From Patescibacteria group bacterium (GTDB taxonomy: Bacteria; Patescibacteriota; Gracilibacteria; UBA4473), in assembly GCA_965660445.1 (NCBI GenBank), contig CBFIAK010000002.1, positions 64,001 through 128,000 of the forward strand: DNA of 64,000 nt, written 5' to 3'. Both the position numbers and the translations under genes were made by a program. Position 1 is the stretch's first letter, and every line of letters starts with the position of its first letter. The notes beneath the pieces are model-generated. The model made no database searches. It was not told where the DNA came from and was given only the letters and a program-made list of their open reading frames with translations. Below, in pieces: positions 1-64,000 of the stretch.

Positions 1-317
1 TTGGAGTTTGATTCATTATATTTTGACCAATCCCATTCTCTTTTTTTGTTTTGTTCTAATTTTTTGTTCATCTCGAGAGATGTATCTATCTCAAATATAC
101 CACATAAATGCAGTGTTCTTTGGAGTACATCGATAAGTTCTTCCTTAAACCCGTGTGGACCGTCTATGTTTTTCTTACGGTATGCATCATAGGCTTCCGA
201 TACTTCAGAATGTAGAAGGGCAATTTTTTCTCCAACATTGATATCATCAGGAGTTACTCCAAACCCTTTTTCTTTTGCTTGTTGAAGTATGCGATTCTGA
301 AGATCTTGAATATCCAT
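1..317 (-). CDS. MazG-like nucleotide pyrophosphohydrolase (3' end runs off the window)
   Basis: Not in the ORF track. Manual translation from ATG at 317 gives MDIQDLQNRILQQAKEKGFG...KIALLHSEVSEAYDAYRKK...FKEELIDVLQR, the ExxE...EExD all-alpha NTP-PPase motif. The start overlaps the upstream stop (TAATG). Confidence 0.75.
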   Translation of the reverse strand, partial: MDIQDLQNRILQQAKEKGFGVTPDDINVGEKIALLHSEVSEAYDAYRKKNIDGPHGFKEELIDVLQRTLHLCGIFEIDTSLEMNKKLEQNKKREWDWSKYNESNS

Positions 318-640
318 TACGTTAGGACTTTATCATACAAAAACCAAATCATCACGAGAACGAGGAATGCCATCGTAAAAAATCGCATATAGTATGATCG
401 AATCGCTTCGTTTATTTCAGTTTCTTCTTGTGCTTTTTGTTGTGTTTTTTGGTCTTCGTTAAATGCGTTGTTATAGAGAAATTCTTGAATGTGTGATATT
501 GTGTTTGTTTCTTCTTCTTGTAATTCTTGGTTTGTGATATCGGGTGCTTGTGCCAAAACAACATCGCTGGTGATACACACAGTAAACCCGTAAAACATCA
601 AAAGCAAGACGATGGGAATTGTGTATATGTTGGTATTCAT
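317..640 (-). CDS. hypothetical membrane protein
   Basis: Probable start MNTNIYTIPIV at 640 (the longer ORF overlaps tRNA-Lys). N-terminal signal/TM, acidic middle, C-terminal TM. Confidence 0.65.
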   Translation of the reverse strand: MNTNIYTIPIVLLLMFYGFTVCITSDVVLAQAPDITNQELQEEETNTISHIQEFLYNNAFNEDQKTQQKAQEETEINEAIRSYYMRFFTMAFLVLVMIWFLYDKVLT

Positions 641-741
641 CGTCTGTATGGTATCACTTTTTGAAAACAGTACAAACATAAAAAAAACATTACTCGATTC
701 TAGAATCTCGTAACGTGAATCGAGTCCCGTCTTTGGCGATC

Positions 742-817
742 TGGTGGGTTGGGTGGGGCTCGAACCCACGGCCAATGGCTTAAAAGGCCACTGCTCTACC
801 GACTGAGCTACCAACCC
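742..817 (-). tRNA. tRNA-Lys(UUU)
   Basis: GGGTTGGTAGCTCAGTCGGTAGAGCA-GTGGC-CTTTTAA-GCCAT...GTTCGAGCC...ACCA; cloverleaf, CCA encoded. Confidence 0.97.
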
Positions 818-864
818 GATTTATGAAATGATATCGATATTGAAACGTATATGTGTGGACAAAG

Positions 865-941
865 TGGTGGAGCCTAAGGGATTCGAACCCTTGACCCCCT
901 GCTTGCAAAGCAGGTGCTCTAGCCAGCTGAGCTAAGGCCCC
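865..941 (-). tRNA. tRNA-Ala(UGC)
   Basis: GGGGCCTTAGCTCAGCTGG...CCTGC-TTTGCAA-GCAGG...GTTCGAATCC...GGCTCCACCA; G3:U70 pair. Confidence 0.97.
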
Positions 942-948
942 GTTTTTC

Positions 949-1191
949 TTATCCTGAAAATCCGGGAATAAATTGTCCAATGGTTCCGGCAATGAACCAT
1001 TCTAAACCACCAGTAACATGCATAAACGAAAATATAGAAAGAAGCAACCCAAACAGTTTTATAAATGTATACGTGCCACCCGTGCCGAATACTTTTTCGG
1101 CAAACGGTATTTGACCTGTAAACGTATCGACGACTATATCAGCTTTCAGCAAGATATAAATGCCGGTGGGAATGAGTAACCATGCAATCAT
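949..1191 (-). CDS. small membrane protein
   Basis: 80 aa, two hydrophobic segments, AEKVFGTGGTYTFIKLFG motif of a kind common in CPR small proteins. Confidence 0.65.
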   Translation of the reverse strand: MIAWLLIPTGIYILLKADIVVDTFTGQIPFAEKVFGTGGTYTFIKLFGLLLSIFSFMHVTGGLEWFIAGTIGQFIPGFSG

Positions 1192-1283
1192 GTATTTTCT
1201 GCTTCAAAGAACGAACGCCGAACCATAATAAAAAAAAAGATTTTTCTGTCAAAAATATTTGAAAAAAACTATTTTCCTTTATA

Positions 1284-2267
1284 ATGACTATTGTGAAAAA
1301 ACGTATTCTTGTTTTCGTTATGGCGGTTGCTTTTATGAATGTTTTTTGGATTCCGATTGCGTTTCCTCAAGCACCAAATCCGAACGTATCGCGTCCAACA
1401 CTTTCAAAACCAACAGAACGAACAACGAACCAACTTCCACTTTTAGGTGAAGATCGGTACGATTCTATTATAAAACGGAACATTGTGAAAGACATTGTTG
1501 ATGTGTCGCAAGGTCAATCAAGTGAGTCGATTATTCGAACGTTGTTTCAACGGCGTGAAGGAGCGAGATCACCTATTGTTATTGCAAATGTGCTTTTCGG
1601 TGTTGCGGCTTTAATTTTTCTTATTTCTATTGGGGCTCGTTTTATTTTTGCAGATGGAAATGAGGAATCATTAAAAACGGCAAAGTTACATTTTGCGTAT
1701 CTTGTTCTTGGTTTAGCTATTATTTCTCTTGCTGAGTTCGTTGCCTTTACTCTTATAGATCCTATCAATGAGAGTTCTCAACCGATGTTAACATCTGGAA
1801 ATACAGCTTCTGCATTAGGTGAAAAGGCAGAGCAAATTATTGATTACGTACAGATTCTCATTACAGGAGTCATGCTCCTGCTTTTGTCTATTTCTGGGTA
1901 TAGTCTTATTGCTTCCGGTGATGAAGGGGAGAAGCGATTAGAAGACGAAAAAAACTTTTTAAAAACCTTCTTTTTTGGGGCAGCATTGATTTTGCTTTCT
2001 GAATCGATTGCACTTATTGCGAGTGATCGACATCCGCAGAATGCTATTTTTAAAGCACAAAACGAAATACTCGGGTTTGTGAATTATGCTTTATCTTTTG
2101 TAGCGGTGACGTGTTTTGTGATGTTGATTCTTGCTTCGTTTTATTTTGTGACCAGTCTTGGAAATGATGATCAGATGCAACGAGCAAAGAAAATAATTCT
2201 GTCGTGTGTACTTGGTATTATTGTCGCCATTTCTAGTTATACTATTGCTAGCTTTATGATTCGATGA
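1284..2267 (+). CDS. membrane protein with three TrbC/VirB2-like pilin repeats
   Basis: Three helical-hairpin units (ADGNEESLKTAK, ASGDEGEKRLEDEK, SLGNDDQMQRAKKII), each flanked by TM helices; signal peptide. Confidence 0.7.
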   Translation: MTIVKKRILVFVMAVAFMNVFWIPIAFPQAPNPNVSRPTLSKPTERTTNQLPLLGEDRYDSIIKRNIVKDIVDVSQGQSSESIIRTLFQRREGARSPIVIANVLFGVAALIFLISIGARFIFADGNEESLKTAKLHFAYLVLGLAIISLAEFVAFTLIDPINESSQPMLTSGNTASALGEKAEQIIDYVQILITGVMLLLLSISGYSLIASGDEGEKRLEDEKNFLKTFFFGAALILLSESIALIASDRHPQNAIFKAQNEILGFVNYALSFVAVTCFVMLILASFYFVTSLGNDDQMQRAKKIILSCVLGIIVAISSYTIASFMIR

Positions 2268-3292
2268 AAACATTTCTGATTTCCGGTTTTGTGGCTGTTG
2301 TTTTTTTTCTCTCACTTCCTGTATTTGCTCAGTCACAACGGAGCACTTTAGATATTTTTTCAAATAATCCTTCTACACAAGATTTATATACAAAGTATAG
2401 CCCTTTGCATGACTATACACCTGAGGTTTTGTACGGAGAGAACAAGTTTCGAGGGATTCTTTTTGTGGTTCAAGATTTTGCGTATGGAATTTTTATTCCT
2501 ATTGCTATTTTATTAACCGTTTGGGCTGGAATTCAATTGATTTTTTCTCGCGGGTCGGAAGATACGTTTACAGAAAAAAAGACACAATTTATTGGTGTTT
2601 TTTTAGGATTCGCGGTTTTACTTCTTTCAAGGGTTATTGTCGATGATGTTTTTTTTGGAATTGATTTTGATGATGGATTTTGGGGACTGAGACAGGTCGG
2701 TGACTATTTTGGGTTTACCAATGAAGAAAACCGAATGATTGTTGATGCAGGGCAAATATTTAACGATTCTGATTCTGCTTCTTTTGCAAAAAGCGGGTTT
2801 CGACAACTCGAAGGAATATTTAATTATTTAATTACTTTTGCTGCAGGGGTATCGGTGTTATTTGTTATTTATGCTTCCTATAGAATGATTACAGCAGATA
2901 ATGACGATACACTTTCAAAAGCTCGAAACCAGATTTTATATGTGTTGGGAGGTATGGCACTGCTTATTTCTGCACGTCGAATTATTGGACTTTTTCGTCG
3001 AGAAAGTCAGTCGAAAATTGGATTAGATGGGTTATTTAATGATGGAGGTTTATCGCTGCCAAAAGTTTCTCCAACGACAGATCTTGTTATTCAATGGACT
3101 AATTTTGCACTGAGTTTTATTGGTATTGTGGCTGTTGTAGGACTTGTTTATGGAGGAATTCAGCTGATTACGAGTTTAGGGGAAAGTGATGAAGCGCAAC
3201 AAAATGCAAAAAAGATTGTTATTGCTTCTATTGCTGGTTTAGTGCTTTCTATATCAGCATGGACAATTATTTATTATTTCATCAACATTTAG
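2264..3292 (+). CDS. membrane protein with three TrbC/VirB2-like pilin repeats
   Basis: Units SRGSEDTFTEKK, TADNDDTLSKARNQI, SLGESDEAQQNAKKIV; ATGA overlap with the upstream gene. Confidence 0.7.
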   Translation: MKTFLISGFVAVVFFLSLPVFAQSQRSTLDIFSNNPSTQDLYTKYSPLHDYTPEVLYGENKFRGILFVVQDFAYGIFIPIAILLTVWAGIQLIFSRGSEDTFTEKKTQFIGVFLGFAVLLLSRVIVDDVFFGIDFDDGFWGLRQVGDYFGFTNEENRMIVDAGQIFNDSDSASFAKSGFRQLEGIFNYLITFAAGVSVLFVIYASYRMITADNDDTLSKARNQILYVLGGMALLISARRIIGLFRRESQSKIGLDGLFNDGGLSLPKVSPTTDLVIQWTNFALSFIGIVAVVGLVYGGIQLITSLGESDEAQQNAKKIVIASIAGLVLSISAWTIIYYFINI

Positions 3293-3338
3293 TTTTTGCT
3301 TGATTTTTCTCTCTATTCTTTTTATTCTGCAGATGTTT

Positions 3339-4388
3339 ATGCAGAATAGTCCACATATATTTACTCAGTGTCTTGAGTCGTGGTATAAAAAGTATGCGAG
3401 AGACTTGCCTTGGAGGCACACAACCGACCCATATCATATTTGGATATCGGAAATAATGCTTCAACAAACGCAAGTAGATCGAGTAAAAGAAACTTTTTAT
3501 CCTCGTTTTTTGGAAGTTTTTCCTTCACTTTCTGGTTTAGCGAAAGCACAATGGGAGGATCTGTACCCAGTTTGGAAAGGGCTTGGGTATTATACACGTG
3601 GAAAAAATATGCTTCGAACTGCTCGTTTACTTGTTGATCAATATGAAGGAACCTTTCCTCGTGAGAAAGACCGTCTATCAGCTCTTCCAGGGATTGGAAT
3701 CTATACGGCTTCTGCTATTTTAGCGTTTGCTTTTGATCAAAAAGTGCCAGCGATTGATACGAATATTCGAAAGATAATAACAGCTCTTTATCCACAAGAA
3801 CCAGTTGATAAAAAGGCACAAGAATTAGTAGGTTTAAGTAGTTCTGGGCGGTTATGGAATAATGCTATGATGGATTTAGCAACGACTTTGAGACAGGGGA
3901 ATGTTCCGGATGAGTTGCGTGAGTTTTTTCCGCCAACGATTGCTTCTTCTTTTGTCCCTGTAAAGAAACCGTCTCAAAAACGAAAGAAAAATGATCGGTT
4001 TACTCTTGAAATTGGTATTGCGTGTATCTATAAAGATGGAAAATATCTGATTCAAAGTCGTCCGAAAGGAAAGAGTTTTGAAGGAATGTGGGAATTTCCC
4101 GGAGGGAAACGAGAAAAAGGGGAAGATTTGCGTGGATGTGTAAAACGAGAAATACAAGAAGAGTTGGGGATTGAGTTATCGGTTCGACCTGCATTTTTTA
4201 CACAAATGCATGCTTTTGATAAAATTAATCTCAAGCTTTGTTTTCATCGTTGTCAGATTCAAAAAGGAGAACCGAAACCGCTTGAGGGACAAACTTTGCA
4301 ATGGGCAAGTCCAGCAGAGTTTGATTCTATTCAGTTTTTAGATACCAATCATGACGTGCTTCAGAAATTGAAGAAAATGAGAATGTAG
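3339..4388 (+). CDS. mutY: A/G-specific adenine glycosylase fused to a MutT-like Nudix hydrolase
   Basis: RDLPWR, WISEIMLQQTQV, WKGLGYY, HhH LPGIGIYTASAI, D in PAIDTN; C-terminal Nudix box GGKREKGEDLRGCVKREIQEELG. Confidence 0.9.
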   Translation: MQNSPHIFTQCLESWYKKYARDLPWRHTTDPYHIWISEIMLQQTQVDRVKETFYPRFLEVFPSLSGLAKAQWEDLYPVWKGLGYYTRGKNMLRTARLLVDQYEGTFPREKDRLSALPGIGIYTASAILAFAFDQKVPAIDTNIRKIITALYPQEPVDKKAQELVGLSSSGRLWNNAMMDLATTLRQGNVPDELREFFPPTIASSFVPVKKPSQKRKKNDRFTLEIGIACIYKDGKYLIQSRPKGKSFEGMWEFPGGKREKGEDLRGCVKREIQEELGIELSVRPAFFTQMHAFDKINLKLCFHRCQIQKGEPKPLEGQTLQWASPAEFDSIQFLDTNHDVLQKLKKMRM

Positions 4389-4625
4389 GAATTTAGATTT
4401 TAAATTAGAATCTGGAATCTAGAATCTTGAATCTAGGGGAAGCGCAGGAATCACAAGGCTTTACAATGTCTTGTGATTTTTTTGTGATTCCTGCGCTTCC
4501 TGCGATTCTCCCTAATTCCTAATTCATACTTCATAATTCTGAAGTCTTCGACTTCACTGTGCTTTTGCGATGGGAACAAGATTCCAGATTCCGGATTCAA
4601 GATTCGAGCGCCTCAGCGCTCCTGT
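4389..4625. repeat. intergenic palindromic/heptamer repeat element (REP/MITE-like), copy A
   Basis: Perfect 19-bp inverted repeat 4438-4456/4482-4500, tandem GAATCT-like heptamers, 26/28-nt match to 17137-17164. Confidence 0.7.
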
Positions 4626-4653
4626 GCTTCATGGTTTGTCTTTCCCACAGTAA

Positions 4654-6360
4654 TTACCCCTTAATCACTCGCAATACTTCTTCCATAGTGGTTGTTCCGT
4701 TTAATACTTTTCGGTATCCATCTTCGAACATTGTTTGCATTCCGTTTTCAATTGATTGTTGTTTTATTTTATCGGCATCGGATCCTTCCATGATAAGTTT
4801 TCGTATTGAGTTGTCCATTTTCAGGATTTCAAATACCCCAACTCGTCCATGGTATCCAGTTCCATGACAGAGTTTACACCCATCACCTTTAAAGAGGGTT
4901 ATTTTATCTTTTTTACTTTTTCGGTCTTTTTCAAATCGTTCGATAGCCTCAAGTGGAAGCGAGATTTTCATTTCTTCAGGTGTTGTTTCATAACTATAAA
5001 TACATTTTGGACATATCTTTCGAACCAACCGTTGTGCCACAACAATAGCAATGGTTGATGAAATTAAGAACGGTTCAACACCCATATCAAGTAACCGTGG
5101 AATAGAAGTTGCCGCATCGTTTGTATGCAGAGTCGAGAGTACCAAGTGCCCCGTCATCGCGGAGTTAACGGCGATATTTGCGGTTTCAGGGTCTCGGATT
5201 TCCCCCACCATTATGATATCCGGATCTTGCCGTACTAACGCTCGGAGTCCTGTGGCAAAGGTAAGATTTCCTTTTGGGTTGGTTTGAATTTGCGTAATTC
5301 CTTCGATATTCCGTTCTACGGGATCTTCAATGGTAGCGATATTTACGTCTCGTACGTTTAACACTTTCAAGAACGAATAAAGCGATGTCGTTTTCCCAGA
5401 TCCCGTTGGTCCGGTTACGAGTATAAGCCCCCAAGGGTTTTTAATAGCTTCATAGGCTTTATCAAGATCTGCTTTGTCGAGATCCATCGATTCTATAGAG
5501 AAACTATTGGATTTATCACTTAAGTACCGCATAACGACGTTTTCACCTCCGATTGTTGGTACCATAGATACCCGGATATCAAACTGTTCGTCTTCAAACG
5601 CATATCGAATTTTACCGTCTTGCGGTGATTGGTGTTCATCGGTTCGCAGTCGTGCCATTACTTTAATACGGGCGATAATACTCCCATGAATTTGTTTTGG
5701 CATTTCTAAGATATCGTTCATGATACCGTCAATACGAAATCGCACAATACTGTAATCTGGTTGTGGTTCAATATGGATATCTGATGCTCCAAATTCGTAT
5801 CCACGATCGAGGAGCATATCTACAATTTCAATGATAAAGTTTCCATCACTTCCGTCGTCTTTCTTTTTGTTTTGTTCGAGTTCTTCTTGTGCTTTTTGAA
5901 AAATTTCCTCGAATTCTTTTTTAATATCAGATTTATAGAGATAGTAATGGTCAGAGAGATCTTTTTCTGATGCATAATGCACGACTATTTTCTTTTTAAA
6001 CTTTTTTTCAAGAGTATGGACAAGTGTTACGTTTTCTGGGTTTGTTGTTGCAACAAGAATCTCATTGTCGTCTTCTGCAAACGCAATAATTTGCTTGCTT
6101 CGCGCCATACTTTCCGGAATTTTCTTCATAACCGCCTGATCAATACCTTCGTTTGCTAATACAATAAACTTCCACCCATTGGCTTCCGCAATAATACGAG
6201 AAAGATGATCAAGCTTGATAAGTTCTCTTTCTACAAGGATATCTTCAAGCATTTTTTGGTCTTTCGCAACCTTGAGAACGTCATCAATATCTTCTTGTGA
6301 TACAAAATCTCCTAATACTAAGAAGTCGACGACTTGCTGATTTATTTTTGATTGTTTCAT
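4654..6360 (-). CDS. pilB: type IV pilus/T2SS assembly ATPase (PilB/GspE)
   Basis: ASDIHIEP, Walker A GPTGSGKTT, TIEDPVE, LRALVRQDPDIIMVGEIRD, TGHLVLSTLHTN, CxxC pairs. Confidence 0.92.
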   Translation of the reverse strand: MKQSKINQQVVDFLVLGDFVSQEDIDDVLKVAKDQKMLEDILVERELIKLDHLSRIIAEANGWKFIVLANEGIDQAVMKKIPESMARSKQIIAFAEDDNEILVATTNPENVTLVHTLEKKFKKKIVVHYASEKDLSDHYYLYKSDIKKEFEEIFQKAQEELEQNKKKDDGSDGNFIIEIVDMLLDRGYEFGASDIHIEPQPDYSIVRFRIDGIMNDILEMPKQIHGSIIARIKVMARLRTDEHQSPQDGKIRYAFEDEQFDIRVSMVPTIGGENVVMRYLSDKSNSFSIESMDLDKADLDKAYEAIKNPWGLILVTGPTGSGKTTSLYSFLKVLNVRDVNIATIEDPVERNIEGITQIQTNPKGNLTFATGLRALVRQDPDIIMVGEIRDPETANIAVNSAMTGHLVLSTLHTNDAATSIPRLLDMGVEPFLISSTIAIVVAQRLVRKICPKCIYSYETTPEEMKISLPLEAIERFEKDRKSKKDKITLFKGDGCKLCHGTGYHGRVGVFEILKMDNSIRKLIMEGSDADKIKQQSIENGMQTMFEDGYRKVLNGTTTMEEVLRVIKG

Positions 6361-6514
6361 GTGTGTGTTTTTTGTATGAACAAAATCGCTTCATTATAAC
6401 ACAAACAAAAAATTTTTTCAATTGTTTCTGTTTCGAAAATCATAGTTTTCCTTTGAAAATTATTTGACCAAAAAAAAATTTTCGTTAAAGTTTTGAGGCT
6501 GTTTTTTTGTTTAC

Positions 6515-6592
6515 GGGATCGTAGCTCAGTTGGTTTAGAGCGCCGCCCTGTCACGGCGGAGGTCGCGGGTTCGAGTCCCGTCGGTCCCGCCA
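6515..6592 (+). tRNA. tRNA-Asp(GUC)
   Basis: GGGATCGTAGCTCAGTTGG...CCGCC-CTGTCAC-GGCGG...GTTCGAGTCC...GCCA. Confidence 0.97.
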
Positions 6593-6636
6593 GATATACT
6601 TTTAAAAAAAAGAATCTGGTGAAAACAGTATATAGG

Positions 6637-6668
6637 AAAAAACCATATCATGCGATGTGGTTTTTTTT
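6637..6668 (+). terminator. intrinsic terminator after tRNA-Asp, probably bidirectional
   Basis: AAAAAACCATATC-ATGC-GATGTGGTTTTTTTT hairpin with A and T tracts. Confidence 0.7.
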
Positions 6669-6811
6669 GATACTAAAAAAAGGACGGATTTTTTGACACA
6701 TTTCGCAAATTTTCATAGAGTTTTCACGTATTAAGACGAGAGAGGATCCGGACGGTGTTAGTGCCTAAGGAGCCTTTTTCATGTATAAATCGTTTTTTTT
6801 AAGTCGTTAAA

Positions 6812-7558
6812 ATCTACAAAAGTAGAAATTTAATGGTGAAATTAAACAAATCCGAACCCAAAAAGCCAATTGATTCTATCTACAAAAGTAGAAATTTAAT
6901 GGTGAAATTAAACCAAAAGAAAGAGTTACTATTAGAATCTGATCTACAAAAGTAGAAATTTAATGGTGAAATTAAACCCAACTTGTTTTTGGTGTTTGGT
7001 ACGCCTATCTACAAAAGTAGAAATTTAATGGTGAAATTAAACTTGGAACAGGAGGTTGCAGACTTCGTTATCTACAAAAGTAGAAATTTAATGGTGAAAT
7101 TAAACAATAATATGACAAATAATATAAATAACATATCTACAAAAGTAGAAATTTAATGGTGAAATTAAACCTCCAACACCCTTGCAGGACGAGACTCATC
7201 TACAAAAGTAGAAATTTAATGGTGAAATTAAACTAAAAAGTACAAAATCATTATACCTATATAATCTACAAAAGTAGAAATTTAATGGTGAAATTAAACA
7301 CCGTATCCCCCTCCTTCGCTAATACTGATCTACAAAAGTAGAAATTTAATGGTGAAATTAAACTCATAAGTATAAGCATTTGATTCGCTTGTATCTACAA
7401 AAGTAGAAATTTAATGGTGAAATTAAACGGAGAAGATTTAATATGTATGTCAAACAGATCTACAAAAGTAGAAATTTAATGGTGAAATTAAACGAATATT
7501 ACTATTATGATGAACAACAATTATCTACAAAAGTAGAAATTTAATGGTGAAATTAAAC
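6812..7558 (-). CRISPR. type V-A CRISPR array, 12 identical 36-nt repeats and 11 spacers of 27-30 nt
   Basis: Repeat on minus strand GTTTAATTTCACCATTAAATTTCTACTTTTGTAGAT with the Cas12a AATTTCTAC-N4-GTAGAT handle. Plus-strand starts: 6812, 6878, 6942, 7007, 7070, 7135, 7198, 7264, 7328, 7393, 7458, 7523. Confidence 0.99.
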
Positions 7559-7734
7559 CCTTAAAATCTGATAGCAAAGCCAAAAGATACAAACAGTATC
7601 TTTTTGAGTGACCGCGACTTTTGGCTTTGTTATCATGTCTTCGAAAAATAAAGACTTAGGTTTGCTTGTTGTGTTAATTTCCTCACAGAAACTTATACCT
7701 TTGTGTGAATTAATGGAATGGGAAAGATCAAACG
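7559..7734 (-). promoter_or_regulatory. CRISPR leader with an 18-bp inverted repeat
   Basis: Lies between the cas2 stop and the first repeat; arms 7569-7586 and 7618-7635 match 17/18. Confidence 0.7.
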
Positions 7735-8013
7735 TTACAAAAATAGTATATCATCATCCATATTTTTTGCATAGCCGAACTTCATTATTTTATCAGTTGA
7801 TTTGTTTGATAGCCTGATAATCATAACACTATCGATTCCTGAAAAATGTTTTTTGTATCGTTTTTCTATTTCAGCAGTTATAAGGTTCAAAATTCTATCG
7901 CTATTTTTTATTTCATAGACTGAATATTGTAGGCGATATCCAAATTTTTTTAAAAAACTAGAAAACCGAGTTCTTACTTTGTCGTTAGAGATATCATAAG
8001 TTATGAGAAGCAT
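7735..8013 (-). CDS. cas2: CRISPR-associated endonuclease Cas2
   Basis: MLLITYDIS..K.RT.F..FLKKFG.RLQYSVYE. Confidence 0.96.
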   Translation of the reverse strand: MLLITYDISNDKVRTRFSSFLKKFGYRLQYSVYEIKNSDRILNLITAEIEKRYKKHFSGIDSVMIIRLSNKSTDKIMKFGYAKNMDDDILFL

Positions 8014-8015
8014 TT

Positions 8016-8972
8016 TTATTGTGGTTTATAGCATTGAAATTCTAGAGATTCTTTCATAGAAGCTCTGTAATATTCTTGTATATATTTAAATATTTCAGAT
8101 TTTTCTTTGAGTATAGCTTTGAAGAATATACTCGTATATTTTGTTCCTTTTTCGTATTTCAAAATATATTGTCCTTTTTGTATTTCGAAATCATTTTCAT
8201 CTACCTGTTTTAGATTAAATGCTTTGAGTAATTCTTTATCTATTATACATCGACAGGGTTCTATTATGTCGCATACTAAAGATTTTCTTTTATAAAATTC
8301 TTGATGAAGGTTTCCCACATATGTATCAAATCCATAAAGTCTTAACTGTGCATCAATAAAATGGAATAAAAATGTATATCCCATATCTAATAATAGATTT
8401 GGGATATCATATTTTGTGCGTGGCTTTCTTCCTTTCCACTTTATATTATAAAAATAGGAACTAAAAAATGATTTGGCGCAACTTCCTTCTATTCCCATAA
8501 GTTCATCAATAGCTTTTGTGTTTGTTATTTTTATTCTTCTTGTTTCTAGTACATCAGCTATTTCATCACCGCAAAATATTTTTGATCGAGTATTTCTGAG
8601 TATGTGAATTTGATTTTGTATTTTTGTATCTACTATTTTTTGTGCAATTTCGAATGAGTTCTTATTGCTATATTGTTTTTTCCTTAAAATAGTATTTCCC
8701 TCGGTTTCACTTCCTATGACTGCATATGTTTGAAAGTTTCGTTTTAAAAGAAATATAACAATTCCATAACTGAGAAGCTTTTTAATAATAACACTTGTTA
8801 GTGTGCATTCTCCCCATATAAATATCGCAAATATTTTAATACAAGGGACTTGTTGTTTTCTTATCCCGTCTTTTTTTAATAATAGATTGTCATTTTGAAA
8901 AGATATCTCTTTTGCATCTTGAGAGTTTATAAAAAGTATTTGTTTTGCACTGAAGTCGGGAAGAGATAACAT
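8016..8972 (-). CDS. cas1: type V CRISPR-associated endonuclease Cas1
   Basis: MLSLPDF start, LMGIEG, GRKPRTKYDIPNLLLDMGY, GNLHQEFYKRKSLVCDIIEP. Confidence 0.96.
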   Translation of the reverse strand: MLSLPDFSAKQILFINSQDAKEISFQNDNLLLKKDGIRKQQVPCIKIFAIFIWGECTLTSVIIKKLLSYGIVIFLLKRNFQTYAVIGSETEGNTILRKKQYSNKNSFEIAQKIVDTKIQNQIHILRNTRSKIFCGDEIADVLETRRIKITNTKAIDELMGIEGSCAKSFFSSYFYNIKWKGRKPRTKYDIPNLLLDMGYTFLFHFIDAQLRLYGFDTYVGNLHQEFYKRKSLVCDIIEPCRCIIDKELLKAFNLKQVDENDFEIQKGQYILKYEKGTKYTSIFFKAILKEKSEIFKYIQEYYRASMKESLEFQCYKPQ

Positions 8973-8978
8973 TTTTTA

Positions 8979-9527
8979 TTATTTATAAGAATCACACAAT
9001 TCGTTGTATATGCATTTTGAGCATTTATTTATATTTGTGTTTATATCTTGAGTAATACTATATGAACGCATTCTCTTTAGAGTGTTTTCAAATTTTGTTT
9101 TTTGGTATAGATCGGGCTTTTCTATTTCAGTTCTTTTATTATCAGTAAGAGAATGAATAAATAGTCTTTCAACACGGTGCCCCATTTCTTGAAGACAAAA
9201 CATCTGAGCCCATAATTGATATTTATATCCATCATAAATTTTAAAAATCTTATTTTTTCTTTCTATTAGGTGATTGTCTTTAGTATTCAGCATGTCTATT
9301 TTTCCACATAATCCGTATTTCTGACTATATACATCAAGGTTTGTGATCCATTTCTTTTCAGATGAATACTTTTTTTGATCAATTGATTCATGGGCTATTT
9401 TTCCATTCCTTTGTGATTCTTGATGATAAATTGCTTCATTATATTTTTGATATAATTTATGAAAATAAATAGACTTTGGGCAGAAAACAAAGTCGTTGAT
9501 ATTTGAAATAGGGATGTATGATTCCAT
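8979..9527 (-). CDS. cas4: type V CRISPR-associated Cas4
   Basis: ISNINDFVFCPKSIYFH, GKIDM, ERK, QLWAQMFCL, C-terminal CxxCxxxxxC FeS ligands. Confidence 0.95.
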   Translation of the reverse strand: MESYIPISNINDFVFCPKSIYFHKLYQKYNEAIYHQESQRNGKIAHESIDQKKYSSEKKWITNLDVYSQKYGLCGKIDMLNTKDNHLIERKNKIFKIYDGYKYQLWAQMFCLQEMGHRVERLFIHSLTDNKRTEIEKPDLYQKTKFENTLKRMRSYSITQDINTNINKCSKCIYNELCDSYK

Positions 9528-9637
9528 TTTTTATATTAAAGTAAAATATCAAAAATATATGTCAATTTTATTTTGTGATTTAAAAAGATTGAAAATCTTA
9601 ATTTTTTCTTTATATTTTAATAAATATCTATTGTGTT

Positions 9638-12600
9638 ATGAATGAATATGAGCTCCCGTATGAACAAAGAAAAACTATTCGTTTTTCCTTGGAACCAAAG
9701 GAGATAGGAAGAGTATATGAGCCAATAAAATCCTCAAAAAATTTAGGTGAACAACTTCAAGATTTTATTACACAATATCAATCAATTATTACTAATTTAG
9801 AAAAGCAAATCTTTTTTAATAAAGATGGGAAAAAAAGTTTAAAGAAGAAAATTTGCATAAAACATGCATGGCTTCGAACTTACACTAAAACAGAATTTTA
9901 TAATGTAAAATATAAAATTATCATTGTTGATAATGATGGGCGAAAAAGAGATAATAAAAGCTTAATTAGTGACACTGATTTATCTTTTTTGAAAGAGTAT
10001 TTTGAAAATTGGATTATTGAAAATCAGGAATGCGTGAATAGTTTACAAAGTTTTTTAGAGCAACCAGAAGAAAGCCAAAAACGGATTTCCGAGTTCGCCT
10101 ATTGGATCCAAAGAATTTCAAAGCGAAGTAATTTTGAAGCTCTTTTTGAATTGTTTAATGAAAATATTAATCATAAAGACAGTAATGAAGAAATTGATAG
10201 AATTAAAAAGGTTTTGAATGAATGTAAACTATTACTAAAAACTTTGGAAAAAGAACTTTTGCCTAGCCAGTCTTTGGGATTAGAAATTGAACGAGCAAGC
10301 TTGAATTATTATACCGTGAATAAAAAACCGAAAGATTATGATGAGGAAATAAACAAGAAAAAAGAGGCTCTTTCAGAGAGCGACAGCTTTCAAAAAGCAG
10401 ATATAGATTTATTTACAAAAGTTGAATTTACCGAAAAAGACCTTCCTATCGGGGATCTTAAACAAGCAATGAAAGTATTTAAAGCAAACCAGAAGTCAAA
10501 GTTTTATGAGTTTGTTAATCAAAATAAAAGTTATGATGACTTACAAAATAATGATGGGTTAAAATTGTTAAATGACATTATCAAAGCAAATTTTAATAAA
10601 TTTAAAAGTGAGAAGGACAAGCAAAAAAGAGGTAAGCACTTTCAATTTTCATTCAGTAAATATAAGAAATTCTGCAATATATATAAAAATATTGTTGTAA
10701 AATACGGTCAAATTAAAGCTAAAATCAAAACTCTAGAAAAAGAAAAGATAGATGCCGAGCGGATGCAATCATGGGCGATGATTTTAGAGAAAGACAATCA
10801 AAAATATATTCTTACGATTCCACGTGATGCTCATAGTAATCTTCCAAGTGCTAAAAATTATATTAATGGTCTGAAAGATGAACTAGATGGTACATGGAAA
10901 CTTCATGCTTTTGAATCTTTAACATTGCGGGCGTTGGATAAGCTTTGTTTTGGATTAGATAAAAACACATTTCTTCCGACAATAAAAGATGAATTACAGC
11001 AAAAAGATGCATCTTTTCTTGAAGCTGGAAATCTAAAGCGAAAAGATCAGTTTTCTGATGATGGTTTAGAGTTGATTAAGTTTTATCAGACAGTTTTAGG
11101 TTTGGACGCAACTCGAAAGGTTCTAGCGATAAGTGATTTTAAAGGACTAGCAGCGATTATAGGTAATGAGAATTATGAGAACAAAGAAGAGTTTGAAAAA
11201 GACTTAAAACAAGCTTGTTACTATAAAAAAGCAATTACTATTTCTAAAGAAACTAAAAACACATTGGTCAAATCCTACAAAGGAAATCTGTATAAAATCA
11301 CCAGTTATGATTTGCAGAAGAAAGATAATGAAGAAATCAACAAATTAGAAAATAAGCAAGAATTTGATAGAAGTAATTCTGAAGTACACACTAAAATTTG
11401 GTTAAATTTCTGGACGGTAGATAATACTAAAAGAAGATATGATATAAGGCTTAATCCGGAATTAAAGATTAGTTTTGTAGAGAAGAAAACTGAAGAGTTG
11501 AAAGATGAAAATTTGGGAATGTTAAAGAAGAATAGAAGACAAGAAGATAGATATTTACTTTCAACAACTATTACCTTACAAGCCCATAAACGAAATGCTG
11601 ATTTGTCATTTAAGGGAACGGATGAAATTGTGAACTTTATTCAGACATATAACGATGAATTCAATAAAAATATAAAACCTTTTGATATTTACTACTATGG
11701 TTTGGATAGAGGACAGAAAGAGCTTCTTACTTTAGGAGTGTTTAAGTTTTTGGAATCAAAAAAAATTCCGTTTACAAAACAAGATAATTCATCAGGAAAA
11801 TACTATAAGCCAGAATTTATTCCAATTGAAGCATATGAGCTAAAATCAGATAAGTTTTTAGAACAAAATGAGAAAGGTAGAATAGCTTATAAAAGTATTT
11901 CTGAATTTATAGATAATACCGATATTGTTAAGAAAAAAGATATTAATTCTTGTTTTGATATGTCTACCGCCAAATTAATTAAAGACAAAATTGTTATCAA
12001 TGGCGATATTGCAACATATCTTGAGCTAAAACGAATAAGCGCATTGCGGAAAATTTATGAAGGAACAACACAAGGGAAATTTAAGTCCGAAAATATCTGC
12101 TTTAATGCGGATAAAGGAGCATTATTTCTCAATATAGAAAATAGAGGAAAATTGGAGAATAAAGATTTGTATTTTTATGATGAACGCTTTGCAAGTATTC
12201 TTTCCTTGAATGATATCAAAAAAGAATTACAAGATTATTACAGTACTCTTAAAAATAAAGGCGGAGTTGAAATTATTACCATTGATAAAGTAAATAATCT
12301 TCGCGATGCTCTTTGCGCTAACGCAGTTGGTATTTTAAATCATTTGCAAAAACAATTCTCTGGAATGATGTTTTTCGAAAATTTGGATATTTCAAATAAA
12401 AATCAAAGAATTAGTGAATTTTCAGGGAATCTAGGAAGTCGAATTGAATGGAAATTACTACAAAAATTTCAAACTCTTAATCTAGTGCCTCCCAATTATA
12501 AACAGGCAATGATCTTGCAAAGCAAAAAAAGTATTAACCAACTGGGAATAATTGCATATATAAAAACGAGTGGTACTAGTAACGAATGTCCTCATTGTGG

Positions 12601-12787
12601 CACAAAAAATTCAGATAAAACGAAAAAATGGCAGGGACATGCTTATGAGTGTATAAATAGCCACTGTCTATTTAGTACAGAAGATAAGGGAAATAGGCAA
12701 GGTCTTGATTGTCTTGATGATTCAGATAAAGTGGCAAGTTATAATATTGCAAAAAGGGGACTAGACTTCATTATTAGAAAAAAATAA
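9638..12787 (+). CDS. divergent type V effector, Cms1/Cas12a2-related (Smithella-type, Cas12a3-like), 1049 aa
   Basis: WED start KTIRFSLEP; RuvC-I YGLD690RG, RuvC-II FFE914NL, RuvC-III DSD1030KVASYNIAKRG; Zn ribbon C984PHC987...C1005...C1010. Motifs LPSQSLG..ASLNYYTVNKK, FESLTLRALDKLCFG, RLNPE and DMSTAKLIKDKIVINGD resemble Smithella Cms1 as recalled from memory. Confidence 0.85.
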   Translation: MNEYELPYEQRKTIRFSLEPKEIGRVYEPIKSSKNLGEQLQDFITQYQSIITNLEKQIFFNKDGKKSLKKKICIKHAWLRTYTKTEFYNVKYKIIIVDNDGRKRDNKSLISDTDLSFLKEYFENWIIENQECVNSLQSFLEQPEESQKRISEFAYWIQRISKRSNFEALFELFNENINHKDSNEEIDRIKKVLNECKLLLKTLEKELLPSQSLGLEIERASLNYYTVNKKPKDYDEEINKKKEALSESDSFQKADIDLFTKVEFTEKDLPIGDLKQAMKVFKANQKSKFYEFVNQNKSYDDLQNNDGLKLLNDIIKANFNKFKSEKDKQKRGKHFQFSFSKYKKFCNIYKNIVVKYGQIKAKIKTLEKEKIDAERMQSWAMILEKDNQKYILTIPRDAHSNLPSAKNYINGLKDELDGTWKLHAFESLTLRALDKLCFGLDKNTFLPTIKDELQQKDASFLEAGNLKRKDQFSDDGLELIKFYQTVLGLDATRKVLAISDFKGLAAIIGNENYENKEEFEKDLKQACYYKKAITISKETKNTLVKSYKGNLYKITSYDLQKKDNEEINKLENKQEFDRSNSEVHTKIWLNFWTVDNTKRRYDIRLNPELKISFVEKKTEELKDENLGMLKKNRRQEDRYLLSTTITLQAHKRNADLSFKGTDEIVNFIQTYNDEFNKNIKPFDIYYYGLDRGQKELLTLGVFKFLESKKIPFTKQDNSSGKYYKPEFIPIEAYELKSDKFLEQNEKGRIAYKSISEFIDNTDIVKKKDINSCFDMSTAKLIKDKIVINGDIATYLELKRISALRKIYEGTTQGKFKSENICFNADKGALFLNIENRGKLENKDLYFYDERFASILSLNDIKKELQDYYSTLKNKGGVEIITIDKVNNLRDALCANAVGILNHLQKQFSGMMFFENLDISNKNQRISEFSGNLGSRIEWKLLQKFQTLNLVPPNYKQAMILQSKKSINQLGIIAYIKTSGTSNECPHCGTKNSDKTKKWQGHAYECINSHCLFSTEDKGNRQGLDCLDDSDKVASYNIAKRGLDFIIRKK

Positions 12788-12821
12788 GAAAAACTAGTTT
12801 TCAATCAGAATGAATCCATTT

Positions 12822-15800
12822 TTATTCTTTTGTAAACGTAAAGTCGTCCCATTCTGTGTTTGATATATAGAGGTTTGGGTATTTGCTAAAATCAGAATCT
12901 GTGTGAGCGTGATCGGATAGTTTCTGTAAGAGAATAATTCCTTTTTTTGCGATATTATAAGCTCCATTCTCATCGCCATTAGTTGGAAGATTATTATTTT
13001 CTACTTTTCTACTATCAAAAAAAGGTTTTACAGGAGAAAGAATGAAGTCTTGTTTATTGATATCGTTTTCTTTTTCATCCGTGTTTCGTATCTGACAAAT
13101 TAAGTTAAAATAGAAGATGACATCCTTGAAAAATTGTTCATTCCCCTTTGTTTCTAATTCGTCAATTTGTCCTAAAATATTGCGATTCTTATCAAGGTTA
13201 TAAGTTTCAAATAATAATTCTATGTTTTTTGTAATATCTCTAAAGTGTTCATATCCACCTTTGTTGTTATTTGATTGCCGATTCCATCGAAAACGTTCTA
13301 CGCAACTGTAAACTGTCCAAATAGTGTTTTGAGGATATTCTTTTTGTTTTCGAAAATTTCGGATATTATAGGTGAATTCAAATCTTCCATTTTGAAATTC
13401 TATATTTGAGAATGTTAATATATCTTTTTTTGCATTTTCAGTATTCGAATATTTTAGATATAAATGAGGTCTCCATCCAGTAACGGGATCAATTTTTGAT
13501 GTATATGCTGCTTGTGTATAGAATATTATCCCAGTTTGTTTTCCCATTTTTTGGAAACTATCAAACGGGGCAGTAAGTTGGTATGCTCTCAATAGGTGTC
13601 CTGCTTTTTGAGGATCTATTTCGCCTTTGTGAACAAGAAATCCTAGTTTATCAATCAATGCTTTTTCAAGTTGTTGATAAATTGATTTTTCTATTCCTCC
13701 ACGAATTTGTTTAAATCGCATATTCAGATCTTCTAAAACAATGATTGCATTATGCTCAATTGCAAGATCGGCAAGTTTACGTACAACTTGTGAAATATAC
13801 CCTTTTTTTAAGTCTTTTATTCCTTCTACGGTTTGCCAATCTTTTCGGGCTTGTTCTCTGTGTTCAGCTTTTTCTTGTAGTTTTTCTGCATAATTTATCT
13901 GCGTATCGTTTCCTCCTTTTATAGTATTTAAACTTCCACTCTCAATTATTTTTCCTGCTTGTGTAATCACCGAATAATAGGCAAGATGTTTTTCTCCTCG
14001 GTCTACGCCAATAATATTTATATCTTGGTTATTTGCGAGAAAAGTATTTATTTTACTATTAAATTGAGATACATTATTTTCTGTTCTATTAAGTGTTATT
14101 GGAACATGAAAAAATATTTTGTTTTCAGTAAATCGATTTTTATGAAATGCTTTTTCGCTTTTTTCAAGAACTATTCCCTGATTTGTAGTAATTTTTTCTT
14201 TTTTTAAGTCTTTTGTTTTTGGTCGATAAAATATCTCGGCTTGTCCATTTAGTTTTATAGGGAAATTTTGAGATATGTTTTCATCAGAAAAAAGCGATTC
14301 AAAGTAAAGAGTATGAAGATTTTTAGATCCTCTAGATCCTTCATTCCAATCTTTGTTTTTAATTTGAAAGAGATAAAGTTCTCCACTTTTATTCTTTTCT
14401 TTTATATATGATTCGGAAATATCTTGAAAGGTTATTTTATAACCATCTTCAGCTACATCTCTAAAAAATTCGCCAATATTATCTTGGTAGTTTGTAGTTG
14501 TTTTTATATGAGTAAAATTATATCCTTTCCATCCTTCATATTGATTCAAGCAATTTTTATAAAAATCGATAAGTTTATGCATACTTGCAATGGAGAACGA
14601 ATCGCCTTTCTTGAATTCTTCATTTTTGTAAATATTTAAAATTTCTTCTGAAGGATAGAATTCATTTATTCCTTTTTTTGAAAAGCAAACTTTGGGAAAC
14701 ATCTTTGCTTGATCTGGAAAGAATTTATATACAACCTTTTGATATTTTCCTTGTTCAATGTTTTGGGAGAACTTTTCTTTGTTCCGTTTATCAAATATTT
14801 TATTGTTTCCTTTCTTCATCAGCCCAATAAAGTATCTCTCATCTTTTCGTAAAAGAATAGCTGAATTATCGGATTCTTTATTCTTATCCCATCCATCCGC
14901 AAGTGTGGGATTCTCAAAATTGAGTTTCCATTTTTCTTCGCTATATGGTTTTTTTGTAAGATAGTTTCTTATTTTGTTATACGGTTGTATGATTTCCTCA
15001 TAAGCATTGTTATAAAAATGATCTTTGTATCCAAAATTAGGGTCATTATAAAAATTTCCAATTATGTAATCATCCCCAACCCATTTTCTTTTTTTCTCAA
15101 GAGAGAAATATTTTGCTATTTGATAAATACTTAAAACAGAGTCAGCAAAATTTTTGATAATAATCTTTGAATCTGAATTGAGTGTGAAATTATCAAGGAG
15201 ATTTGAGAAATCTTTTTCAAAGGTGTTATATCCAATTCCTATTACGGAGTCTGTTTTTGAATTAATTATTTCTCTATTAAAAAGAGAGTTAAACTCATAA
15301 TGAAAAATCGTTAAAAACTGATTCCAAATATTTTTTTCTGTGTGATTTAAAATCTCATTATATCTTTCTTTCCACATATTTCCTTCAAGTATTATATCTT
15401 CTAATGCGTTTTTAATATGTTCAAGTGCTATAAAATCAGGAAATGAATAGCCTCCATCTTTTTTTTTCGCAGATGATGTGATTTTTTTGTTTTTTAAAAT
15501 CTCAAAAATATGCTTTTCTAAAAATTCAGTTTCATTTGTCCATTTATGGGTAATGGTATTGAGAGCTTCTTTTGAGATGTGTATTTCAGAAAGATTATAT
15601 TTTTCTTGATTATTAATAAAATCAGTGAAAAGATTTCTTAAAATAATTGTTTTTGTCTCTGCTGATTGATGAAATGTTTTTAAAACTTCTAATAAGTCTG
15701 ATTCTCCTTCTATTTCATCAATAATTTCTTTTTCATATTCACTGAGTATTTGTTTGTCTAATAATTTAAAAAATGGAATCTTTTCACCTTTATTATCTTG

Positions 15801-16655
15801 TCTGTATTTATTGATACATTCATTAAGCCCTTTTAGTTTTTCTCCATTTTTTAGTGTTTTTCCTCCTAAGAGGGTATTGTATACATTAATACCATCTTGT
15901 AATAAACAAGAATTGTAGAAATCCAAAGAAAAAATACTTGAAAGTGATTGTCCGAAATTGAATTCTACTTCTGAGAAATCTATTTTTTCTTTTATACTCT
16001 CAAAAATAAGGATATTATCACAAAAACGTTTTAAATTTTGATCCACTATGCGAGTTGCAATTGCAGTCGTTGTTCCATCATCTTTATAGAAATTCTTACG
16101 AGTTTCAAAGAACTTTATAAAATATCCAGTAAAACCTTTCCAACTATCAAAAATAGAAATAACCTCATTTGTACTCTCATCTATTATTGTTGATTTTTCT
16201 TCCTCTCCATATCGTTCTTTGAGAATCTTAAAGATTTCTTCTTCAAAAAGAATACCTATATCGTTTTTCTTTATTTTTAAATGTGAATATTGTTGTGCCC
16301 AAATTTTGCCTTGTTCGTGAAAAAAGGTAATAACTTCTTTTCTGAGTTCTTTTTCTTTTTTTTTTATTTCTTTTGTATAATTTTTTTGATCAATTCTCCA
16401 TTTCTTAAAAATATCTAACTACTCTTTATTTAATCCAGAGAGAACTGCATTTTGAAGTGATTTCTGAACAAACTCTCTATGAAGACGATCAAAATAGGGT
16501 TTAGTAGCCTCATATTTTATTTTGATTGTTTCATCTTTCTCAAAAACTTTATTTTCTTCTAATAATTGTTGTGTATTGCCCACTGGTTTTAATTCAAAGC
16601 GTAATGTTTTACTAATTGGGTACTGATTGACGAAACTATCAAAGACAGATGACAT
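12822..16655 (-). pseudogene. cas12a: Cas12a (Cpf1), 1277 codons, with one in-frame TAG at codon 79 (16419-16421)
   Basis: YPISKTLRFELKP start, KLNFENPTLADGWDKNKE, LYLFQIKNKD, NLHTLYF, IIGVDRGE, IVLEDLN, GDENGAYNIA. The two ORFs share one frame and the region between them translates without other stops. Confidence 0.92.
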
Positions 16656-16743
16656 GTTTAATAAAATAAAAACATTCTTTTTATATCATAAAATGAAATA
16701 TTCTGAAAATTTAATTTCTATCACTATTTTATAAATACTCATC

Positions 16744-16765
16744 AAAAAACCCTTTAATAGAGTTT
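16744..16765 (-). terminator. putative terminator after tRNA-Arg
   Basis: Minus-strand AAACTCT-ATTAA-AGGGTTT followed by TTT. Confidence 0.5.
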
Positions 16766-16787
16766 AGATGTACAGTATGGAGCTTGG

Positions 16788-16862
16788 TGGTACCCCCGCC
16801 AAGAATTGAACTTGGATCTTCAGCTTAGAAGGCTGTTGCTCTATCCATTGAGCTACAGGGGC
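16788..16862 (-). tRNA. tRNA-Arg(UCU)
   Basis: GCCCCTGTAGCTCAATGGATAGAGCA-ACAGC-CTTCTAA-GCTGA...GTTCAATTC...GGGGGTACCA. Confidence 0.95.
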
Positions 16863-16989
16863 GTTTGGAAAACGGAGGGATTATAAGAAAAGAAGAAAAA
16901 AAAGAAAAGAAAAAATTTGACGCTCTTTCATTTTTTTATACAATTTTGAGGCTCTTGGCAAAAGAGGTATTCCTCATATATTTGCATAC

Positions 16990-17064
16990 GTCACCATCGT
17001 CTAGTGGTTAGGACGCCAGGTTTTCATCCTGGTAACGGGGGTTCGATTCCCCCTGGTGATGCCA
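16990..17064 (+). tRNA. tRNA-Glu(UUC)
   Basis: GTCACCATCGTCTAGTGGTTAGGAC-G-CCAGG-TTTTCAT-CCTGG...GTTCGATTCC...GCCA. Confidence 0.96.
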
Positions 17065-17077
17065 AAAAGCCCTGAAA

Positions 17078-17170
17078 TAAGAATTAGGAATTATGAATTA
17101 AGGAAACATCACAAGGTTTTGCACAACCTTGTGATGTTTGTGATGGAAACAAGATTCCAGATTCGATCAC
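17078..17170. repeat. intergenic palindromic/heptamer repeat element, copy B
   Basis: Perfect 15-bp hairpin 17104-17139 (AAACATCACAAGGTT-ttgcac-AACCTTGTGATGTTT), GAATTA heptamers, shares its core with 4564-4591. Confidence 0.7.
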
Positions 17171-17244
17171 TTTAGTGTTCCCGCCCTTCGCTGTGATTCT
17201 CAACTTTCAGTTTTGTTTTTTTGTTGTTTTGGTATCATCTATGT

Positions 17245-18747
17245 ATGAATACTGGTTTAGATATACATACTTTTATGACCATTTTAGTGAGTGTGCTTTT
17301 TGTGCGTACGGTGCTTTTTCATCTTGAGTTATGGCAACGCCGTGATTACCGTTGGGATCGTTTGCGTGAGCATCTGATGCGTACTACAGAAGGGCGACAA
17401 AAAATCTGGAACCTGTGGTTTTTTAAAGGTATGCCTCGTCCTGCATTATCGGGCAGACTTCTTTTTATTCTTTTCTTTTTTGGACTGCTCCTCTTTGCTC
17501 TCTTTCATAAATTTTATCCGTGGGATGTGCTGCTTATCCATATAAAAGAAGGGGAATTTATTCAACCGTATTTTTGGATTCTTCTTCTTGTCTTTGAACG
17601 ACTCTTATGGGCAATTATTGCCTCAGCCGTTCTATTTTCTCGTATTCCTGCGGATATACTCAAAGAACGATTATTTATTCGTGCTCAAAAAATAATAGAT
17701 ACCTACGAAAACGAAGTAATCCGTATCGGTATCACCGGAAGTTACGGAAAATCAACCACCAAAGAAATACTAGTCCATTTACTGAATACAGCTTTTGGAC
17801 CAGAGAATGTTTTATATAACCCTAAAAATCATAATACAGAAGTGGCTCTTGCACGACTCCTCCTGAATAGTCGTCAGTTTTTTACTCATCAATCAACAAA
17901 GCCAAAAATAATTGTTCTTGAAATGGGAGCCTACGGAAAAGGAGAAATAGAACGAGTTTGCCAATTTTTTCGTCCGCATATCAGTATTTTAACAGGAGTA
18001 AATAACCAACATATCCCCCTCTTTGGGTCACAACGAAATATCCAAGAAGCCAAATTCGAGCTCGCGCATGCAACGAGAGAAAAAGTTTTTTTTAATGCCG
18101 AGAGTGCATTACTCAAATCTATCTGTGAAGAAAAACAAGTTTCTGCCACCCTTATCCCTCTTTCGTTTCAATCAGCCCATAATATTACACCTCATCCGAC
18201 CTATACAGAGTTTGAAGTATATGGAGAAACGTTTCATCTTCCGTGGAGAGGGGAGTTTTTTGTACTGAACGCTTTGCTCGCTCTCGAAACCGCCCGAGAA
18301 TTAGATATACCCGTCTCACTTCTTTCAAACGCACTTCGCACTCTGCCTCCTCTTGAACGAGCGTTGAGTGTGCAAATACATCCTTCAGGAGCTCAAATAC
18401 TGGTTGATCCGTATTCAGCAAATCTTGATGGAGTCCTCTCGGCGGTTGATCAATTACGAATGGTTTCGGGGAAACGAATATTTGTAGGCATCCCTATGAT
18501 TGAACTGGGAAATACGACAAAAGAATCACATAGGATTCTCTTTGAAAAATTGAGAGATTGTGGAGCGTATGTATTCTGGATGAAACCAGATTATTCTTCA
18601 CTTGGTAAACAAATTTGTGGGGAAAAATTTATAGGAGACAATACTTCTGTCTTCCGTGAGTTAACGCAGCATCTTTCAAGTGAAGATATTATTCTTTTTG
18701 AGTCAAGAATTCCTCAGTCGTTCCAAAATATTATTGCCCCAAAATAG
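17245..18747 (+). CDS. murF: MurF-like Mur ligase with N-terminal TM segments
   Basis: IGITGSYGKSTTKE, NHNTEV, VLEMGAYGKGEI, HIPLFGS, DPYSAN, PMIELG. Confidence 0.82.
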   Translation: MNTGLDIHTFMTILVSVLFVRTVLFHLELWQRRDYRWDRLREHLMRTTEGRQKIWNLWFFKGMPRPALSGRLLFILFFFGLLLFALFHKFYPWDVLLIHIKEGEFIQPYFWILLLVFERLLWAIIASAVLFSRIPADILKERLFIRAQKIIDTYENEVIRIGITGSYGKSTTKEILVHLLNTAFGPENVLYNPKNHNTEVALARLLLNSRQFFTHQSTKPKIIVLEMGAYGKGEIERVCQFFRPHISILTGVNNQHIPLFGSQRNIQEAKFELAHATREKVFFNAESALLKSICEEKQVSATLIPLSFQSAHNITPHPTYTEFEVYGETFHLPWRGEFFVLNALLALETARELDIPVSLLSNALRTLPPLERALSVQIHPSGAQILVDPYSANLDGVLSAVDQLRMVSGKRIFVGIPMIELGNTTKESHRILFEKLRDCGAYVFWMKPDYSSLGKQICGEKFIGDNTSVFRELTQHLSSEDIILFESRIPQSFQNIIAPK

Positions 18748-19849
18748 GAATGTATGTGATGAGTGATGGGAGAAGTGTTGGATCAGAAACATGAAGAATC
18801 GAAAGGAGAATATAGAGTCCATAAACCCCAACTAAAATACCTCCTTCAGTTCGAGAAAGACTGAATTTTTTTCCAATAAGAATAAGGCTTAATAAAACCA
18901 CAGTTCCAAAAAGTAAAAGAATTGAAGATAACAGGTTTTCTGTTCCTACTTCTACGTTTTGTCCTTTCCAGAGAATATAAATAAACCATGGGAGCCCTAA
19001 ACCAATAAGAATATCAAACGAATTGCTTCCAATTGCATTACTCATAGCCATGTTTCCGTATCCTTTTTTGGTAGCAATAACCGATGATATCATGTCTGGT
19101 ACAGATGTTCCTGCGGCTAAAACAGTGAGTGCAATAATAGCCTGCGGAATACCAAAAGAATGAGCAATGAATACGCCTAATTCTACCATCACCCAACTGA
19201 GCGCAATGATATAAAGAATGGATAATACAAATATAGTCTTGTAGTACTGGTTTGATTTTGGGAATAAATACGAGATAAACGCCGTGTTTTTGTTATCGAA
19301 ACGATGAAAAAAATTGTTTTTTTGCTGATTCTCTGGTTGTATTTTTTCTAAATATTCCATACTGACAACGTGTTTTGGCACTGGGAACCATCGTTTCCAT
19401 TGTGATAATAAAAGGAGGTATCCAGCATAAGCAATAATATAGATGAGTGATTCCTTGAAGGTAATAACGCCGTCCCAAAAAGTAAAAATAAGCAGAACAA
19501 GTGATACGAAATAAATACTAATATCTCGAATAACAGATACTTTTTCTAATACAATTTCTTTTACTATTGCAGAAACTCCAATAATCATCAATACGTTAAA
19601 AATAGCGGATCCAACAATAGTTCCAGCTCCTACGTTTTCAATACCTACTTTGCTCAAAGCAATAATAGCGGTGAAAAGCTCAGGAGCACTCGAACCAATA
19701 GCCATAAAACTAGCCCCCGAAACATCTTCGGAAATCTCAAGTTTTTCGGTAATCGTTTCTAAACTATGCACAAAGTATTGATCACATACTTTCGCGAGCC
19801 AATAAAAGACCAATAAAAGAGCTAGAAAAGCACCAATAAGAATTATCAT
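18731..19849 (-). CDS. calcium/sodium antiporter (CaCA family)
   Basis: Alpha-1 repeat MAIGSSAPELF...GSAIFN; alpha-2 repeat LAAGTSVPDM...GSNSFD. Confidence 0.92.
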   Translation of the reverse strand: MIILIGAFLALLLVFYWLAKVCDQYFVHSLETITEKLEISEDVSGASFMAIGSSAPELFTAIIALSKVGIENVGAGTIVGSAIFNVLMIIGVSAIVKEIVLEKVSVIRDISIYFVSLVLLIFTFWDGVITFKESLIYIIAYAGYLLLLSQWKRWFPVPKHVVSMEYLEKIQPENQQKNNFFHRFDNKNTAFISYLFPKSNQYYKTIFVLSILYIIALSWVMVELGVFIAHSFGIPQAIIALTVLAAGTSVPDMISSVIATKKGYGNMAMSNAIGSNSFDILIGLGLPWFIYILWKGQNVEVGTENLLSSILLLFGTVVLLSLILIGKKFSLSRTEGGILVGVYGLYILLSILHVSDPTLLPSLITYIPILGQ

Positions 19850-19898
19850 ATAGAACAAAATAAAAACTGTTTCGATTTTAACAATAATACCACACCTA

Positions 19899-20558
19899 TC
19901 AAATATTTCTTCCTTTACTTTTTGCAAAAACAACGACTTCTATTTCTTGAACGCCTGCTTTTTTAAGTGCTTGTATACATGATTTTGCAGTTGATCCAGT
20001 TGTGTAAACATCATCAATAAGAAGCACCTTTTGTGGAACTGGATACGACGTATCCCATACCATACTGCCTGATAAGTTTATTTTTCGTTCTTGTACACTG
20101 TATTGTGTTTGAGATGGAGTATGTCGTAACCGCTTGAGTCCAAAGCACGACCTCATGTGTGGCGCATATTCCTCAATAGACCGAATAATTCTTTCGTTTT
20201 GATTGAATCCGCGAATGAGTTTTTTTCTCCAATGGAGTGGAACAGGTACAAGTGTAAACTCGTTTTTGAGAAACGGTTCGTAATAGACGGCTATGTAATG
20301 CGCAATCTGTTTATTTCCTTTGTATTTCAATTCAGTGATAAGGGTTTGTATAGATTTGTTTTCGTACCATGCAGAGGCATGTATCGCAATTTTGTTGTGG
20401 TACGTTGAAGGGACGGGAATTATTTTTATTTCTTGATGAGAAAGACATAAAAAAGACCCTTCTTCTCCACAAAAAATACACGTTTCAGGAAAAAGTGCTT
20501 TTTTATACCATTGTAACAATGCTGTACTATTTTTTAAGAACCTCTGCCAAATATGCAT
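19899..20558 (-). CDS. comF: ComF family amidophosphoribosyltransferase-like competence protein
   Basis: LFPETCIFC, LKY, VPVPLH..RGFNQ, LLIDDVYTTGST. Confidence 0.9.
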   Translation of the reverse strand: MHIWQRFLKNSTALLQWYKKALFPETCIFCGEEGSFLCLSHQEIKIIPVPSTYHNKIAIHASAWYENKSIQTLITELKYKGNKQIAHYIAVYYEPFLKNEFTLVPVPLHWRKKLIRGFNQNERIIRSIEEYAPHMRSCFGLKRLRHTPSQTQYSVQERKINLSGSMVWDTSYPVPQKVLLIDDVYTTGSTAKSCIQALKKAGVQEIEVVVFAKSKGRNI

Positions 20559-20560
20559 AC

Positions 20561-21109
20561 TTATCGTACTGGCGGAATAACTGGAGGAAGGGGTGTTGGA
20601 GCTGGTCGTGGTACTGGAACTGGTTGTGGTGTTGGTTGCGTGGGAGCTGGTGGGGGAGTGACTGTTTGTGATACAGCTGCGCCAGAAACTAATTGATTAA
20701 TTGAGTCTTTTATTTTTTGATACGAGAGATAATCCATAAGATTGAGTCCAAAAATACGTCCTACAATCGCTACAAACGTAAAACTTAAAATGGTGATGAT
20801 AAGTCCAACAATAGAATACCGAATGGTGTTAATGGCTTGTTTGATTTTGTCTTCATTTCCACCAGATAAAATAAACGAGATTCCTCCAACAAAAATAAAA
20901 ATCGCTGCTAATGCACCAGCGATTATAAAAGCATAAACAACACCCATTTGTACAAGTTCTGTGATACCAAACTCTAATGTGTTATCCAACGAAGCAGCTC
21001 CTCCAAATGGTTGGTTGAGTGGCGATTGTATAGGGGTTACTGGGGCTTGTGTTTGCACCGCTGTAACGGGAATTTCATAATAATTTGCGTCTGGAAGAGT
21101 TTCGTTCAT
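20561..21109 (-). CDS. TrbC/VirB2-like pilin with Pro-rich tail
   Basis: IFVGGISFILSGGNEDKIKQAINTIRYSIVGLII; C-terminal PPPAPTQPTPQPVPVPRPAP. Confidence 0.75.
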   Translation of the reverse strand: MNETLPDANYYEIPVTAVQTQAPVTPIQSPLNQPFGGAASLDNTLEFGITELVQMGVVYAFIIAGALAAIFIFVGGISFILSGGNEDKIKQAINTIRYSIVGLIITILSFTFVAIVGRIFGLNLMDYLSYQKIKDSINQLVSGAAVSQTVTPPPAPTQPTPQPVPVPRPAPTPLPPVIPPVR

Positions 21110-21181
21110 TTATGTGTGTTGAAAAACAGAGACGGTTTTACTATATAAAAAAAAAGAGGAATTGGGCAACACTTTTTCTAC

Positions 21182-21460
21182 TTATTCGCCTTGTGTTTCT
21201 TCAGATTCTATATGATCTTCAACTTTGAGTGTTATTTTTTTTCGTTCTCTTGCTCCAATTGATTTTACGAGTAATCGCAATGCAGAAATTGTTTGTCCAT
21301 TCTTACCAATAACGCGTCCCATGTCATCTTCGTGTGTTTTAATTTTTAAAAGTGTTCCTTTGCTATCTATAATGTGTTCAATATGAATATCAGCTGGGTG
21401 TTCGCATATTTGTTGTAATACATACCGAACAAAATCTAAAGAGTGTGTCGTGTCATCCAT
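21182..21460 (-). CDS. khpA: KH-domain RNA-binding protein
   Basis: DMGRVIGKNGQTISALR; downstream of rpsP as is typical. Confidence 0.9.
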   Translation of the reverse strand: MDDTTHSLDFVRYVLQQICEHPADIHIEHIIDSKGTLLKIKTHEDDMGRVIGKNGQTISALRLLVKSIGARERKKITLKVEDHIESEETQGE

Positions 21461-21498
21461 AAGGGAGGGGATTTAAGAGAATGAAAAAATATTAACAA

Positions 21499-21813
21499 CT
21501 ATTGAGGAGTTTCAGTTTTAACTTCTTTTTTTGGTTTTGTTGCTCGGGCTTTTACAAACTTTCCAGCTTCTTGCATACCATCTTTAACAAGTATTCGAGC
21601 AACTGTTTGTGATATATGAGCTCCGTTTTTAACATAATGAAGAATTCGGTCTTTATCAATATGAAGTTCTCCTTTTCCTTCATTTGTATGGGGATTGTAG
21701 TATCCGAGTTTTTCAACAAACTTTTTTTGTACAGCTTGCGATTTTTCAGCAACTACGAGCCGAAAAAATGCGCTTTTTTTCTTTCCAACACGGACGAAAC
21801 GAATCATAAGCAT
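21499..21813 (-). CDS. rpsP: 30S ribosomal protein S16
   Basis: MLMIRFVRVGKK..FFRLVVA...EKLGYYNP...GAHISQTV. Confidence 0.95.
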   Translation of the reverse strand: MLMIRFVRVGKKKSAFFRLVVAEKSQAVQKKFVEKLGYYNPHTNEGKGELHIDKDRILHYVKNGAHISQTVARILVKDGMQEAGKFVKARATKPKKEVKTETPQ

Positions 21814-22081
21814 GGGTAAAATAGTTTAATGAGTCTTAGCTCATGCATTCTATGAAGAGACGCAATTAAGTCAACTTTTTCTCTGTGTTTTTCAGGATTT
21901 TTTTGTTTTTATTGTTGTTTTTTAAAATCATTATATCTGTTTTTGATAATTATTTTGCGAATTACTGCATTGGAATAACTTTCTATTCGTTTATACCGTC
22001 TGAGTGGTTTTAAATAAGATTGTCTTTTTTGTGATTCAATTCTATACTCATTCTGTCTCTTTATTTTTAATTTTTTTGACT

Positions 22082-22969
22082 ATGAAATTTTTTGCAGTAC
22101 TCCTTTTACTCACCTTATTCCTTACTGGATGCGAGACTCCGTCTCAAACGACTGAGTCACCAAAACACAACACAAATATGACCTCAGATAAAATGTCGAA
22201 AAAAGAAGGTTCATTTTCGTATGTCACCTATTCACCAGAAACACTTGCTGAAATGGAAGGACAACGTTTTGTTTTATTTTTCTATGCTGATTGGTGTTCT
22301 ACATGCCAAAAATGGGAACAAATGATTCAAGAATCAGGAACACAACTCTATGATAATGTTCGTATTGTAAAAGCTGATTATGATACTGATACTGATCTTG
22401 TTGCTCAGTATGGTATTGCGTCTCAATCAACAGCTGCTTTTATTGATGAGGATGGATCTGTAACGCAGATTCTAGCTGATCCTTCAGTTGAAGAACTCAA
22501 TGCTTTCTTTGAAACTGCAGACTCTGCGAAAACTGATCCTGAAGAGGAAGTAATTCAAGAAGATATCGCTGAAACAATACAAGAAAAATCAGATGTATCA
22601 ACAGAAGAACAAGAAACAACAGAAGAGATGGATGAAGAAGAAATGTCAGACCCTGTATCTTCAGGAGCACAATATGAAGCTTATTCTTCAGAGCTTCATG
22701 ATGAATGGAAGTCAGAACCTTATGCTTTGTTTTTTCATGCCGATTGGTGTCCAACCTGTCAAGCATGGGAAAAAATGATTCAAGACAATATTGCCACGCT
22801 TCCAGAATCAACTCGTATACTGAAAGTTGATTATGATACAAACGAAACACTCGTTCGTAAATATGATATACAATCTCAATCAATAGTTGTTTTTGTTACT
22901 GGAGCTGGAAACAGTACTCTTAAAACTATTGATCCATCGCTTGACGAGGTTATTCAGTTCTTTGAATAA
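22082..22969 (+). CDS. lipoprotein with two thioredoxin domains
   Basis: Lipobox LTGC; FFYADWCSTC and FFHADWCPTC separated by an acidic linker. Confidence 0.85.
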   Translation: MKFFAVLLLLTLFLTGCETPSQTTESPKHNTNMTSDKMSKKEGSFSYVTYSPETLAEMEGQRFVLFFYADWCSTCQKWEQMIQESGTQLYDNVRIVKADYDTDTDLVAQYGIASQSTAAFIDEDGSVTQILADPSVEELNAFFETADSAKTDPEEEVIQEDIAETIQEKSDVSTEEQETTEEMDEEEMSDPVSSGAQYEAYSSELHDEWKSEPYALFFHADWCPTCQAWEKMIQDNIATLPESTRILKVDYDTNETLVRKYDIQSQSIVVFVTGAGNSTLKTIDPSLDEVIQFFE

Positions 22970-22990
22970 AAAATAATTGATTATAGAACG

Positions 22991-23022
22991 AAAAAAAAGA
23001 CGTTTCGACGTCTTTTTTTTTT
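22991..23022. terminator. bidirectional intrinsic terminator
   Basis: A8-GACGT-TTCG-ACGTC-T10 between convergent genes. Confidence 0.8.
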
Positions 23023-23096
23023 GTCTCTTGTTTTCCTGAAACGCTAAAAAATAACCACATTGGTGATTCCCTCTTTTTTCCGATTACTATTCTGTT

Positions 23097-23453
23097 CTAA
23101 GAAATATCGGTTCCAACCGCTCGTTCAACAATTTTTGAAATTCGTTTGAGCCCAAACTGAGGATCTTGACTCTCTGGTGAAGGAACTGGAATAAGAGCGG
23201 GTAATGCTTTGCGTGCTAGTTTTATAATAAGATCGTCAGAGATTTGTTTGTAATATGATTCTTCCATAAAAATAACAGCATATCGAGGAATTGTTTTTTC
23301 GTTGTCTTGAAACTCTTGAATAAGTGATTCGAGCACGTTTGTTGCTTCTTGTTTTGATTCTACCGCATGGGCAATAACACCCAATGATTTATAAAGTGCA
23401 ATTGAGTTTTTGTTCCCAATAATACCAAGCTGAAAGTTTTGTGAAGTACTCAT
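23097..23453 (-). CDS. ntpF: V/A-type ATPase subunit F
   Basis: LGIIGNKNSIALYKSLGV...LPALIPVP...VERAVGTDI. Confidence 0.88.
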   Translation of the reverse strand: MSTSQNFQLGIIGNKNSIALYKSLGVIAHAVESKQEATNVLESLIQEFQDNEKTIPRYAVIFMEESYYKQISDDLIIKLARKALPALIPVPSPESQDPQFGLKRISKIVERAVGTDIS

Positions 23454-23463
23454 AAAGAAAAAA

Positions 23464-24489
23464 CTATGAAAATGATTGAAGAAGTGTGTAGATTTGTTTT
23501 TCGGTTAACCCGTTGTATTTTGAAAACATAATACATTTTATTTTTTGAGCGTTTCTGATCCGTCGACTAAAATAAGAAATAGGAACTTGAATATCATCAA
23601 TAAGCCCTCCTTGTCCTTCGTCAATAAATTGATACAGACATCGATCAAGCTCTTTTTCTATCTGCATGATTGATTCTTGGGTGTTTTCTTGGAGTTCGAT
23701 ATGAGCTTGAAATCCGAGTTCGCTTCTCTTAATGCACTCAATTGCTTGTGCTTGTGAATGTATTGATTCCAGTTCACTGTAGGGAATACTCCCACCTTCA
23801 ATATACTCTTTTGATGATAATTTTTTTTGTCTCATAAATACAGAACGTGCCATCATCATCAGATTAGAACGATCAATTAAGAAACGAACCCATTGGGATA
23901 CAAATGCATTTTTTTGTGGTGCTTTGTTTTGGAAGTAATGAAAAAATGATTGATTAATAACATGCTCAATTCCATTTATATACGATTCTTTGTTATTCAT
24001 TTCTGTATGAGCAAAAACGTATTGTTGAATATGAGAAATCGCATCTTGTAATGAATCAGGAATAAATTCTGGTAATATATGATTCCAAACAATATCTTGT
24101 ATTTGATGATGTGTGAGTATTCCAAGCTCAGAATATCCATGATTTTCATCAAAATGTTCAATATTCGGTTTCTCAAGTAGAATTTTGTCTTTATATGCTT
24201 TTTTAAGATTGTTCATATCAAACTGCCCCCAAAGAATATGAAGGGCTGAATGATCATTTGTTCCTTTCACAAGTGAATGTTTTGTTTCAAGGAGTCCTTG
24301 TCGAATAATTTGTTCAAAATTATTTGGGGTGGTCGATTCATCAATATATTCTGCATATGGTAGTTCGATAAACACATGAAACGCATCAAGGGGGGTTGGG
24401 GATCCAACCATGCGTTCAATTTGGTTTTGAGTTAAGAGTTGGTCTTCCCATGCTCGAATCTGACCGATAATAAAAGTGAGGTTTAACAT
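23464..24489 (-). CDS. ntpC: V/A-type ATPase subunit C
   Basis: GQIRAWEDQLLT...FDMNNLK...IDRSNL; operon position. Confidence 0.8.
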   Translation of the reverse strand: MLNLTFIIGQIRAWEDQLLTQNQIERMVGSPTPLDAFHVFIELPYAEYIDESTTPNNFEQIIRQGLLETKHSLVKGTNDHSALHILWGQFDMNNLKKAYKDKILLEKPNIEHFDENHGYSELGILTHHQIQDIVWNHILPEFIPDSLQDAISHIQQYVFAHTEMNNKESYINGIEHVINQSFFHYFQNKAPQKNAFVSQWVRFLIDRSNLMMMARSVFMRQKKLSSKEYIEGGSIPYSELESIHSQAQAIECIKRSELGFQAHIELQENTQESIMQIEKELDRCLYQFIDEGQGGLIDDIQVPISYFSRRIRNAQKIKCIMFSKYNGLTEKQIYTLLQSFS

Positions 24490-24529
24490 AGTGCTAATCG
24501 TTTACTGCAGAATAAAGAGAAAAATAGAA

Positions 24530-25087
24530 TTATGTAAGTTTTAGTTCTTGTGAAAGATATAAATGAAGTTGTTCTCGGTATTCTTTTTCAATGAGAGTTT
24601 TAAATGTATTGTCGATAACAGTATCTCCCATTTCGAGAATAAATCCTCCTTGAATGTCTTTGTGAGGTACAACATGAAACCCCTGTGGTGCATTTTTTGT
24701 AGTCACTTCAAGCCGTTGTGCAGGAGCATATATTTTCCCTGATGGAACTCGTATATGAGAGAACAGTTTTTGCAAAATCTGTCCATACGTTTTTTCGTCC
24801 GCATTTTCAAGGGTGCGAAGAAAATCTTTGAGTATAGAAGACAAAACTTCATGCTTCATTTCGAGATTCATTTTCGCTGATTCTCGTTTGAGTAAAGACT
24901 GCATTTTCTTTTGCAGTGATTCTAATGCATGTTTTGTTTTCAGCTCAATATTTTGTGCGTCTTGTATCATATATGCATCATATTTCTTCTGGATCTCTTT
25001 TTTTTGAGTTTCAGTTTCAGATTCAATGATCCGCACTTGATTTTGCGCTTCTTCAGTTATTTTTTTAAGGATATCAGGCAATGCCAT
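24530..25087 (-). CDS. ntpE: V/A-type ATPase subunit E
   Basis: MALPDILKKITEEA coiled coil; IQGGFIL...IDNTF. Confidence 0.88.
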   Translation of the reverse strand: MALPDILKKITEEAQNQVRIIESETETQKKEIQKKYDAYMIQDAQNIELKTKHALESLQKKMQSLLKRESAKMNLEMKHEVLSSILKDFLRTLENADEKTYGQILQKLFSHIRVPSGKIYAPAQRLEVTTKNAPQGFHVVPHKDIQGGFILEMGDTVIDNTFKTLIEKEYREQLHLYLSQELKLT

Positions 25088-25120
25088 GAGAGAAGGGAAG
25101 TTAAAAAATTGAGAAAAATA

Positions 25121-25618
25121 TTATCCAAGTTGGATTGAATTGATAATAAGAATTGAAATCAAAAGTCCGAAAATTGCGTATGTTTCAATAATAACAGAAA
25201 GGACGATTGCTTTCCCTGACATTGATTCTTGTCGAGCGATCATTCCAGCACTTGCTGCTGCTACTTTCCCTTGAAGCCATGCAGATGTAAGTCCTGAAAA
25301 CCCCATCAAAATTCCAGCCCATAAAAAGAGAAGTCCTGTATCATGAGGCACTTCCATTGGCGTTCCACCTAATGCTCCAATTTTAAAGAGTGTAAAGATT
25401 GCAATAAGAAGACCGTATACTCCTTGTGACCCAGGAAGTGCTGTTAAGATAAGAATTTTACCAAACAAGTTTGGTTTTTCAGCAAGCACTCCAGCTCCTT
25501 TTTGTCCTGGACTTGCGACTCCCAAACATGATCCAGCTCCAGCGAGAGCTGCAGAGCATACAGCTCCAATAATAGCGAGTACTTGTCCGTTCATAACGGT
25601 AGAAATTTCTGATTCCAT
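25121..25618 (-). CDS. ntpK: V/A-type ATPase subunit K (4-TM c subunit, Na+ signature)
   Basis: LPGSQGVYG, SAWLQG, IIETYAIFG. Confidence 0.93.
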   Translation of the reverse strand: MESEISTVMNGQVLAIIGAVCSAALAGAGSCLGVASPGQKGAGVLAEKPNLFGKILILTALPGSQGVYGLLIAIFTLFKIGALGGTPMEVPHDTGLLFLWAGILMGFSGLTSAWLQGKVAAASAGMIARQESMSGKAIVLSVIIETYAIFGLLISILIINSIQLG

Positions 25619-25660
25619 AGTGTAAAAAAATTAAAAAATAAGGAAATAAAGAAAGTAAAA

Positions 25661-27709
25661 CTAATTCTCTTGAAAAAATATATATTTTTTCTGACGTTGA
25701 AATGGATTGAATTTTATTCCATTTCCGTCAAAAAACTTTCCAAAGAATTCAATAAATTGAAGACGCCCTGAATGGACGAATGCTCCTAAAAGCGATAGGG
25801 CGAAATTTAAAGAGTGCCCAAACAAAATAATAATAACCGCTACAATGATTCCTAAAATCCAGTGCGGCATCATTTGAAATAAAACGCCAGCAGTAAGGTT
25901 CATTGCAAACCCAATAACTCCAGTGGCAAGTCCTAATGCCATAATACGAGAATAACTCAGTACATCTGATAAATATCCAGTAATATTATAGAGTCCGAGT
26001 ACTCCATAAATAGGTTTTAAAATCCAGTTTTTTTGGTGTCGACCTTGTGTTGCTACTAAAAGTCCTGCTCCAATGAGTGTCATGTTTTGAGCTATTGGCT
26101 TCAATGTTCCTATTGACTCGATTGCACTTGATGCAGAGAAAAACACAATAGATGAGATAAAAAAGAACCACGGAAGTGAATCGAAAAAAGCTTCTGAGTA
26201 GTTTTTGTTTTTGATGTTTTTTACGAAACTTAAAATAAGTCCAACAAGAAGTTGAAAAATCCCGAGTACTAATGTGAAAACAAGGAATATAATAGGACCA
26301 CTTCCAGACATCGGATTTATAAGCTGTCCTTTAAATGGCATAGCGGTTGTGTCTCCTGCCAGATATTCAGGGGTAATAAGAATCTGACTCAGCCATTGAG
26401 GGAGAACTTCAGGAGTCATTCCAAAGTATCCACCAAGGACAATACCACCTAATATAGCACTTATTCCGCAAAGAAAGAGAAGCAGTATTCCACTTTTGGC
26501 AAGTTTTGAAAGTTTAGCGGTGAGTAAGAAAATAAGAGCTCCTCCCGCAAGAAGACTTCCGTATCCAACATCAGAAAGACAGAGCCCAAAAAATACAAAG
26601 AAGAATGGAGCTAAAAATGGAGTTGGATCGAGGTCTTGATGATCTGGAATACCAAACATTTCTGTAATAAACTCAAACGGAGCAATTCCTTTTTTGTTTT
26701 CTACGAGGGTTGGTTCGATTTCTCCTTCTTTTGGTTCAATTTTTTCAAGAGATACTTCTTGCACAAATGCTTGTTGAATCCATTGCTGAATTTCGTCGTA
26801 TTTTGACTGTGCAATCCATGCTTCAAAGGCAAAAACGGTTTTTGTTTTTAAAATCTTATGCTGTAAATCATGTTTTGTTTTTCTCCACTCATTATAATCA
26901 GAAAGAATTTTTAAATCATCAGTGTAGCGTGCTAACTCTTTTTGTTGAATAGTGAGTGTTTGAATACGATCTTCTTTTTCTTGCTTGAGTCGTTCAAGTT
27001 GTCGAAGTATTTCTCGTGGTGTTTTTCCTTGCCACTCACTCCATTCTTTTTGGAAATCGAGTATCTCTTTATCGTATGATCCTAAAATTGCTTGTATTTT
27101 TTCTTCTACGCTTGGATGATAAGAGATTCGTAAGATGCCAGTTGTTTTGCTTTGAGGAAGAAACTCAACATCAGCGAGTCGAGATTCTTTTGCCAGTATT
27201 CGGATCAGTTCGTTTTGTTGTGAACGAGGAAAGAGTGCAAACAATGTTTTCGTATGAGCGGTATGAAACGATGGCAAAAGAGGCATATTCATCCCTTTTA
27301 ATCGTTTAATACTTTCAATCATTTGATCGATTTTTGTCTTTTCATGTTCGGTTTGTCCTTTTTGATATTCCACTCGTTCGCATTCACTTATTATTTTTTC
27401 AGAATGAGGAGCAAATTCTTTGAGTCTTTGTTTTGCTTCCGCTTCAGTGAGAATTATTTTTCCTCCTGTTAAGAGACGATCTAAAAAAGGAGTTTTTGGA
27501 CTATAAGGTTCTAGAAATCGAATAGCAAAATCAATACGAGCTAAATCAAACACCGTGAAATATTGCTCCGGTGCTGTTGTTGAATGTGATATGAAGTCCT
27601 CATTTTCTACAATATGCAATACCCCCTTCCGGTGCAGTTCTTGCATAAGAATTTTATAATGACTTTTGAGTCCTGTAATGCGAATTTTTTGAAGTGGTGC
27701 TTTACCCAT
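25661..27709 (-). CDS. ntpI: V/A-type ATPase subunit I (a)
   Basis: DPTPFLAPFFFVFFGLCLSDVGYG, SDVLSYSRIMALGLAT, HSGRLQFIEFFGKFF. Confidence 0.95.
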   Translation of the reverse strand: MGKAPLQKIRITGLKSHYKILMQELHRKGVLHIVENEDFISHSTTAPEQYFTVFDLARIDFAIRFLEPYSPKTPFLDRLLTGGKIILTEAEAKQRLKEFAPHSEKIISECERVEYQKGQTEHEKTKIDQMIESIKRLKGMNMPLLPSFHTAHTKTLFALFPRSQQNELIRILAKESRLADVEFLPQSKTTGILRISYHPSVEEKIQAILGSYDKEILDFQKEWSEWQGKTPREILRQLERLKQEKEDRIQTLTIQQKELARYTDDLKILSDYNEWRKTKHDLQHKILKTKTVFAFEAWIAQSKYDEIQQWIQQAFVQEVSLEKIEPKEGEIEPTLVENKKGIAPFEFITEMFGIPDHQDLDPTPFLAPFFFVFFGLCLSDVGYGSLLAGGALIFLLTAKLSKLAKSGILLLFLCGISAILGGIVLGGYFGMTPEVLPQWLSQILITPEYLAGDTTAMPFKGQLINPMSGSGPIIFLVFTLVLGIFQLLVGLILSFVKNIKNKNYSEAFFDSLPWFFFISSIVFFSASSAIESIGTLKPIAQNMTLIGAGLLVATQGRHQKNWILKPIYGVLGLYNITGYLSDVLSYSRIMALGLATGVIGFAMNLTAGVLFQMMPHWILGIIVAVIIILFGHSLNFALSLLGAFVHSGRLQFIEFFGKFFDGNGIKFNPFQRQKKYIFFQEN

Positions 27710-27751
27710 TGAGAGATAAAAATAGAAGGTCGTCTTTTTAAACAAGAGTTC

Positions 27752-28072
27752 TTAAAGGCAGTTGTCCAAAAAGAAATGAAGAGTGCTTGATAAAACTTTT
27801 TCTTTTTTGTCTTGAAGACTCCTTTTTTCAAGTTCAATTTTTCTTTGTTCTTCTTCAAGCCCTTTTGCATACTCTTTTCTGGCTTCTTTTTGTTGTTCTA
27901 TGAGTTGATTTCTTCCTTTTTCTCGAAGTTCTTGTTCGTTTTTTTCTTGTATCTGAATAAGTTTTTTCTCAAAAGTCTCAACGTCTTTCGCTGACTTCTT
28001 TCGAGCGTCTTCAATCATTTTTTCGTATTGTGCTTCGGTCGTTTGAATCTGGTGTAAAAATGAATCGTTCAT
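27752..28072 (-). CDS. V/A-type ATPase subunit G/H
   Basis: Charged coiled coil (IQTTEAQYEKMIEDAR), first gene of the operon. Confidence 0.7.
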   Translation of the reverse strand: MNDSFLHQIQTTEAQYEKMIEDARKKSAKDVETFEKKLIQIQEKNEQELREKGRNQLIEQQKEARKEYAKGLEEEQRKIELEKRSLQDKKEKVLSSTLHFFLDNCL

Positions 28073-28349
28073 GGGAATAAGAAAAGTATGCACTTATATA
28101 ATTCTTGCCTATTTTCATAAACTTTTCTTGAATGTCAACTCTTTTGTTCTTTTTTTATGTCGATTAAAATAAAAATGTTTTTTTTCTTACTTTTTAAAAA
28201 GAAGAAAGAAACGCTTCTTTTTCTTTTTTATGAACAAATAATGTGTTCTTTTTTTACTCTTCTTTCAGTGTGTTTATTGGAAAATAAGTTGACCTTCCTG
28301 TCTTTTTCTTCACAATAGGATTGATATTTTTCTTTCTTTATTTGTGCAT

Positions 28350-29819
28350 ATGCTTTCGTCTTTTTGGATAGGTTTTCTGGCGTGGCTTCAAGGATTTATG
28401 CCTTTTTTATATTCTTCAACAATCGAAAATCCAGTTGTTGTAAAAGATGTCCAACAGATTGAATCGGGAAACAATATTCAAAAACTTCCATCGATGGGGG
28501 TTCGACGTTTGCCAACTTATGAAGGACAACTTCGTGATATCCGTAGACTTATTGAACATGGGTATTATGCAGAAGCGTCAACAGAACTTTCTCGATTGTC
28601 TTATGATTACCCAGAAAAAATAGAGCCTTTTTTTTACCTTGCTGATATTTTGGTGCGTCGAGGTGACACAGCAGGGCTTTCTTCTTTAGTTGATCGTATT
28701 GCAACTCGGTTTCCCGATCATACCGTTGTGCGTATATTACAAGGACGTCTTGCTTTGTTGACTGGATTTGCAGAATACAATCGTTTTGTTGCAGATCTTG
28801 ATGTCAATACACTGCCCCCTCAACTTCGGGTCTATCAAGCATTTCTTTGGGCATTGCAGAATAATCATGAGAAAGCACAATCAGTATTACAACCATTGCT
28901 GTCGTTTGAAGTGAATGATGAACCTCGCACATCAGACGAGTATCAACAAACAATTTCTTCGGATTTCTATTTTGTGGTCGAAAGAATACTTCAAGAATAC
29001 GAATCTTTTTCAGTTTTGAGTGAAGGAAAACGGGCACATTTATTTGCTCTTCTTGGAAAAGTAGCAGGTGATGTTGATGAAACACGTATTATGCGTGCTT
29101 TTGCAGATCTAGCCTTAAAAGAGGATATGTCTTATATCGATGCATGGATTTTGAGAGGCTATAGCCACTTTTTAGAAGAGAATTACCAAAAGGCATTACC
29201 TGATTTTTATGAAGCATATCGACTTGATCCGGTTCGTCCGCAAACGGCTTACTTTTTAGCACTGTCTTTGATGCATTTAGAAAGAAATAAAGAAGCGATT
29301 GTTCTTTTTGAAAAAGCTTTAGAATATGGATTTCCGTTTTCTGAAGATGTTGATTGGAAGTTAATGGAAGTGTTTTTAGAAGAAGGAAAATTTGATATGT
29401 TGATTCCTTTGTATGAAAAATACATAACGATCGATGTGCCTGCTCAAAAAATAACAACGGCTTTTCATACACTTATCGATAAAGCAAATCGGAGTGATGT
29501 AGCTGTTGATATTGGCCAACGACTTGTTGAGGCGAGACCAACAAGCGTGTTTCATTTAAATATGTATGCGTGGGCTCTTATTGCTGATAGTCAGTTTGAA
29601 GAATCTTCTCGTATCCTTGATCAGGCAGACCAATCATATGAAAACCATCCACAAACAGCGCTTAATAGAGGGCTCTTATATGAAACACAGGGGGATATGA
29701 AAAACGCACAAGAATGGTACCGAAAAAGTTATGAAATGGGATCAAAAATTCCAGAGTTCGTATCTCTTGCGAATTTTGCAGCACGTCAATACAACCGTTT
29801 AGTTGATATGCCTCAGTAG
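28350..29819 (+). CDS. tetratricopeptide repeat protein
   Basis: AWILRGYSHF..ENYQKAL..F..AY.LDP and similar TPR units; N-terminal signal. Confidence 0.8.
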   Translation: MLSSFWIGFLAWLQGFMPFLYSSTIENPVVVKDVQQIESGNNIQKLPSMGVRRLPTYEGQLRDIRRLIEHGYYAEASTELSRLSYDYPEKIEPFFYLADILVRRGDTAGLSSLVDRIATRFPDHTVVRILQGRLALLTGFAEYNRFVADLDVNTLPPQLRVYQAFLWALQNNHEKAQSVLQPLLSFEVNDEPRTSDEYQQTISSDFYFVVERILQEYESFSVLSEGKRAHLFALLGKVAGDVDETRIMRAFADLALKEDMSYIDAWILRGYSHFLEENYQKALPDFYEAYRLDPVRPQTAYFLALSLMHLERNKEAIVLFEKALEYGFPFSEDVDWKLMEVFLEEGKFDMLIPLYEKYITIDVPAQKITTAFHTLIDKANRSDVAVDIGQRLVEARPTSVFHLNMYAWALIADSQFEESSRILDQADQSYENHPQTALNRGLLYETQGDMKNAQEWYRKSYEMGSKIPEFVSLANFAARQYNRLVDMPQ

Positions 29820-29822
29820 TAT

Positions 29823-30491
29823 TTATGATTTGATTTGAAGTTTCTCCAGAACGAGATTGAGTATTTCTTGTGCAATGTCTTCTCGGCGTCGGATTTCTCC
29901 AAATTGATCAACGTTTATTTTTACCCATCGAAAATCTTTTTCGCATTGTTGAAGTGCGATTTGTCGTACTCGTGCAAGATAGTTTTCATTGGCTTCATGT
30001 AAATCAGCGAGCCTGTTCTTTGCCTGATGTATCTTTCTTCGGGCTTCCATGCTTGCATCAAGAAAAATAACAAGACTTTCACGAGGAAACCCGAAAATGT
30101 CATATTCTAGTTTTGATACATATTCTATAAGTCTTTGAGATTCGGATTTTTTTTCTGTTCGTGCTGCTGTGTAGATAAGATTTGCGGTAACACTTCGATC
30201 AAAAATAACAACATCGTTTTCGAGTCTTAATTTTTCAATATCATCTATTTGTGCAAGCCTGTCTGCTGCATAAAGAGCGGCAATCATTTCAGGGGCAATA
30301 CTTTCCATGTTTCCTAATTCTCCTCGCAGATATGCTTCGAGCCTTTTTCCTGCAGAAGTTACCTTGTATCCGGGGAATCTTTTCCACCCCGCTTTTATGG
30401 AGTGTTTTTTTAAGTTTTCTAAGAGAATTTCTGTTTGAGTCGATTTTCCACAAGCATCAAGTCCTTCAAGTACAATAATAGGGGATTTCAT
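29823..30491 (-). CDS. tmk: thymidylate kinase
   Basis: IVLEGLDACGKSTQ, RFP, ALYAADR, IFDR, DLHE. Confidence 0.92.
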   Translation of the reverse strand: MKSPIIVLEGLDACGKSTQTEILLENLKKHSIKAGWKRFPGYKVTSAGKRLEAYLRGELGNMESIAPEMIAALYAADRLAQIDDIEKLRLENDVVIFDRSVTANLIYTAARTEKKSESQRLIEYVSKLEYDIFGFPRESLVIFLDASMEARRKIHQAKNRLADLHEANENYLARVRQIALQQCEKDFRWVKINVDQFGEIRRREDIAQEILNLVLEKLQIKS

Positions 30492-30709
30492 AAACAAAAC
30501 ATTAAGATTTCAGTTCTTATTGTATACCCTTGTTTTCGATGTTCCAAAAAATAATAGTTATTGTTTTTAAAAATACTTGACTTGTGTTTTATTTTGTTTT
30601 ATTTATAAAATAGTTTCGTACAAAAATGAAATTAAATTTTTAATAACTAAAAAAATCAAAGTTTCATTTTTGCGCGGACAAAAGTGGTTCTTTGAAAAGG
30701 AGTTTTTCT

Positions 30710-31396
30710 ATGATAAAACTAGGAGTTGAGTCAGTACCTGATTCAAGCGCTGTGGCGAGTAAGGCTTTAACAGACCTTGTTCGTTATGACACATTTATGA
30801 CTGTTCCAACAATTATGACACTTTTTTTTGTTGTTGCTGGAATGGTGTTGGTATTTGCATACCTATTTGTGTCGAATGACCATATTGTCAAACGTATTGC
30901 CCCTATTGGATTAATTGTCTTGATGTTCTTTGTGTACATCTTGCAAATTTTCCCACCACCTGGAGGAGAGGTTATTATTTACTTCCTCTCTGGGTATGCC
31001 ACACTTATTATTTTCCCAGTCTTTCTGTATTTAATCTATTTATACGCCCAACTTCAAAAAAAGAGAGGCGATAAAGAAGACGATACACTTGTTCTGCGGA
31101 ATATGGCAGTATTTGGGGTGTTGGCGGTTTCACTGTTTTGTTTCTTGTTTTTTTCTTTTGTCATTTTGTGGTCCCACACAGCAAGCGTATGGGGAAATCT
31201 CTTTGGAGGTTTTGTTATATCATTTGCGGTTATAGGATTTCTTTTTTTCTCGCTTTATGCGACAAAAAATGCGCATAAGGATAAAGAAAAATCATTTGAA
31301 ATTCTTTCTTTTACGGCAATTGTGTTTTGGGTTGTCTTCATGATTATCCCACTCATAATTACCACCATTATAAAAGGAGAATTCTTTAATTTCTAA
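30710..31396 (+). CDS. hypothetical multi-pass membrane protein
   Basis: About 6 hydrophobic segments; no recognised motif. Confidence 0.6.
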   Translation: MIKLGVESVPDSSAVASKALTDLVRYDTFMTVPTIMTLFFVVAGMVLVFAYLFVSNDHIVKRIAPIGLIVLMFFVYILQIFPPPGGEVIIYFLSGYATLIIFPVFLYLIYLYAQLQKKRGDKEDDTLVLRNMAVFGVLAVSLFCFLFFSFVILWSHTASVWGNLFGGFVISFAVIGFLFFSLYATKNAHKDKEKSFEILSFTAIVFWVVFMIIPLIITTIIKGEFFNF

Positions 31397-31491
31397 AATT
31401 CCCAACCACTTTCTTATAAACCTTTCTGTCCGTGCAGAAAGGTTTTTTTAAGATTTATTTTTATGGTATAATACTATCGAGTTCTATTCCT

Positions 31492-32484
31492 ATGAAATTC
31501 TTATTTTCGCATTTTGGTATTCCTTCTGCTCAATTTCTCTTTATTCGAGAAGGGTTTAAGGCAGGGGCTTCTGTGGATGTGCAAGCACAAGAATATGAAA
31601 ATTTGTTAGAAGAAACAAAACAAAGCTTAAACCAATCAAAAGAAACATTTCACCCTTTTCAAAACCAAAACTATGAATTCTTGTTTGATGGGGGAAATGC
31701 AGTTCTCGTTTCTACATTTTTAGCTCAGAAATTTGGAGAACCGACTCATTCATGGCGTAAGTCGGAACATCCAAAAACATTTTTTGTATTAGCTTTCTTA
31801 ACATCGCAAGGGGTAAATGTAAACAGCCCTCGATTTCTTCAAGGGAAAATGTTGTCTATTAAAAATGGAAATATAACATTTGGAGAAAAAGAAAAAATAA
31901 TGTCTTTGAATACTTCATCGGGAAAGGAAGTTGTATCATCTCCATCAAAAAATAATGATGATAATACCGATACTGATTCCGTGCATGTGGTATTAAACGA
32001 AGAAAAAAATGCTTCTCAAGAAAAAGCGGAGTCTTGGCAAGGGAACGAAAAGGTGTGTGTGTATCGTGAAAATGGAGCTATTCAGTCTTTTGAGGTAAAC
32101 GGAAAGGTGTATACTCATGCAGATTTGTGGTATTTATCAAAAAATCAGTTGTATCTGTTGTCAGAAGAAAAAATGTATCTTATTGATGAGCAGAATAATC
32201 ATTTGTGGGGTTGTGCGGTGCAAGAAGGTGTAGTATATGGGTTTGATGAGGTTGTTCTGCAGAATGATTCGATAGCCGCTGTTCGTATTGGAAAAAAATG
32301 GTCCCTGATTTCTAAGTATAACGAAATTCCTTTTTCTTATACGCTTCATGGGAAGAAATATACTCAATTTGATGGTATTACATATATGAAAAATGGAGAT
32401 ATTTTTCTCGAATTACAAGGAAATCAATATACCGTTTTACAACAGGATCAGCATCAATGGCAAAAAAAAGAGAAAATCTTTTGA
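31492..32484 (+). CDS. hypothetical protein
   Basis: Long ORF; C-terminal short beta-rich repeats (AAVRIGKKWSLI, weakly WG-repeat-like). Confidence 0.6.
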   Translation: MKFLFSHFGIPSAQFLFIREGFKAGASVDVQAQEYENLLEETKQSLNQSKETFHPFQNQNYEFLFDGGNAVLVSTFLAQKFGEPTHSWRKSEHPKTFFVLAFLTSQGVNVNSPRFLQGKMLSIKNGNITFGEKEKIMSLNTSSGKEVVSSPSKNNDDNTDTDSVHVVLNEEKNASQEKAESWQGNEKVCVYRENGAIQSFEVNGKVYTHADLWYLSKNQLYLLSEEKMYLIDEQNNHLWGCAVQEGVVYGFDEVVLQNDSIAAVRIGKKWSLISKYNEIPFSYTLHGKKYTQFDGITYMKNGDIFLELQGNQYTVLQQDQHQWQKKEKIF

Positions 32485-32519
32485 CTTTTTGTGCACTTGA
32501 GTAAAATTAGAGAGACATT

Positions 32520-33620
32520 ATGAAGTTTGTGATAACACAATCGGCACTTTTGGAGAGTTTAAAGGTTGTTTCTCGAGCAGTTTCGGGACACAACACGCTT
32601 CCTGTGCTTGGAAATATCCTTATTCGTGCGGAAGGTAAAAAAGTATATTTTCTGGGAACAAATCTTGAAATTTCTATTTCTACTTCTGCAGAAGCAACCG
32701 TTAAAAATGAAGGATCACTTACTGTTCCAGCAAAAATATTAACATCGTATGTATCACTTTTAGAAAAAGATGAAGATGTGGAAGTTTCTGTTTCTTCAGG
32801 TACAGCTCTTGATATTAAATCACAAAAATCAAAAACAAAAATCAAAGGTATTTCTGCTGATGAGTTTCCTTCTGTGGCGGAGGTAAAAGGAGGCACCGAA
32901 GTTGGTGTGCCTTCAGACCTTTTTCGATCAGCGGTTCATCAGGTGGCGTTTGCGGCACAAGAGAATTCTTCGCGTCCAATCTTATCTGGAGTGTATGTAT
33001 TGGGGAACAAAAAAGAACTGCGTATGGTTGCTACTGATTCGTATCGTTTGAGTGAAAAAGTAATTACTTTGAAAGAAGCGATTGATGATATTTCGTGTGT
33101 TATTCCAGTGCGAGCTGTCCTTGAAGCTGATCGACTTGTCGGTTCTTCAGAAACTGTTACGTTAAGAGTATCTGAAAACCAAGTGCTTTTCTCTGTTGGA
33201 AACACACAGCTTGTCTCACGATTGATTGATGGTCAGTTTCCTGATTACAAACAAATTATTCCGAAAAATGTAGCGACTTCTGTTGAAATTCAACATGCTG
33301 ATTTTGAATTGGCAGTACGCCGAGTATCTATTTTCTCGAAAGAAAATAATCAACATATGAAACTCAGTATTACAGCCGAAGGAATTATGAGTCTTTCGAC
33401 AGACGCTACTGAGATAGGAGAAGAAAAAGCGGAACTAAAAGTTTCTTTGAAGGGTGATGCCAACACTATCGCCTTGAATTCAGAATACGTATTAGACGTT
33501 TTGGGAGCTGTTTCTGATAAAACTATTACTCTTGAGTTAGCGTCATCATCAAGTCCAGCGGTGTTTCGATTGAGTAAAAGTAAAAACTTTACGCATTTGA
33601 TTATGCCTCTTAAAATGTAG
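32520..33620 (+). CDS. dnaN: DNA polymerase III beta clamp
   Basis: TLPVLGNIL, GTNLEISI, RPILSGV, VATDSYRL, SRLIDGQFPDYKQIIP, LIMPL. Confidence 0.97.
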   Translation: MKFVITQSALLESLKVVSRAVSGHNTLPVLGNILIRAEGKKVYFLGTNLEISISTSAEATVKNEGSLTVPAKILTSYVSLLEKDEDVEVSVSSGTALDIKSQKSKTKIKGISADEFPSVAEVKGGTEVGVPSDLFRSAVHQVAFAAQENSSRPILSGVYVLGNKKELRMVATDSYRLSEKVITLKEAIDDISCVIPVRAVLEADRLVGSSETVTLRVSENQVLFSVGNTQLVSRLIDGQFPDYKQIIPKNVATSVEIQHADFELAVRRVSIFSKENNQHMKLSITAEGIMSLSTDATEIGEEKAELKVSLKGDANTIALNSEYVLDVLGAVSDKTITLELASSSSPAVFRLSKSKNFTHLIMPLKM

Positions 33621-33710
33621 TGATTCCTGTTTGATTTTGATCAAGCTGGGGTTAGTGTATTTTAAAACAGAGTTCTTCTTCTTTTTTTATAATTTTTACT
33701 TTTTTGGGGA

Positions 33711-36700
33711 ATGTCGCCTTTTGTGCAGGAGTCTTTTGTGTTGCCTTTTTCTCTTGATCTTACTATAGAACGAGATTTTTTGTTGTCCCATAACCATTTA
33801 ACACTGGTGAATGTTGGCAATATCGGGGCAAAAATGTTTACGTTGCAACAATTGCTCGCATCAACATCGTTTCAAAATATGTTCTTTGGGTCATCTGACG
33901 AGCAACCAGATCAAGTTGCTTCAGCGAGTAGTGTTTTTTTAAATGCTCATGTGCATGTTGTTCCAGAGAAAGTTACACTGGGTGATTTTTATACACTTCG
34001 TCGGTTATTGTCATCTTCTGAAAAAACATTGTTTGTATTCGAAAATATTCATTCGTTCCTTCAGCAGTCATTTCCTGTGTCAAAAGTATTGCAAGAGAGC
34101 ACTTTGTCATTATCTGTTGGAGAAACAAAAAAAGTGTTTGATATATTCGCTCAATTGGAAGATATTGGATACACGCCTGCACGTTATGATGATGTGCAAT
34201 CAGGAGAGTTTCTTCGCAAAGGCGATACCTTGCTTGTGTTTCCTCCCAATGAGTCATCTTGTATAAAAATTGATTTTTTTGGTGATCAAATCGAAACTAT
34301 AAGCAATACCAAAAACCAATCTTTTCAATCAATCGATTTATTCCCTGCTCATGTTTTGGGGGAGTCTGTTCCGTTTTTTCAACAAAAAGATCTGTTGAAC
34401 AGTTCGGTATTTATAAACGATGATTTGGATATCTCATTTTCTTCTCCATTCCCTATTGCACAGGTGCTTTTTACGACGTTTCCTCAAGAAAAAGAACGGT
34501 TTTTTCATTTGAATTTCTTTTCAGTACTTCCGTTTTATACTGTTTTAGACTTTGTTGTTGATATAAAAGAACGACTTCGTCGAGGATATACAATTGTCAT
34601 TCTTACAAAACGGTTTGATGAACTTGAACGTCTGTTTCGAGAACATCATATTATGTTTACTTCAAATTTAGGAGAAAACTATCCGTCAACGGTACAGCTT
34701 ATCCCCCATAAAGAAGAATATTTTTTACCGCATTCTTTCCAAAATAATGATAAGTACTTATTGCTTCTTACTGATCGTGAGATTTTTAAGTTTTCACGAT
34801 CATCACAACAAAAAAAATCAGTTTCTGGGTTAAATCTTGATATTATGACCAGTTTAAAACCCGGAGATGCTGTTGTTCATATGGAACATGGTATTGCCGA
34901 GTTTAGAGGTATTGTTCGGCGTGACTTGGGAGAACAGCTTGGTGTTCGTGAGTTTTTAGAGCTGCAATATGCGGGAAATGATAAACTCTTTGTACCGGTT
35001 GAGTCTGCCGATAGAGTTACAAAATTTATTGGTGATGAGTTACCAAAACTTACTCGGTTGGGAGGTGTTGATTGGCAAAAAACAAAGACAAAAATTAAAG
35101 AAGACGCTATTCGTATTGCAAAAGAGTTGTTGCATTTATATGCAAAACGAAAAATAGAAAAAGGGAGAAAATTTGTTGAAGACGACGCTATGATGCAAGA
35201 TTTTTGTGATGGTTTTGCCTACGAACTTACGCCTGGTCAAGCACAATCATGGCAAGATATCCGACTTGATTTAGAATCATCTCGTCCCATGGATCGTCTT
35301 TTGTGTGGTGATGTTGGGTTTGGGAAAACTGAAATGGCGATGCGTGCGGCTTTTAAGGCATTTCGTTCGGGGGTACAAGCGGTTATTTTAGCTCCTATTA
35401 CCATTTTAGCAGAACAACACTATCAGAGTTTCTGTACGCGTATTGAAGGGAAAGAATATGGTGTTCGAGTGGCTCTTTTGTCTCGGTTTCAGTCGCCAAA
35501 GGAACAAAAAGATATTCTATCAGATATTGAACATGGGCTTGTTGATATTGTTATTGGTACTCATCGACTCCTTTCTGCAGATGTGAAATTTAAGAAACTC
35601 GGACTTATCGTTATCGACGAAGAACAACGATTTGGAGTAAAACAAAAAGAACAATTGAAGAAAATGAGGGCGAGTGTGGATATTCTTACTATGACGGCAA
35701 CACCTATTCCCCGAACCCTCAATATGGGGTTGAATAAACTGAAAGATATTTCAACTATAACCACCCCTCCACCAGGGAGATTGCCAGTGATTACTGAGGT
35801 AAGAAAATATGGTCCAAACTTAATTCGAGATCGTATTTTGTTTGAGATTGAGCGGAAAGGTCAGATTTATTTTTTGCATAATCGAGTTCAAACCATAGAA
35901 GCTCAGGCTCAGTATTTAAGAGATTTGGTTCCTGAAGCGAAATTTGTAGTGGCTCATGGGCAGTTATCAACTGATCAATTAGAAGAACGAATCCGATTAT
36001 TTAAAACGGGTGAGTATGATGTGTTGGTCGCTTCGACTATTATTGAAAATGGAATTGATCTTCCGAATGCGAATACATTGATTGTGAATGAAGCAGAACG
36101 ATTTGGGTTGTCTCAATTGTATCAATTAAGAGGACGTGTTGGTCGTCGTCGTACACAATCATATGCTTATTTCCTCTATCATGGGCAGAAACTTGTACTT
36201 GAAGCAAAAAAAAGACTTCGAGCTATTGTGGAAGCTTCAGAACTTGGGTCTGGGTTTCAAATTGCTATGCGTGATATGGAAATTCGAGGGGCAGGAGAGG
36301 TTTTGGGTGCAAATCAGTCAGGGGCTATGAAAACAGTAGGGGTGTCTCATTTTATGCGTATGCTCCAAAAAACGGTTGAAGAGATGAAATCAGGTGCTGT
36401 TTCGACAGATATTGATTCGCATGAGGAAGAAAATATTACCGTTGAGATCCCGATTTCAGCGTATATACCAGCACACTTTATTCCGAATGTGAATGAAAAA
36501 ATACAGGTGTATAAAGAAATATCATCAGCAACAACGTATGAACAAGTTGATGAAATTCAAAAAGATCTACGAGAAGATTACGGAAACCTTCCATTGGAAG
36601 TTGAAAATTTATGTAAAATTATTCGTTTGAAAATATTGTTAAGAGAGGTTCATGTTGTAGGTATTAAAGTAAATCGTGTATCTCATACAAAATTAGAGGT

Positions 36701-36878
36701 TGTATTGCGCCTCGGAACGAAATTTACGCCCGATCAGATTTTTGGGCTTATTCAGCATTCTCCTCGAAAATGGGTCATTACAGCGAACGCTTTAAAACTT
36801 ACACTTGATCACTTATCGGTTCATTGGTATAAAGAATTAGTTTCAGATATTGCTTTATTGAAACCACCGAAGAAATAA
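33711..36878 (+). CDS. mfd: transcription-repair coupling factor
   Basis: CarD-like PGDAVVHMEHGIAEF, MDRLLCGDVGFGKTE, DEEQRFG, TATPIPRTL, QLRGRVGR, C-terminal TRCF domain; N-terminus diverged. Confidence 0.95.
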   Translation: MSPFVQESFVLPFSLDLTIERDFLLSHNHLTLVNVGNIGAKMFTLQQLLASTSFQNMFFGSSDEQPDQVASASSVFLNAHVHVVPEKVTLGDFYTLRRLLSSSEKTLFVFENIHSFLQQSFPVSKVLQESTLSLSVGETKKVFDIFAQLEDIGYTPARYDDVQSGEFLRKGDTLLVFPPNESSCIKIDFFGDQIETISNTKNQSFQSIDLFPAHVLGESVPFFQQKDLLNSSVFINDDLDISFSSPFPIAQVLFTTFPQEKERFFHLNFFSVLPFYTVLDFVVDIKERLRRGYTIVILTKRFDELERLFREHHIMFTSNLGENYPSTVQLIPHKEEYFLPHSFQNNDKYLLLLTDREIFKFSRSSQQKKSVSGLNLDIMTSLKPGDAVVHMEHGIAEFRGIVRRDLGEQLGVREFLELQYAGNDKLFVPVESADRVTKFIGDELPKLTRLGGVDWQKTKTKIKEDAIRIAKELLHLYAKRKIEKGRKFVEDDAMMQDFCDGFAYELTPGQAQSWQDIRLDLESSRPMDRLLCGDVGFGKTEMAMRAAFKAFRSGVQAVILAPITILAEQHYQSFCTRIEGKEYGVRVALLSRFQSPKEQKDILSDIEHGLVDIVIGTHRLLSADVKFKKLGLIVIDEEQRFGVKQKEQLKKMRASVDILTMTATPIPRTLNMGLNKLKDISTITTPPPGRLPVITEVRKYGPNLIRDRILFEIERKGQIYFLHNRVQTIEAQAQYLRDLVPEAKFVVAHGQLSTDQLEERIRLFKTGEYDVLVASTIIENGIDLPNANTLIVNEAERFGLSQLYQLRGRVGRRRTQSYAYFLYHGQKLVLEAKKRLRAIVEASELGSGFQIAMRDMEIRGAGEVLGANQSGAMKTVGVSHFMRMLQKTVEEMKSGAVSTDIDSHEEENITVEIPISAYIPAHFIPNVNEKIQVYKEISSATTYEQVDEIQKDLREDYGNLPLEVENLCKIIRLKILLREVHVVGIKVNRVSHTKLEVVLRLGTKFTPDQIFGLIQHSPRKWVITANALKLTLDHLSVHWYKELVSDIALLKPPKK

Positions 36879-36991
36879 AATACTGTTTGGCATTATGTTT
36901 GGTCTTTTTTCAAGGAGAAATACGGACTTCTTCTTTTATTTTTCTTGAAGACTTATAGAATAAAAAGGCAATAAAACAGACATCAAAACAC

Positions 36992-38287
36992 ATGAAAGTT
37001 CTTATGATTGGATGGGAGTTTCCACCGTTTTTCTCTGGTGGACTTGGTGTAGTCACAAAGAACTTGGCCGTTTCTCTTGGGAAACGAGACCTTGAGGTGT
37101 GTTTTGCGTTACCGTATTATGTGCAAAAAAAAGTGCCTCACACGGCTATTCCCAATGGAGTTGATTTTGCTCGTTTTGATGACGAAACTATAGAAATTAC
37201 GCAATCAGTATCAATGCAGTATTTTCATACATCTATTCCTCATGCGTATGTTTCGCCAGAAGATTATGAGGAGCATTATCAGCAGGTGTTTTCAAAGCAT
37301 ATGCACCATACACAAGTTCATAAAAACAGTCATGAAGAGGTTCAAAATGTTGTTTATGGGAAAAATTTATGGCTCGAGATTGATCGATTTGCTCATCAAA
37401 TGGAAATGTTTGCTCGTAAGAGGCATTTTGATGTTATTCATGCTCATGACTGGATTACATTTGAAGCTGGAATTCGTTTAAAGAACGTTTTAAAGGTTCC
37501 GTTGTTATTACATGTTCATGCGACGGAAGTGGATAGAACGGGTGGAAATGTAAATATGTCTGTCTACGATCGAGAGAAATATGCATTTGAGTTCTGTGAT
37601 CGTATTATTACGGTGAGTCAGTACACGAAAAATATTCTTAGAGAACATTATGGTATTGATGGAGATAAAATTCAAGTTGTTCATAACGCTCATAATATTG
37701 AGCAGCCGCCTCATCATGCGTTGCCTCATTGGCTTAAGAAGAAACCAAAGGATGATTTTGTGGTGCTTTTTATTGGTCGATTAACGTTACAAAAAGGACC
37801 TGATTATTTTCTAGAGGTGGCAAAACGGGTATTACAGAAAAATAAACATATTAAATTTGTTATTGCGGGAACGGGGGATATGTATCATAGATTATTAGAG
37901 CATATCGCAACGTTTCGTCTTCATGATTCAGTGTTTCCGTTAGGGTTTATGAATGGTGCAGAGAAAGATATGGTTTATCGAAATGCAGATGTGTGTTTGA
38001 TTCCTTCGGTATCTGAACCGTTTGGTTTAATTGCTCTTGAAGCAGTAGAACATGGAGTTCCTGTTATTATTAGTACGAATTCAGGAGCACAAGAGGTATT
38101 ATTTCATTCCTTGAAGTCAGAGTTTTGGAACATTGATTTAATGGCAGAATACGTTTTGGCATTAGCGCAATATCCAGTACTTCGACGAATACTGGCTGAA
38201 GAATCGTATAAAGAAACTCGGCATTTAACATGGGACGCTCAGGCCGAAAAAATTCATGCTATTTATCAATCACTTCTTCCTTCTTAA
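36992..38287 (+). CDS. GT4 glycosyltransferase (glycogen-synthase-like)
   Basis: MKVLMIGWEFPP..SGGLG, HAHDW, HVHATE, GRLTLQKG, PSVSEPFG. Confidence 0.9.
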   Translation: MKVLMIGWEFPPFFSGGLGVVTKNLAVSLGKRDLEVCFALPYYVQKKVPHTAIPNGVDFARFDDETIEITQSVSMQYFHTSIPHAYVSPEDYEEHYQQVFSKHMHHTQVHKNSHEEVQNVVYGKNLWLEIDRFAHQMEMFARKRHFDVIHAHDWITFEAGIRLKNVLKVPLLLHVHATEVDRTGGNVNMSVYDREKYAFEFCDRIITVSQYTKNILREHYGIDGDKIQVVHNAHNIEQPPHHALPHWLKKKPKDDFVVLFIGRLTLQKGPDYFLEVAKRVLQKNKHIKFVIAGTGDMYHRLLEHIATFRLHDSVFPLGFMNGAEKDMVYRNADVCLIPSVSEPFGLIALEAVEHGVPVIISTNSGAQEVLFHSLKSEFWNIDLMAEYVLALAQYPVLRRILAEESYKETRHLTWDAQAEKIHAIYQSLLPS

Positions 38288-38300
38288 CCCTTTATTTTGT

Positions 38301-39605
38301 ATGGCTCAATCTGTTTGTTTTTACTTTCAAGTGCATCAACCTTTTCGACTCAATAAACGTTCATTTTTTGATGATGATTCGGTGCATGACGTTTTATTTG
38401 AAGGAAACGAAGAGTTTCAAAACAGAGCTGTTTTTGAGAAAGTAGCTCAGAAATGTTATTTACCAATGACAACATTGCTTTTGGAACTGCTTGATCGATA
38501 TCCGGAATTTCGGGTATCTTTTTCTCTTTCGGGAGTTTTCTTGGAACAATGTGAAACGTATGGTGATATTGGAGATGCTGTGCTGACTCAGTTTCAGGCA
38601 TTAGCACGAACTGGACAGGTCGAATTTTTAGCAGAAACATACCATCATTCTTTAGCATTTTTGCATTCAAAACTTGAGTTTGCAGAACAAATTCAACTTC
38701 ATAATGAAAAGGTCTATTCTTTGTTAGGAGTGAAACCGCGTATTTTTCGAAACACAGAACTTCTCTATAGTAATGAACTAGCAGAATTTATTCGTCATTT
38801 AGGGTTTGAAGCAATTTTAGCTGAAGGATGGCATACGGCGTTACCATTTGATAACCCGAATCATGTTTGGACAGCACAAAAAACAGATATTCATCCCCAT
38901 GATATTCGTATTGCCCGTCAGTTTGCTCCCGTGAACTTTTTTGGGTTTCGCAAACCTATTGCTTCTGATATAAAGGTGCTGTCTAAGAATTATGCACTTT
39001 CAGATGATATTGCGTTTCGGTTTGGAAACAAAGGATGGGCAGAACACCCACTGACCACAGAAAAATTTGCTACGTGGACACTCGATGCTCTTGGAGAAAC
39101 GGTGAATCTGTTTATGGATTTTGAAACGTTTGGGGAACATCAATGGGAAGATACTGGTATTTTTGAATTTTTTCGATATCTACCAAGTGCATTGCTCGAT
39201 AGAGGGATTACATTTCGTACCCCTTCAGAGACTATTCGTGATTTTGAACCAAAAGGAGTATTTTCTTCTCATGAGTTTGTTTCATGGGCTGACGAAAACC
39301 GTGATATTTCGGCATGGCTTGAAAACGATTTACAACGATCGGCGTTTGATGAAGTGGTGCGATTAGAAAAAATACTTCATACTCATAAAAACTCACGAAT
39401 ACCAGAAATAAAAAGTATTTTGAATGATTTTAGAAAACTACAAACATCAGACCATTTTTATTATATGTCTACAAAGTATTGGGCTGATGGAGATGTTCAT
39501 ACCTATTTCTCTGCTTATAAGTCTCCATATGATGCTTTTATAAACTACATGGTTGTCTTAGATTTATTAAAACGACGGATGAAATCTATGAAACTTATTT
39601 CTTAA
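38301..39605 (+). CDS. GH57 alpha-amylase
   Basis: FQVHQP, ETYHHS, FRNTEL, LSDDIAFRF, FMDFETFGEHQW, LQTSDHFYYM. Confidence 0.92.
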   Translation: MAQSVCFYFQVHQPFRLNKRSFFDDDSVHDVLFEGNEEFQNRAVFEKVAQKCYLPMTTLLLELLDRYPEFRVSFSLSGVFLEQCETYGDIGDAVLTQFQALARTGQVEFLAETYHHSLAFLHSKLEFAEQIQLHNEKVYSLLGVKPRIFRNTELLYSNELAEFIRHLGFEAILAEGWHTALPFDNPNHVWTAQKTDIHPHDIRIARQFAPVNFFGFRKPIASDIKVLSKNYALSDDIAFRFGNKGWAEHPLTTEKFATWTLDALGETVNLFMDFETFGEHQWEDTGIFEFFRYLPSALLDRGITFRTPSETIRDFEPKGVFSSHEFVSWADENRDISAWLENDLQRSAFDEVVRLEKILHTHKNSRIPEIKSILNDFRKLQTSDHFYYMSTKYWADGDVHTYFSAYKSPYDAFINYMVVLDLLKRRMKSMKLIS

Positions 39606-39618
39606 TTTTTCTTCCTGA

Positions 39619-41607
39619 ATGCCTCAAGCACTTGTTATTGGAAACGGAAATATGGTGGTCAATTTTGATGAGTTTTTGCAAATGCAGGATTTTTATTATC
39701 CGTATGTTGGGCAAGAAAACCATACGGCGTTTCAAAATCCACATCGTGTGGGAGTGTGGGCATCAGATCGGTTTTCTTGGTTGGGGGATCGGTCATGGAA
39801 TATTGATATTCAGTATCATCATGATACACTTGTGGGTAAGTCTGTTGCTACCCATACGAACCTTTCGGTGGCATTATTATTTGAAGATTTTGTATACACA
39901 ACACATGATGTTGTGTTTCGAAAAGTAACGGTTACCAATACTGCCGATTTCGCACGAGAAATAAGATTATTTTTTGCGTATGATTTTTATTTGTATGGAG
40001 ACAAAATGCAAGATACGGCAGAATATGAACCAGAACTCAATGCAGTGATGCATTATCGAAAGAAGCGGTATTTGCTTGCCAATGGTCAATGGCAACAATC
40101 CAAAAAAGGTCTTGATCAGTATTCGGTTGGAAAATCAGCTTATTATGGCAAAGAAGGAACATGGAAAGATTGCGAAGACGGACATTTACAAGGGAATGCT
40201 ATAGAGCAAGGTTCTGTTGATTCAGCGATTCGATTCTCAGAATATTTTCAGCCAGGAGAGTCAAAGGTATTGTATGTATGGGTTGCTGCTGGGAGAGATT
40301 ATGAAGAAGTCACAAAAAATAATAAACGAGTTTTTGATTTAGGTCCTTCAAAAATATACGATCATACATTTTATTATTGGAGAGAATGGGTGAATAAAGA
40401 ACAGTTTGTATTGCATGGAATTCCTCCTCATATTAAATCTTTATTTTCCCAGAGTTTGTTATTGATTCGTTCGCAAATTGATAATCGCGGAGCGATTATT
40501 GCTTCGTCAGATTCTGATATTATGAAGTTTAATAAAGATAATTATAACTATATCTGGCCTCGAGATGGTGCGTTTGTGTCACAAGCTTTATCACATGCTA
40601 ATTGTACAGAAGTCGTTCGTAACTTCTTTTTCTTTTGTGAAAACATTATTACTGATGAAGGTTACGTGTATAGCAAATATACGCCTGATGGTTCACTTGG
40701 AACATCATGGCATCCAAAAGTAAAAGATGGAAAAGTACAGTTACCAATACAAGAAGATGAGGCAGCATTATTGTTGGTTGCATTAGATACGTATTATAAA
40801 AACACAAGAGCGGTTGAAACGATTCAAAAATTATTCAATCCTTTAGTATTAAAAGTTGGTCATTTTTTGCAGAGTTTTATTGATGAAAAAACAAACCTTC
40901 CTTGTGCCAGTTATGATTTATGGGAAGAACAAAGAGGCGTTTTTTCCTATACAACAGCGTGTGTTTATGGAGGACTTATGGCTGCTACTCGATTGGCGCG
41001 TTACACAGGACATTATGAACACGCTCATCAGTTTGAACACTCCGCACAGGCATTAGAAGAAGCGTTTCAGAAACATCTTTATTCCTATGAAGACCATCGG
41101 TTTTATAAAAAACTTGTGTTTGATGATAATGGAAATATTCTTCAAGAAGATAACACGATTGATGCCAGTATTTGTATGGTATGGGAGATGGGATTATTGC
41201 CCGCGACAGATCCCCGAGTGATATCAACAATGAAAGCTATTGAAACAAAATTATGGGTTCATTCATCAGGTGGAATTGCTCGTTATACGGGAGATATGTA
41301 TCATCGGAATCATTCTTTTCATTATGGAGAAGATATCCCTGGTAATCCATGGCTTATTACCACTCTATGGCTTGCAAACTGGAAAATTGCATGTGCTTCT
41401 TCTTTGCAAGACCTTGATCAAGCAATGGAACTTATCCAATGGGTATCGGATCAGCAAAATGCGGCAGGAATCTTACCAGAACAGATTGATCCATTTACAA
41501 AAGAACCTTTGTCAGTAGCTCCTTTAACATGGAGTCATTCAACGTTAGTGGATACCATACTTCGGTTTTCGGAAAAATATAGATTATTGAAATATTTGAA
41601 ATCATAA
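39619..41607 (+). CDS. GH15 glucoamylase-like glycoside hydrolase
   Basis: GAIIAS, YIWPRDG, IQEDE, YDLWEE, LPEQ, PLTWSH. Confidence 0.92.
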   Translation: MPQALVIGNGNMVVNFDEFLQMQDFYYPYVGQENHTAFQNPHRVGVWASDRFSWLGDRSWNIDIQYHHDTLVGKSVATHTNLSVALLFEDFVYTTHDVVFRKVTVTNTADFAREIRLFFAYDFYLYGDKMQDTAEYEPELNAVMHYRKKRYLLANGQWQQSKKGLDQYSVGKSAYYGKEGTWKDCEDGHLQGNAIEQGSVDSAIRFSEYFQPGESKVLYVWVAAGRDYEEVTKNNKRVFDLGPSKIYDHTFYYWREWVNKEQFVLHGIPPHIKSLFSQSLLLIRSQIDNRGAIIASSDSDIMKFNKDNYNYIWPRDGAFVSQALSHANCTEVVRNFFFFCENIITDEGYVYSKYTPDGSLGTSWHPKVKDGKVQLPIQEDEAALLLVALDTYYKNTRAVETIQKLFNPLVLKVGHFLQSFIDEKTNLPCASYDLWEEQRGVFSYTTACVYGGLMAATRLARYTGHYEHAHQFEHSAQALEEAFQKHLYSYEDHRFYKKLVFDDNGNILQEDNTIDASICMVWEMGLLPATDPRVISTMKAIETKLWVHSSGGIARYTGDMYHRNHSFHYGEDIPGNPWLITTLWLANWKIACASSLQDLDQAMELIQWVSDQQNAAGILPEQIDPFTKEPLSVAPLTWSHSTLVDTILRFSEKYRLLKYLKS

Positions 41608-41611
41608 TCTT

Positions 41612-42511
41612 ATGAGTGATTATAGCACATATGTAGGAATTGATATTGGAGGCACAAAGATTCATGCTGCTCGGTATACTGATAAGGGGTACTTAGTATC
41701 TGATTTTCGAATTGAAACAAAAGGTTCATTTGGAAAAGGCGATGTTATGACTCGTATTCATCATGCATTAAATCGTGTGTGTGATGAAAGTGTAGCATCA
41801 ATCGGTGTTTCTTGGGCAGGATTTGTAGACGGTGATCGTGGTATTGTGACTCATTCGCCTCATATCGAGGGATTAGAAGGGTTTCCTTTGGTATCGAATA
41901 TTCAACAAGCATTTCACTTACCCGTCGTTTTAGAGAATGATGCACGATTGTTTACGTTTGCTCATGTCTCTCAACTCAAGAATAAAAAGAGCACGATTGT
42001 TGGAATTCCTATCGGCACGGGGGTTGGTGTAGGGGTATGGGATGGTGATCGGTTTTTAAAAGGGAGCCAATCTTTTGCAGGAGAATTAGGACATATGGTG
42101 CTTAATGAATCTGGACATACATTAGAAGACTTTCTTTCAGGACAATCTTTATCACAGCGTTTTTTTGATGCTTTTGGAGAAGGAAGTTTGCCAATTATTA
42201 CGTCTTGGTTGCCAGAACAATATACGGAAATGAGACGTGTATTAAAACCTGTATTTAAAGCTTTTGCACAGAGTCTATACACAATATGTTTAGCGTATAA
42301 CCCCGAAAAAATTATTATTGGGGGCAGTGTTGGTATTCACCTTTTGTCTCATTTCGAAGAAGATATTCGTTTGTTTTGTTCGGAATACGAAAAAAATATT
42401 CCTGTTCATATTTTAGGAGGTCTTCTGTTTTCTGATATCAAGCATCCATCAACATTCGGAGCTGCTTTGTGGGGACAGTGTTCTAGTGATGAGGACTTTT
42501 GCGTCCGGTGA
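41612..42511 (+). CDS. ROK family sugar kinase (glucokinase-like)
   Basis: GIDIGGTKI, LENDA, IGTGVG, AGELGH. Confidence 0.88.
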   Translation: MSDYSTYVGIDIGGTKIHAARYTDKGYLVSDFRIETKGSFGKGDVMTRIHHALNRVCDESVASIGVSWAGFVDGDRGIVTHSPHIEGLEGFPLVSNIQQAFHLPVVLENDARLFTFAHVSQLKNKKSTIVGIPIGTGVGVGVWDGDRFLKGSQSFAGELGHMVLNESGHTLEDFLSGQSLSQRFFDAFGEGSLPIITSWLPEQYTEMRRVLKPVFKAFAQSLYTICLAYNPEKIIIGGSVGIHLLSHFEEDIRLFCSEYEKNIPVHILGGLLFSDIKHPSTFGAALWGQCSSDEDFCVR

Positions 42512-42920
42512 TATTCATAGCAACTGATTGAGCACTCAATCCTTTGTAGTTTTTCTTTGTTCCGTATTCTTTATCTTTTTCTGTTTTAAGAGTATTGAGT
42601 TCTTTAAGCAGACCTCTTGATTTTTGAACAACAGATTCTACCTTATCTCGTATAGCTGCAACATGTGACTGCAGATGATTATTGTTTTGATGAATGTTTT
42701 TTATTTTATACAGACGTCTACTGATTTCGTTTTTACGTTCGTTTACTTGTGCGATATATTCTTGTGTTTCAAATAATAACCGCTCTTGTTCTATTTTATC
42801 GCTCATTGTTTCATTTGGAAACATCTCAAATTCTTTTATTTTTTCTCGGGCTATAAGAACCTCGTCTTTTAAAAACAAGAGTTCTTCTTCTATACGTTCT
42901 CGTCGTTCAATAAAATCCAT
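42483..42920 (-). CDS. hypothetical coiled-coil protein
   Basis: Charged heptad-rich 145-aa ORF. Confidence 0.55.
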   Translation of the reverse strand: MDFIERRERIEEELLFLKDEVLIAREKIKEFEMFPNETMSDKIEQERLLFETQEYIAQVNERKNEISRRLYKIKNIHQNNNHLQSHVAAIRDKVESVVQKSRGLLKELNTLKTEKDKEYGTKKNYKGLSAQSVAMNITGRKSPHH

Positions 42921-42966
42921 GAATATTTTTTATAGATTTTATTTATAAATATATTTCTTTATAAAG

Positions 42967-43770
42967 TCAATATTCTTTTGGTGGGGTGTTTGATGCTTCA
43001 AAAAGATATTGATATTGGCGAAGAGCGGTCATATTGTTTTTCTGTTGATGGCTTTGGCATAAAAGTTCTATTTTTTTAAGACTTTGTTCATCTGATAGTT
43101 GAATCCGTTTTGTATAATTTTCAGATGTTTTTATTCGTGTTTCAAATACTTCTTTTCCAATAATTATACCTTTTGCTCCAAGACTACTTGCTAAATCAAC
43201 ACTTATGGGATCGAACTGACTCATCCATACACTCACGTGGGGTTCGAATTTCTGAACCTGACTCTGAATATCACTTAAGTATTCAAGACGCACATTTTGT
43301 TTTTGAGCTTCTTTTATCAATTCCTTACGAGACATTTTTTGTATTGTGCTCTGTGTTGTTTTGAGTCCTGAAAAAAAAGAAATCATGCTTTGGGGAGAAT
43401 CCCATTTTACAGACCGAAACGAATGGATATTGTGTTCTTTGAGTCTTATCATTTGCCAAAATCCACTTACTTCACCCCATAAAGAGAGATGTGTGTCGAT
43501 ATGTATGGGGTATCGGTCAATATCAATTGCGGAAACGGGTATATGGCTTAAGAGTTGTGCCTCTGATGTATGGTCTTTTTGGATACTCACCAGCAGAGGA
43601 AGTGATGTTTCTTTTTGAATGTTTTCAATTGTTTTGAGTGGAAGAAACTCTTGTTTTCGAGCATATAATGAAAAAAAGAGTCCTTCACATCCCGCTTCCT
43701 CTGCGATTTGTGCTTGATGGGCATTTTCAACCTCAACGATAAGTGGAACGAATGGAGTGTCTATACTCAT
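42967..43770 (-). CDS. degenerate PdxS (PLP synthase)-like TIM-barrel protein
   Basis: IVEVENAHQAQIAEEAG, HTSEAQLL, SLGAKGIIIG align with PdxS segments, but the catalytic residues are substituted. Confidence 0.65.
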   Translation of the reverse strand: MSIDTPFVPLIVEVENAHQAQIAEEAGCEGLFFSLYARKQEFLPLKTIENIQKETSLPLLVSIQKDHTSEAQLLSHIPVSAIDIDRYPIHIDTHLSLWGEVSGFWQMIRLKEHNIHSFRSVKWDSPQSMISFFSGLKTTQSTIQKMSRKELIKEAQKQNVRLEYLSDIQSQVQKFEPHVSVWMSQFDPISVDLASSLGAKGIIIGKEVFETRIKTSENYTKRIQLSDEQSLKKIELLCQSHQQKNNMTALRQYQYLFEASNTPPKEY

Positions 43771-44366
43771 TATTGAGTGGTATCAGTGATTTTATCGGAA
43801 TGTCCTTTTATGGTATCGAAGGTTTTCTCAATAATGTTTTGAGATTGTTCTTCGTTTTGGATTTCTTGGTTAGTGAATGGTTGATTTTCAATCTTTGATT
43901 CAGCTCCATCTGTGGCAGATATATTGATATCAGTAGCCATGTTTTCTTCTTTAACTTCTGTTTCAATTGTTTTATCGGGGTTTTTAATGAACTCGTCAGC
44001 TCCTTCGTTTTGAAACGATTCGTTTATACGATTATTGGTATCAATTTCATTTCCTCCTGAGCTTTCGGGATCTTTTCCAAAAACAGAGCTCCATGGATCA
44101 TCAGGGCTCCCATCTTTAGGAGGAAAGGTATCGATAAATCGTTTCTCAGCAGATGTGTGGGAATCTTTTTCTTTATGGGCATTGAATCGTTCTTGTCTTT
44201 GTTGTGCGTATTCTTCAAGAGACAATTTTTGTTTTTCTTGTTTTTCTTGTGGTTTGTTTTGATATTCTTTTTCTTCTGGGTTCTGAAACGAATCAGGCAT
44301 CTTCTCCATCATATTATTTATGTGGCGATTGAAATGAGTCTTGTATTGGAATAATAAAAATTTCAT
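43770..44366 (-). CDS. hypothetical acidic low-complexity protein
   Basis: 198-aa E/Q/N-rich ORF; stop overlaps the next start. Confidence 0.55.
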   Translation of the reverse strand: MKFLLFQYKTHFNRHINNMMEKMPDSFQNPEEKEYQNKPQEKQEKQKLSLEEYAQQRQERFNAHKEKDSHTSAEKRFIDTFPPKDGSPDDPWSSVFGKDPESSGGNEIDTNNRINESFQNEGADEFIKNPDKTIETEVKEENMATDINISATDGAESKIENQPFTNQEIQNEEQSQNIIEKTFDTIKGHSDKITDTTQ

Positions 44367-44404
44367 CCCTGTATTATACCCTTTTTTTTATTTTTTTTCA
44401 ACTT

Positions 44405-46774
44405 TTAATTTCGTGCTTCAAGAATGATCTTGAGAGCTTCTGCTTTTGTGAGTGGGGTATGGGGATCAAACTGGTCTGGGGTTCTTCCTTGTATGAGACC
44501 TCTTCGAGAAGCTTCATTGATCCATGGCTTTTCCCAGCCTTGACTGTCTTCAAACTGCGCAGGAGTATTATTTTCTTCTTCACTAGGAGTATAGGAAAGA
44601 CTGGCTAGTAATATTTTTACTCCTTCTGCACGGGTGAGGGGATTGTGCGGACGGAGGGTGTTATCGGAGTATCCCTGAAGGATTTCTTTTTCAAAAAGAA
44701 GTACCATAGCCTGAAAGAGCGGATCTTCTGGATTTATATCTGTGAATGGAATATTCTCTTTTTGTGGTATTTGGTTTGGAAAAAGTACTCGTTGAAGAAT
44801 AGTGCTAAAATCGTTTCGACTCATGGGGTCGTCAATAAGGAGTTCTCCTGCTTCTGTTGGAAAAAATATGCCTTCAAAAAGAGCTTCTCTTATAAAAGGA
44901 TCGGCCCAATGGCTTAAGGGATATTCTTCGAAGAAAGCAATATCAAATGCTTTCTTTTCAGTTCGTCCATCTTTGGTTATGGAAATACATACTGATGGAA
45001 TACAAAAATCTATTTCGTCACTGACACTTAAATAAGGAGCAATGATATCGGGTTTGAATTGTAGGAGCGCATCTGTGGCTTGCGAATAAGGGGCGAGTGT
45101 TAGTTTTGGAAAATGAGAAAAAGTGTGATAGTCAAATGTTTGCCATCGATTATTTGGGTGTTTATATATTGATTTTTGTAATCGGAATGTCTGTAATGGT
45201 GATGATGTGGTTTGAGAAAAACATGATTTCTGGTTTTTGATGTGTTGTGCGAATAATGTGTAAGGGGTGATTCCGTCTGCACAAGGATATTGAAGTCCTG
45301 TTGTTTGCATGAGAATATAGAGGTCTTGTGTGTCTGATTCGCTTACGTTTTCACTTTGTATTTTTTCTTGTAAAAAAGCATGGGCCCATGTTTGATTGAT
45401 GGTATTTATGAACGATGTATTTTCTATTAGTTCATGACGTTCTACAGAAAAATAAGACTGAAACTGTGTACTTTTATTTGGTGTTATTTTTGGATATCGG
45501 TTTTCGTGGTTTTGTATATCGTATGATGTATGCCAATTATTCCATTCTGAGATCCATTGATTTTTTTCAATGGGAGCGACAGTGCTTCGATAGAGCCGAA
45601 ATGCAAACCCATTAAATTTTTGAGCAACGAGTTCGGCGTCATTGGTTTCTGATTCGCGAAAATAGAATGGAAATAGAGTTTTGTTTGTCTGATTTTGTGT
45701 TGATGATGGAGGATTTATATCGTTACTAAAAAAGAGAAAAACATGGTCTTGGGGAAGTGATTGCGTATCGAGTGAGTCAAAAATAGTGTTACTGTCCATG
45801 ACACCAACGGGTTGTGTTGTCGATAAAAGTTGAAAAAATGATTTCTTAAACGAAAACGAGTTTAATTGAAATTCTTCGTTATACCACTGGAGTGATTCGT
45901 CTGCAAAAGCGATTCGAATATTTGTTTGAGGAGAGAGTGTATCGAGCAAAAACCGAATCCATGCGATTGTTCGATCCCAACTACCATCTTTCATTGAGCC
46001 TGAGCGATCGAGTATGATGGATATATGTTGGGGGAATTCTGGTTTTTTTGCAGGCATAAATGATGTTGTATAACTATGCCATAGACCCTGAGACTGTATT
46101 GTTGCATTTGGTGTATGAGAAAATAAGAGAGAGAGGTTTTCTGAGGAAATGTAATCACTGTATACCCATTTTCCAGAATAACCTTCTGTGTGAAAATTTT
46201 CTTTTTCAGGATTGAAAAGTGGGGGAATGACGTGTTGGAGTGGCTCTTGTGTATTGATTCCGATTTCGGCAACAAACTTTTTGGATTGAATGTTATCATT
46301 CGTGAAAATATGAAGGGATTTAAAATCATTGAGAGTTTTCATCTTTTGCTGAAACCGTATTTTAATAATTTTTTCTTCTTGTGCATGAAAACGAATAGTT
46401 TCAGATTTGAGTAGTTTTGGGAATTGCGAATCAAAGAGTCTTAGTGTTGAATAATTTTTGTGTTCTTTGTAGGTATTAAAAATTTCATTTTTTCTTTCTT
46501 CTCCTTCAAGGAATGTGTGAGGGATGGCATCAAAGTCATCGAATATTTGTATATTTGATGTATCGGATGAAAACGGAAAGAAAAATGTGATATCTTGTGG
46601 TTCTTGTGTTGTGTTTTTTAGGGTTGATTGAATAGTTATAGACCCTTCTTGTGAATTTGTTTGCATCTGAATGGTATGATGTGTTCGTTCGATAGTGTTA
46701 TTATTCCATAGGCCATGAACACTGAATGGTGTTGTGATGAATAAAAGAAGGAGTATAGAGCGATACAGATTCAT
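44405..46774 (-). CDS. secreted VIT/vWA-domain protein with C-terminal SLH repeats
   Basis: Signal peptide; MIDAS ILDRSGSM; SLH motifs GYSDNTLRPHNPLTRAEG and GRTPDQFDPHTPLTKAEA. Confidence 0.8.
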   Translation of the reverse strand: MNLYRSILLLLFITTPFSVHGLWNNNTIERTHHTIQMQTNSQEGSITIQSTLKNTTQEPQDITFFFPFSSDTSNIQIFDDFDAIPHTFLEGEERKNEIFNTYKEHKNYSTLRLFDSQFPKLLKSETIRFHAQEEKIIKIRFQQKMKTLNDFKSLHIFTNDNIQSKKFVAEIGINTQEPLQHVIPPLFNPEKENFHTEGYSGKWVYSDYISSENLSLLFSHTPNATIQSQGLWHSYTTSFMPAKKPEFPQHISIILDRSGSMKDGSWDRTIAWIRFLLDTLSPQTNIRIAFADESLQWYNEEFQLNSFSFKKSFFQLLSTTQPVGVMDSNTIFDSLDTQSLPQDHVFLFFSNDINPPSSTQNQTNKTLFPFYFRESETNDAELVAQKFNGFAFRLYRSTVAPIEKNQWISEWNNWHTSYDIQNHENRYPKITPNKSTQFQSYFSVERHELIENTSFINTINQTWAHAFLQEKIQSENVSESDTQDLYILMQTTGLQYPCADGITPYTLFAQHIKNQKSCFSQTTSSPLQTFRLQKSIYKHPNNRWQTFDYHTFSHFPKLTLAPYSQATDALLQFKPDIIAPYLSVSDEIDFCIPSVCISITKDGRTEKKAFDIAFFEEYPLSHWADPFIREALFEGIFFPTEAGELLIDDPMSRNDFSTILQRVLFPNQIPQKENIPFTDINPEDPLFQAMVLLFEKEILQGYSDNTLRPHNPLTRAEGVKILLASLSYTPSEEENNTPAQFEDSQGWEKPWINEASRRGLIQGRTPDQFDPHTPLTKAEALKIILEARN

Positions 46775-46786
46775 TTTTAGAGGGTA

Positions 46787-47410
46787 TTAGAAAGGATATC
46801 GGACAAATAGGGCTACTTTTTTTGCAAACTGAGTAAGGCTCGGCACTACTTTCTCATTGAGCCAATGTTGTGTATAGGCATTAAATCTACTCGAAAGGGC
46901 ATTGTGTTTTTGTCGATGGAGAGACCGTTCTTTTCGAGCATAGTTTTGATCAATACTAAACATGACTTTTTGTTTTCCTACCTCAAAGAGTTCACTTGTT
47001 TTTTGTTGGCACCATCTTTTGGCTGCATCAGTATTACTCAGACTTATATTTTGTGGGTTGCATTGTTGAAAAACAGAAAAACAAATTTCCTGTAAGCACG
47101 TATTATGTGACCTGAGAGCGTGTATGGTTATTGGAACAAGTGATTGTGGGTGTGATTGATTGTCTTGAAAGACCTGATCAATCGTGTGATCATGAAAAAA
47201 ATCAACTTCTTTTCTCATTAAATTCGATGCAACAAGTTCAGTGTTTCGATTATTACTGCATTCTTTTATAAATTCCTCTTGAATACTATTTGTGTTCTGT
47301 GTGTATTGGCAAAGTGTGTTTGCGCTTGTATCTTTGGTTGGTAATATATTTATTGTAATTAAAAAAGCACAGGTGTATACAAGATTGTATTTATTTTTTT
47401 TTGTCTTCAT
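46787..47410 (-). CDS. hypothetical secreted Cys-containing protein
   Basis: Signal-like N-terminus, several Cys. Confidence 0.55.
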   Translation of the reverse strand: MKTKKNKYNLVYTCAFLITINILPTKDTSANTLCQYTQNTNSIQEEFIKECSNNRNTELVASNLMRKEVDFFHDHTIDQVFQDNQSHPQSLVPITIHALRSHNTCLQEICFSVFQQCNPQNISLSNTDAAKRWCQQKTSELFEVGKQKVMFSIDQNYARKERSLHRQKHNALSSRFNAYTQHWLNEKVVPSLTQFAKKVALFVRYPF

Positions 47411-47591
47411 TATTCTTATATTAAAGGATATTTTTGTTGTTGCAAGTGTATACTTTTCTTGAATTTGTATAAAAAAATGAATCGATTGTTTTTGCAATGT
47501 GAAAACGAGTAAAAAATTTGCACATATACAAAAAATTTGTTTACAATGTGCTTGTCTGAACTTCGAGTTATTCTTTAAAACCCTTCTGGTT

Positions 47592-48863
47592 ATGTATAGT
47601 AAATTTTTATTTCTCTCGATTTCCTCCTTTTTGGTTTTTGTGCCAAGTGCTTTTTCTCAGGAGGTTGTTCGTCCTGATATTGGAGCTGAAGATCTTTACT
47701 ATTATAATCATGTGAAATTTGACGAAGTGGTGTCTCCTGAAGATACAACTGTGCTCAGTGGAGAGTCTCTTGTGACTCTTGAAGGGAGCGGTTCTGTGAC
47801 TGTTATTAATAAGAAGATAGATAGTACGGGGAGTTTAAGAGTGACTGTTTTTGGTGGTACGGAAATTCGTAATTATCGTGAGAGAGTTCAAGATTCTGTA
47901 AATTATTCATGGTGGGACGGTTTATTAACTGCTCCGGTTGTTGTTCAGCAACCACAGCTCAGTGATATTCAATTTACAGGTGTGGCGGCTTCTTTGGATT
48001 CTCGAAAATTAGTTTATGCAGCTTATGGTATGGGAAAATCAAATGAAGAATATCGTTTTTCTCAGCCGGCTATGTTTGTTTTTCCAGTTGTAAAACCAGA
48101 AGGAACGAAAATATGGATTGCTCAGCGTGGAGTAGGGGAATCTCAATGGAATGTAGGAGAGAATGATTATTGTTTTATTGAAGATGGTATGTGTATTGTG
48201 GCTTTATCAAATGTGTCAGAGCTTGCCTTAATTGAACAGCTTTATTCTCGGTGTCCTCAAACGCATGTAGGCGTTGTTCAAAATGGTGAATTTGTGGGAC
48301 CTCCGACTTGTGCTATACAGTGTTATAATGGATATTCTTTTGATGCAACGCTTGAATCTTGTGTTCGTGCTTCTAGGACAAGTGGTTCTTCTTATGAAGT
48401 TCGTCCAGGAACGTTTCGATTTGTTGATGCTCGAGGGCAACTTGACCGTCATTTTGATTTAGATCTTGCTGCAACAGGAGATAAAGAACATGATGATCGT
48501 TTGCGTATTCAAAATGCATCATCCCAAAAAACAGTTCGAGAACAAATGGAGCGTGATACTGATCGAGAGGATAGTTTTCGTGCGGAAATGAATGGTTCTG
48601 ATGATGGGAGTGATAATGATGGGTTTATGAATTATTTATTACAGATTCGAAATTCGTTTGAGCCCAATAATAATGTTTTTTCAGCTACAACATCTATTGA
48701 AGGAAATAATGAGAATGAAAATATTGATGGTGCTGCAACAAATGGAGATGATGCATATCATGCATCAGCACCGTTACTGCCGAGTACTGGGGCAGGTGTG
48801 TTTTTAACATTGATTATTCTTGGTATGGTGATTATGGTTTTTGCCCGAAGGCGGCATATGTAA
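47592..48863 (+). CDS. surface protein with LPxTG-type sorting signal
   Basis: Signal peptide, Cys-rich module, C-terminal LPSTG + TM + RRRH. Confidence 0.75.
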   Translation: MYSKFLFLSISSFLVFVPSAFSQEVVRPDIGAEDLYYYNHVKFDEVVSPEDTTVLSGESLVTLEGSGSVTVINKKIDSTGSLRVTVFGGTEIRNYRERVQDSVNYSWWDGLLTAPVVVQQPQLSDIQFTGVAASLDSRKLVYAAYGMGKSNEEYRFSQPAMFVFPVVKPEGTKIWIAQRGVGESQWNVGENDYCFIEDGMCIVALSNVSELALIEQLYSRCPQTHVGVVQNGEFVGPPTCAIQCYNGYSFDATLESCVRASRTSGSSYEVRPGTFRFVDARGQLDRHFDLDLAATGDKEHDDRLRIQNASSQKTVREQMERDTDREDSFRAEMNGSDDGSDNDGFMNYLLQIRNSFEPNNNVFSATTSIEGNNENENIDGAATNGDDAYHASAPLLPSTGAGVFLTLIILGMVIMVFARRRHM

Positions 48864-48895
48864 TTTTCTGACTTATTCCAGAGGGTTAAAAATTA

Positions 48896-48944
48896 AATCC
48901 GAGAGGAGGATCGGCTTAAACCGCCTTTCTCTCGGGTTTTTTTT
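48896..48944 (+). terminator. intrinsic terminator
   Basis: ATCCGAGAGG...TTTCTCGGGT stem followed by a T tract. Confidence 0.65.
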
Positions 48945-49268
48945 ATGCACATTCCTCGTTGTTTTTTTTAGAATGCTTTTGTTTTCTTTTTTTTTTGAGT
49001 AATTAAATTGTTCATCGTGTATACAATTTGTATTACTCTTACTTCATAAGAAAAATATTTTCTTAGCAATACAATTCGCTTTGTTTTTCTTTTTTTCTTT
49101 TTTTTAGTGATTTACAATAAAGAGTGAAATAAAGAGAAACCCTCCTCTTTTCTTTCACCCCCTGTTATTTTCTTCTTTTCTTATATCTGTCTATAATTTT
49201 TTTTATGCAGTATGGGAAAAAAATGAAATATCCTCTTGTTTTTTGTCATCACGAGGGAAAAAAATCTT

Positions 49269-51878
49269 ATGAAGATTCTTTTTCGAAGGAATATCTGGAA
49301 GGCCTGTGTATTGTGTCTTCTATATTGTATAAATATTTTATACAAAAATACGGCTTATGAGTCGTTTTTTTGGCGTGTTAATACAAAAAGTGTGATATAT
49401 GCGAGTTATATTTTTGATAGAAATTTATCAAACTATGATACACCTGCTGGATTTTATTTTCAGTATCGTCCGAATGGAGTTGCTTGTAGTGTGGGTGAAT
49501 TTTTAGAGTACACAAATGATGCGAATGGTGATTCTACTACGGGTGATTTTGGATGGATTTGTGCTTCTGCGGGGGGTGGAAGTACTTTTTCTCTTGATGC
49601 GGCTGATGGGAGTCCAACGGATGTTGTGTATGTGGATAATGATGGAAATGTTGGGATTGGAACAACGGTCCCAAATGCTGAGCTGGATGTAGTAGGGGAT
49701 GTGATTTTTCAGAGTATGAATGCGGAGGGTTTTGTTAAAAACACAGCTACGGGACTTTTATCAGGAGGAAATACTATTGGAGGAGGGGATATATCTGGGT
49801 TTACGCAAGGATCTATTCCGTTTGCGGGGGCATCTGGGTTAATAGAAGATAATGCTGGTTTGTTTTGGGACTCGGTAAATCAGTTCTTAGGGGTGGGAAC
49901 TGCATCTCCGGGGGCTCAAATTGTTGTGGGAGATGATGTAGGAAGAAGTTTTGTGTCAGGAATTGGTGATGTTTTTATTGCGAATGATTTAGAAATTGGA
50001 GGGACTTTATATGGATCGGTCTTGGGGTTACAACTGGGGAATGATCTTGATCTTGATGGGAACCAAATGCTCAATACTCGTATAGAAAATATTGCCGTTC
50101 CTCCTGCTTGTGTAGCTGGTTGGGAAGGGCGATTATATTTTAACACCGCTAATAGCCAAACCTATGTTTGTAATGGATCGAGTTGGGTTCAGCTTGATTC
50201 AACCATTACTTCAGGAGCACTCGCGGCTGTGCAAATTCGTCGGACAACAACATTTTCACTTGCTGCTGCAGGAACTTGGTATGATGTGCCCTTTAATACA
50301 ACTGATGTTGAAAATACACCTGGAATTTTAGAACACAATAATACAAATACGGAAAGGGTAGATGTTAAAGACGATGGACTCTATCAAATTACATATCGGT
50401 TTCGAGCGAATGATGGGGGAACAACACATACTATTTTAAGTCGACTACAGCTCAATGGAGCTTCGGTTATTAATGGATCTCTTTCTGGAGAAACGAATTA
50501 TCAAAATGAGTTTGGGGTAGTGCAGGCAACAGTTTTAGCTCAACTAACAGCAAATGATTATGTAACACTGCAAGTGCAACGATCAACAAATAATCAAATA
50601 GAAGCAGATGCTTTGTTATCAGTTATAAAACTTGAGGGCGTGAAAGGGGATCCAGGGCCTGCAGGAGCAGATGGAGTAGATGGAGCTCCGGGGGGAACAA
50701 CGGTTGATATACAAGAAAATGATGTCGTCATTTCGAATGATATTGCTATTTTGAATTTTGAAGGAGCGGCATCGGTTATTGATGAAGGAGGGAATAAAGT
50801 AACCGTTACTTGGATTTCGCCATTTGCTTCAGGAGAAATGTCAGCGGTACAAGCACGAAGAACAACTACCTTTACCCTTCCCGCACTCAATACTTGGTAT
50901 GATATCCCATTAAACGTGACTGATTTAGAAAATAATACCGCCGTACTGGAACACAATAACACCAATACAGAACGTATTGATGCAAAAGAAGCAGGGCTTT
51001 ATCAGATAACCTATAGAGTGCGTGCGAATGACGGGGGTACAACCCATACGGTAAACACACGAGTACAGCTCAACGGATCAACAGTATTGGCCCCTTCGCT
51101 CGCAGGAGAAACAAACTATCAGAACGAATTTGGTACTATATTGAATACTTTTTTAGTTCAACTAAGTGCAAATGATTATTTAACACTTCAAGCACAAAGA
51201 ACGACGGCGAATCAGATAGAAGCAGAAGCTTTGTTTTCTGTAGTAAAAATGGAGGGGGTTTAAGGATCTCCTGGGCCTGCAGGGGCAGATGGAGTAGATG
51301 GTGCTCCGGGGGGAACAACGGTCGATGTGCAGCAAAGTGATTCTCTTATTGCAAGTGATATTGCTATTTTGAATTTTGAAGGGGCGTCTGTAGTAGATAA
51401 TGGGGGGAATAAGGTAACCGTTACGATGGGAGCAACGTCTCAAATATTTTATGGATATGATTCTACTGGCGGATCTGCCATTACAACTACATCAACAGTC
51501 CTGAATATTGATACGGCGCCTCTTGCTGATGCTGCGTATACGCTGACGAATGATGTAATTACCTTTAATCAAGCAGGGGTATATAGAGTTATTGCTCATA
51601 TGACAGCAGAAGCTCAGAATTCTGGTGCACAGCGATCTTCTGTGCAGTTTCGAGCTGAAAAAGATACGGGAGGAGGGTTTGTGAATGTTCCAGGGGCGTT
51701 ATGTCAGGACTATATGAGACGAGTAAATCCAAGTGATTCTTCGGTGTCGTGTAGTTTTTCGTTTTTTGATTCGTTTTCAATAGGGGATCAATTGCGTTTT
51801 TCAACTCAGTCTTTGAACTCGACGGGATCCCAAACAGTGAGTGGGGGATCGGGGGTGACTATAGAATTCATTCGTTAA
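49269..51878 (+). pseudogene. surface/adhesin-like protein (NVGIGT module, tandem 206-aa C1q/BclA-CTD-like + collagen repeats) interrupted by an in-frame TAA at 51261
   Basis: ORFs 49236-51263 and 51327-51878 share one frame. Repeat 1 has GTG-AAA-GGG (50640-50648) where repeat 2 has GTT-TAA-GGA. Confidence 0.75.
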
Positions 51879-52025
51879 AAAAGAGGAGGGTCTTTTTTAA
51901 AAAAAAGAAAAAAAATGGTTTTTTTGAGTATGGTTTTTGTGGGGAAATAAAAAAAGTCTGTTTTTTTTTGACAAAAGATGAGAAAACCATAAAAATCTGC
52001 ACGCTAAAAAATATTGTTTATTGCT

Positions 52026-52283
52026 ATGAAAGATACTCTTCATCCAGCCGTTCATCCTGTTATATTTCGAGATTTGGGAGCTCAAAAAGATTTCTTTGGA
52101 AAATCAACGTTGACTTCTGAAGAAAAAGAAAAAATAAAAGGAGTTGAATATTTTATTATTCATATGGAAGTTACTTCTGCATCTCATCCGTTTTATACAG
52201 GAAAACAGAAATTCTTGGATACGTCTGGTCGTGTGGAAAAATTCCAAAAACGAATGGAACAAGCGAAAGCAAAATCACAATAA
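52026..52283 (+). CDS. rpmE2: 50S ribosomal protein L31 type B
   Basis: MKDTLHP...VIFRD...[14 protein letters not shown]...GRVEKF; no Cys. Confidence 0.94.
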
Positions 52284-52310
52284 AAATAATTATTTTAATC
52301 TTTTCTTCTT

Positions 52311-52556
52311 ATGTCTAAAAAACCAGTACCGTCCAAGAAACAAGCCGTTAGTTCTACTCGTTCAAGACACGGTAAATATGTCGCATTACAAAGAAAACGA
52401 CTAGAAGAAGGAGTTGTGCTTGATACTTGTCCTACAACGGGAGAGGTAAAACGACGTCACTTTGCTTCTGAAAGTGGTTATTATAAAGGAAAAAAATTGT
52501 TTGATACCAAAGCGGATAAGCAGTCGAAAAATGTTATTCGTGAAATTCAGGCATAG
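52311..52556 (+). CDS. rpmF: 50S ribosomal protein L32
   Basis: PVPSKKQA...CPTTGEVKRRHFASESGYYKG. Confidence 0.88.
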   Translation: MSKKPVPSKKQAVSSTRSRHGKYVALQRKRLEEGVVLDTCPTTGEVKRRHFASESGYYKGKKLFDTKADKQSKNVIREIQA

Positions 52557-52595
52557 TGTTGGTGTTTCTTTTTCCATTCTCTTTTCTATCTCCGT

Positions 52596-53048
52596 ATGTC
52601 TCATAACAAAAAAGAACGTCATGAAAGCCGTGTAATGGCTGTAGAAGGACTTTTTAATTACTTACTGCGTGATGAGTACGGATCTCCTGTGAGTATAAAA
52701 GATGTGTTAGATCACGTTTTTTCTTTGCACGAAGTGAAAGGGAACGATTTTACTGAATCTTTAGTACGTATCACCCTTGATAACCTTTCAAAGATTAAGG
52801 TTGTTTTAAAAGTGTATGCTCCTGAATTCACATTTGATAAAATTGCGCCTATTAACCGATCAATTTTAATTTTAGGGTTATCAGAGTTGAAATATTTTGA
52901 TACGCCACCTATTGTGGTTATTAACGAATATATAGAAATCGCAAAAGAGTTCGGAGAAGATAAATCTGCTGGGTTTGTGAATGGTGTGCTTGATGCATTT
53001 CGGAAAAATATTGGAAAAGAACGAGAGAATGAATTAGAATCACAATAG
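52596..53048 (+). CDS. nusB: transcription antitermination factor NusB
   Basis: RHESRVMAVEGLF, INRSILILG, VVINEYIEIAKEFG..SAGFVNGVL. Confidence 0.94.
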   Translation: MSHNKKERHESRVMAVEGLFNYLLRDEYGSPVSIKDVLDHVFSLHEVKGNDFTESLVRITLDNLSKIKVVLKVYAPEFTFDKIAPINRSILILGLSELKYFDTPPIVVINEYIEIAKEFGEDKSAGFVNGVLDAFRKNIGKERENELESQ

Positions 53049-53063
53049 TTTTTTTATTTTTGC

Positions 53064-53780
53064 ATGTTTGTTTACCCTCAACCGTTGTTTGACCATATTG
53101 GTTTTACTCTTGAAAATACAGATCGCCTACAAGAGGTGTTTACTCATCGTTCTGCGGTCAATGAACATTCTGATTTTTCTTCTCATAATGAACGATTGGA
53201 GTTTTTAGGAGATGCGGTATTGGAACTCATTGCAACTGATTTTTTATTCGATCGGTTTTCGGATTTTTCAGAAGGCGATTTAACAAATATTCGTTCAGCA
53301 TTAGTGCGAGGGGATCATTTAGCAGCAATAGCACGTCGCTTGGATTTTGGGGCATATCTTATCTTATCACGTGGGGAACGACGATCTGGTGGGGCAGAAA
53401 AAGATTACTTACTAGCGAATGTATTAGAAGCTTTTATAGGGGCGGTGTATTTAGAAAAAGGTTTTATGGGAGCGTATGATTTTGTAAAACGTTTTATTCT
53501 TGTTGATGTTGATGATATTTTAGCTTCAAATACTCATATCGATGCGAAATCAGAGTTTCAAGAACTCGTACAGGAGCGGTATGGCATAACACCTTATTAT
53601 AAAGTTATTCATGAATCTGGGCTTGATCATGAAAAAACATTTGAAGTAGAAGCTTTTGTAGAAAATATTTCAGTTGGAAAAGGATCAGGTCGATCCAAAA
53701 AAGAGGCACAGTCGAAAGCAGCATTACAGGCATTGGAAACAAAAGATAAATGGATTTCTTTCTTGTCTGAGCAACAATGA
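53064..53780 (+). CDS. rnc: ribonuclease III
   Basis: HNERLEFLGDAVL, EAFIGA, dsRBD DAKSEFQE...GRSKKEAQ. Confidence 0.97.
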   Translation: MFVYPQPLFDHIGFTLENTDRLQEVFTHRSAVNEHSDFSSHNERLEFLGDAVLELIATDFLFDRFSDFSEGDLTNIRSALVRGDHLAAIARRLDFGAYLILSRGERRSGGAEKDYLLANVLEAFIGAVYLEKGFMGAYDFVKRFILVDVDDILASNTHIDAKSEFQELVQERYGITPYYKVIHESGLDHEKTFEVEAFVENISVGKGSGRSKKEAQSKAALQALETKDKWISFLSEQQ

Positions 53781-54229
53781 ATAATCTCATCTCTGTGTTG
53801 TCTGTTTTCTTCCTTGTTTTTCTGGATCAATCGGTGAAATACTTTCTCCTCTCTTGGGTGTCTGCTTTGCCGATTCAGATATTTTCATTTTTTTCACTCA
53901 AGCTTGTTCTTAATGATGGCATTGCGTTTTCTTTTCCGTTTCCTTTGCCTTTGCTTCTGCTCCTTTCATTTCTGTTTTTAGGAGTGTTATTTTTCTTTTT
54001 TTTATCAATTCATTTATGGACATTGGAGCGTATTGGTTTTTTATTTCTTTTGTCAGGTGGTATTGGCAATCTTATTGATCGGTGTTTTCGAGACGGGGTT
54101 GTTGATTTTCTGTCTTTTTTTCAGTTTCCTATTTTTAATATTGCTGATGTGTGTATTTCATTAGGAGTTTTATACTTATTTTTTTATTACGCAAAAACAG
54201 ATTGGTTGTCTCAAACACAAAAAAAGTAG
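53777..54229 (+). CDS. lspA: signal peptidase II
   Basis: LDQSVK, NDGIAFS, GGIGNLIDR, VVDF, FNIADVCI. Confidence 0.93.
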   Translation: MNNLISVLSVFFLVFLDQSVKYFLLSWVSALPIQIFSFFSLKLVLNDGIAFSFPFPLPLLLLLSFLFLGVLFFFFLSIHLWTLERIGFLFLLSGGIGNLIDRCFRDGVVDFLSFFQFPIFNIADVCISLGVLYLFFYYAKTDWLSQTQKK

Positions 54230-54252
54230 AACTATTGGGTTCTGCTTTTTTT
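54221..54252. terminator. bidirectional terminator between lspA and rpsT
   Basis: AAAAAGTAGAAC-tattgg-GTTCTGCTTTTTTT. Confidence 0.6.
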
Positions 54253-54272
54253 ACTTTTCTCTGAAAATGTTT

Positions 54273-54641
54273 TTATTTCTTTGTTGTTTTTGTCTTTTTT
54301 GTACTTGATTGAGTCGCTTTTTTTGTCTTTGGAGCAGCTTTTTTAGATTGAGTTTTTAATTCTGTTTTTGCAGTCGACGTGTGTTGAGGATTAATCATTT
54401 TTGAAAGAGCTGATTTTTTTCGAGCTCCATTGTTTTGATGTATGATGTTTTTTTTCACTGCCATATCAATTGCTTTTTGTACACTTGGAAACAATTTAAT
54501 TGCTTCATCTTGTTTTTGTGTTGTAATAAGTTTTGTAAACTCTTTGATGAGTTCTCGATATTTTCGTTTTGTGATTCGGTTTCGAATTTGTCGTGTTTCT
54601 GATTGACGTACACGTTTTATAGCTGATTTAATCAATGGCAT
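54273..54641 (-). CDS. rpsT: 30S ribosomal protein S20 with Lys-rich C-terminal extension
   Basis: MPLIKSAIKRVRQ, IDMAVKKNIIHQNNGARKKS. Confidence 0.95.
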   Translation of the reverse strand: MPLIKSAIKRVRQSETRQIRNRITKRKYRELIKEFTKLITTQKQDEAIKLFPSVQKAIDMAVKKNIIHQNNGARKKSALSKMINPQHTSTAKTELKTQSKKAAPKTKKATQSSTKKTKTTKK

Positions 54642-54689
54642 GATGGAAATATAATGAAAATAAGCCTGCGAAATGTATAGATTTTTGTT

Positions 54690-55481
54690 TTAAAAGTCAA
54701 ATTTTGTTTCTTTTTTCTTGAATATAAGTACAGAATTTATAATTTCATTCTGTGGATGAATTTCAAGAACAGGAGCGAGAAAATCTTGTTTTGGAAATGG
54801 TTTGTAGAGTATCTTTCGGCTTCCCCAACTGCTTCGAGCAAGTATATGGGCATCATTTTTTGTATACTTATGAATGCGAGATATGATATTTGTTTTTTCT
54901 TTCAGAGCACTTCCAGCAAGAGCTGCAATGTTTATAACACTATATTTTCCATAATCACTATATGCTTGAGCATCGGTATGAATGATTTTTATTTGTTCAC
55001 TCATTTTTAATATATTTATAAGTGATTGAGAAAGATGTACGGCTTCTTGTTCTTTCTCGAGTATCGTTACTGTTTGTTGATATTTTTGTGCGAGTATAAG
55101 GGCTGTAAGAGGAAGTGGTCCACCCCCAACAAATAAAAAGTTATGTTTGTGATTGTGGTGACATCCTAAAAGAGAAAACCATTCTAATTGAGTGAGTTGT
55201 TGGTAATTCTGAAAATAGGGGAATCTTTGGAGGGCTTTTTTGGGGTTTTTGTTATGTATGATTTCTTGTGCCCAGTATTTCTCAAGTTCATATTCTGCTT
55301 TGCTACATGTCTTCTGAATAAAATCGATTGTGTTAGCGGATATATTTATTTCTGTTTTCTGGTTCAGTACATACTGAACCAGATCCTGAAAGATCGTATT
55401 TACATTTTGGGAAGGTTTTAGACAGTCAAGTTTTTTTAATTTTTTGTATAAATTCTGAAGGATTTGGTCTTGTGATGTCAT
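54690..55481 (-). CDS. nicotianamine synthase family protein
   Basis: AEYELEKYWA, FPYFQNYQQLTQLE, FVGGGPLPLTAL, IAALAG, RS..G.RKILY. Confidence 0.88.
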   Translation of the reverse strand: MTSQDQILQNLYKKLKKLDCLKPSQNVNTIFQDLVQYVLNQKTEINISANTIDFIQKTCSKAEYELEKYWAQEIIHNKNPKKALQRFPYFQNYQQLTQLEWFSLLGCHHNHKHNFLFVGGGPLPLTALILAQKYQQTVTILEKEQEAVHLSQSLINILKMSEQIKIIHTDAQAYSDYGKYSVINIAALAGSALKEKTNIISRIHKYTKNDAHILARSSWGSRKILYKPFPKQDFLAPVLEIHPQNEIINSVLIFKKKETKFDF

Positions 55482-55501
55482 AACTTTGTTTCTGGAAATA
55501 G

Positions 55502-55578
55502 TGGTGTGCGATACAGGATTTGAACCTGTGACCTCCTGCGAGTCAAGCAGGCGCTCTAGCCAGCTGAGCTAATCGCAC
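55502..55578 (-). tRNA. tRNA-Val(GAC)
   Basis: GTGCGATTAGCTCAGCTGG...CCTGC-TTGACTC-GCAGG...GTTCAAATCC...CACACCA. Confidence 0.92.
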
Positions 55579-55669
55579 GTTTTTTGTGATTCTGTTTTTA
55601 TTGTTTTTAATAGGAAAAGTCAAAGTATTTTCTTTGACTTTTTGGGTTTTCTTTTATAATTTCTTTGTT

Positions 55670-56209
55670 ATGAAGATATTATTCAGTCTTGCTGTGTTGT
55701 TTCCTCTTCTTGCTGTTGCAAGTGGTGCAACATTTTCGCCTCCACGAGAGTCGGGGATAGAGACGATTACACAAGAAACACATTTGCCTTTACCAACACC
55801 TCAAACTCCACACTACATCGTTCAAGAAGGAGATCGTTTGCCGGATATTATTCAAGAACTTGGTTATCCTCCTCATGAATCATTGCAATCAGTAGATGTT
55901 GAAGTGCAAGAAGGGGATATTGTTTGGTTTGATAGTAACGAAAACTTAAGAATTACAGATGACAGAACGCCTTTTCTGGAAAATAAAGAAGGGTTTGAAT
56001 ATGATGCTTCAAATCGTTCCATTGATCGGTCTTCAGATGTGCGATCAGAAGAACGAAGCCTTTCGCCTCATTCATCACAATCATTGCCTTCTTTGCAAAA
56101 TGGTGTTGTGTATGAAGATCCATTTCCTTGGTGGATTATAGTGATTTTTGTACTGATTATGGGTGGGATTTTAGGTGGAATATTGTCTCGTAAAAAAGAA
56201 AAAAATTGA
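55670..56209 (+). CDS. membrane-anchored protein with a LysM-like segment
   Basis: Signal peptide, HYIVQEGDRLPDI, C-terminal TM + basic tail. Confidence 0.6.
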   Translation: MKILFSLAVLFPLLAVASGATFSPPRESGIETITQETHLPLPTPQTPHYIVQEGDRLPDIIQELGYPPHESLQSVDVEVQEGDIVWFDSNENLRITDDRTPFLENKEGFEYDASNRSIDRSSDVRSEERSLSPHSSQSLPSLQNGVVYEDPFPWWIIVIFVLIMGGILGGILSRKKEKN

Positions 56210-56291
56210 GTATCAAAGACGAAAAAAAGCTTGACGATACCTAAAAAAAACGTACACTCTCACTGAATTTTTATTTTTATATAGCACAGAC

Positions 56292-56555
56292 ATGCAAAAA
56301 ACAGTTAAAAAAGATACGATTAAAAAATTTCAAACACATGCAAAAGATACTGGGTCAGCTCAGGTTCAAGTTGCAGTTTTGACTCAGAAAATTAAAGATT
56401 TAACAGAACATCTTCAAACTCATAAAAAAGACGTCCATTCTCGACGTGGACTTATTGGTATGGTTGGAAAACGACGAAAATTACTTCGTTATTTGAAGAT
56501 GAATGATGCGGCTGAATATATGAAAGTCGTTCAAACACTTAATATCCGTCACTAA
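56292..56555 (+). CDS. rpsO: 30S ribosomal protein S15
   Basis: [38 protein letters not shown]. Confidence 0.97.
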
Positions 56556-56648
56556 ACAGTATGTATGAAGTATTGGGAGTAAGATTCGGTGTTTTTCTCT
56601 CACAGAAAAATCCCTTTATTTTACTCTGAGTACTTTTTATCTGTTTAG
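56552..56648 (+). promoter_or_regulatory. long stem-loop in the pnp leader (putative RNase III site)
   Basis: CTAAACAG/CTGTTTAG closing pair with inner GAAGTATTGGGAGTAA/TTACTCTGAGTACTTT. Confidence 0.55.
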
Positions 56649-56689
56649 AGTCGGGATACATTCATGTATTTCCTAACTCTTTATTACTC

Positions 56690-58798
56690 ATGAATACGGT
56701 TCACACAGTTTCTGCATCACTCGCAGATATTTCTTTGTCTCTTGAAACGGGACGATTAGCCTTGCAAGCGCAAGGTTCAGTTGTTTTAACGTACGGAGAC
56801 ACTATTATTTTGGCGGTTGCGGGTATGACCCCAACGGCAAAAGAAGGTATCGATTTTTTTCCACTCATGGTTGATTTTGAACCAAAATATTATGCCACAG
56901 GAAAAATGAAATCTTCTCGGTTTATGAAACGAGAAACTCGACCACCTGAATCAGCTATTTTAACAGCTCGTATGATTGATCGTCCGTTGCGCCCTTTGTT
57001 TCCAAAAAATATGCGTAATGATGTACAAATTATGTGTACAATGTTGCAGGGTGATGGAATTCATTCGGCAAGTGCCAGTGCTATTACGGCTTCTTCTGTA
57101 GCGTGTTTATTGGCAGGGCTTCCGATAGAAGATGCTGTTGGAGCTGTTCGCGTTGGGATGCGTGAGGATGGAAGTTTTTATTTGAATCCTACGTTTGAAG
57201 AAGCTGAAAACGGAAAACTTGATTTACTCGTCGCTGGAACAACAGATGCAATTATGATGGTAGAAGCTGGTGCAGATTTAGTATCAAATGATGTTATTCT
57301 TTCGGCGTTGCAGTTTGCGCATGAATATATTCAACAAATTTGTGATTTACAGAAACAGTTAGTCGCAAAAATAAATCCTGTTCAACAAGAACCAACACTT
57401 ATTGAACCAAATCCAATTGCCGAAAAAATGGTGGAAAGTGTTCTTTCAGATGTTGATTTTGATTCTATAGAAGGGGCTCTTAAAAAAGATATAAAAGCGC
57501 ACACCGATAGATTACAAGAAAAACTTCTTGAATCTTGCGCTCAAGCTCTTGAAAACGAAGAAATCAAAAAATCAGATCTCCTGTACTTTTTTGATAAAAA
57601 GTTTGGAGCATCATTAAAACGACGTATGTTTACTCAAAAAAAGAGAATTGATAATCGAGGAGTACAAGAAATTCGACCTTTGCATTGTGAAGTAGGTCTT
57701 TTCCCTCGAGTACATGGATCGGCATTATTTCAACGAGGGGAAACACAGTCGTTATCTCTTGCAACAATTGGAACATCTCGAGATGCACTTATATCAGATG
57801 ATCCAGATCGTAATGAAACAGAAAAATATTATATGCATCATTATAATTTCCCTCCTTATTCAGTAGGTGAAGTTCGGCCAGTTCGTGGGGTGGGGCGTCG
57901 TGAGCTCGGACATGGAGCTCTCGCTGAACGAGCTTTACGATATGTAATGCCTACGCGAGCAGAAAATTTTCCATATGCAGTCCGTGTTGTTTCTGAAATA
58001 ACAACCTGTAATGGGTCGTCATCTATGGCATCAGTGTGTGGATCAAGTCTAACACTTATGGATGCAGGAGTGCCTATTAAAAGCCCTATTGCGGGTATTG
58101 CTATGGGGCTCATGATGAACGAAGAAACAGGAGCGTATACGATTTTGAGTGATATTATGTCGTTTGAGGATTTTTGCGGTGATATGGATTTTAAAGTGAC
58201 GGGAAATGACCAAGGAATAACAGCATTACAACTTGATATTAAACTCAAAGGGCTTGATATAGCGCTCCTCAAAGAAGCACTTGATCAAGCACAAGAAGGA
58301 CGAAGAATTATCTTAGAAGCTATGAATAAGGCGTTGTCTGCACCTCGTCCGGAAATGAATCAGTATGCTCCACGTATTGAAAGTTTTTATGTGAATCCTG
58401 ATTTTATTGGACTTATTATCGGGAAAGGCGGAGAAACAATACAACAGATGTGTAAAACGTTTAATGTGACTATTGATATAGAAGATGATGGGCTTATTAT
58501 GATTGCATCAACTGATCAAGAAAACGGAAAAAAAGCAAAAGCCGCTATTGATGCTTTAGTGTATGAACCTCAAGTAGGAGATGTGTTCGAAGGAAAGGTA
58601 AAGTCACTTATGGATTTTGGAATCTTCGTTGAATATATGCCGGGAAAAGAAGCATTGGTTCATATTTCAGAAATGGATAATAAACGAGTAAATCATCCAT
58701 CAGATATGGTAAAAGAAGGGGATATGGTAATGGTGAAAATACTTGGAACCGATAAAATGCATCGAACAAAGTTGTCAATGAAAGATATTCAGAAATAA
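56690..58798 (+). CDS. pnp: polyribonucleotide nucleotidyltransferase
   Basis: ETGRLA, DFFPL, IDRPLRPLF, HGSALFQRGETQ, HHYNFPPYSVGE, GDMDFKV, KH and S1 domains. Confidence 0.97.
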   Translation: MNTVHTVSASLADISLSLETGRLALQAQGSVVLTYGDTIILAVAGMTPTAKEGIDFFPLMVDFEPKYYATGKMKSSRFMKRETRPPESAILTARMIDRPLRPLFPKNMRNDVQIMCTMLQGDGIHSASASAITASSVACLLAGLPIEDAVGAVRVGMREDGSFYLNPTFEEAENGKLDLLVAGTTDAIMMVEAGADLVSNDVILSALQFAHEYIQQICDLQKQLVAKINPVQQEPTLIEPNPIAEKMVESVLSDVDFDSIEGALKKDIKAHTDRLQEKLLESCAQALENEEIKKSDLLYFFDKKFGASLKRRMFTQKKRIDNRGVQEIRPLHCEVGLFPRVHGSALFQRGETQSLSLATIGTSRDALISDDPDRNETEKYYMHHYNFPPYSVGEVRPVRGVGRRELGHGALAERALRYVMPTRAENFPYAVRVVSEITTCNGSSSMASVCGSSLTLMDAGVPIKSPIAGIAMGLMMNEETGAYTILSDIMSFEDFCGDMDFKVTGNDQGITALQLDIKLKGLDIALLKEALDQAQEGRRIILEAMNKALSAPRPEMNQYAPRIESFYVNPDFIGLIIGKGGETIQQMCKTFNVTIDIEDDGLIMIASTDQENGKKAKAAIDALVYEPQVGDVFEGKVKSLMDFGIFVEYMPGKEALVHISEMDNKRVNHPSDMVKEGDMVMVKILGTDKMHRTKLSMKDIQK

Positions 58799-58826
58799 AA
58801 AAATAGTGTGTTTTGAATTGAAATTT

Positions 58827-58857
58827 AAAAAAATCCCGATTTATCGGGATTTTTTTT
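58827..58857. terminator. bidirectional terminator
   Basis: A7-TCCCGAT-TT-ATCGGGA-T8. Confidence 0.8.
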
Positions 58858-58867
58858 GAGATCAGTG

Positions 58868-60736
58868 TTATTTTTCTTGAAGGAAGAGTATGCCTTGTAT
58901 GTGCTCAATATCATATCGAGGTTTTTGAGGTTCTTTCTTAAGGTTTATATTCTGCAAAACAAATGTAACAACAAGTGTTTCGTTTTCTGTTTGGAAAATG
59001 GGGTTTTGAATTGTTTGTGTTTGATGCCTTTTTTCAGATTCAAAGTCTATTATCTGAGTACTCAAGAATTCATTGATTGAAAACTCGAATACTTCATTTT
59101 GACTCGTTTGTACGATAATTGCTTGTTTGAGTATATCAAACGCAATAGTATAACGAGTGCCGTTGTGTTCAATAGATCGTTTTTCTGCTTCTTGGTATGT
59201 ATATGATTCAAGTGGAGTTATAAGGACGGTATCGTTGAGAAACTGAATAGCTGGAATGCCAGATTCGTTTATCCGATACGTTTGGTAATAAGGTTCATCT
59301 GGGTTTCTTTTGTCCCATATTTGAACAAATGAAACGCCTATGTATTCCATTATCTCCTGAGGAATATTGTATCTATTGAGATGAGTTTTTCCAAACTCGT
59401 CTTCTGTTTGGGCTATTGTCCCTATATCAATACGAAACCACGACTCAATACTTTCGAGTGAATGATATTGATGTAGATACGTGAGAATATTGTATATTTC
59501 TAATCCGTGTTCTTCTTTTTCAAGTGTTCGTATTGTCTCTGATGGTATTATTGTGTTATCAATTAATATTTCTTCATATTCTAAAATACTCTTTAATCGT
59601 CCGGTTTGACTCATTTGAGAAACAGAAAATATGCCCCATGGTCCAAAAGATGCGAAAAATAATAAGGTAACAAAAGACATCAGAAACGAAATCAGTTGTG
59701 GTTTTCGGGCTATTGTATACCACACACTCATACTTAAAAGCCATAAACCAAGTACAACAACCATATACCGATTTTCAGTAACTCCGTATTGTTGAATCCG
59801 TAATAGGATTGATACGAGTAAAATAATACTTTGAGGAATGAGAAATAAGTAGAATCCAGAAACTCCTTTTTGAAGTATAGATGATTTCTCTATCGATGGC
59901 GTCATAATGTAATGAGTAATGATTCCGACAGATGCAAACCAAAGAATGAGATACCCCACAACTCCTTCTGGCCAAATACCAGTTATTCCTATTTTTCCAG
60001 TATAGGCCAATAAGATACAGGCATAAGCAATGAGGAGGGGACTCAGAATATATTGAGTGAGTATAGCCAGTGCTTTTGGATACTTACTGTCGTCTTTAAT
60101 ATCTGTTTTGGGAATATGAGACAAAAAGAAAAATGGGGCAATAATACCCATACCAATGATCCAAATTTCTGCGTATCGATCATTCCCTAAATCAAGACTA
60201 AAGAGCGCTTTAAGTGACCACACAATAGCTGATATTCCTGCACAAAGAATAACACTAAACACAACAGCTTGAACTATTGCTTGAAAGAGATATTTTACAT
60301 AATGCCAGAAAGGGAGTGGTTTTTCAGAGTCTTTCAGAAATGGAATACACGGAATCATCAGCAAGAACCCCGCCCCCCACATAAATGATTGAATGACAAT
60401 TTTGTTTTCAAACTCTTCTAAACTGTTTGGCAAAAGAAGCATGTATCCAAATAACAATAATGCTCCTATCGCAAGAGCGATATATCCTTTTTGATGTGGT
60501 AATTCATAGCGTTCTCGAATAATCTGTATTGATATAAAAAGAGGAAACCCGAGAATAAGCGTTAATAAAATCCTATAGAGTGATTCATCAGTGATTTCAT
60601 GAAATGCAAGTAACCCGATAAGACTGGCATGAATACTAAAGAGCGCGGGAATTGGAAACCGAATAAAAACGAAATGAATCGCATTTCGGATGTCGTTGCC
60701 TATTTTTTGAAACGTAGACTGTAGTTTTGTAAGCAT
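58868..60736 (-). CDS. DUF4153-like multi-pass membrane protein
   Basis: RFP start, YILSPL..Y..IL.AY.GKI, RIQQYGVTENRY, FGPWG..SVS..SQ. Confidence 0.75.
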   Translation of the reverse strand: MLTKLQSTFQKIGNDIRNAIHFVFIRFPIPALFSIHASLIGLLAFHEITDESLYRILLTLILGFPLFISIQIIRERYELPHQKGYIALAIGALLLFGYMLLLPNSLEEFENKIVIQSFMWGAGFLLMIPCIPFLKDSEKPLPFWHYVKYLFQAIVQAVVFSVILCAGISAIVWSLKALFSLDLGNDRYAEIWIIGMGIIAPFFFLSHIPKTDIKDDSKYPKALAILTQYILSPLLIAYACILLAYTGKIGITGIWPEGVVGYLILWFASVGIITHYIMTPSIEKSSILQKGVSGFYLFLIPQSIILLVSILLRIQQYGVTENRYMVVVLGLWLLSMSVWYTIARKPQLISFLMSFVTLLFFASFGPWGIFSVSQMSQTGRLKSILEYEEILIDNTIIPSETIRTLEKEEHGLEIYNILTYLHQYHSLESIESWFRIDIGTIAQTEDEFGKTHLNRYNIPQEIMEYIGVSFVQIWDKRNPDEPYYQTYRINESGIPAIQFLNDTVLITPLESYTYQEAEKRSIEHNGTRYTIAFDILKQAIIVQTSQNEVFEFSINEFLSTQIIDFESEKRHQTQTIQNPIFQTENETLVVTFVLQNINLKKEPQKPRYDIEHIQGILFLQEK

Positions 60737-60832
60737 TGTGTATGTTTTTTATATATGACAAGTATACGACTTTCTCTAAAAAAGTAATATTTTTATTGAA
60801 AAAACGAAAAAAAAGAGTATAATTCATCGAAT

Positions 60833-62593
60833 ATGATTTCTCTTGCATTAGCGGTTTCGGGTTGGCTTGGGAGTGTTGGGCTACAGGTTCCTCTGGATAG
60901 AAGCCCTTCTGTTCTTTATTCCCAAAAAAGAATAGAATCAACGTATGAAACATTATCTCCTTTAGATTCAGCACTTTATTCTCTTGATTTTTTATCGGCA
61001 TTACCAAAAACGTTCCTTGAACTGTCTCATGCAAAACCAAATCAAACACCTTCTTCAAGCAGTATTTTAGGACGACTCTTGAATTCATCAAATGCTCTTG
61101 AATTACAACCAAAACCACAAAAAAAAGATACATCGAAATCAGTTCTTCCATCATCAGTCATGAAACCAGTTCTGAAACCAGAAATAAATGTGATTCTGGA
61201 AGATAAAAGTATTATTTCACATACTCACACCAATATTATACAACTGAATAATACCTATTCAAAAGATAAATACGGTGTGTATTTTGAAAATCAGAATGTT
61301 GAAAATGCAGGAATATATTCATTTGAAGTTCTCAATGATTTTTATGGAAAAGATGTTCACTACGTATACTACAAAACAAAACCCTTAAAAAATGCCGATA
61401 AAGATTCTTTTCAAATAACACCATTGTCTCATCTAGCACTGGATAAGAATAATGTTTATTATCGCGGAGAAATACAACATGCTATTGACAGAAACAATTT
61501 TTCTTTTGTCGACTCTATTCAAGCACAAGATCAAAGGTTTCTCTATTATGAGGAAGCAGAAACACTTCGAAAAATTCCAAAGTTTGGATATCCTCTTCCG
61601 ACTCCAGAAACTGTCAAAGGAATTTATATTCATGCGTACAACTTTGTCTCGCCTGTGCAACGTCAAAAATACCTACAGTTTTTTGATAGTACAGTCTTAA
61701 ATACAGCCGTTATTGATATAAAAGATGCAGAAGGAAAATTATTATTTCCTCCTACAAAATCAGTTTTATCAGCTTGGCCAATTAGCAAGAGTTCGCTTTC
61801 GCGTTCTGCTTTTCAAGAAGCACTTGAAATTTTTCAATCAAAAAATGTTTATACTATTGCTCGAATCACAACCTTTCAAGAACCATCCGCCGTTTCTGCG
61901 TATCCTCATTTAGGAATCAAAGATAAAAATGGACAACAATGGAAGAATTTTCATGGAATTGATTGGTTTGATCCAACAAAAAAGGAGGTTTGGAATCTGG
62001 TCGTAGCACAAGCAAAAGAAGCTTTTGATCTTGGGTTTGATGAAGTTCAGTTTGATTATATTCGGTTTCCTTCTGATGGATATATTTCTCGTATAGATAA
62101 ATCTCCATTACAAGGACGAAAACGGTTTGAAGTGTTGCAAGAATTTTTTCAGTATATCGATGAAAATCTTAATGAGTACCCACAACCAATTTCTCTCGAT
62201 CTTTTTGGACTTACCTATCGGCAATACGAAGATGAATCATATGATTTAGGAATAGGACAACGTTTGGTCGATACCCTTCCTTATTTTGATTATCTATCAC
62301 CTATGATTTATCCATCACACTATGGAGAAGGTCATTTTGGAATCCCAAGCCCTATAAATAGCCCTTATTTGCTTTTAAAAGAATCACTTCATGATGGTCA
62401 TTCTATTATAGAGAATGCTGGTTATGATGTTTCGAAATCTCGACCATGGATTCAAGATTTTACACTGCATGGAGTGAAATATAACGCTCAAGAAGTAACC
62501 GATCAAATACAAGCAGTACAAGAAACAAATGCGTCAGGGTTTTTGCTCTGGAATGCACGAAATGTCTATACAACACAAAGTTTACTTGAATAA
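60833..62593 (+). CDS. putative glycoside hydrolase (DUF4015-like) with DKNYY-like repeats
   Basis: YSKDKYGVYF/YGKDVHYVYY/ALDKNNVYY repeats; VKGIY, NTAVIDIKD, GFDEVQFDYIRFP, SPMIYPSHY, RPWIQDF. Confidence 0.8.
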   Translation: MISLALAVSGWLGSVGLQVPLDRSPSVLYSQKRIESTYETLSPLDSALYSLDFLSALPKTFLELSHAKPNQTPSSSSILGRLLNSSNALELQPKPQKKDTSKSVLPSSVMKPVLKPEINVILEDKSIISHTHTNIIQLNNTYSKDKYGVYFENQNVENAGIYSFEVLNDFYGKDVHYVYYKTKPLKNADKDSFQITPLSHLALDKNNVYYRGEIQHAIDRNNFSFVDSIQAQDQRFLYYEEAETLRKIPKFGYPLPTPETVKGIYIHAYNFVSPVQRQKYLQFFDSTVLNTAVIDIKDAEGKLLFPPTKSVLSAWPISKSSLSRSAFQEALEIFQSKNVYTIARITTFQEPSAVSAYPHLGIKDKNGQQWKNFHGIDWFDPTKKEVWNLVVAQAKEAFDLGFDEVQFDYIRFPSDGYISRIDKSPLQGRKRFEVLQEFFQYIDENLNEYPQPISLDLFGLTYRQYEDESYDLGIGQRLVDTLPYFDYLSPMIYPSHYGEGHFGIPSPINSPYLLLKESLHDGHSIIENAGYDVSKSRPWIQDFTLHGVKYNAQEVTDQIQAVQETNASGFLLWNARNVYTTQSLLE

Positions 62594-62640
62594 TTTGAGA
62601 TTTTAGACTAGCTTTATCACGTATTGTTCATATTCTATTT

Positions 62641-63369
62641 ATGACTCGTTTTCTTTTTCCTGTTGAGGTATGGATATCGTATATTGCGCGTTCTTTCCTT
62701 TTTGGAGGTGCAATATATGCTTTTTTTGATGCCAATTATTTACTGGCAATTTTTATTTTGTTTTCTCTCTGTATTACCTTTTTTCCTGCGTATTTAGAAC
62801 ACAATTATCGAATAGTGCTTCCCGCTTTATTAGAAGTAACATTTGTATTATTTGTTTTTGCCGCTTTGTTTTTGGGTGAGTTGAACAATTTTTATGATCG
62901 ATTTTGGTGGTGGGATATGTTTCTTCACGGACTTTTTGGAATTATATTTGGGTTACTTGGATTTATCGCTCTTTTTACATTGTTCGATCAAGATCGAATT
63001 CGCACTTCTGCTTTTTGGGTGTGTTTTTTATCGTTTTGTATGGCGTTATCTCTCGGAGCATTATGGGAAATAGGTGAGTTTTTTTCTGATATAGTGTTTG
63101 GAACAAATCTTCAAAAGGGAATTACCAATACTATGATCGATTTAATTCTTGATACATTAGGGGCATTGTGGGTATCTGTTTTTGGATATCTTTATATTCA
63201 ACATAATCATCAGAATATAGTGAAGAGCATTATTCATGCTTTTCAATATAAAAACCCTCATTTTTTTAATAATCTCAAAGATAAGGTTTTAGAATCAAAT
63301 ACCCTTGCTCATATTCAAGAAAAAAAAGATCATATGAAACATATTATCAACGAAAAACTAAAACGATAA
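62641..63369 (+). CDS. membrane protein (DUF2238-like)
   Basis: FLGELNNFYDRFWWWDMFLH, GALWEIGEF, TMIDL. Confidence 0.65.
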   Translation: MTRFLFPVEVWISYIARSFLFGGAIYAFFDANYLLAIFILFSLCITFFPAYLEHNYRIVLPALLEVTFVLFVFAALFLGELNNFYDRFWWWDMFLHGLFGIIFGLLGFIALFTLFDQDRIRTSAFWVCFLSFCMALSLGALWEIGEFFSDIVFGTNLQKGITNTMIDLILDTLGALWVSVFGYLYIQHNHQNIVKSIIHAFQYKNPHFFNNLKDKVLESNTLAHIQEKKDHMKHIINEKLKR

Positions 63370-63377
63370 GAGAGGAA

Positions 63378-63719
63378 AAAAAATTCGTATACACTCATTC
63401 TTTGGGGCCCCCAAAAAAGGTATCAGTTTTTGTTTTTCTGTGTTTATAATCGAAGAAATTCTTGTTATTTTTGTTTTCGAAGGCGTCGGGTGAGAATTGG
63501 TATACACGCTGTCGTCGTCAATGACTGCATTGAAATAGTTTTTAAAGTATAAAAACTTATTTCTTATTACGTCATTTCCTCCTCTCCCCAAAAAATTCGT
63601 ATACACTCATTCTTTGGGGGCCCCAAAAAAGACTAGCGTTTTTTTTTTCTGTGTTTATAATCGAAGAAATTCTTGTTATTTTTGTTTTCGCGCGAGTGGT
63701 GAAATTGGTATACACGCTA
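63378..63719 (+). repeat. ~130-bp direct duplication of the tRNA-Leu promoter and 5' arm; first copy degenerate
   Basis: 63378-63510 vs 63590-63719 share AAAAAATTCGTATACACTCATTCTTTGGGG...TTTCTGTGTTTATAATCGAAGAAATTCTTGTTATTTTTGTTTTCG...AATTGGTATACACGCT. Confidence 0.85.
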
Positions 63720-63774
63720 GTCTTAGGAACTAGTGCCGTAAGGTGTGTGGGTTCGAGTCCCACCTCGCGCACCA
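63690..63774 (+). tRNA. tRNA-Leu(UAG)
   Basis: GCGCGAGTGGTGAAATTGGTATACAC-G-CTAGT-CTTAGGA-ACTAG, long variable arm, GTTCGAGTCC...CGCACCA. Confidence 0.97.
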
Positions 63775-63791
63775 TCGTATCGTCAGATATG

Positions 63792-64000
63792 ACTCCAATA
63801 TTTCATAATCCGTATACACGGATTATTTCATATGTTCCGTCATATCTTCCTCTCGAATGAAGAGAGGTCTTTGTTTTCATAACGGTTGTTTTTTGCTACA
63901 CGCAAAACCACCTACTCAAACAAAGCTACCCTCATCATTCGGTAAATTGCAAGAATCGCAGGGGTAACTCCAATATTCCATAATCTGTATGCACAGATTA
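63792..64000. repeat. two copies of a 34-bp hairpin repeat 175 bp apart
   Basis: 63792-63825 ACTCCAATATTTCATAATCCGTATACACGGATTA vs 63967-64000 ACTCCAATATTCCATAATCTGTATGCACAGATTA. Confidence 0.7.

Follow-up and report, generated by a model that had tools for sequence, protein, structure and literature searches.

An AT-rich type V-A CRISPR island with a premature stop codon in cas12a and an inverted gene for a predicted Cas12a3-family effector in a Patescibacteria group bacterium

Loci in which cas12a and cas12a2 stand in tandem beside one shared array are known (Dmytrenko et al., Nature 2023, PMC9811890), and the same source describes Cas12a and Cas12a2 as able to exchange guides. Cas12a3 systems have likewise been described as "associated with ... 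[quoted passage not shown] For RoiCas12a3, cleavage of the target RNA and strong collateral RNA cleavage are described (PMC13594972), and for ApCas12a4, RNA-triggered RNA cleavage with no tRNA-tail preference and no SOS response (PMC12851939). The dual-effector design that the original prediction put forward for the locus analyzed here is thus not new, as two-nuclease, one-array loci are already in print in the accounts given by PMC9811890 and PMC13594972.

Layout and setting of the island

The window, the whole stretch of 64,000 nucleotides that we analyzed, is part of a genome of about 1 Mb (991 kb) and contains an AT-rich type V-A CRISPR island between tRNA genes, with the following features.

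6515..6592, plus strand: tRNA-Asp(GTC), found by ARAGORN; flanks the island at the array side
6812..7558, minus strand: CRISPR array with 12 repeats of 36 nt, all identical, and 11 spacers (27-30 nt)
7559..7734, minus strand: putative leader region, from cas2 to the first transcribed repeat, assigned by position only
7735..8013, minus strand: cas2, 92 aa (PF09827, E 9.8e-15; TIGR01573, 45.4 vs. a cut-off of 24.5)
8016..8972, minus strand: cas1, 318 aa, type V form (TIGR04329, 339.3 bits vs. a cut-off of 300)
8979..9527, minus strand: cas4, 182 aa, type V form (TIGR04328, 199.9 bits vs. a cut-off of 70)
9528..9637, no strand: divergent gap, 110 bp, 11.8% G+C
9638..12787, plus strand: second effector, 1049 aa; by sequence and fold, a Cas12a3-family nuclease that lacks the tRNA-loading domain
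12788..12821, no strand: convergent gap, 34 bp, with a 12-nt palindrome, AAAACTAGTTTT, at 12790-12801
12822..16655, minus strand: cas12a, 1277 codons with one in-frame TAG (TIGR04330, Pfam)
16788..16862, minus strand: tRNA-Arg(TCT), found by ARAGORN; flanks the island at the cas12a side
16990..17064, plus strand: tRNA-Glu(TTC), found by ARAGORN; on the cas12a side of the island

The predicted order of the genes and their strands were borne out by the positions of the ORFs and by family matches: the array, cas2, cas1, cas4, and cas12a are all on the minus strand, and the second effector, placed between cas4 and cas12a, is on the plus strand. The sizes given for the two gaps (110 bp and AT-rich, and 34 bp) were also confirmed, and of the palindrome predicted in the shorter one the 12-nt form is present, whereas the 14-mer quoted for it is absent as written. 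The locus has the Cas12a equivalog match, the V-A repeats with no anti-repeat found, and the type V cas4-cas1-cas2 module of a type V-A system. The island was probably acquired horizontally, based on its lower G+C (28.4% for 6811-16655 vs. 36.4% in the remainder of the window), its tRNA flanks, and the occurrence of its effector genes in few related genomes, as among 40 that were searched one had the effector and three had cas12a.

The second effector and its missing loading domain

The second effector had been predicted to be an RNA-triggered nuclease, and phmmer, PADLOC, and Foldseek bear out its placement, on sequence and modeled fold, in the group formed by Cas12a2, Cas12a3, and Cas12a4. 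When the protein was used as a phmmer query against the PDB, Cas12a3 entries were the only matches (E 1.8e-71 and 1.4e-68) and no Cas12a2 chain was found at E <= 1. The PADLOC Cas12a model PDLC01230 matched the effector with an E of 1.2e-211, and Pfam and NCBIfam gave no match. Its AF2 model (pLDDT 86.1) had query-normalized Foldseek TM scores of 0.78 to the Cas12a3 binary complexes 9hlx and 21we, 0.42-0.48 to Cas12a2 (8d49, 8d4a, and 8d4b; 13-14% identity), and about 0.3 to Cas12a. According to both phmmer and Foldseek, the protein is therefore not a Cas12a2 as defined by the sequence and fold of SuCas12a2, whose large insertion and aromatic clamp serve to shred dsDNA, and its identity to the solved Cas12a3 proteins is 23-25%. 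It has the RuvC residues D690, E914, and D1030 and the zinc-ribbon cysteines C984, C987, C1005, and C1010; across 32 relatives D690 is invariant and E914, D1030, C984, C987, and C1010 are nearly so. In its closest sequence and fold, RuvC triad, and zinc ribbon, it is consistent with a Cas12a3 in the broad sense, which takes in proteins that lack the loading domain (PMC13594972).

A tree of 63 rows placed the protein in a clade of 22 rows (SH-aLRT 99), dominated by Patescibacteria records and apart from the branch into which the Roizmanbacteria proteins and BaCas12a3 fall; this tree came from a quick search with no mixture model and a midpoint root, and 12 of its rows were flagged for odd composition. 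At the DNA level, homology to the nearest relative (L001) is a 78% match confined to 9659-12760, with none outside the effector ORF in that comparison.

Cas12a3 in the strict sense has a tRNA-loading domain between RuvC segments (Ba1 residues 855-960), and from its alignment and model the second effector is without this domain. At the loading-domain site 38 effector residues take the place of 113 in Ba1Cas12a3, and the region as a whole is 50 residues long here and 46 in the Roizmanbacteria protein L014, as compared with 125 in the domain carriers L051, P0112, and L042. In the AF2 model a short beta-hairpin alone (821-846) is found where the domain would be. The Ba1Cas12a3 REC2-loop residues that touch the tRNA T-arm (R251 and N253) align with I and L, in a region of low confidence.

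By analogy with the characterized relatives RoiCas12a3, ApCas12a4, and Cas12a3, the last of which acts on tRNA tails, we infer that the effector is triggered by RNA and what kind of substrate it acts on. The array would be transcribed on the minus strand and the second effector would excise its own guides from the same repeats; an RNA that is complementary and suitably flanked would then switch it on, and the activated enzyme would cleave RNA in trans via its RuvC site, leading to growth arrest. Its substrate may differ from that of the solved Cas12a3 and the Roizmanbacteria proteins, owing to its low identity to them and their position in a different deep clade.

Shared array, orientation and the interrupted cas12a

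Whether one set of guides could serve both nucleases was addressed through the repeats. Read as crRNA, the repeat is GTTTAATTTCACCATTAAATTTCTACTTTTGTAGAT, and all 12 copies end in the handle AATTTCTACTTTTGTAGAT, which is of the type TCTAC-N-GTAGAT. This is the one array of the whole 991-kb genome, and a genome-wide search permitting <=9 substitutions in 36 nt found the repeat nowhere in reverse orientation and so no anti-repeat at that sensitivity, in agreement with the prediction of one array and no tracrRNA-like antirepeat. Both effector genes lie beside this single array, and its repeat type appears usable by both. It is plausible, judging from the repeats, that one array serves both effectors, because stand-alone effector relatives (L001, L002, and L004), which are without cas12a, adjoin arrays ending in the same AATTTCTACTTTTGTAGAT. 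To that extent the claim that the two effectors use the same crRNAs gains support, as relatives keep arrays with the V-A handle even where cas12a is missing. A search of 50,697 phage records gave no convincing match to any spacer, its top rows being matches to the repeat or having E >= 0.07, and no spacer matched the fetched loci or any other part of the genome.

The synteny comparison that the original prediction proposed was run on 39 related two-nuclease loci. In 29 of these cas12a, the effector, and cas4 follow one another on one strand, so that the second effector, which was said to split a canonical operon, occupies its usual slot; the orientation seen in the window was matched in none (0/39) and is the one odd feature of its placement. 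The relatives L018, L043, L049, L025, and L085 are also rearranged.

In cas12a, the 78th of 1277 codons is followed by a single in-frame TAG (16419-16421). Past the TAG, the reading frame stays open for 1198 codons and is 61% identical to one relative, from which it follows that the lesion is very recent, provided that it is real. The first start codon beyond it is the GTG at 16046, 125 codons past the stop, leaving an ORF of 1074 aa (about residues 205-1277) which scores 807.4 bits on TIGR04330 (cut-off 300); on that model, the 78 aa ahead of the TAG reach 67 bits. The Pfam domains matched are REC1, REC2, PI, RuvC, and NUC. Recoding of TAG was considered and rejected, since TAG terminates 115 of the 502 ORFs of >=250 aa in the genome and no stop-reading anticodon, and hence no suppressor, was present among the 36 tRNAs found. 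Because of this one nonsense codon, cas12a as assembled should give no working protein. That the enzyme is in fact inactive we infer from the gene; the TAG could be a consensus error or the variant of one strain. The TAG letters are identical in a second assembly (run X1), for which no variant is listed, contigs being apt to hide rare variants. The in-frame TAG had been overlooked in the original prediction.

We consider it probable that the locus is a type V-A island in which cas12a is broken by the TAG and an intact, flipped, RNA-triggered effector of the Cas12a3 family works from the shared array. The original prediction had instead seen two layers of defense run from one array, with Cas12a clearing DNA and the second effector providing RNA-triggered back-up arrest. 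This reading, which we hold to be possible but doubtful, draws on a cas12a that is full length bar one codon, matches all five Pfam domains, and scores 807 bits with TIGR04330, on the longest cas12a ORF being at least 1200 aa in 29 of the 39 related two-nuclease loci, and on the guide sharing and back-up role that have been proposed, and in part tested, for Cas12a and Cas12a2 (PMC9811890). It needs an active Cas12a, yet the gene has a premature stop, and although the TAG may be an error or one strain's variant, it is found in both assemblies and is an ordinary stop codon in a genome where no suppressor tRNA was found; a restart at the first start codon past it would drop the first 203 residues of Cas12a. 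A further reading starts from a broken cas12a and is speculative and rather unlikely: a Cas12a3-like cassette without the loading domain, from the Patescibacteria-dominated clade, in which no member is characterized, would have entered the second-effector slot or replaced its occupant and now claim the array while cas12a begins to decay. Entry as a separate cassette would explain both the reverse orientation and an effector history at odds with that of cas12a.

The flipped effector could also be an assembly artefact, the true locus being one-stranded like its relatives. This is very improbable. That none of the 39 related loci shares the orientation and that short-read metagenome assemblies may contain mis-joins would fit such an error, but run X1, put together with another assembler, has a 9761-nt contig that agrees with 7523-17000 at 0 differences and takes in the TAG as well as both junctions; the window's DNA may itself come from the X1 sample, so that the contig does not constitute independent data. 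Inverted repeats pairing the two junctions were absent from the 25 longest of 260 pairs, leaving no obvious cause for a false flip, both gap sequences are unique, and the relatives named above show that rearrangement is not confined to this locus. The 110-bp gap might act as a bidirectional promoter for the adaptation genes and the effector, and the convergent 3' ends might give rise to antisense RNA on cas12a, as had been predicted; we regard this as unlikely. The effector does require a promoter of its own, as no gene lies upstream on its strand, one promoter-like site is located at 9589-9616 on the plus strand, 22 nt ahead of the effector ATG, and the lack of a terminator-like site between the convergent effector and cas12a would make read-through possible. 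However, promoter-like sites (53 vs. 56.5 +/- 8.6 in shuffles) are at the level of chance, such matches are to be expected in DNA of 11.8% G+C, the 34-bp gap folds no better than shuffles (z = -1.49 and +0.42), and no RNA run is listed with the window's locus, run X3 having given short, unlike pieces alone.

Comparison with known systems

The probable arrangement, a broken cas12a beside an intact and flipped Cas12a3-family effector, resembles the tandem cas12a and cas12a2 loci, as they are described, in having two type V effectors, one Cas12a-type array, and a DNA-cutting Cas12a paired with an RNA-triggered relative; it is unlike them in that the partner is not Cas12a2, is inverted, and stands beside a cas12a with a stop codon. 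The Cas12a3 systems of PMC13594972 belong to the same broad family and, from what is described there, likewise have cas1, cas2, cas4, an array, and Cas12a in the locus; about 45% of their 28 candidates are from gut Bacteroidota, whereas the window's protein falls in a Patescibacteria-dominated clade. Among the matches listed in the literature search there was no paper joining Cas12a2 or Cas12a3 with Patescibacteria, which is a weak negative. Ba1Cas12a3 and BaCas12a3 (9HLX and 21WE) are the closest solved structures and share the domain order, RuvC triad, and zinc ribbon, but their identity to the effector is low and their loading domain has no counterpart in it. By analogy, the best functional model for the effector is RoiCas12a3 from Roizmanbacteria, which is likewise described as being without the loading-domain insert (PMC13594972); the Roizmanbacteria proteins L012 and L014, to which the effector is 32% identical, are in the other deep clade and possibly are not RoiCas12a3 itself. 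The RNA-triggered RNA cleavage of ApCas12a4, without preference for tRNA tails, is the behavior that would be expected of the effector.

If a separate cassette did take over the array, the process would end in stand-alone "effector plus mini-array" cassettes like those of the nearest relatives, and the clade might have a collateral substrate of its own, unlike the tRNA tails of Cas12a3 or the activities of RoiCas12a3 and Cas12a4. If a loss of Cas12a next to an intact RNA-triggered partner could be dated, this would be relevant to the question of cooperation vs. replacement, and a compact predicted RuvC nuclease of 1049 aa that is triggered by RNA and works on Cas12a guides may be worth testing as a tool. 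The locus is a further natural example of a family described in 2023-2026 and leaves the known working of such systems unchanged. Among bacteria with small genomes, forms that lack the loading domain are widespread and use ordinary Cas12a repeats, and their pairing with Cas12a is fluid, as the loci show inversion as well as the loss of cas12a or of the adaptation genes. Set against the described systems, what is unusual here is the flipped orientation and the broken Cas12a alone.

Anatomy and assembly of the island

The anatomy of the locus is real, and the gene order and strands of the island are those of the original prediction, with both gaps beside the second effector found to be exact. 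The features, in window coordinates, are as follows.

6515-6592: tRNA-Asp, one flank of the island
6812-7558, minus strand: CRISPR array of 12 identical 36-nt repeats and 11 spacers of 27-30 nt
7735-8013, minus strand: cas2, type V form (curated model)
8016-8972, minus strand: cas1, type V form (curated model)
8979-9527, minus strand: cas4, type V form (curated model)
Between cas4 and the second effector: divergent gap of 110 bp, 11.8% G+C
9638-12787, plus strand: second effector, 1049 codons, between cas4 and cas12a
Between the second effector and cas12a: convergent gap of 34 bp
12790-12801: palindrome AAAACTAGTTTT in the convergent gap
12822-16655, minus strand: cas12a (curated model)
Within 16788-17064: tRNA-Arg and tRNA-Glu, other flank of the island

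A palindrome does lie in the 34-bp gap, but the 14-mer originally quoted for it was off by one A. The genome comprises 991 kb in 5 contigs and is 100% complete by marker genes, and a search of all 991 kb found no second array and no anti-repeat at ≤9 substitutions per 36 nt, in agreement with the expectation of one array and no tracrRNA-like antirepeat. The G+C content is 28.4% in the island versus 36.4% in the rest of the window, which, together with the flanking tRNA genes, suggests that an AT-rich island was inserted at a tRNA cluster. The tRNA-Asp gene shows a pile-up of many unrelated contigs from the public sequencing runs X1 and X3.

Within the array, Tandem Repeats Finder reported periods of both 130 and 65, and by eye spacers 4 and 6 (7043-7069 and 7171-7197) have short stretches in common (e.g., TTGCAG) and may target related sequences. 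Far from the array, at G000:C1:339344 in the same genome, lies a 20-nt stretch that is 2 letters off the repeat handle and oriented as the plus-strand text of the array; it is probably a product of chance in DNA so AT-rich.

A misassembly had been named as an alternative source of the inversion of the second effector. X1 is the only public run holding this stretch and may be its source; a contig from that run by another assembler (9761 nt, depth 18.6) covers 7523-17000 with 0 differences, spans both junctions of the second effector and contains the in-frame TAG of cas12a. The contig argues against a mis-join, the data not being independent and a minority variant at the TAG being possible. The array is collapsed in this contig, as is common among assemblers.

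The adaptation genes and the second effector had also been proposed to share a bidirectional promoter, with antisense cross-regulation between the convergent genes. Between 6400 and 17300, promoter-like sites (53 vs. 56.5 ± 8.6 in shuffles) showed no excess, terminator-like sites numbered 3 (vs. 3.5 ± 1.9) with none in either gap, and the convergent gap folded no better than shuffles (z = -1.49 and +0.42). These scans give no support to the proposed regulation, and no RNA sequencing run was found to contain the locus. The second effector must have its own promoter, and read-through from it into cas12a is possible.

Family assignment of the second effector and the tRNA-loading insert

The second effector, which is recognized by neither Pfam nor NCBIfam, belongs to a known family. 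The PADLOC models named Cas12a match it (PDLC01230, E 1.2e-211), and a sequence search of the PDB returned Ba1Cas12a3 (9HLX, E 1.8e-71) and BaCas12a3 (21WE, E 1.4e-68), with no match at E ≤ 1 besides Cas12a3. An AlphaFold2 model built with 32 relatives was confident (pLDDT 86.1, pTM 0.77) and in Foldseek, with TM values normalized to this query, it matched Cas12a3 binary complexes at TM 0.78 (23-24% identity), Cas12a2 at TM 0.42-0.48 (13-14%) and Cas12a at TM about 0.3 (9-14%). The RuvC residues D690, E914, and D1030 and the zinc-ribbon cysteines C984, C987, C1005, and C1010 are present and conserved in relatives. The family is a large one, with matches in 297 clusters at 50% identity (E ≤ 0.001).

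In a 63-row tree the second effector pairs with its relative from locus L001 (74% identity, SH-aLRT 99), inside a 22-row clade (SH-aLRT 99) of mostly Patescibacteria records. This clade stands apart both from the branch holding BaCas12a3 and the Roizmanbacteria proteins and from a third clade, whose proteins are longer and mostly from Bdellovibrionales; the deep order of the tree is not reliable, because it is a quick maximum-likelihood tree from a brief search that used no mixture model, with a midpoint root and 12 rows of odd composition.

The tRNA-tail specificity of Cas12a3 is assigned, in PMC12851939 and PMC13594972, to an insert at Ba1 residues 855-960. The second effector lacks this tRNA-loading domain. 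The interval spans 38 residues versus 113 in Ba1Cas12a3 in HMMER alignments, and in a ten-sequence alignment it has 50 residues in the window's protein, 46 in a Roizmanbacteria homolog, 42 in a Smithella homolog and 125 in each of three domain carriers, including that of the BaCas12a3 locus L051. Inserts of at least 126 residues (window: 60) occur in 6 of the 150 sequences of a wider set, five of them in the clade of P0112, a relative scoring 1468 bits on 21WE, and the sixth, P0184, outside it. At the insert site the AlphaFold2 model has only a short beta-hairpin (821-846).

Orientation of the second effector among related loci

We mapped by tblastn 104 fetched loci of relatives (94 distinct), taken from species-representative genomes and JGI metagenomes, and cas12a is also present in the fetched DNA of 39. 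The two nucleases are co-directional in 37 of the 39 (exceptions L043 and L049), cas12a is upstream in 36, and the order cas12a, effector, cas4 on one strand is seen in 29; an adaptation gene lies on the effector's strand in 52 of the 53 loci having any (exception L018). In none of these 39 loci does the effector run against both neighbors as it does in the window. The slot between cas12a and cas4 is therefore standard and the orientation alone is new, so that the proposed splitting of an operon by insertion does not hold and the unusual part of the arrangement is its inversion.

Other arrangements were seen in L018 (divergent cas4 and effector, with a fragment of cas12a), L025 (effector upstream of cas12a), L043 (inverted cas12a), L049 (truncated and inverted cas12a, with cas4 and cas1 fragments), and L085 (cas4 between cas12a and the effector).

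The nearest relative of cas12a is in L014 (61% identity), the effector of which is 32% identical to the window's; that of the second effector is in L001, a locus without cas12a, and those of Cas4 and Cas1 are in L059 (57 and 54%). DNA similarity to L001 ends within the second-effector ORF, and of the 25 longest of 260 inverted-repeat pairs none joins the two junctions of the second effector. A search of 40 related genomes found the effector in 1 and cas12a in 3, which fits sporadic horizontal gain. A genome of the same family, G018, carries a cas12a 56% identical to the window's (L109, G018:C2:1487-4669), and a search of it with this query found no relative of the second effector, the cas12a lying near a contig end.

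The cas12a stop codon, guide sharing and known systems

A single in-frame TAG (16419-16421) follows codon 78 of cas12a, and the remaining 1276 codons are open. TAG is a normal stop in this genome, ending 115 of 502 ORFs of at least 250 aa (TAA 320, TGA 67), and no stop-reading anticodon occurs among the 36 tRNA genes identified in the genome. The nearest start codon available after the TAG is a GTG lying 125 codons further on, and a restart there would cost the first 203 residues. When cas12a is aligned with six relatives, the TAG falls in a poorly conserved stretch past the conserved N-terminal motif, at a variable column (N, Y, Q, E, K, or A in the relatives). On this reading of the gene cas12a looks switched off; as it is otherwise open and its part downstream of the TAG shares 61% identity with Cas12a from a Roizmanbacteria locus, the lesion, if real, would be very recent.

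In-frame stops under table 11 were seen in cas12a or the second effector of L010, L011, L030, and L077, whose longest cas12a ORFs are only 177-228 aa although the similarity runs over the full length. These stops likely represent TGA read as glycine (table 25) rather than decay, a reading taken for L010 and L011 because their records are Absconditabacteria and Gracilibacteria.

Ten relatives (L001-L004, which are the nearest, and L013, L024, L027, L041, L050, and L074) are without cas12a, cas1, cas2, and cas4 in flanks that extend at least 4.5 kb before the effector and at least 3 kb after it, and in L001, L002, and L004 the effector is directly followed by 3-5 repeats; such relatives are stand-alone "effector plus mini-array" cassettes. 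The arrays found by handle motif beside relatives all end in ATTTCTAC-N4-GTAGAT, a uniformity that is partly by construction since arrays were picked up through that motif, and those of L001, L002, and L004 end in AATTTCTACTTTTGTAGAT, as the window's does. Because these cas12a-less relatives have the same repeat ending, and because Cas12a and Cas12a2 have been shown to exchange guides (PMC9811890), the proposal that one array may serve both cas12a and the second effector is well supported by analogy. It is reasonable to regard the second effector as RNA-triggered, using guides shared with cas12a.

The archaeal virus Methanosarcina virus MetMV (MK170447.1, about 14848-14883; L113:1501-1536) has one complete, intergenic 36-nt type V-A repeat, whose sequence is exactly the consensus of the repeats in the array of Smithella sp. 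SCADC (L017). This may be a solitary repeat that serves as an RNA decoy against Cas12a-type effectors. Among the stand-alone relatives of the second effector is one from a Methanosarcinaceae genome (L008).

The two-nuclease design has already been published (PMC9811890 and PMC13594972), and what is unusual here is the inversion of the effector, together with the cas12a nonsense codon. Typical two-nuclease relatives have the effector co-directional with cas12a and cas4, whereas here it opposes both. Guides are exchangeable in the Cas12a plus Cas12a2 loci of PMC9811890, whereas shared-guide use here would follow by analogy; with the second effector as query, Cas12a2 reaches TM 0.42-0.48 and has no sequence match at E ≤ 1 in the PDB search. 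Ba1Cas12a3 and BaCas12a3 carry the tRNA-loading insert, unlike the window's protein, which in this respect resembles RoiCas12a3, placed by PMC13594972 in a clade without the insert and described there as having efficient target-RNA cleavage, high collateral RNA cleavage and a different pattern of tRNA degradation. ApCas12a4, as reported in PMC12851939, is activated by RNA and cuts RNA, not DNA. RoiCas12a3 and ApCas12a4 provide the best functional models for the second effector.

What the first reader, a model, noticed from the sequence alone, without database searches (positions are those of the whole stretch)
16380..16655. cas12a knocked out by one amber codon while otherwise pristine
Seen: minus strand ...TTA AAT AAA GAG TAG TTA GAT ATT TTT AAG AAA TGG reads LNKE*LDIFKKW. 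The frame then runs uninterrupted into the 1074-aa ORF, for 1277 codons in total, with the RuvC D/E/D residues intact. The TAG is probably a one-base change from a Tyr codon (inference). TAG is a real stop elsewhere (mutY, dnaN), so this is not global recoding. Inference: a recent loss of the DNA-targeting arm would leave the second effector as the only interference nuclease, a snapshot of effector replacement. Alternatives are a consensus error, a population polymorphism or low-level readthrough.
Basis: partly seen in the sequence, partly recalled or inferred. Interest (0 to 1): 0.7.

Follow-up and report, generated by a model that had tools for sequence, protein, structure and literature searches.

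The report
cas12a broken by one amber codon
A CRISPR DNA-cutting gene (cas12a) in a small environmental bacterial genome is switched off by a single premature stop codon while a second, RNA-sensing effector next to it stays intact; this looks like an ordinary, very young gene loss.

Summary
On the minus strand an ATG at 16655 opens a 1277-codon Cas12a frame. It has one internal stop, TAG at 16419-16421 (codon 79), and ends with TAA at 12822-12824. All 30 aligned homologues have Tyr at that position, so the TAG is one base away from TAT or TAC.

The genome uses the standard code. RF1 and RF2 are present, there is no tRNA-CUA and no PylS, TAG ends 157 of 786 long open frames, and rpmF and nusB end in TAG.

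An independent assembly of the probable source run gives the same base at about 18.6x. Only contigs were available, so a minority intact allele is not excluded. The rest of the gene shows no decay, which bounds neutral drift since the mutation to about 1.3% per site.

The neighbouring 1049-aa gene on the opposite strand is intact. It is closest to solved Cas12a3 (TM 0.74-0.76) but lacks the roughly 106-residue tRNA-loading domain.

Best reading: a genuine, recent nonsense allele of cas12a in a dual-effector type V locus. "Effector replacement" is plausible but not shown.

The parts
16419..16421 (-). In-frame TAG (amber) at codon 79 of cas12a
   Evidence: The aligned column is Tyr in 30 of 30 homologues. 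The Logan contig of run X1 covers it with 0 differences.
12822..16655 (-). Complete cas12a reading frame: 1277 codon positions including the amber, plus the terminal TAA
   Evidence: translation; Pfam RuvC_1 1.1e-81, REC1, PI, NUC, REC2; TIGR04330, 936 bits; closest homologue 71% identical, 1271 aa.
16422..16655 (-). N-terminal 78 sense codons upstream of the amber. This is the only product expected if termination is efficient.
   Evidence: They align to residues 1-78 of the homologues.
12822..16046 (-). 1074-aa ORF from the first in-frame start after the amber (GTG, codon 204). This is the form held in the protein collection as the window's own protein (P0002).
9638..12787 (+). Second type V effector, 1049 aa. 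It is Cas12a3-related, intact, and convergent with cas12a.
8979..9527 (-). cas4
   Evidence: PF01930, 3.1e-10.
8016..8972 (-). cas1
   Evidence: PF01867, 1.8e-53.
7735..8013 (-). cas2
   Evidence: PF09827, 9.8e-15.
6812..7558 (-). CRISPR array: 12 identical 36-nt repeats and 11 spacers of 27-30 nt. In the minus-strand sense the repeat ends TCTACTTTTGTAGAT.
   Evidence: No spacer matches the organism's own genome outside the array.
6515..6592 (+). tRNA-Asp bounding the low-GC CRISPR-Cas island on one side
16788..16862 (-). tRNA-Arg bounding the island on the other side

Best explanation
cas12a carries a genuine Tyr79-to-amber nonsense allele (TAT or TAC changed to TAG at the third base), and this is the dominant sequence in the sampled population. 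The organism reads TAG as stop, so ribosomes terminate after 78 residues. No canonical in-frame start follows until codon 204. Full-length Cas12a is therefore not made, or only in trace amounts, and the DNA-targeting arm is null. The lesion is very young, because the remaining 1198 codons are still indistinguishable from a gene under selection. The adaptation genes, the uniform array and the Cas12a3-related effector on the opposite strand remain intact. That effector's relatives use arrays whose repeat ends in the same 22 nt of 3' sequence, so crRNA-guided immunity probably continues through it alone. Shown: the sequence, the code and the intactness of the other parts. Inferred: loss of function, shared use of the crRNA, and fixation.
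For: The TAG and the single frame are. Tyr is present in 30 of 30 homologues at that column. Evidence for the standard code: RF1 at 445 bits and RF2 at 415 bits, both over their cut-offs; 36 tRNAs with none carrying anticodon CUA; PylS at 36.6 bits against a cut-off of 178. Terminal stops of open segments of at least 150 codons are TAA 491, TAG 157 and TGA 138. Same-frame segment pairs split by one stop are TAA 77, TAG 15 and TGA 9, so TAG shows no excess. rpmF and nusB end in TAG. Among 101 such pairs cas12a is the outlier, with 124 codons to the next start. The next two (64 and 44 codons) are not split genes by Pfam. A Logan contig of run X1 (9761 nt, depth 18.6) covers 7523-17026 with 0 differences, and no variant contig is listed at the site. 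The genome has no second copy or variant contig. On recency: 684 of 11484 possible single-base changes (5.96%) would create a stop, so the absence of a second stop limits neutral change to about 49 substitutions, or 1.3% per site, at P=0.05. The query departs from 19 of 493 highly conserved columns (3.85%, counting the amber). The 30 intact homologues range from 0.8 to 13.2%, and 14 of them are higher than the query. No other cas12a gene examined has a solitary stop. Of the 11 next to a second effector, 9 have none and 2 have only TGA (34 and 13). Of the 6 in related genomes, 5 have none and 1 has only TGA. The 11 spacers hit only the organism's own array.
Against: Only contigs could be laid, not raw reads, and they come from a run that may be the source of the assembly. 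The check is therefore not independent data, and contigs drop rare variants. A co-existing intact allele, or a systematic base error in the reads, cannot be excluded. No RNA or protein data exist for this organism, so loss of function is inferred from the genetic code, not observed. The closest homologue is only 71% identical and the closest in related genomes 56-68%. No sister allele is therefore available for a dN/dS test of relaxed selection.
Confidence: 0.65

Rival explanations
1. The TAG is not the state of most cells. It is either a base-calling or consensus error, or one allele of a population polymorphism in which an intact Tyr79 allele persists.
For: The genome is assembled from a metagenome in 5 contigs. 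Only contigs of the probable source run could be examined, and these drop rare variants. A gene that looks otherwise fully intact is also what an error would produce.
Against: A second assembler's contig from the same run reproduces the base at k-mer depth 18.6. It shows 0 differences over 9.5 kb, and no alternative contig is listed at the site. A substitution error in a consensus at that depth is uncommon (general knowledge).
Confidence: 0.22
2. The amber codon is leaky or conditionally suppressed, so some full-length Cas12a is still made. Possible routes are near-cognate readthrough (for example by tRNA-Tyr GUA or tRNA-Gln CUG) or a suppressor tRNA brought in by an invading element.
For: The frame after the TAG is fully preserved. 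tRNA-Tyr(GUA) and tRNA-Gln(CUG) exist in the genome. That phages can carry amber suppressor tRNAs is recalled knowledge and comes from no call.
Against: RF1 is present and the genome has no suppressor tRNA. Preservation of the frame is equally explained by a young lesion. None of the other 17 cas12a genes examined has such a codon, so it is not a conserved feature. The base after the stop is T. I recall this as a strong termination context in E. coli, but it was not tested here.
Confidence: 0.1
3. TAG is a sense codon in this organism, through code reassignment or pyrrolysine, and the gene is intact.
For: None beyond the open frame itself.
Against: RF1 is over its cut-off. There is no tRNA-CUA and no PylS over its cut-off. 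TAG ends 157 of 786 long open segments, including rpmF and nusB. There is only one TAG in 1277 codons. Truly recoded lineages show 13-56 in-frame TGA per cas12a gene (L026, L029 and G057).
Confidence: 0.01

Closest known systems
Tandem type V-A loci with cas12a and cas12a2 next to one shared CRISPR array (Dmytrenko et al. 2023, PMC9811890; passages read)
   Same: The window has a Cas12a gene and a second, related RuvC and zinc-ribbon effector beside cas4-cas1-cas2 and one array of Cas12a-type repeats. I found the same layout in fetched loci: cas12a, then the second effector, cas4, cas1, cas2 and the array, in L013, L017, L018, L020, L026, L029, L035 and L036.
   Different: Here the second effector lies on the opposite strand, convergent with cas12a, whereas it shares the strand in all 8 complete tandem loci. 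It is much closer to Cas12a3 than to Cas12a2. The cas12a gene carries a premature stop.
Cas12a3 (Ba1Cas12a3, PDB 9hlx; BaCas12a3, PDB 21we), an RNA-activated nuclease that cuts tRNA 3' CCA tails (PMC12851939, passages read; bioRxiv 10.64898/2026.01.16.699850, passages read)
   Same: These are the best sequence and fold matches of the 1049-aa neighbour. phmmer gives 1.8e-71 and 1.4e-68, the family profile gives 2.5e-146 and 1.4e-144, and Foldseek gives TMq 0.74-0.76 at E about 1e-48. The RuvC D/E/D residues and the Cys/His zinc ribbon are conserved in the family.
   Different: Identity is only 23-25%. The protein is about 120-135 residues shorter. It has about 39 residues (809-848) where Ba1Cas12a3 has residues 846-960. 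That stretch holds the tRNA-loading domain, residues 855-960, with R902, Y922 and N924. All 27 aligned family members have the short form.
Canonical Cas12a/Cpf1 (FnCas12a, LbCas12a, AsCas12a, ReChb; solved structures)
   Same: The match to TIGR04330 is full length. All five Pfam Cas12a domains are present. The C-terminal 408 residues align to ReChb at 1.6e-87 and to FnCas12a at 3.9e-76, with the RuvC motifs conserved.
   Different: The frame is interrupted at codon 79, so it does not encode a full-length protein under the organism's code.

Membership tests
Cas12a (type V-A effector) | Full-length similarity to the curated Cas12a model and its domain set | tested here: met
   TIGR04330 scores 936 bits against a cut-off of 300. 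Pfam finds REC1, REC2, PI, RuvC_1 and NUC.
Cas12a (type V-A effector) | RuvC catalytic D/E/D residues | tested here: met
   D885, E975 and D1228 are invariant in 31 sequences. The motifs align with ReChb. That these columns are the catalytic triad is recalled knowledge.
Cas12a (type V-A effector) | Uninterrupted coding sequence giving a full-length protein | tested here: not met
   TAG at codon 79 in a genome that reads TAG as stop.
Cas12a (type V-A effector) | Adjacent cas4-cas1-cas2 and an array of 36-nt repeats ending in the crRNA handle stem | tested here: met
   The same repeat ending is seen in related loci.
Cas12a (type V-A effector) | crRNA-guided, PAM-dependent dsDNA cleavage | not testable with these tools
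   This needs biochemistry.
Cas12a3 | Closest sequence and fold relationship to solved Cas12a3, with RuvC triad and zinc ribbon | tested here: met
   Cas12a2 is far weaker (7e-18; TMq 0.43-0.47).
Cas12a3 | tRNA-loading domain (Ba1Cas12a3 residues 855-960) that positions the CCA tail | tested here: not met
   About 39 residues stand in place of chain residues 846-960. All 27 family members have 57-74 residues between query positions 800 and 860. Domain limits are from PMC12851939. This rests on sequence alignment only.
Cas12a3 | RNA-triggered cleavage of tRNA 3' tails | not testable with these tools
   This needs biochemistry.
Cas12a4 | Membership of the Cas12a4 clade (ApCas12a4) | not tested
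   No Cas12a4 sequence or structure was available.
TAG-reassigned or pyrrolysine genetic code | Loss of RF1, or a tRNA-CUA with PylS, and many in-frame TAG codons in conserved genes | tested here: not met

The most novel reading that the evidence does not exclude
The amber codon acts as a gate, not a lesion. In uninfected cells Cas12a is off. An invading element that brings an amber-suppressor tRNA, as TAG-recoded phages do (recalled knowledge), would read through codon 79. It would thereby switch on the host's DNA-cutting effector alongside the RNA-sensing one. The evidence does not exclude this. The downstream frame is fully preserved, and the host has RF1 and no suppressor of its own. Nothing specifically supports it either.
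Probability: 0.03. Interest if true: 0.85.

Novelty: new member of a known kind. Interest (0 to 1): 0.3.

Why it matters
Taken at face value this is an ordinary event: a nonsense allele in a defence gene of an uncultured bacterium with a genome of about 1 Mb. It has some value as a natural example. In a dual-effector type V locus the DNA-targeting Cas12a can be lost while the adaptation genes, the array and the RNA-sensing effector remain. This fits with loci elsewhere that have only the second effector (L012, L042). The more useful by-product concerns the second effector. It belongs to a family found mostly in Patescibacteria-labelled records, with 62 hits. The family is closest to Cas12a3 but lacks the tRNA-loading domain, so its collateral substrate is an open question that can be tested.

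Tried and rejected
- **Self-targeting spacers as a cause of Cas12a loss.** The 11 spacers match only their own array. Rejected.
- **Other split genes.** I screened 101 same-frame segment pairs. Only cas12a stands out, and the next three candidates showed no domain spanning the stop. The screen does not see frameshifts or short fragments.
- **Inverted repeats or promoter and terminator signals** that would explain the opposite orientation of the second effector or an internal restart. Nothing exceeded chance: 53 promoter-like sites against 57.4 expected, and 3 terminator-like sites against 3.3.
- **Protospacers.** The two leader-proximal spacers gave 0 exact matches in viral contigs. The other 9 were not searched.
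- **RNA evidence.** No RNA holder is listed among the sequencing runs.
- **Runs X2 to X4.** They held only tRNA-like or distant pieces and no allele of this gene.
- **dN/dS.** Not computed. The nearest homologue is 71% identical in protein, so synonymous sites would be saturated and recent relaxation would be invisible.
- **Literature.** A search for natural cas12a pseudogenes (listing only) returned genome-editing papers and nothing relevant. Whether Cas12a3 loci with cas12a are tabulated in the supplements of PMC12851939 could not be checked, because supplements are closed.
- **Taxonomy.** The atlas look-up of RF1 confirmed the family only.
- **Earlier findings of this scan.** Nothing was shown.

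Full report
**What is there**

On the minus strand an ATG at 16655 opens a frame that runs to TAA at 12822-12824. It has one internal stop, TAG at 16419-16421, which is codon 79. ORF listing splits the frame into a 78-aa ORF and a 1074-aa ORF that begins at GTG 16046.

The read-through product is an unmistakable Cas12a:
- Pfam finds RuvC_1 (1.1e-81), REC1, PI, NUC and REC2.
- NCBIfam TIGR04330 scores 936 bits against a cut-off of 300.
- The C-terminal 408 residues align to solved Cas12a chains, ReChb at 1.6e-87 and FnCas12a at 3.9e-76, with the RuvC motifs kept.

**The locus**

The parts on the minus strand are:
- cas12a, 16655..12822.
- cas4, 9527..8979.
- cas1, 8972..8016.
- cas2, 8013..7735.
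- An array of 12 identical 36-nt repeats at 6812-7558, with 11 spacers of 27-30 nt. In the minus sense the repeat ends TCTACTTTTGTAGAT.

Between cas12a and cas4, on the plus strand, lies a 1049-aa ORF (9638..12787) with no Pfam or NCBIfam hit.

The block is bounded by tRNA-Asp (6515-6592) and tRNA-Arg (16788-16862). Its G+C is 26.5-31.5%, against 36.7% for the largest contig.

**Is TAG a stop in this organism?**

Yes. The evidence is as follows.
- The 991-kb genome (5 contigs, completeness 100, contamination 0.74) encodes RF1 at 445 bits and RF2 at 415 bits, both over their curated cut-offs.
- ARAGORN finds 36 tRNAs and none with anticodon CUA.
- The PylS model scores 36.6 bits against a cut-off of 178. 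This is a cross-hit of a kind also seen in 13 of 14 control genomes.
- Open segments of at least 150 codons end in TAA 491 times, TAG 157 times and TGA 138 times.
- Same-frame neighbours separated by one stop number TAA 77, TAG 15 and TGA 9, so TAG shows no excess.
- In the window, rpmF and nusB each end in TAG directly before the next gene in the same frame.
- Lineages that really recode a stop look quite different. Three cas12a genes fetched from elsewhere carry 34, 13 and 56 in-frame TGA codons and no other stop (L026 and L029; G057).

**What the codon was**

In an alignment of the read-through protein with 30 homologues (56-71% identical), the column holds Tyr in 30 of 30. TAT and TAC are each one third-position change from TAG. 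Within the gene TAT is used 47 times and TAC 13 times.

**Is the base real?**

One run (X1, flagged as a possible source of this DNA) holds all sampled words of the region.
- Its Logan contig of 9761 nt, at depth 18.6, covers 7523-17026 with 0 differences, and no alternative contig is listed at the site.
- That contig skips most of the array (6811 to 7523), as expected for repeats.

This argues against an assembler-specific error. It is the same data, though, and contigs drop rare variants. Raw reads were not available. A minority intact allele, or an error present in the reads themselves, therefore remains possible.

**How old is the lesion?**

Of the 11484 possible single-base changes in the other 1276 codons, 684 (5.96%) would create a stop. 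The chance of seeing no second stop falls below 0.05 after about 49 random substitutions, which is 1.3% per site. Thirteen homopolymer runs of 7-10 bases are all in frame.

In a leave-one-out test the query departs from 19 of 493 columns that are at least 90% conserved in the others (3.85%, counting the amber itself). The 30 intact homologues range from 0.8 to 13.2%, and 14 of them are higher than the query. There is no sign of decay beyond the one codon.

dN/dS was not computed. The nearest relatives are too distant: 71% in the protein collection and 56-68% in 60 related genomes, where cas12a was found in 6.

**Consequence for the protein**

After the TAG the first in-frame ATG, GTG or TTG is GTG at codon 204. 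Among 101 same-frame segment pairs in the genome this gap of 124 codons is the largest. The next two (64 and 44 codons) are not split genes by Pfam.

A product starting at codon 204 would lack the N-terminal segment that includes the conserved KTLRFEL stretch. From recalled knowledge of Cas12a structures, that stretch is part of the WED domain that holds the crRNA handle. Loss of function is therefore the likely outcome, but it is inferred.

**Why the gene might have been lost**

Autoimmunity is not supported, because the 11 spacers hit only their own array in the genome.

None of the other cas12a genes examined has a solitary stop:
- Of the 11 next to a second effector, 9 are clean and 2 have TGA only.
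- Of the 6 in related genomes, 5 are clean and 1 has TGA only.

The amber codon is therefore not a conserved feature of such loci.

**The second effector**

The 1049-aa protein matches only Cas12a3 chains in the PDB by phmmer: Ba1Cas12a3 9hlx at 1.8e-71 and 21we at 1.4e-68.
- A profile of 27 family members gives 2.5e-146 and 1.4e-144 for Cas12a3, against 7e-18 for SuCas12a2 8d49.
- An AlphaFold2 model (pLDDT 85.1, pTM 0.75) matches Cas12a3 at TMq 0.74-0.76, Cas12a2 at 0.43-0.47 and Cas12a at about 0.3.
- The family keeps the RuvC residues (D690, E914, D1030) and the zinc-ribbon Cys and His residues.

According to passages of PMC12851939, Cas12a3 recognises target RNA and then cuts tRNA 3' CCA tails. 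It uses a tRNA-loading domain, residues 855-960 of Ba1Cas12a3, whose removal strongly reduces activity.

Here about 39 residues (809-848) stand where Ba1Cas12a3 has residues 846-960. All 27 family members are short at this point, with 57-74 residues between query positions 800 and 860. The protein is therefore a Cas12a3 relative that fails one defining feature. Its collateral substrate is unknown. Membership of Cas12a4 could not be tested, because no sequence was available and supplements are closed.

**Comparison with other loci**

Tandem cas12a plus cas12a2 next to one array is in print (PMC9811890, passages). Among 39 fetched loci encoding relatives of the second effector:
- Eight show cas12a, second effector, cas4, cas1, cas2 and the array all on one strand: L013, L017, L018, L020, L026, L029, L035 and L036. 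L015 is partial.
- L012 and L042 have the second effector with adaptation genes and no cas12a within 10 kb upstream.
- The closest relatives of the window's protein, L005 (74% identity) and L007 (61%), have only the effector and a small array.
- The L005 repeat ends in the same 22 nt of 3' sequence as the window's repeat, so shared use of the crRNA is plausible.

The window differs from all eight tandem loci in that its second effector is on the opposite strand. No flanking inverted repeats explain this.

**Verdict**

The most likely explanation is a real and very recent Tyr79-to-amber null allele of cas12a in a dual-effector type V locus (0.65).
- Rival: error or polymorphism, 0.22.
- Rival: leaky or conditional suppression, 0.10.
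- Rival: recoding of TAG, about 0.01.

The "effector replacement" story is consistent with the existence of loci that have only the second effector, but it is not demonstrated. This is a new instance of a known kind of event and of modest interest. The domain-less Cas12a3 relative is the more promising lead.

Noticed in passing
window 9638-12787 (+); family P0122-P0183: The second effector belongs to a family of 62 database hits, with source names mostly Patescibacteria. The family is closest to Cas12a3 in sequence and fold but lacks the roughly 106-residue tRNA-loading domain in all 27 members aligned. It may be Cas12a4 or an undescribed clade.
   Followed up: partly
L026:1532-4957, L029:4140-7814, G057:C1:169445-173227: These cas12a genes carry 34, 13 and 56 in-frame TGA codons and no other stop. 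They presumably come from lineages that read TGA as sense. L026 and L029 are in tandem with a second effector.
   Followed up: no
window 6515-16862: The whole CRISPR-Cas block sits between tRNA-Asp and tRNA-Arg/tRNA-Glu. Its G+C is 26.5-31.5%, against about 34-41% in the rest of the window. cas12a is patchy among relatives, found in 6 of 60 genomes. This suggests a horizontally acquired island.
   Followed up: partly
window 6811-7523: The Logan contig of run X1 joins 6811 to 7523, collapsing the 12-repeat array to a single repeat. This is most likely an assembly effect of the repeats and not a deletion variant.
   Followed up: no
L005 (CAZAKN010000011.1): The closest relative of the second effector (74% identity) lies on a contig titled as an uncultured Gammaproteobacteria MAG. 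It has a 3-repeat array and no cas12a or adaptation genes within 10 kb. Either the binning is wrong or the gene has moved between phyla.
   Followed up: no
window 52299-53777 (+): rpmF, nusB and rnc lie in one reading frame. The first two are each terminated by TAG, which at first glance mimics a TAG-interrupted gene.
   Followed up: yes
window 16046-16418 (-): No ATG, GTG or TTG occurs in frame for 124 codons after the amber codon. This is the longest such gap among 101 same-frame segment pairs in the genome.
   Followed up: yes
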